Source: Saccostrea cucullata (lineage: Eukaryota). From it: 64,000 nt of DNA. Of this stretch, positions 1 to 64,000 are shown piece after piece (the stretch's first letter is position 1; the number at the start of each line of letters is the position of its first letter). The notes below the pieces were generated by a model, which was not told where the DNA came from, searched no databases, and worked only from the letters and a program-made list of their open reading frames with translations. Where the stretch lies: contig NW_026928365.1 in NCBI RefSeq assembly GCF_032062105.1, positions 1-64,000 on the forward strand. The letters are read 5' to 3'. The position numbers were made by a program, and so were the translations under genes.

Positions 1-12770: not shown

Positions 12771-14462
12771 TTTTATAAATGATTTTCTTTCTCTCATATT
12801 ATTGAACGTCATTAAAGTATTAAAAAAAATGTTCTTTCAATGGAAATAGAGTGCACAGTCCACTATTTTTTTGGACAAATACATGTTTATAACCTCCATT
12901 TTTAAGGAAATATTTTTTTATCTTGCTCTTTATTTATAATTTATACAAAGTAATGAATTAAAGAAATAAAGTGGTAAAGACAGTATTTAAGGTTTAATTT
13001 AGGGTTTCATTCACCTAGGACTTAAAAGAACACTAGCACTCAAACTAATGAGAGTGGAAACGACAAGGTATCAAATTCCTGACGTCATTTTCAGTACTTT
13101 CGTTTTCATATTTGCAATTGCAGAGAAAGCACGCTTTATAGTACTTCTAGATATGTTCAAAGAGTCCCCATGAGCAAGTGGATAGAACCAATGGTCAAAA
13201 ACCGCAGACATAGTAAGAGGCTGTTGCGTCCTGTGGGTCTAGGAAGATCAGACAGAAATCCAAGAATATATATGATGGTTTGAGTCTTTCAAAAACTTCG
13301 TCTTCATTTAAATCTTACAAAGGATTGGAACGGTCTCGGAATAACCTCGGACACCTGTGTTGTGGTGACTTCTGGCTATCAAATCATATCGATGCAATTG
13401 TCCATAATGAGGAACTGTAGGTCAAGTATCAGCTTATGCTTCCATAGAAATTATTATATAAATATATGATTTGTTTACTTTCAATTATTATATTTAATGG
13501 TCAGTAGTAAATACTTAATAAAGGGTTTAATAAAGGTGTCGATGCATACAATATTTATATTAAATTATAATTCTTTGCAAACTTGATTTGTTACAGATCC
13601 TTTTACGTGAAGACCACTTGTGAATCTGTTTACCCCGACCAATTATCTGTCAGGAACACGAGGATTGCAGCAAAGACATATAAGATGATGATTCAACCAT
13701 CCACGCTATCATAAGGTACCCGAAAGTACTTTTTTATACTAGTTCGCCCTATGTAGTACATTGTAAAGATTACTAGTATGTGGAGAAGTGATCGTTCCAG
13801 ATTTACCCGCTCGTGGACAAAGAGGTGTCGAACAGTATCATGCATGTGATGAGTCAAAAATATTGGCACATAATAGAAGAGGACTGACTAATTTTTTAAT
13901 AAAACTACATTATTTCTATTTTGCCATATCTAGGTTTAGAAGCCTTTGAGGCATCACCAGCATTTTCAACATCGTTTGCGCTTTGGTCACATCTCAGTGT
14001 ATTGGTGGGGATGGGGGAGAGGAGGGGGGTTATAGGATCATTTGTGATTGACATTGTTTTTGTTTAATTTCGTGTTTAGCTCACTTTTTTAAATAATGAC
14101 AAATTGATTTATTGATTGATTAATGGGGCAGATGCATTTTTCACCGTGTTCATTTATGCATTAAAATACAACATGTATTGTTAAGAATAAAGTTATGTTG
14201 TAGTACAAAAGGTTTTGTCACAACCAGTCAAAGGTTTCTAAAGAAAGACAATAAATAGAAAAATACACAAACACAAACGTCATTTTAAATGAATAATTAA
14301 AAATGATAACTTCCAGGGACTAGTGAATCATTTTAAAAACGTAAAAATCACAGACTTTCTTCTGTTTATATCTAAAATTTATGATACAAATGTATAAATC
14401 CAATAAAAAAAATTAAACACAAACGTATCATTGCTGTCCTGTCATCCATAAAATATGATTAA

Positions 14463-15388
14463 GGTAGGTCACTCGTCAGCTTTTTGGAAAAGTTCACGCA
14501 GAGCCTCTTACTTCAAAACTATTTATCAAAATTCAATTTTTATAACATATTTAATTTCAACAATGTTAATATTTTAAAATTCAACAAAAAAACTGCTCAA
14601 AAAGCCACCAAGAAGCAAGATTTGTGAGGGACTATTTCTTGTGGTGGAAGGATATTTAGCAGATAATTCTGCAAATCTGCACATTTATTAAATTTAATAT
14701 CTTGACTTTTAGCCTCACATACTTTTACTCGGAGAATATTTTCAATTATTAAATTGCTAGGAATATTTAATATAGGTCTTAATCTATATTCTTAGAAGAA
14801 GTTTTACACCTTCCTTCAAATACCTTTGCCAAAAAATGAAGATATGTCAAATAAGTCAATATAAAATTAACACCATTTTTTGCCTGAAAATCACATATTT
14901 TGACCAATTTTTCAAAATTAACATCACTGACCCCAACTTTTTCTTTCATTATTTTAATGTACTTGATACTTGTAACTGATTAGCACTTAAGTCGTAAAAA
15001 GCTTGATATAAGAAAATGTTTTATTGCCTATATAGTTTTTTAATACCCCAAAATATGTTACTTTTTAGTGCAAAAGGTCACACAATAATTTACGCGCATT
15101 AATTTGCAAGATTTTTTCAATGATAATTATTATTCAAAATATTTTACGTAAAATAAGATAATAGTTTTTGCCATAGTTACATCTGATAAAATATAATAAA
15201 GGTTTAAGTAATTAACCAAAGAGTTAAAATTTAAGTGCAAAAAGGTCAACTTCATTATACGGTAGATCAGTAAGATGAACACTGACCCCCTATTTTCTCT
15301 ACGATTTTGAGTCACTCTGTATGAGTACTTATCCAAAATATACTTCTAAATAAATCCTTGATTTAAGAAATTTCACGAGTGACATACC
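14463..15388 (+). mobile_element. Non-autonomous Kolobok-like TIR element
   Basis: TTAA|GGTAGGTCACTCGT ... ACGAGTGACATACC|TTAA (13/14 TIR match, TTAA duplication, RR..YY termini). Second copy at 36400-37292. Confidence 0.85.
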
Positions 15389-15769
15389 TTAACAACTTGG
15401 GGGAAAAACACGGTTGGCGCATGCTTTATGTAAATGTTGATATTATTTAAATCCATGTCAAACAGATCCTTCGATAATATGCTATTAAGGTCCAGGAAAG
15501 TTCAGACTATAAAATGAGCATTTAAATTGATGTACTGTAGATAGATTTCTTTATTTAATATTGGCAATGTTCTTATATCATAGTAAAAATAAGAAAAGAA
15601 GTCTATTTTAAACAATATTTGTAAGAAAACTATTAAATGAAACAAAATTCGTTACATGCTTTCCTAGCAGGATTAATTTAAAAATGGTAACATGAACATA
15701 AAAGACAGTAATGCACCTAGAATCATCTCCAACATCCTAGCTTCCTTCTTCAAAAATGAATACTCTGAT

Positions 15770-16460
15770 TTAATGTTTCTTTTCCCTTATGTGTTTATAC
15801 AAGGAGCTGAAATATTTATAAACTTTTCCACAAGGACAAATGTGCTTTTTCTGCATATGTTGAGCCTGTCTATAGCGGAATAAATCTTGTTTATCGGAAA
15901 ATGTTGCAAGGCAATTTTTACATTTCAGCTCCACTTTCTTGCTACAAACTGTCTCGCGCTCCGCTTTCTTGTAACGATTCCCAAATTTCTTACCACACGA
16001 ACTACAGACATACGGCGTAACTTTTGTATGAACGTTCAAGTGATCTTGGTATCTTGAAAAACATGTACGTATAAACGTTTTACCACAGGACCCGAATGGA
16101 CATCGGTGTTTCACTGTGTCATTATTAATTTCATTGAGTTTTGCATGTTCGTTCATGTTGCCCTTGGTTTGGAATGTTTTGCCACAAGTTGTACACATAT
16201 GTCTTACATGTACGTCTTACAGAATGTTTGTCAGTGTTATGCTTTGTCGACTCCAACTCAGTACTGAAATACTGGGTACAGGTTGAACAAAATAGATGTG
16301 CTGTGTCACTGTGCGATTTCATATGTCTCTGTTAACTCCCCTTCGTCCTGTATTCTCTATTGCAGATGTCACATTTCAGTTTAGCTGTGTCCACCACCTC
16401 CTCAATTGATATATCCAAGAATGAACCGTCGGCGGGTTCTACAGGGTCTGACTATTCCAT
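15770..16460 (-). pseudogene. Multi-C2H2 zinc-finger pseudogene (~7 fingers)
   Basis: ME*SDPVEP...KLKCDICNREYRTKGS*QRHMKSH...CSTC...H...H, then a frameshift near 16200, then CTTCGKTF, CPFGSCGKTF..HLNVH, CSSCGKKF, CKNC, CPCGKVY..HIREKKH. Two in-frame stops and several lost His ligands. Confidence 0.85.
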
Positions 16461-16775
16461 ATCTAAAAATTTGTACAATAAAAGAATTTTACAAGTTTTT
16501 GATAATCATAAATGACCCCGCTATTGTAGCCCATGCTGATTTTATGAAGAAGAAAAGAGTCAAAATTACATCGTAGAGCAAGATGATTTTTAATAAATCT
16601 TTTAATTGCTATAAAACAAAAAAATGTTGCTTAGTGTTATTTACAAGAAATATTAGTCCTTGAAATTGTTATTTCAAGGCATTTACCATAGTCTAAATAA
16701 CGAAGTATTTCAAATCTTTAATGTTCCACGCTATACTTATCCACGTGATTCCAAAATAGATAAAGTTGGCCTACA

Positions 16776-17165
16776 TTTTTAGGTCACCTGAGTAAACTCA
16801 GGTGACCTATTGCTATCTGTTTTCGTCCGTCGTCGTGCGTTGTCCGTTAACATTTGAACATTTTCAGCTTCTTCTCTGCAACCACTCAACCAATTTCAAC
16901 CAAATTTGGTACAAAGCATCTATGGGTAAAGGGGAACAAAAATTGTGAATTTCATGGTCCCTGCCCCCCTGGGGCCTGGGGGTGGGGCAAAAACCACTAA
17001 AATTAATGCAATCTTTAAAAATCTTCTTCTTTACTCCTGGACATCAAGCAGGCAAAATGTTTACATGATTGTAATCAGCATTGAGTCCTCTACCAAAATT
17101 GTGAAATTCATGGCCCTGGGGTCAGGGGTTCTATTGCTAGGGCGGGGCTAAATAAGTATATAGTG

Positions 17166-17199
<34 letters not shown>

Positions 17200-18346
17200 G
17201 CTCCTGGGTATTAAATAAACGAACTAAGTGCATAGTTATGATGAGCAAGAGTGCCTCTACCAAAATTGTGAATTTTATGGCCCCAGGGTCGGGGGTTCTG
17301 GTGTTAAGGCGGGGCTCTATAGATTATATAGTGAAAATTCATGAATTCTTTGAAAATCTTCTTCTCTGCTCCTAGGTATTAAATAAACTAACTAAGTGCA
17401 TAGTTATGATGAGTAAGAGTACCTCTACCAAAATTGTGAATTTTATGGCCCCAGGGTCAGGGGTTCTGGTGTTAGGGTGGGGCTCTATAGATTATATAGT
17501 GAAAATACATGAATTCTTTGAAAATCTTCTCTGCTCCTGGGTATTAAATAAACTTACTAAGTACATAGTTATGATGTGAAAGAGTGCCTCTACCAAAATT
17601 GTGAATTTTATGGCCCCAGGGTCAGGGTTTGGGTGTTAGGGCATGAATTCTTTGAAAAAATTTCTTTTCTGCTCCTAGGAATTAAATAAACTAAGTACAT
17701 AGTTATGATGAGCAAGAATACCTCCCCCAAAATTTTGATTTTATGGCCCTAGGGTCAGGGGTTCTAGTGATAGGGTGGGGCTCTATTGATTATATAGTGA
17801 AAATACATTAAATCTTTGAAAATTTTCCTCTCTGCTCTTGGATATTAAGCAGATGAACTACCTATGTAGTTATGATGAGCAAGGACCCTAATCTTCCAGA
17901 ATTGTGAATTTCAAGGCCTCAGGTACAGGGGTACCATAGGGGGAGGAGGGGGGGGGTGTACTTATATACTCAAACTGGATGAATTGTTTGAGATCTGCTC
18001 CTTGGTATTAATCAAATATTTTTGAAAAGCAAGGGTGTCTTTTCAAAAATTATGCAATGTGTGGATCTAGGCCTAAGGGTCAGGGGTTCATGAGTGATAG
18101 GGGCATTACTGATTATTGCTCAATATTACTGATTACTTGAAATGCATTTTTTGTTCCCCCACCCTGCCTATGGGTATTAAGTAAACAAACTAAGCAACTG
18201 CTAAGTGTATTGTTATGATGATCAATGGTGCCTCTTTCAAAATTGAGAATGCCATAGCATCTGGCTTAAAACATGAATCAAATTAAATCACTGGAAAGTT
18301 GTTGCATAATGCTCAGGTGACCTATAAGGCCCATGGGCCTCTTGTT
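16776..18346 (+). mobile_element. Complete HINE/Helentron with ~167-bp tandem array
   Basis: TTTTTAGGTCACCTGAGTAAACTCAGGTGACCTA left module; right module CTCAGGTGACCTA + GGCCCATGGGCC + TCTTGTT. Repeat units degrade towards the 3' end. Confidence 0.92.
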
Positions 18347-19042
18347 GTGATGAGAACATCGAAAACTGAATGTAATTTAAAAAAGTCGTTACCGATTGCC
18401 ATTAGCTGTCGTCAGTGTTTGCCGAGAAATAATCCATCTGATGTACACGATAGCCAAAAAATGCTTACCCACCAAAATCAAACGCATGCAGCACGCTTCT
18501 TCAACAAGTAAGACTATTCACGTTTTGCACTTAGATCGCCAAGAGCTTATTTTCTAATATACAACAAGAAATGTGACCGTGAAGTAACAGTTTTTTTAAA
18601 TAAGCTCAGTTGGACCAAATTTTCTTGTACGATGGTTAATATTTAACTTTACTCTTTTCCTTTTCCATTTTAATAAGTAAATCATGGTTTTATATTCTAA
18701 GAAAAAAAGTTTATGGCATGACCAAATCGGGAAACCACAATACATCAGTAAATGGATGTTTTAAATTGCCACAAAAAAGTTAAAAATCACCTACTGTAAA
18801 TGCGATAAACAACTTTCGTGTCTGTTGTCCCAGTTGCATCTGCGGTACCAGTTGCCGATAACAGGGTGTGTGTTTGCTTTGTAAAGTCTATGACCCACTT
18901 TATTTTTCTGGAAATAACGTTTCTAAGCAAACCTGTTACCGTTATATTAATGAAAGAACAGTATTTCACGTTAGACTTCCCATCTTATCTGCATAGAGGA
19001 ATGGTCAAAAGAAACGTAAAGCCTTGTCGAAAGCCCATAGTG

Positions 19043-19638
19043 AAAACAAGATGTGTTTGTGAAACACTATGCGCCCGGCGGCAACAAAAATCGAAAAAGC
19101 TATTTTTAGCATTCAAGCTTAGATAACAGTCAAGGTCACAAGGTCATTGACCTTGGTGTCATTTGAAAGAACTTGATGAGTGGATTATGCACACCAAATA
19201 TGAAGTCTCTATCTGTTATGGTTCAAAAGTTATGGTGAAGGTACGAAAAAGCTATTTTTAGCATATAGGTCACAGTCAAGGTCACCAGGTCATTGACCTT
19301 TGTGTCATTTGAAAGAACTTTATTAGTGTAGTATGCATACTAAATATGAAATCTCTACCTTTCATGGTTCAAAAGCTATGGCGAAGGTTAAAGTTTGCAG
19401 ACAGAAAAGTTATTTTTAGCATATAGGTCACATTCAAGGTCACAAGGTCATTAATATTGGTGTTATTTGAAAGCACCTAATTAGTGAAGTATGCATACCA
19501 AATATGAAGTTTCTACCTTTCATGGTTCAAAAGTTATGGCGAAGGTTAAAGTTTGGAGACAAACAAACATACAGACAGACAGACAGACAGGACAAAAACA
19601 ATATACGCCTCGGATCTATCGATCCGGGCGCATAAAAA
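19043..19638 (-). mobile_element. Complete HINE/Helentron with ~3 internal repeats
   Basis: Subterminal IR TATGCGCCCGG / CCGGGCGCATA, palindrome GTGTTTGTGAAACAC, (CAGA)n microsatellite. Confidence 0.88.
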
Positions 19639-19974
19639 TGAAATCAGAGAATGGCAGTCTACAAAGGAAGGTTAAGACAATTCAAAGACGCGTTCAGACA
19701 CTGAATAAGCAGACCCTTCAATTCAAGGAAGCAAAAGCATGGATTGTATGGGAGTATCAGACATGTACGAAAACAACTATTGATGAGCAATCATGTAATT
19801 ATAGATGGAGTAAAAAAAGATAAGGAAACGTGTATGGACAAGTCGTTGGGAATCTTCTTGAAAAGAACAGATGTATTTCTAAGCTTAGTAAAGCAAACTT
19901 TCATATCCTCTTGACTCACGTACAATGTAGGTTATCTGTTGCATCGGTATTTCTTGCCTCCTTTTCTTATTCTT

Positions 19975-20710
19975 AAGAAAACACTTGCTGTGGCCTTCAA
20001 CTCGACCTTCAGATATATCGACGACGTATTGTCAATTAACAATGGTAATTTCCATTCATACGTCGATACGATATATCCAGGAGAGCTTGAGATAAAAGAT
20101 ACCACAGAGTCTGACACATCTGTTTCATACTTGGATATTTTACTTGAAAAAGACGTTAATGGTAACCTAACAACCAAGTTATATGATAAACGTGACGACT
20201 TTAACTTTTCTATCCTCAACTTCCCTTACTTATGCAGCAATATACCTTCATCATCTGCATACGGAGTGCATATATCTCAGTTGATTCGATACGCAAGAGC
20301 ATGCTCTACGTATGAACAATTTCTGAAACGAGGTAAATTATTGACAAACAGGTTGATGAAACAAGAATATCAGCAGTCTCGTTTAAAGTCATCATTTCGT
20401 AAGTTCTATGGTCGATACAATGACCTTGTCAGCAAATACAATTTATCATTGAATCAAATGCTGACTGACGTTTTTCATACCAATTGTTAGTCCATTATTT
20501 ATACACTGAATTGACGACGGTTTTTTCTCTTATTTCACGATCATGACAATGAGCACACGACGGGTGTGACCGGTCAGCAGGGGTTGCTCACTCCTCCATG
20601 GCACCTGATCCCACCTCTGATGTTTCGGAGGTCCGTGTTTGCTCTGCTTCTATTTTGTATTGTTTTATGAACTTTGATATTGAATACTGTTCGTTATCTC
20701 CATATCCTTC
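19975..20710 (+). mobile_element. 5'-truncated Penelope-like retroelement (RT C-terminus + 3' UTR), Naiad-like
   Basis: Open frame FRYIDDVLSIN...SYLDI...TKLYDKRDDFNF...SQLIRYARACS (PLE RT motif C onward and thumb) stops at 20490 with no C-terminal GIY-YIG, as expected for N-terminal-endonuclease PLEs. Confidence 0.85.
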
Positions 20711-20998
20711 TTCTTACTATGTTTCCGAACTCTTTCACTTATTTTCCTATTCCTTTTCTTTTGGACAGAGAATAAAAGAAAAGCTACTATAATAAATTCT
20801 ATTGCCTCTCCTTCCTTTTCATTCTCTCTCTGTTTATAGTTTTTTTGTATTTCTGCACTCGTTGTAGCCATACTGGTCTGAAAACTGTTCAAAAAATATA
20901 TTGAAACATACGTTACTTAAACATTAAGAATTGAAACATCAGAAATAGAATGAAAATTGAAAATATGTTTAAGCAGGTAAGTTTCTTTTTAAATCGAA

Positions 20999-22640
20999 TT
21001 TTATACCTCCACTCCGAAGGAGAAGGGGATGTGCTGTATTACCCTTGTGTGTCTGTCTGTCCGTCCGTCCGTGTCTGTCTTAACATATTTTCATTGCAGT
21101 TTTCTCAGCGACTCCTCATCGCAGATGCTTGAAATTTTAGCACATTCTTTGCTGAGGCATGCCATACTTGTATGGTGGGATTCATTTTTGTGCAAATCCA
21201 ATGTCAACTTACTGCTAATCTGTGTGTCTGTGTGTATCATGCATAAAAAATTTTCGTTGCAGTTTTCTCGGCAACTACTCATCGCAGATGCTTGATATTT
21301 TAGCACATTTTTTGCTGATGCATGCTCTATAGTAGGATTCATTTTTGTGCGAATCCAATTTCAACTTCCTGATTATCCATGCGTCTGTCCGTAACATGCA
21401 TATCAAATTTTCGGTGCAGTTTTCTCAGCAACTACTCATCGTAGATGCTTGAAATTTTAGCACATTTTTAGCTCTACTGGTCAGAGACCAGAAGAGCTTA
21501 TGCGATAGTAATGCGTCCGGCGTCCGTCTGTCCGTCTGTCTGTAAACAATTTTTCAAAACGCTACTCCTCCTATTTTAGTCTGATTTCAATATAACTTGG
21601 CACACAAGTAGACTACACTAAGATACATAAAATAGTGCATCGGTTTTTGATTTCGATGAAAGGTGTTGCCATGGTTACTAAAAATAGAATTTTCTGAGAA
21701 ATTCCTTTAAAACGCTACTCCTTCTACAGTTTTGGTCTGATTTCAATATAACTTGGCACACAAGTAGACTACACTAAGATACATAAAATAGTGCATCGGT
21801 TTTTGATTTCGATGAACGGTGATGCCATGGTTACTAAAAATAGAATTTTCTGAGAAATTCCTTTAAAACGCTAATCCTTCTACAGTTTTAGTCTCATTTC
21901 AATATCACTTGGCACACAAGTAGACTACACTAAGATGCATAAAATAGTGCATTGGTTTTTGATTTCGATGAACGATGTTGCCATGGTTACTAAAAATAGA
22001 ATTTTCTGTGAAATTCCTTTAAAACGCTACTCCTTCTACAGTTTTAGTCTCATTTCAATATCACTTGGCACACAAGTAGACTACACTAAGATGCATAAAA
22101 TAGTGCATCGGTTTTTGATTTCGGAGAGCGGTGTTGCAATGGTTACTAAAAATAGAATTTTCTGAGAAATTCCTTTAAAACGCTACCCCTTCTAAAGTTT
22201 TGGTCTGATTTCAATATTACTTGGCACACAAGTAGACTACACTAAGATACATAAAATAGTGCATCGGTTTTTGATTTCGATGAACGATGTTGCCAAGGTT
22301 ACTAAAAATAGAATTTTCTGTGAAATTCCTTTAAAACGCTACTCCTTCTACAGTTTTGGTCTGATTTTAATATAACTTATCACACAAGTAGACTACACTA
22401 AGATACATAATTCTGTGCATCGGTTTTTGATCAGAACAAACCAGTAGAGCTACAGTCTCGATAGAGACTTCTGGTTTGCTCAGGCATACCATATTTTGGG
22501 ATTCATTTTTGTGCAAATCCGATGTCAACTTCCTGTTCATCCGTACGTCTGTCCGTAACTGAACTTGTTTATACTAACATGATAGTATTCACATTAGAGC
22601 GGGGGTATTACTAGTGAGCATTGGCGAACAGACTTCTTGA
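20999..22640 (+). mobile_element. HINE (host element, ~170-bp units) interrupted by a second HINE
   Basis: Left TTTTATACCTCCACTCC + GTCT/GTCC microsatellite; right GAGCGGGGGTAT + decayed palindrome. The third repeat unit is split at a T-run. Confidence 0.85.
21466..22476 (+). mobile_element. Complete HINE with exact 156-bp periodic array, nested
   Basis: AGCTCTACTGGT / ACCAGTAGAGCT subterminal IRs and 3' palindrome AGTCTCGATAGAGACT. CACACAAG recurs at 21601, 21757, 21913, 22069, 22225 and 22381. Confidence 0.93.
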
Positions 22641-22904
22641 TTTTTTTATTAGTTAAAAATAGATGGAGAAAACTCTTACCAAAATTCAAGGTCGTAAATT
22701 AGGACACATCCCAAACTTACATGCTAATACACATACTAATAAATGAGAATTTTGTCAAAATATATCAACACCTACACATCTGATATGTATTCATTTCCAT
22801 TGAATCTTGCGAGTAGGGATTGAATACCTTAGAAAGTGCCATATATTAATTCTTGATATTTTTCCTATATAATTTATTTATAGCGAATATAACGAATGTT
22901 GTAA

Positions 22905-23522
22905 GATATCACAGAATCTGACACATCTGTTTCATATTTGGATATTTTACTTTAAAGACGTTAATATATATATCTAACAACAAAAGCTCTGTGATAAACG
23001 TGACGGCTATAACTTTTCAATCGTCAACTTCCCTTACTTATGCAGCAATATACCTTCATCACCTGCATACGGGGTTTATATCTCTCAGTTAATTTCAAAC
23101 GCAAGAGCATGCACTACGTACATGTATGTACAATTACTAAAAGGAGTTAGATTATTGACAAACAAGTTGCCGAAACAGGAATATCAGTATTCTCGTTTAA
23201 AGTCATCATTTTGCAAGTTCTACGGTCGATACAATGACCTTGTCAGCAAAAACAATTTATCATTGAGTCAAAAGTTGAATGACGTTTTTCATATACTAAT
23301 TATAAGGCAATTTTTTACTCATACTGAATTGACGACCGATTTTTCCGTTATTTCCCGATCATGACAAGGAGCACAAGACAGGTGTGAACGATCGGCAGGG
23401 GATTCTCACTCCTCCATGGCACTTGATCTTATCTCTGATGTTTCGGAAGTACGTGTTTGTTTTGCTCCTTATTTGTATATTTCATGGACTTTTGAGCTTG
23501 AATACTGTTCGCTTTCTCCATA
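22905..23522 (+). mobile_element. Second 5'-truncated, frameshifted Penelope-like copy
   Basis: Colinear with 20095-20705, including the 3' UTR motif. Confidence 0.9.
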
Positions 23523-23579
23523 CAATTGTACATGTAATTTTGGAAGATAAAATATAATTTAAAGATCTGTAGCATACTT

Positions 23580-23720
23580 TTAGAAATCTACTCCTCTTAC
23601 ATTTTGGTCTGAATTTAATATAACTTGGCATGTCACTAAAGGACACTGCGTTACATAATTGTCATAAAAGGTTTTTTTCTTTTATTTTGATGATGTTGCC
23701 TTGATTACTATAATATTTAA
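23580..23720 (+). repeat. Single decayed monomer of the 156-bp HINE repeat
   Basis: CTACTCCT..TTTTGGTCTGA..AATATAACTTGGCA...GATGTTGCC.TG.TTACTA. Confidence 0.6.
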
Positions 23721-24083
23721 AATTTCTATAAAAGGCTTTTACCCTTTTAATTTGATTGCAATAAATAATTGTTTTAAAAGAAACTTAACCAAGGATCACT
23801 TTTTTATGTTTGTTTGGTCTTTTGTTTTGTTTGGTTTTTCTTCTTTTTTTTTTTTTTGTTATAAGTACAAAGAAGTAGAGCAACAGTCTTGTTAAAGATT
23901 GTTGTGTTCTAGTTCTTCTATCCAGATCTTATCAAAGTTTACTTTATTTATATTCTTATCTGTTTTAATTATTTATTATCCACCCACCTATATAATATCA
24001 ACATTGTCAATACACTTGCATACAGTATTGTTAATTCAAGGTGTTTTTTTTTTCTTCTACAACTTTATTCTTAGGGTTTTTAA

Positions 24084-24849
24084 GGTAGGATTCTTCTCAC
24101 ATTTCTTGTATTTAAAAATTAATGAAATTTTCACAGAATCAAGAGGACAATATAACTTAGTGATGGTATCAGTGAGATTAAATTTGACCGCTTAATATTA
24201 GAGACAAGGTCAGGTCAAGGTCATTACTTTTTTCCTGGACATTAAGAATAAAAAATTACTGTTTCCAATCATGCGATTCCTACTTGTAATTCAAAAGATT
24301 GAATGTTTCTCTTTCTGCATAAAATGATACTACCATATAGGGCCTATAAGATGATATTACCAAATTGACATGGATAATTTAAATAAAATGGATATTTTTT
24401 ATCGTAAGAGAGAAATAAAACTTTTTACGGATTTTTGGCTCAAATCTGTACTTAGATTTTAAGTATTTAAAAGCCAACATAGTTCTAATATGTGTGAAAA
24501 ATCTTATTTATTTGATATATTTTGAAACTTTAGTTCCTTATTATTAATTTAACTTACATTTGAAAATTTCTAATAGTCTTTGATTGCGTAAAAATTATAA
24601 CTAAATTCAATGTTCTATAATAATTTTGAAAGGCAGAAAGGAAGATATTTTCATTCGCCACCATTCCGCCGAAAATATAGTCCTTGCTAGTTTTCAAAAG
24701 CAGTTTACCATTTCTATATATAGTTGTATAATTGTGATGAGGAAAGAAAAATATTGTCTTTTAAATCTCTTACATCTAAATATATAAGACATATCAACAA
24801 ATGTACTTTGAATATTCCATCTAGTCAGAAACCGGAGAAGAATCCTACC
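24084..24849 (+). mobile_element. Non-autonomous Kolobok-like TIR element
   Basis: TTAA|GGTAGGATTCTTCTC ... GAGAAGAATCCTACC|TTAA, a perfect 15-bp TIR. Older inverted copy at 42888-43630. Confidence 0.9.
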
Positions 24850-38474: not shown

Positions 38475-40364
38475 CCTTATAATTTAATGTAATACAGTAT
38501 TTGAAATAATCTTTTATCTAATCAAATGACGTATTACGACTAAAATTAAATTATTAAGAAATAAAGAAAGAAATGATTAAAACATTAATTTATTGAATTT
38601 GTTTATTACAACAGAACCCCTTGAAACCAACTGCTTACTTTGAAATGCCTTTAGGTATGAAAAAAAATGTATGACCATCATCCGACAATATTTTGCAATG
38701 CAATAAGCAAAAAATAAATATGACAAGCTTTCCAACGAGGAAAAGCATATAATATATCAGTTGATAATAAATTTAAATTCAAAAAGTAATCAACAAAAAA
38801 CAAACTCTCATAATGAAATACATTTTGAATTAGTTTTAGAGTACATGTACATATTAAGTAGAACAGATATGACGAAAAATCACATACATCCTTGTACAAG
38901 CATATATACCGGTAGTACATCAGAGACCTTTTGGGTTTGATTTAGAATACCAGTGCGAAATAAACATCTGTGCTTTAATGCTGTCAAATTGTGGTAATTA
39001 TATATCTGTAGATATTGTTATACAGCCCGGGGCAATATTCTAACTTAAGTAATGCAAACGGTATATAATCATCAATGTCTTTGTGTAGGGTCCGCACCGG
39101 CAACAAATTAGTTTGCACATTTTGCGCATGAAAGTCTGTGGGCACGTGCTAATACTACATAAAACGATAGTTATTGTTTTTCTCATAATCATTAACCAAT
39201 TCATTGATCAACTAATGTTTAATTGCGGGCACGTGTGTTTAATTCCATTGTCAAGGCCTGTTCATTAATAAAGAAAAAGAACAAATAAACATATACTAGT
39301 GCATGTATTTATCTATTCTATCCAAATGTACAGTACTATAGTAGCTTTTGAGAAGTCATTGAGCTTTTATCATTAAATAATTATAGCGGTTGTAAAACTA
39401 ACTTCCAAGATTCGTAATAGGAGCATGCCAGTAACAGATGCCTATAAATAATCGTCATCCTAAGTTTTTTTTTCAAAAATATATCCGGTCTACAAGTATA
39501 TTGGGTAAGGTCAAAATGTAATATGTAAACAAATGCTTGATAATATTTTAGAAAATAAAAAATAATCAAGAGGACCATACTTAAAAGTGTCCATTACCCT
39601 TATATGGAATATTACGTTTCTCCTGAGCGTTGTAGCCACTTGACATTTAGAGAAGGCAGGCCAAGGCCTGCTCCAGAGAAATCTATGTTTAAACTGACAA
39701 TATTCAAGTCATTAGGACAAAAGAGGGATTATTTAGATAATGATAGTTTCATAACATCTGCATTTACATTTCTCAAATAGAAAACATTTTTACAACGTAG
39801 AAAATATTCGTTAATTGCATCTAAATTATTTAAGTACACGTGTTGCAAAACGCGTTTCTCAAAGTTTGACCATATATTTAATGTTTTATTCAAGAATGAG
39901 ACGTCTTCATGAGTAAGGTGTCGATCACTGGAATGGTAGACTTGATAACCATATATTCTTGTAGATCTCAGTTTAATTTGATATGGTTCTTTTCAGTCAT
40001 ATTTCATAGTTTTCAAAGAGACCCGGGAATAGGATAGGGGTTTGGAGTCAGATAGGTTATCATTAGAAAAATCATGCTACATGTACAGTACAAGTAGCAC
40101 ATGACAAGCCAACAAATTCAAATATTAAACTAACCGAAAAAATTCACTGAGAGCGAACGGTTTTTTTTAAATATATATTAAGTTAGTAAATTTATATTAT
40201 TTTTTTAAAGTTTAATATTTGTTTAATCCTGTCGAGTTCTTACTTACGGGTTTTTAATCATTACATATATTTTTAAACTCAAATAAGGACAGCAAAACCA
40301 ATTCTCGTTTGTTCTGTTATGATTAGGAGAGAAAAAAGCAGTAGGTTGGTGGGAAAGAAAGCTT

Positions 40365-41600
40365 AAAGTGAAAAATGGTGATAAAGAACAACTCCTGTCC
40401 AACTAAACAACACAGATCTGGAGCAGAACAAATACGAACCTCCAAAATACAGAGTTCCCAGACCCTTGCCGTGGAGAAGTGAGCATCCCCTGCCGACAGA
40501 TCACAACCACCGTTTGCTCCTTGTCCTGATCTTGAAAAAAAAGTAAAATTTACATCCATAATCAATATTCAGGCCCAACAATTAGTATGAAAAATGTCAG
40601 TCAGCTTTTCACTTAACGATGTTTGTACATGTAGGTTCCATTGCAGACAAGACCACTGTATCGATCATAAAATTAAAGTTCGTTAGATTTCGGACCTAGT
40701 TAAACACTTCGGAAGAAAAGCGTATTTCTTTTCAAGGTGCGTTTTTACCGACCATAAATCTCACTTTTAAAAAAAAATATTTACTTTCAATTTTCAAAGA
40801 TCTAAAATATAATGTACTTAGGACCAAATATGATGACCTTTATTTTACAGCTATTTGATAAGTATCAAGATGCTTAAAATTCTCCGTATGCAGGTGATGA
40901 AGGTATATTGCTTTATTAGTAAGGGAAGTTGACGATTGTAATGTTCAACTCATCACGTGTATTATAGAGCTTGATTGTTAGAACCTCTCTTCTAAAAATA
41001 GGGTGCTTTACTTTTAAAAAATATTTGTTTTTCAGGAAAAATATGCTTATTTATTTATTTTTTTTTTAATCTATCTCAAATTAAATCATCTTTATTAAAA
41101 GAAAGTAAATCAATGTCATACCAATACTATTATACTTTGTACATATATCTGGGTAAGAAAAATAAAGAGCTGAGGGAGTCTCTACCTGTCTTCTCCTCCA
41201 ATCTTAATGGGGGTAAATCAATTCATCATTTTTTCGAAACGATTTTTTTTTAGAGAAATGTAACAAAATAAAGCTGTCTATTACTAAAATTTTAGTCTGG
41301 TATTTTGTTTTATACATCTTTTTTTTTCAAAGTCCGTTACGTGTCGTAACGTGTCACAAGGGTTACATTTGACGTCATTTTTTTTTTAAATAAAATACCC
41401 AAATGTGAAACAGATGTGTCAGACTCTGTGGTTTCTTTTATTTCAAGCTCTAAACTGAGTTACCCCGGGTATATCGACTCAACTTTTGAATAAGATTATC
41501 TGATGTTAATAGATAATACGTCATTGATATATCGAAGTGTCGAGTTGAATATTATTTGATATCTTCTTCACATGGAAGATTTTTGGAATAAATTATTTTA
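40365..41600 (-). mobile_element. Inverted, interrupted Penelope-like copy (3' part 40365-40670; RT core part 41395-41600)
   Basis: Reverse complements align to the 3' UTR/ORF end and to the YIDD-to-YLD region of the 19975 copy. Confidence 0.8.
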
Positions 41601-42887
41601 GACTTGGTTGGTTTGTCTTAAAAAAGTCATTTAACGTGTTTGTCTCATAATAGTTTTTTTTCTGTTTAATTTTAAAATGTTTTAATACAGCTTAAATGTA
41701 TTTGTTCTGCGTAGTCATTTCTTAAAGTTATCGAAATAAAGGTTCATACAGCACATATATTCTCATACATGCAGTTTATAAGAACTAATGATTTGGATAA
41801 AAACGAACTGGGCAGTTATTTTGCAGCAGCTACTAGTATATCCATTAAGGGCTGAGAGAAAATTTTTCAGTTTCTTGATATTTTTTTTAAATAGTGTGTA
41901 CAATAATATTACAGTGTATAACAAAAATTATTTTAAAATCAAGTTCTGTTAGAATAAAATATATTATTCCATCGCATAAGGATAAAAGGTATGAATATTA
42001 AACGACCTAACAGGTGTTAGGGCACACCATGTGTACTGTGTAAAATTTAGTATGGAATCAACTGAAAAGGTGCCGGAATAAGGGTTAATAAAGTGACTTC
42101 TTCCAAACAATGTACGACTGTTTATACACTTAATTTAAAATAGAATTTTATACTTAAGGATCCTTAAATATGGAATAAAAAATCAGATGAGTGCATTAAA
42201 GTTTAAAATTTCTTCTCATTTGTATAATTAATTCTTTATGCCATCTCAAATTAATTTTTTCAATGTGACAATTTCGTTAATGTATGTTCAGTTAATTATT
42301 AGCAGTTGTCGAGAAAAAAATTCTCAAAATTATCGATTCACAAAAATCGATTCTTTAATCATTCGAGTCATGGTGCACATGTAAAAAAAAAACTGCATTG
42401 TAGATGCATACAGCTTCACAAATAATGCAAAGAGAAGAGTATTGATATTTGGCTTTGTTAGAGTTACACGTGAAGATGAATATATTAGCTGACTACGTTC
42501 ATTGCTAGGAGAAAGCCTGTACTGAATAGTCCAGGGTCCAGGATCATGAAACAGACTTGAACATAAGTCAAATTCTGCAATCATCTCTATGATGTTTTTC
42601 TATTGTCAACTTATGTTCTACATTTAGAGAGAACAACATTTTGTCAATGCAAGGTTAGTAAATGTTTTATGGTCCCCGTGTCGGTATTTGGAATTGATCA
42701 TCTTATCCCCCAGAACTGCCAAAACAGCTTCCAAAGAAACCTTCTCGTTTTAAGGAGAGATTTGTATGGTTTCTGAATAGACAAAATATTCAAAATATAT
42801 TAACTCATTTGTCTTAAATATTTAGATGTGAAGGATTAAAAGCATCATGTTTTTCTTTCCACATCACAAATGTACAGCTTTAGAAAA

Positions 42888-43630
42888 GGTAGACTGAGTT
42901 TGAAATCTAGAAGAGACTATATTTTTAGCGGAATAGCAGCGTTTGAAAATAGATATTCTTTCTGCTTCAAATTACTATAGAACAATGAATTTAGCTAAAA
43001 AATTCACAAAGGAATACTTTTCATGTGCAAGTGAAATTAACAATAAGGGACTTAAAATATATGAAATAAATATAACGTTGCAAACAAATGACAATAATAA
43101 AATTATTATATTATGTTAGCTTTTAAAACGTTCAATCTAAGTAGAGATTTGAGCCAAAAATCTTGTAATAAGTGTTTTTCTCTTTTAGTTAACAGTCAAA
43201 ACTTGTTTTTGCATTTTGTATTTTTTTTATGGCTACTTCACCATGTGTAAACAAACATATATACTAACACATAAAAATAACTAATATATCCGGAAAAAAT
43301 TAAGAAAAAAAGTAGAAAATTCGGATTAGCTAATATCCATTTTAGTTGAACTTTTTTGGTAATATCATCTGATAGATCCTACATGTATATAATTATCCCT
43401 TTTTATGCAAAAAGAACAAAAACATTGGCATCGCATGAATGGCAACTATTTCTTTTTTTTTTATTCTTAATGTCCAGGGAAAAGATAATGACCTTGACCT
43501 AACCTATTTCTAACATAATACGGTAAAATTTAGTCTTACTGATACCATCATGATTTAGTGGTATTGTATTTTTGAATCTATATAAATTTCATTATTTTTT
43601 TAATACAAGAGATGTGAGAATAATCCCTCC
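42888..43630 (-). mobile_element. Older inverted copy of the 24084-24849 element
   Basis: 43460-43630 is the reverse complement of 24084-24255. The left boundary is approximate. Confidence 0.72.
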
Positions 43631-45136
43631 TTGTTCTTTTACTATCACAATGCTGACTCTAGGAATTGTGTTCCGCGAATGAAAAGTGCGTCACGAAGGA
43701 AAAAAATAAGTAATACTTAAAATGAAATACAAACGTCAATTTTAAGAAATTGTGATCGCTACTTATATATCAAATAGGAATTTTTCACTTTTGAAATGTA
43801 AAGCGAATATTAATGCAGATAAATATAATTAGAATCGAGCATTTTCAAAAATGGCTGTACTTGAAACACAAACCTAGTTTTAAGAAGTAAAATCAAGAAA
43901 AAAATCCTTATGATGTATTCTGGAAACTTTTAGAGGACTTTTCCCTGAGGCCATTAAGTGTATTTGCTTCCATTCCGTGTGTTCCTGACAGGTGATCAGT
44001 CCAACCCCGCCACCTTGTCATACACTTAAGGAAGATCACCCATTAGCTTCCTTTAAGGTCATTATTTTAAGAAATTTAGTCAAAAAGACGTTTAATTGGC
44101 TGTTCTACATGCAAAGAAAGAATTCTGTTACATTCCCCCTTTCCCACTGTTTTCAACAATTATCGAACTGGTAGGCGATTTGTGCTGAATTTATGAACCG
44201 AATTATTTGTAAAACTTTTTTTTTCTGGTTCCTTCAATAGTTTCCCTAACTGATCATTTACATTTCATATGCAGCAAAAGATAGCAATTTAGGCGTTTCT
44301 TTAAAAATGCATTTTTGGGTTAGTGAAATTCACAAAATTAAAGAAAATGGGCTGATATAACCAATATTAGGCTGGAACATATAGAAAACATTCGATGTAA
44401 AGACATATTATTGTAACCAGTGTAAGTACATGTAATTAAATGTTTCAGGTTTTAATCACCCTAGGAAAGGTATAACTCATTTTCTATGTAAAAGAAAAGA
44501 GAAAGTTATTGTCGCTAACAAACACATTCGTTTTGTAATTTAAGCCGCTTCCAATAAGTTATCAAAAGTTAATACACTATGTAGAAAAGTACATATTCAG
44601 CACATTTTACTAAATCTATTTTAACTGATTTTCCGAAAAACCAACATTATGCGATTTAATGGTTTTCCTCGGCATGGCATTTGTCGATGAAAAATCAACG
44701 GTTTTAGTTTTTCTGTGTTACATTTCGTTATCTTTATGCTAAACATGTATAGAAAATTTTACAGTATGTACACGTAATATTTAATAAGAAAAACAGAAAA
44801 ATAACTGCAATTGATATCCTTTCTGCGCATGTTTCTTTTAATCCATTTGTAATGCGATTTTTAAAAAGTCGACGATGCACATATTCTACATAATATGATC
44901 TCAAATTTGTAGAAATTGTCCTCAAGATTGGGGATTTATTTTAAATTTGTACGTTTGATAAAAATGAAATTCGACACGCATGAAATCATTTCTGTGTTGT
45001 ATATTTACTTGAGAAAGTATATATATAAAGTCTCTGGTATTTTTTTTTAAACATTTGGGTAAATAATTTTATAGTGACAATATCTTTTGATCTAAATTCG
45101 TTGTTTTGTTTCTGGAAAATAGTACCATGTTATTAA

Positions 45137-45625
45137 AGGGACATGGACACAGTTTCACTGCATTTTCAAAACCAATTTTAATGTTTACAAATCCTACCAA
45201 AGGCATCATCTAATAACTGGCAAAAATTTGAACATCATTTGTTGATTAACAAACGAGATACAGAACTTAGAAGTTCTTCATAATGTAAACAAGGCTCGTG
45301 TGTTGTTTTTGTTTACATATAGAAAATATCATATTTATAATAAAATGAAATTCAACAAATCAATAGAAACTGTTGAATCGTATTTAAATTAACTTAAAAA
45401 AAATATTTTCTTTTAACGAACATATATTAGTATATTGACCTATGTAAACAAAAAACATGACATGGACTTTGTTTACATAACAAAGGTTTGGAGCTCTTAA
45501 TCTGTGTAGTATCTTGACAACTGGCGTTCAAATTTTTAATGATCATTAGAAAGACCCTAGTTAAATATTTGTAAAAATGGAAAAATGAATTTTGAAATTT
45601 TAGTTGAAACTGTGTCCGTGCCCCT
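45137..45625. mobile_element. Kolobok-like MITE (~489 bp)
   Basis: TTAA|AGGGACATGGACACAGTTTCA ... TGAAACTGTGTCCGTGCCCCT|TTAA (19/21 TIR match). Confidence 0.9.
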
Positions 45626-47050
45626 TTAACTTAAAAAAAATCAGCAGAACACTGTATAACCTTTGCACTTCTGACCTACAGTGTAGTATAAATCTTTTTC
45701 ACAATTATCAAAGTGCAGTTAATTGAATCAATCAATTATAATGACGAATTCTTCTTAAAAACTTATTTTCAACTACTTTTCCTCATGGCTAAAAGACCAT
45801 AGGATAAATACCACTTTAGTACAAAACAATACAAAGACGGAAGATAAATTATATTTCATTTATTTTCCATATAACATTTGGTTTGAAACTGACCCATAAT
45901 GAATCTCTCCTAATTGGAAAGAAACGGGTACTTTCGTTTTGGGACAATGTAATATATATGTTTTCGTTTTGTAAAAAGTATAACTTAGATTGACATAACA
46001 ACAAAGAGGGGAGGATCCAGCCTCTCTGCACACTTAAGTGGAGTGGGTTGGATTTGTTTTGGACTACTAGCAATAACCAGTTCAATCAAGATAAGAAAAA
46101 AGAGTAAACACAATTGTATAAGCGAAACTTACAAGACATCATTCAAAAAATGTCCAAATTATTTTCATTGGTTACGTATGTTTCAAGGTAAAAAATTAAC
46201 TTCCTGAATTGTTTATATCAAAATTCTTTATCTCTCAATACATTTTACTGTAAATTGGGAAAATCTTTTACAGCGAGCATATTTCGATCGCCACACTCCC
46301 TGCGGCAAGCTTTCATTTGGACTGAAAAAAAAATTCACTTAGAACACGTTCCTCGTTCTTGTTAAGTAACTGTTTTTAGAAAATGTCTTTGGTGTTTTTA
46401 GATAAAAACAATTGAAAACAGGGTGTAGCATGATGTCTTGACATTCCACGGAATTTAACATTATTTACTGGATAAAAGTTTCTTTCGCAAACGCTAAAAT
46501 GAGTTTTAATCCAAGCTTATCAATAAATCTATAATTTTGGTATTTGTTAATTAGATAAAATTTTAAACTCAAGTAAAAATAAATGTGGTAATTAAAAAAG
46601 AATCATAAAGTTTTCTTCTAGAGACAAGTAAGATTAATGTTTTGTTACACTAAGGATGGTACTTTGCATTATGGACAATCGAACTGGTAACTGTCTACAA
46701 AATACATAAAAGGAAATAATGAAAATGTATAATACTCCACTTGTATGATAAAAAAATGTTCTAGCATACGACTGGGTCACGTAACACACTGAACAATATT
46801 TACACATGTAAAATAGTCTTGTACACACTCTATACTGAAATAATAAAACACACAGTGAGCATTTTCCCTGCTTTTGGTACAGAAGCGATAAATATCGTCT
46901 TTGTCAAGAACTCTACTTGGGTACTGACGGTCCTTTACCTCCGAATCATCCCGCCCCATGAGAATTCGGACTCGTATCCCTCCTATGGGACCGTTACATG
47001 TGGTTTCAGCATGTAATCAGTGTTATTGTTCTCCTAGTGATCAACGTATC

Positions 47051-47328
47051 TCATGCCTGAACTGCGCCTGCGTGGTGAGCTTGTTGAAGCAGATGATCCT
47101 TGCTGTCGTCTCCATCTCGTATCCTCGCTTTCGCGCGTTCATTCAACTTCTTTCGTTTCATTCGACGATTCTGAAACCACACTTTGACCTGTCGCTCTGA
47201 TAATTGGAGTTTACATGAAATTTCCCACCGTTTTTGACGAGTTATATAAGAACTGTTCAAAAACTCATTTTCCAACACCATAGTTTGATATCGCGTGTAT
47301 GGTTTCCGTTTCTTTCTGCCTTTGGACT
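47051..47328 (-). CDS. Post2: Post2 posterior Hox gene, coding exon 2 (homeodomain)
   Basis: Acceptor tttctttgcag| followed by (E)[66 protein letters not shown]...[19 protein letters not shown] and [14 protein letters not shown] are diagnostic of spiralian Post2. Spliced CDS 511+278=789 nt, 262 aa. Confidence 0.97.
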
Positions 47329-50300
47329 CTGCAAAGAAAGAAGTAAGAAATCATGAATTGAGATTTAGACTTGTACAGGACATTGTAGGAGATCTTTTTA
47401 ATTACAGTTCAAAGGTCGACCTTGAAGATCGTGTTATCAACCTTAATACTACCAAACAATCACGTAAGGACATACTTTACGAAGTTTGAAACACCTATTT
47501 TCTGAAACATAGAAAATTATAATGCAAATTTGAAATATTTCCTCGTACATTTCCTTCCATCAAAGTTATTCTTGTTGAAAATTTACATTAAAGAATGTTT
47601 TGCGAACTGCTAGTGTCGCTGAGATTTGTAACAAACTGTCTTTCGGTAACCAGAGCATGTTTACAAAGGCGTCTTAAACAAAGGAAAATCTACTATGCTA
47701 GCCGCAAAAACAGTTATATCTACCGGTATACAAACAAGGAAAAAACTTTTCTTTTCTCAAATTGGACTGCTGTCGTAATTCACATTGATTATTTTAAAGA
47801 AAATATCTTCATTGGTTATTATCTATAATACTGTACCAAACAACGTTTACTGAAAAAAAATTACAGATTTATACAACATAGGGACTCTGGACAATGGGAT
47901 ACTATTAAGTCTGATATTATCCGCACAATCCTGTTGAATTGATAACAAGAAATCAAGCATATGTAACCACTGTTGTGTTTTGTCCAACGTTTGTCCATAA
48001 CGCGGTGCATTGGGCCGTAAACAATCATCTTTGATGTCCGCGGACCACAATACGAAGCTTAGTAAAGCATTCGGGCGTATATCTATAATGATGGGGCAAC
48101 CAGTGCTTAGGGAGTTAAATGTATCTTTTTTAAAAAAATTAAGCGGGACTAAGACGAAATTCAACATAAGGAAATAAAAGCAACATTTTTTGATTTATAT
48201 CTTGATGTGTTTTGTTTACAAGCCATTTACGTTAATACCAATACGTGATCTAATTTTTCTTGCTTGGTTTGGTCTGTATTATGGGGCCGAGGAAAAAGTA
48301 AAATGAGGGGAAATTTGAATAACAATCCGGATTATAGCCATAAAATTCATAAGAAATCAATATGTAAATAATTTGTTGAAATTTCATACCACTCGATTTC
48401 AAGGTAGAATTGTCAAATCCATCCGCTCTTTGCATTTCGTGCAGGATATCATTATACGACAGAAATTGACTATCGTCTCTTTTTACTTGTTTCTGAATTT
48501 CGTATCGTATTTACGCAACTTATGGCATATTAATTCATTAATTTATGTTGCCATTTTTTTCATTAAATGTCATATAAATAAAGTGTTTTTGGATTTTTGT
48601 TAGATTGTATTTCCGAGAGACCGCGAAGTTCCATTGTTGCCTTTCTGGCAGCTATGAAATTTGCACGGCGTTTTTCCGAATGACGAAGTAATAAGATATA
48701 AACCAATGCAACACTTCTGACTTTTTATTTTAATTTGTTAGAGATAACTTTACTTGTTCGTTAATAATCGTTATTCAAAGTCTGAATATTTGTTCCCTTC
48801 CTATATCCATTTACATCGGTCGTCAATATATCAGTGTTCATACTTCTGTGTAACGGATGTTGATGAAAAACGTAACATTTTATAAAAGCATTAACAATAC
48901 ACCGTAATTCACACTAGTGCATTTGTGTTCATTTCCATGCTTAGGTAACCTTTAGATTCCAGTTTGTTTGTGCCTATAATTTTAAAGTCTTAAAACCCTC
49001 TGTCTCATAGTCATAAGTGTAAGTTTTCACATCTATACTCAAATCAAAAATCACAATGTAAAGCAAAATTTTCAAATGCATAACAAGTCCCCAAATTATC
49101 CGACCATGACGGTGTGCGAAATAATATAGCCTTAATGCATTTCACAACAAACAACCGGAAAATCACATTCGCTTAAATGTTCCTTAAGAAGGGGTTTTCT
49201 GACAAAGAAAAAAAGTAAGATTTTTAATGTACCTAGATGTAGACTATATACGCCAATCTTCAAATATTCCCACAAAAATATCTCTTTTCTTCAACCCCCG
49301 ATCATACGTTTTCCTGACGAGCTTTCATTTTTATTTTTAATCAGGGGAATATGATTAAATTATTGTAATAAATGTTAGAGCTAAGGCCTAAGACGGTGAA
49401 CTTTGGAAAAGCAGAGGTCTCAATTAGCGGAAGTGTGAAACTAACAGCTGATTCCCGAACGGTGTCTTATGTGATCCAGAAACAATCATTTGAAAATTGA
49501 TGCCAGCTTAGTCTTTTGACAAAATGGACGAATTACAACCCCCCATGGACTATTAACCAAATAAGATCAATACTGGGTTATTACTTTTTTGTTCCAAACA
49601 TGCTGGTGCCGGTGTACACATATGCAATATGTTAAAATAATATTGCCTTGAGGATTCCTTTTTTATATTTGTATATGACTTAACTATTATATATTTCTGT
49701 TAGAAAGTGAAACTGTAAGAAGATTTGGAATTCAAATATTTCTTTGGAAAATGATTACTTAAACACCTCTGAGCATTACTCTACAAATATAACTACCGAT
49801 CTTCCATGTATAACGACTTTCGCACCTGTGTCTTCTATCTCGTATTAAAATAGAGAGTCTGGCTGCACGCGGAGACTTCAAAGGTGCAAGTCTATGATAT
49901 GAAGGGTGCAGAGAGCCTATATATGTAATTAATGTGATTTTTGCTTGCCAGTGGACAAAGCTGTCAGTAACGTGTTAGATTCGGGCGGGACAGTGACGCA
50001 GTCATTAGTGTAAATGATAGATGTCCATTACGATTCTATCCTCCGACCAAAACGAAAATATAATCTCTCTGCATATAGTTAAGAATTTGCAATGAAGTCG
50101 TATAATTAAAGTAAGCTCTCATACAGAAAAACAAAATTCAGCATAGTCTTGTTTGTTTGATGACACGAGAAAGCGATCTTAACAAAGATAAATGTAGTTT
50201 CTAAGCTCTGCTTTGCATGTATAGGGCATTTAGGGTATATTTTTTCGATAATCGCCCCAGAACCGATCTGCTTCATTTCTGCTTAGATCTCAACATCAGA

Positions 50301-52575
50301 TACCGTGCTGGTGTTAACACACGTCTTCAATTTCTGTATTTATGATGCGAATAAACGACAATTCTAAACCTGTCTAACACACATCCTAATTACTGAATTT
50401 AAATAACAAAACAAAGGTACACAAGGTGGCGACTGTATATTATGAACCAAACCAAAAACAAGGTATTTATTTCTGTTTTTAAAAAGGTATTTTCATAAAC
50501 AAGTGATTTCAAGTGCATCTTCATTTCAATTTTTGGCTGCATTTCTGCTAACTCGAAAATTTTCAAACAAAAAATTATTATATTTGTTCTCTGTGGTTCA
50601 ATATCACAGGTGTAAAAAAATATCCTGCGTCATAAATCATTTTCTTTGTTAAGAGTCCATGTTGTTTTCTTACTATCTAATATAAGACCAGTATATCGAT
50701 CTCAATGTTGAGCTCACTCTGAGTCTGGGGATGGCAGGGCTCATCGATCGGTTTAACTATCCACATCAAAAATGAATTTAACAATACTTTTGTTGGAGAA
50801 TTCCATATGCATGGCATTTCTGTACCTTATGTCTGTTTAAAAATTTGAGATAAACCCACAAGGTTTGTGAGAACAGAAAAAATTTGTTTCTGACTTTCAT
50901 TCACTCTGCAACAAAAAACGAACTTAACGGTTGACAAGTTATATAAATGCAAATAATTCATGAGTTTATTTCCGTAATTCCTTATTATGTTAATACATGT
51001 TTGTATGATTACATAATGAAAGTTCTCCTTGACATGAAGTTGTTTTTATTTCTCATCTAAAGAAACATCGCATTTTTCTGCTTACACCATTCTAAACACG
51101 ATCAAAACTCATCTAAATAACTTCGTTTAATAAAAAAAATATAAAATTTTAGCCTGTAGTTTACAAGCTTTGTGTGATTTTCAGAGGAGGGGAGGGGGAT
51201 CCTGTTTACCTTGGAACTGAATGCTAGGAGATGCCGGTGTAACTATCAATGTCCGAAGAATTTTTACGATAAAAACGTCAGTGACAATACAGACCCCAAG
51301 GGTCAGGTAAAAAAGCCCAATTTTGCTCCGTGTGGACAATGATGGATAAAGACAGAGAGAGTTACTGACAGACATGTAAAGAATATGATTAGGTACAAAT
51401 CGATTGTCAATAGCAGTCAATCGCGCCCCCCGGGCAAAATCAAACCTTCACCTTGTAACGGAAATTATATAATGTGTATTTTGTTCATACATGACCTCTA
51501 ATTAATGAATGTCTCTATTCTGTCATTTTGAATTCTCGCTTTCTATAAAAGTAATTAATTAACGAAGTTAACGTTATAATCTATTTGCTTGTTGGTTTTT
51601 CTAATTTTGTCGACAGTATCATCACTGTAGGTACGCTGTCAAATAAATTAGATAGGCCGTGATTTCCGTTCTAGGACAGTCAGAAGTAAGTCTTTGTTTT
51701 AATTATTCAGAGACCATTTCTGAGAAGTTTGTTGCTAAAAAAAAACATACGATTCCTGTCATGCAATAGCTCGCTTAGACAATGTAGCGCGGCATCTTGT
51801 AGTCATGACACTTGATTCTGAACTTATTCAAAGCGAGAAGCACTTTTTGGATTCTAAATTTATTTATTTTTAAAAATAAAAAGGCGAGGGATGTCCCATG
51901 CTTGCACCGATTTCGATGCCTCCCTATTCACGCCCTATAACCATTCGCCATCCAAGATAGATGTGAATGAGCGAGAGAAAGCGAAAAAAAAAAATCAAAA
52001 TTAAAAATAGCTTCCTATATTTGGTTTACTGTTTCAAAAATTTGAATTCTGTCATCACGTATTTTGAGTAAAGTATTTAAAATATGTAACTGTTCGGGTT
52101 TTAGGACTTGTTATTTTTCCATTCATTTCATATCATATTTTTAATAACAAAACGCATTATTTATTGGCCCCAGATGAAGATACTAGACATATGCTGTATT
52201 AGTGATTACCAATTACAATACAGTAAACTGACACTTTGTGGCGATTAAAGACTTAGTCATGTGTATTTAGCAAGTTTACAATAACAATTTGCAAACTGTA
52301 AAAAAATTAATCCAGACCACAGGTTGAATGCGTCAAAACGGTGTCCATAGCTATTCAAGATTTTTTATCAAAATAAATTAAGGTACTCTTATTTCAATGT
52401 ACGAAAAAATGAAGAAGTTAATGAAAGTAACAAAATATTTTTAAAAGTTATTTTCTATTATTTACATACAGATCTATATCCCCAGGATGCAAGAAAAAGG
52501 ACGGTGATTACTCAAACGTGGGATTTTTAATGTATTTTGTAAATTGAATTTAATGTAATTCCATTACTGCATTAC
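47329..52575 (-). other. Post2: Post2 intron (5247 nt, GT-AG, phase 1)
   Basis: Canonical donor GTAATG and polypyrimidine-CAG acceptor join the two exons in frame. Confidence 0.88.
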
Positions 52576-53086
52576 CTTGGTTGGATGATTCTGATGTAGC
52601 ACTTCGACAGTCTATGTCTCTGCCGGGAAGGGTGGGTAATCCGGGGGGAATATCGGGGTAAAAGCTGCCGTTCGTGTAGCCCGCTGTATGGGCAGAGGGG
52701 TACATGTCAGAATACAAAGGGGGATAATTCCTCATAGTTGGCATAGCATTAAGGTTCATATGATTTAACTGCATTTGTCGGCAGTTTAAATAGTCCGCAC
52801 CCGCACTAGCAAATGTGTTGTAGGGGGATTTCCCGTTCATGGCGGAGAATGAAGGTCCCAGCTGTAGATTGCTATAGGAGGACATGGAGCAGGAATTGTG
52901 GGGAGGGATTGAGCTGTCAGCGGAGTAAGAGGGCCATCCGTTCTGGGCGCCGATGGCGGTGGTCCGGGAGATGCTGTCCTGAGCCCCGGGACTAGAGGAA
53001 AGGATACTGGAGACAGATGTGGTTAGGCCGTTCTGGTAAAACGGAAGAGCGCCATGAGCTAGAATATTATTTCCCACGGTTTCCAT
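52576..53086 (-). CDS. Post2: Post2 posterior Hox gene, coding exon 1 (N-terminal 170 aa + 1 nt)
   Basis: GC-rich ORF METVGNNILAHG...SESSNQ, rich in S/P/Y/N like Hox activation regions. Ends at donor CAAG|GTAATG (GT at 52575-52574). An in-frame TGA lies 9 nt upstream of the ATG, and the context aatcATGG is strong. Phase 1 matches the homeobox exon (G+AG = Glu). Confidence 0.9.

Positions 53087-64000: not shown

What the first reader, a model, noticed from the sequence alone, without database searches (positions are those of the whole stretch)
20551..20644. Covarying pseudoknotted RNA motif at the 3' end of Penelope-like (Naiad-type) retroelements, present in five copies
Seen: ~60 nt after the RT stop, a ~95-nt GC-rich block folds into a closing stem GAGCA-CACG/CGTG-TT-TGCTC, a stem GGTCAG/CTGATC, an inner hairpin AGGGG-(TTGCTCA)-CTCCT whose loop TGCT can pair with downstream GGCA (pseudoknot), and a side hairpin ACCTCTGA/TCGGAGGT. 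Copies: 20551-20644, 23369-23467, 37389-37482, 40421-40519 (minus) and 4189-4275. Many differences keep the pairing. The pseudoknot is TGCT:GGCA (20.5k, 40.4k), TACT:GGTA (37.4k) and TGTC:GACA (4.2k). The inner stem becomes AGGAG/CTTCT at 37.4k, GGTCAG/CTGATC becomes GATCGG/TTGATC at 23.4k, and the side hairpin becomes CCTCTGA/TTAGAGG at 37.4k. Counter-evidence: the 23.4k copy has a pseudoknot mismatch, and the 4.2k and 40.4k copies break other stems. Known: canonical PLEs carry hammerhead ribozymes, N-terminal-endonuclease PLEs lack canonical hammerheads, and PLE RTs are sister to telomerase RT, whose RNA uses a pseudoknot. Inference: an uncharacterised functional RNA (self-cleaving/3'-processing element or RT-recognition pseudoknot). 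It has no hammerhead CTGANGA...GAAA core, and I could not fit a complete HDV fold.
Basis: partly seen in the sequence, partly recalled or inferred. Interest (0 to 1): 0.8.

Follow-up and report, generated by a model that had tools for sequence, protein, structure and literature searches.

The report
Structured RNA tail of Naiad retroelements
A roughly 100-base RNA fold, kept intact by matching base changes and carrying two self-pairing (palindromic) tips, sits at the 3' end of a very abundant bivalve retrotransposon family that lacks the hammerhead ribozyme of its relatives. It is real and I found no description of it, but what it does has not been tested.

Summary
The five copies exist where stated. 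The block is a selected, sense-strand RNA structure, not chance.

**Spread.** The same module follows the reverse-transcriptase stop in 54 of 80 unrelated metagenome loci (45-76% protein identity). It is also present in Ostrea edulis, Pinctada imbricata and two full-length elements with N-terminal GIY-YIG plus C-terminal RT, which is the Naiad layout.

The closing stem and side hairpin are right. The two inner stems are wrong: they pair no better than shuffled columns.

**The supported fold.**
- P1 is a long closing stem.
- Pal1 is a fully palindromic 8-10-nt arm. Its sequence differs between families but stays self-complementary, centre included.
- P2 is a new 5-bp stem, GGGAU/AUCCC in this family. 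It carries a conserved loop with a second palindrome, Pal2.
- P4 is the side hairpin.

**Statistics.** On a structure-blind alignment, 91% of cells pair against 31-46% for slid controls, and 23 of 25 pairs show changes on both sides. G·U outnumbers A·C 86 to 44.

**Novelty.** There is no Rfam match, no hammerhead core, and no paper containing the core string.

**Function (inferred only).** Most likely a 3'-terminal docking and RNA-dimerisation module for target-primed reverse transcription. A dimer-dependent ribozyme is the main rival. RNA-seq showed no discrete ends.

First readers noted this motif on other pieces of this genome. No follow-up was on record.

The parts
19939..20490 (+). C-terminal part of the reverse-transcriptase ORF (YIDD motif to stop) of a 5'-truncated element copy. 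Element homology runs about 19996-20705.
   Evidence: ORF list. 5382 protein relatives, one named from Ostrea edulis. Self-BLAST and nhmmer give the copy limits. Intact ORFs of 1027 aa ending in this sequence exist elsewhere in the genome.
20551..20560 (+). P1, 5' strand of the long closing stem (GAGCA + CACGA). It pairs with 20634-20644.
   Evidence: All 7 modelled pairs show changes on both sides. A20560 is a private mutation; the family has G, which pairs with C20633.
20561..20566 (+). J1, the near-invariant CGGGUG. It is complementary to CACCUG at 20602-20607, a possible pseudoknot.
   Evidence: Near-invariant in 60 sequences with no double changes. Single-sequence MFE folds of 12 families all draw this helix. 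Pairing is unproven.
20567..20576 (+). Pal1, a perfectly palindromic 10-nt arm (TGACCGGTCA).
   Evidence: 15 distinct perfect 10-nt palindromes and 8 more with a U·G wobble occupy this site in other families. The two central, adjacent columns are the top covarying pair of the whole alignment (pair counts).
20577..20580 (+). J2, the conserved GCAG linker.
   Evidence: Alignments.
20581..20585 (+). P2, 5' strand (GGGUU; family majority GGGAU). It pairs with 20608-20612.
   Evidence: Found de novo by RNAalifold on a MAFFT alignment. 95-96% of cells pair and all 5 pairs show double changes. T20584 reads A in about 95% of family reads.
20586..20607 (+). Conserved apical region of the P2 arm: GCUYAC, pyrimidine run, Pal2 (CCAUGG, 20596-20601), then CACCUG (20602-20607).
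   Evidence: Nearly invariant across families. Pal2 variants are UCCGGA, UUCCGGAA, GUUCCGGAAC, UCGCGA, CCAUGG, CCUAGG, CCCGGG and UUUGCAAA.
20608..20612 (+). P2, 3' strand (AUCCC).
20613..20632 (+). P4 side hairpin (ACCUCUGA, loop UGUU, UCGGAGGU).
   Evidence: All five modelled pairs covary in the 60-sequence alignment; four do in the 23-sequence MAFFT alignment. Length and loop differ between families.
20634..20644 (+). P1, 3' strand (CGUG, a U, a UU bulge, UGCUC).
   Evidence: In other families the outer part covaries, for example GAGCA/UGCUC against GGGCU/AGCCC.
20645..20705 (+). A+T-rich 3' tail of this family, ending ...CUCCAUA at the insertion boundary.
   Evidence: Five-copy alignment. 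Read depth drops to zero after 20715, and flanks read from RNA-seq are A+T-rich and heterogeneous.
23364..23468 (+). Second copy of the module (decayed). Its element copy spans 22900-23523.
   Evidence: R2 72 bits. nhmmer.
37384..37488 (+). Third copy, in a severely 5'-truncated insertion (37372-37544).
   Evidence: R2 71 bits. The upstream flank matches no copy of this element; its one weak match lies elsewhere in the window.
40420..40524 (-). Fourth copy (strongly decayed). Its element copy spans 40375-40675, with further fragments up to 41548.
   Evidence: R2 39 bits. nhmmer.
4184..4280 (+). Fifth copy (old, with P4 partly deleted). Its element copy spans 4016-4336.
   Evidence: R2 53 bits. 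nhmmer.

Best explanation
**What it is (shown by comparison).** The block is a cis-acting RNA module of Naiad-type Penelope-like retrotransposons. It is read on the sense strand and lies 50-180 nt after the RT stop, at or near the 3' terminus of the element.

It folds as a four-arm junction:
- P1 is a long closing stem.
- Pal1 is an 8-10-nt arm that is palindromic through its centre.
- P2 is a 5-bp stem. It carries a nearly invariant apical region that contains a second palindrome, Pal2.
- P4 is a variable hairpin.
- Two invariant hexamers, CGGGUG and CACCUG, may form a pseudoknot that stacks on P2.

**How it most likely works (inferred, not tested).**
1. The invariant junction and loop nucleotides form the platform that the element's telomerase-related RT binds, so that target-primed reverse transcription starts at the RNA 3' end.
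2. The two self-complementary tips pair between molecules, because adjacent central bases cannot pair within one hairpin. Transcripts of one family are therefore held together as dimers or chains.
3. A tethered second RNA offers its 3' end for a template jump when the RT reaches the 5' end of the first RNA. That would give the 'truncated copy in front of a full copy' pseudo-LTR arrangement typical of these elements.
For: **Conservation and position.**
- The module follows the RT C-terminus on the coding strand in 54 of 80 metagenome loci of 45-76% protein identity.
- It is present in Ostrea edulis and Pinctada imbricata.
- It is present in two full-length elements with GIY-YIG at about residues 130-225 and RT at about 640-855.
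- In L137 it abuts the flanking TA/TG microsatellite, so there it is truly 3'-terminal. It also occurs in an upstream direct copy and an inverted copy.

**Structure.**
- RNAalifold on a MAFFT alignment finds P1, Pal1, P2 and P4 de novo.
- On that structure-blind alignment 91.1% of cells pair against 31-46% for slid partners. 23 of 25 pairs change on both sides, and 0 of 500 shuffles reach this.
- On 60 distinct sequences there are 207 double-changed cells against 51 after shuffling.
- A blind mutual-information scan ranks my pairs at the top.

**Strand.** G·U outnumbers A·C 86 to 44 in paired columns.

**Palindromes.**
- Pal1 has 15 distinct perfect 10-mers, all of even length.
- Its central adjacent columns are complementary in about 95% of sequences (UA 30, AU 18, GC 3, CG 2).
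- Pal2 has at least six independent palindromic variants.
- Predicted homodimers are 6-17 kcal/mol more stable than two monomers.

**Family majority.** RNA-seq reads restore both mismatches of the window copy.

**Literature.**
- Naiads lack canonical hammerheads (PMC8557442).
- Canonical PLE hammerheads have a short helix III with a palindromic loop and are thought to act as dimers (PMC4209133).
Against: - No experiment or read-level evidence bears on RT binding, dimer formation or template jumping.
- RNA-seq was oligo-dT, showed equal depth on both orientations and gave no defined ends. Even sense-specific transcription is not shown directly.
- The pseudoknot hexamers never covary. Where they vary, 24 changes break the pairing and 14 keep it.
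- Pal2 is mostly invariant, so its support is modest.
- Many metagenome rows may be dead copies, and taxonomy is known for only three bivalves.
Confidence: 0.5

Rival explanations
1. It is a new self-cleaving (3'- or pseudo-LTR-processing) ribozyme that replaces the hammerhead of canonical PLEs. It would be active only when two copies pair through the palindromic arm, as proposed for dimeric hammerheads.
For: - It occupies the same place as the hammerhead in canonical PLEs, in a clade that lacks one (PMC8557442).
- It has ribozyme-like invariant junction and loop nucleotides next to freely covarying stems.
- A short palindromic arm is the hallmark of dimer-dependent PLE hammerheads (PMC4209133).
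- A few partial copies begin inside the module.
Against: - There is no match to any ribozyme model in Rfam 15, even at E up to 10.
- There is no hammerhead core in the copies.
- RNA-seq shows no place where many molecules begin or end, though the libraries suit this poorly.
- 5' ends of truncated copies are spread out rather than piled at one base (small sample).
- The prior for a new ribozyme class is low.
Confidence: 0.2
2. It is an RNA element that serves the transcript rather than reverse transcription. It could act in stability, nuclear export, localisation or granule assembly through host proteins and palindrome-mediated RNA-RNA pairing, as with kissing-loop dimerisation in some localised mRNAs.
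For: - It lies in the 3'UTR, and its structure is selected on the sense strand.
- Its two self-complementary tips would allow multimer formation.
Against: - Its 3'-terminal position is kept in every family, and in one case it abuts the target microsatellite. That fits a role in priming better.
- No host mRNA is known to carry it, and it is absent from Rfam.
Confidence: 0.15
3. The conservation acts on DNA. The block would be a promoter or other protein-binding site of the pseudo-LTR, and the palindromes would be sites for dimeric DNA-binding proteins.
For: - In Penelope and Chlamys the pseudo-LTR carries the transcription start and an internal promoter (PMC8557442).
- The module is also present upstream of the ORF in full-length elements.
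- Perfect palindromes are typical protein sites.
Against: - Stems change sequence freely while keeping complementarity, which a protein site would not do.
- G·U is tolerated twice as often as A·C.
- U·G, but not C·A, closes Pal1 in many families.
- The palindrome sequence itself differs between families.
Confidence: 0.07
4. There is no function. The copies look alike only because they are recent copies of one element, and the compensating changes are chance.
For: - Within this genome nearly all copies belong to one family, and their differences are mostly decay.
- Single-sequence folds are not more stable than shuffles.
Against: - Cross-family and cross-species conservation comes with heavy covariation under two kinds of control.
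- The flanking linker and tail diverge while the module does not.
Confidence: 0.02

Closest known systems
Hammerhead ribozyme module of canonical Penelope-like elements (min-HHR and type I HHR in pseudo-LTRs)
   Same: - It sits at the same place in the element, near the 3' end and hence in the pseudo-LTR.
- It acts on the sense strand.
- It has a short arm whose sequence is palindromic, so two copies can pair (PMC4209133).
- Stems vary strongly between families.
   Different: - There is no CUGANGA...GAAA core and no Rfam hammerhead hit.
- It has four arms, not three.
- It has different invariant nucleotides.
- Self-cleavage is not shown.
3'UTR recognition structures of site-specific and 'stringent' non-LTR retrotransposons (for example the R2 3'UTR and LINE 3' stem-loops)
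   Same: - It is a 3'-terminal structured RNA of a retrotransposon that integrates by target-primed reverse transcription.
- It is conserved in shape more than in sequence.
   Different: - It belongs to a different element class, with a telomerase-like RT and a GIY-YIG nuclease.
- It has no sequence or model similarity to these structures.
- It carries two self-complementary tips, which those elements are not known for (my own knowledge).
- Binding is untested.
Palindromic dimerisation sites of RNAs (retroviral DIS kissing loop; palindromic loops in some localised mRNAs)
   Same: Short self-complementary sequences are presented on a stable scaffold. Their sequence differs between lineages while self-complementarity is kept.
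   Different: - In Pal1 the whole arm, not only a loop, is palindromic.
- There are two such sites per module.
- These elements have no capsid or packaging step.
- Dimer formation is not demonstrated.
Telomerase RNA pseudoknot and three-way junction bound by TERT
   Same: The partner enzyme is the closest relative of TERT (PMC8557442). The RNA is a multi-helix junction with a possible pseudoknot.
   Different: - No homology or shared motif was found.
- The candidate pseudoknot has no covariation support.
- No template region is evident.

Membership tests
Naiad clade of Penelope-like elements | Single ORF with an N-terminal GIY-YIG endonuclease and a C-terminal RT (permuted order), with no C-terminal endonuclease | tested here: inconclusive
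   - Met for module-carrying relatives. P0244, P0282, P0315 and P0327 (about 1000 aa) have GIY-YIG at about 130-225 and RVT_1 at about 640-855. L137 and L138 encode two of them and carry the module.
- For the window's own family, only part could be checked. The ORF stops about 170 aa after YIDD, and intact ORFs of 1027 aa end there.
- The N-terminus of that family could not be fetched.
Naiad clade of Penelope-like elements | No canonical hammerhead motif; very high copy number in bivalves; 5' truncation; tandem and inverted copies; A+T or (TA)n targets | tested here: met
   - No hammerhead core or Rfam hit.
- About one module per 12 kb in a random 200-kb sample.
- Truncation points are spread.
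- Upstream direct and inverted copies occur in L137 and L139.
- A microsatellite flank and A+T-rich flanks are seen.
Naiad clade of Penelope-like elements | DKA variant of the DKG motif, CxC motif, IFD-like insertion between RT3 and RT4 | not tested
   Described in PMC8557442. I did not inspect these residues.
Hammerhead ribozyme | Catalytic core CUGANGA ... GAAA around three helices | tested here: not met
   The pattern scan gives 5 hits in the window, none inside a copy, against a chance expectation of 4.4. There are no Rfam hammerhead matches. The fold has four arms.
Other known self-cleaving ribozymes (HDV-like, twister, twister-sister, pistol, hatchet, hairpin, VS) | Match to the family's covariance model, meaning its topology plus conserved core | tested here: not met
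   Rfam 15 gives nothing at gathering score over the whole window. It gives nothing relevant at E up to 10 on the copy or at E up to 1 on six other families. The order of helices does not fit the HDV nested double pseudoknot.
Self-cleaving ribozyme in general | Site-specific self-scission | not testable with these tools
   There are only indirect signs: no pile-up of RNA ends and no sharp 5'-end hotspot among copies. Both tests are weak.
RNA dimerisation element | Self-complementary sequence kept in evolution although its letters change | tested here: met
   - Pal1 has 15 distinct perfect 10-nt palindromes plus 8 with a wobble. Its central adjacent columns are complementary in about 95% of sequences.
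- Pal2 has at least six palindromic variants.
RNA dimerisation element | Physical dimer formation that depends on that sequence | not testable with these tools
   Only predicted energies are available: the dimer is 6-17 kcal/mol below two monomers.
tRNA-like or SECIS element | Recognised by ARAGORN or by the Rfam SECIS or tRNA models | tested here: not met
   ARAGORN finds none. Rfam finds none.

The most novel reading that the evidence does not exclude
What Penelope-like elements need from their 3'/pseudo-LTR RNA may be pairing between two transcripts, not cleavage. On this reading the Naiad module, with two evolving palindromes on a rigid junction, and the palindromic helix III of canonical PLE hammerheads are two solutions to the same task. 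That task is to bring a second RNA 3' end to the RT so that template jumping builds the tandem pseudo-LTR. Alternatively, the module is a new, dimer-activated class of self-cleaving ribozyme.
Probability: 0.2. Interest if true: 0.9.

Novelty: new variant of a known kind. Interest (0 to 1): 0.75.

Why it matters
Naiads are among the most abundant retroelements of bivalves and many other invertebrates. This genome holds tens of thousands to about 100,000 copies of the module.

Naiads were noted for thriving without the hammerhead that every other endonuclease-bearing PLE carries (PMC8557442). A conserved, covarying RNA at exactly that position gives the open question 'what do PLE hammerheads do, and what replaces them in Naiads?' a concrete, mutable object.

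It offers several practical gains:
- It is a candidate new RNA family for Rfam.
- It is a sensitive marker for annotating Naiad 3' ends and solo fragments.
- It gives clear bench tests for RNA dimerisation, RT docking and self-cleavage in the closest relatives of telomerase.

Tried and rejected
Counted on 60 sequences, they are no better than shuffled columns.
- **My own first ideas.** An AGCA/UGCU hairpin and a GGAA/UUCC pseudoknot stem were dropped once RNAalifold and pair counts showed the P2 pairing.
- **P3 (GCU/AGC).** It was kept in the model, but I no longer trust it. Its G-to-A variants extend Pal2 instead.
- **Single-sequence thermodynamics.** Not significant.
- **Known families.** The Rfam gathering and E-value scans found only noise and microsatellite-like miRNA hits. 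ARAGORN found nothing, and the hammerhead pattern scan was at chance level.
- **Cleavage or 'solo copy' signature.**
  - RNA-seq showed no discrete ends, and reads lay equally in both orientations.
  - 5' ends of copies are spread.
  - The flank of the 37.4k copy matches no copy of this element.
- **Full-length copy of the window's own family.** A GIY-YIG family scan of the genome hit other ORFs and did not settle it. Three contig look-ups gave only decayed copies.
- **Supplementary files of PMC8557442.** Not held.
- **Core string searches.** No paper contains it, and it is absent from bacterial/archaeal genome contigs and viral contigs.
- **Working limits.** No consensus of the element or its gene was built. 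Only natural copies were compared.

Full report
**Observation**

The block at 20551-20644 and its four relatives are real. A sequence-only model built from the five copies finds exactly these five in the window. A structure model does the same. The first copy begins 60 nt after the stop of an ORF (19939-20490) that carries the YIDD box and the C-terminal part of a reverse transcriptase. The element continues about 60 nt beyond the block and ends at ...CUCCAUA near 20705. Folding each copy alone gives energies no better than shuffled sequence (z from -1.3 to +0.3). Any case for structure therefore has to be comparative.

**Abundance and host element**

The module is extremely common in this 1.17-Gb genome. 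There were 16 hits in a random 200 kb, which extrapolates to the order of 100,000 copies. Rough first-look counts point the same way. Most copies are 5'-truncated and decayed, but ORFs of 1027 aa ending in the same C-terminus exist.

The permuted Naiad architecture is therefore shown only for relatives. Proteins of about 1000 aa have GIY-YIG at about 130-225 and RVT_1 at about 640-855. Two loci that encode such proteins carry the module 123 and 176 nt after the stop. The module also follows the gene in Ostrea edulis and Pinctada imbricata.

In L137 the module abuts a TA/TG microsatellite, and there are also an upstream direct copy and an inverted copy. This is the arrangement described for Naiads (PMC8557442).

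**Comparative evidence**

A scan of metagenome contigs with an alignment of the RT C-terminus gave 80 loci of 45-76% identity. The structure model finds the module on the coding strand just downstream of the protein match in 54 of them. Most of the others end too early, or their ORF runs on into another domain.

On a MAFFT alignment of 23 sequences made without any structure, RNAalifold predicts four helices de novo. These are a closing stem, a short arm, a new 5-bp stem and the side hairpin, and 16 of 18 pairs show compensatory change.

| Measure | Observed | Control |
|---|---|---|
| Cells paired, MAFFT alignment (23 sequences) | 91.1% | 31-46% (3' partners slid) |
| Pairs changed on both sides, same alignment | 23 of 25 | reached in 0 of 500 shuffles |
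| Cells paired, model alignment (60 distinct sequences) | 90.3% | 32-45% (3' partners slid) |
| Double-changed cells, same alignment | 207 | 51 (shuffled) |

A blind mutual-information scan over all column pairs puts these pairs at the top. In paired columns G·U occurs 86 times and A·C 44 times. That imbalance is what selection on the sense-strand RNA predicts and what neutral decay does not.

The closing stem and the side hairpin are right. The stems GGTCAG/CTGATC and AGGGG/CTCCT pair in 66.0% of cells, the same as after shuffling (65.9%), and show no covariation.

The true partners are different:
- TGACCGGTCA (20567-20576) is an arm on its own.
- GGGUU (20581-20585) pairs with AUCCC (20608-20612).

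The two positions where the window copy violates my fold are private mutations. About 95% of family reads have G at 20560 and A at 20584, and each restores a pair.

**The palindromes**

The short arm (Pal1) is not an ordinary hairpin. It is self-complementary through its centre. I found 15 different perfect 10-nt palindromes at this site, 8 more with one U·G wobble, and the rest are mostly one change from a palindromic relative. The two central, adjacent columns are the strongest covarying pair of the whole alignment, and they are complementary in about 95% of sequences. Adjacent bases cannot pair within a hairpin. The selected pairing must therefore be between two molecules (or two copies in one transcript), or lie in duplex DNA. 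The U·G closures argue for RNA.

The apex of the P2 arm holds a second, mostly invariant palindrome (Pal2). It is UCCGGA in most families. The variants are UUCCGGAA, GUUCCGGAAC, UCGCGA, CCAUGG (this genome), CCUAGG (Ostrea), CCCGGG (Pinctada) and UUUGCAAA. Its support is modest but above the controls. This also explains the G-to-A variants that seemed to break my P3.

Two invariant hexamers, CGGGUG and CACCUG, are complementary, and every single-sequence fold draws them as a helix. Together with P2 they would form a pseudoknot, but they never covary. I therefore treat this as a hypothesis.

**Function**

Nothing here tests function directly. RNA-seq from three raw oligo-dT runs covers the copies equally in both orientations and shows no place where molecules begin or end. 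The 5' ends of truncated copies are spread out.

| Reading | My odds |
|---|---|
| 3'-terminal platform for the RT that also pairs transcripts through its palindromes | about 0.5 |
| Dimer-dependent ribozyme that replaces the hammerhead | about 0.2 |
| Transcript-level role through host factors | about 0.15 |
| DNA-level site | about 0.07 |

- **RT platform with dimerisation.** Tethering a second 3' end would make the template jump that yields a truncated copy in front of a full one.
- **Dimer-dependent ribozyme.** The parallel with canonical PLE hammerheads is close. Their helix III is short with a palindromic loop, they are thought to act as dimers, and they cleave poorly in vitro (PMC4209133).
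- **DNA-level site.** This fits poorly with free covariation and tolerance of G·U.

**Novelty**

There is no Rfam 15 match at any threshold used. ARAGORN calls no tRNA-like gene. There is no hammerhead core in the copies. No paper in the library contains the core string, and there are no hits in bacterial/archaeal or viral contigs. The paper that defined Naiads reports only the absence of canonical hammerheads and occasional partial cores.

First readers of this scan noted the motif on other pieces of the same genome. No follow-up was on record. Those notes are not independent evidence.

**Limits**

- Taxonomy is known for three bivalves only. The metagenome rows may include dead copies.
- No R-scape was available.
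- The window family's N-terminus was not read.
- I built no consensus of the element or its gene.

Noticed in passing
L097, L098, L103, L105, L106, L118 (metagenome loci): The RT ORFs of these loci do not stop after the thumb. They run on for more than 230 aa, and where scanned (L105, L118) that stretch is a ubiquitin C-terminal hydrolase (UCH, PF00443) domain. The module was not found in the DNA held for them. An RT-UCH fusion is unusual.
   Followed up: partly
L062:2-1210: One open frame joins a LysE-type translocator (PF01810) to the RT fragment. It is probably a chimeric assembly, or an insertion read through in frame.
   Followed up: no
L138:3467-3670: After the complete module there is a duplicated tail of about 110 nt. 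It ends in a second, 5'-truncated half module that starts in the apical loop. It may be the 'tail' extension described for PLE insertions.
   Followed up: no
window 16999-18011 and 19092-19561: Two tandem-repeat arrays lie just upstream of the 20k element copy, with periods of about 167 nt and about 152 nt (self-BLAST offsets).
   Followed up: no
window 15770-16198 (-): A 142-aa ORF with several C2H2 zinc-finger-like repeats, possibly a host gene exon.
   Followed up: no
G000, many contigs (e.g. C606:7674-7928 - and 12506-12760 +): GIY-YIG hits lie in ORFs of about 870-940 aa that often come as inverted pairs a few kb apart. This is a second PLE family, distinct from the 1027-aa one.
   Followed up: no
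window 20706-20712 (RNA-seq loose ends): In run X20, 132 reads that leave the element at 20706 continue into the same non-window flank with 95% agreement. This points to one strongly represented copy elsewhere in the genome. Other flanks are A+T-rich and heterogeneous.
   Followed up: no
L035:6205-9999 (-) and L033:6973-9846 (-): The random genome sample contains long open frames of 1265 aa and 958 aa. They were not examined and may be other mobile elements or genes.
   Followed up: no
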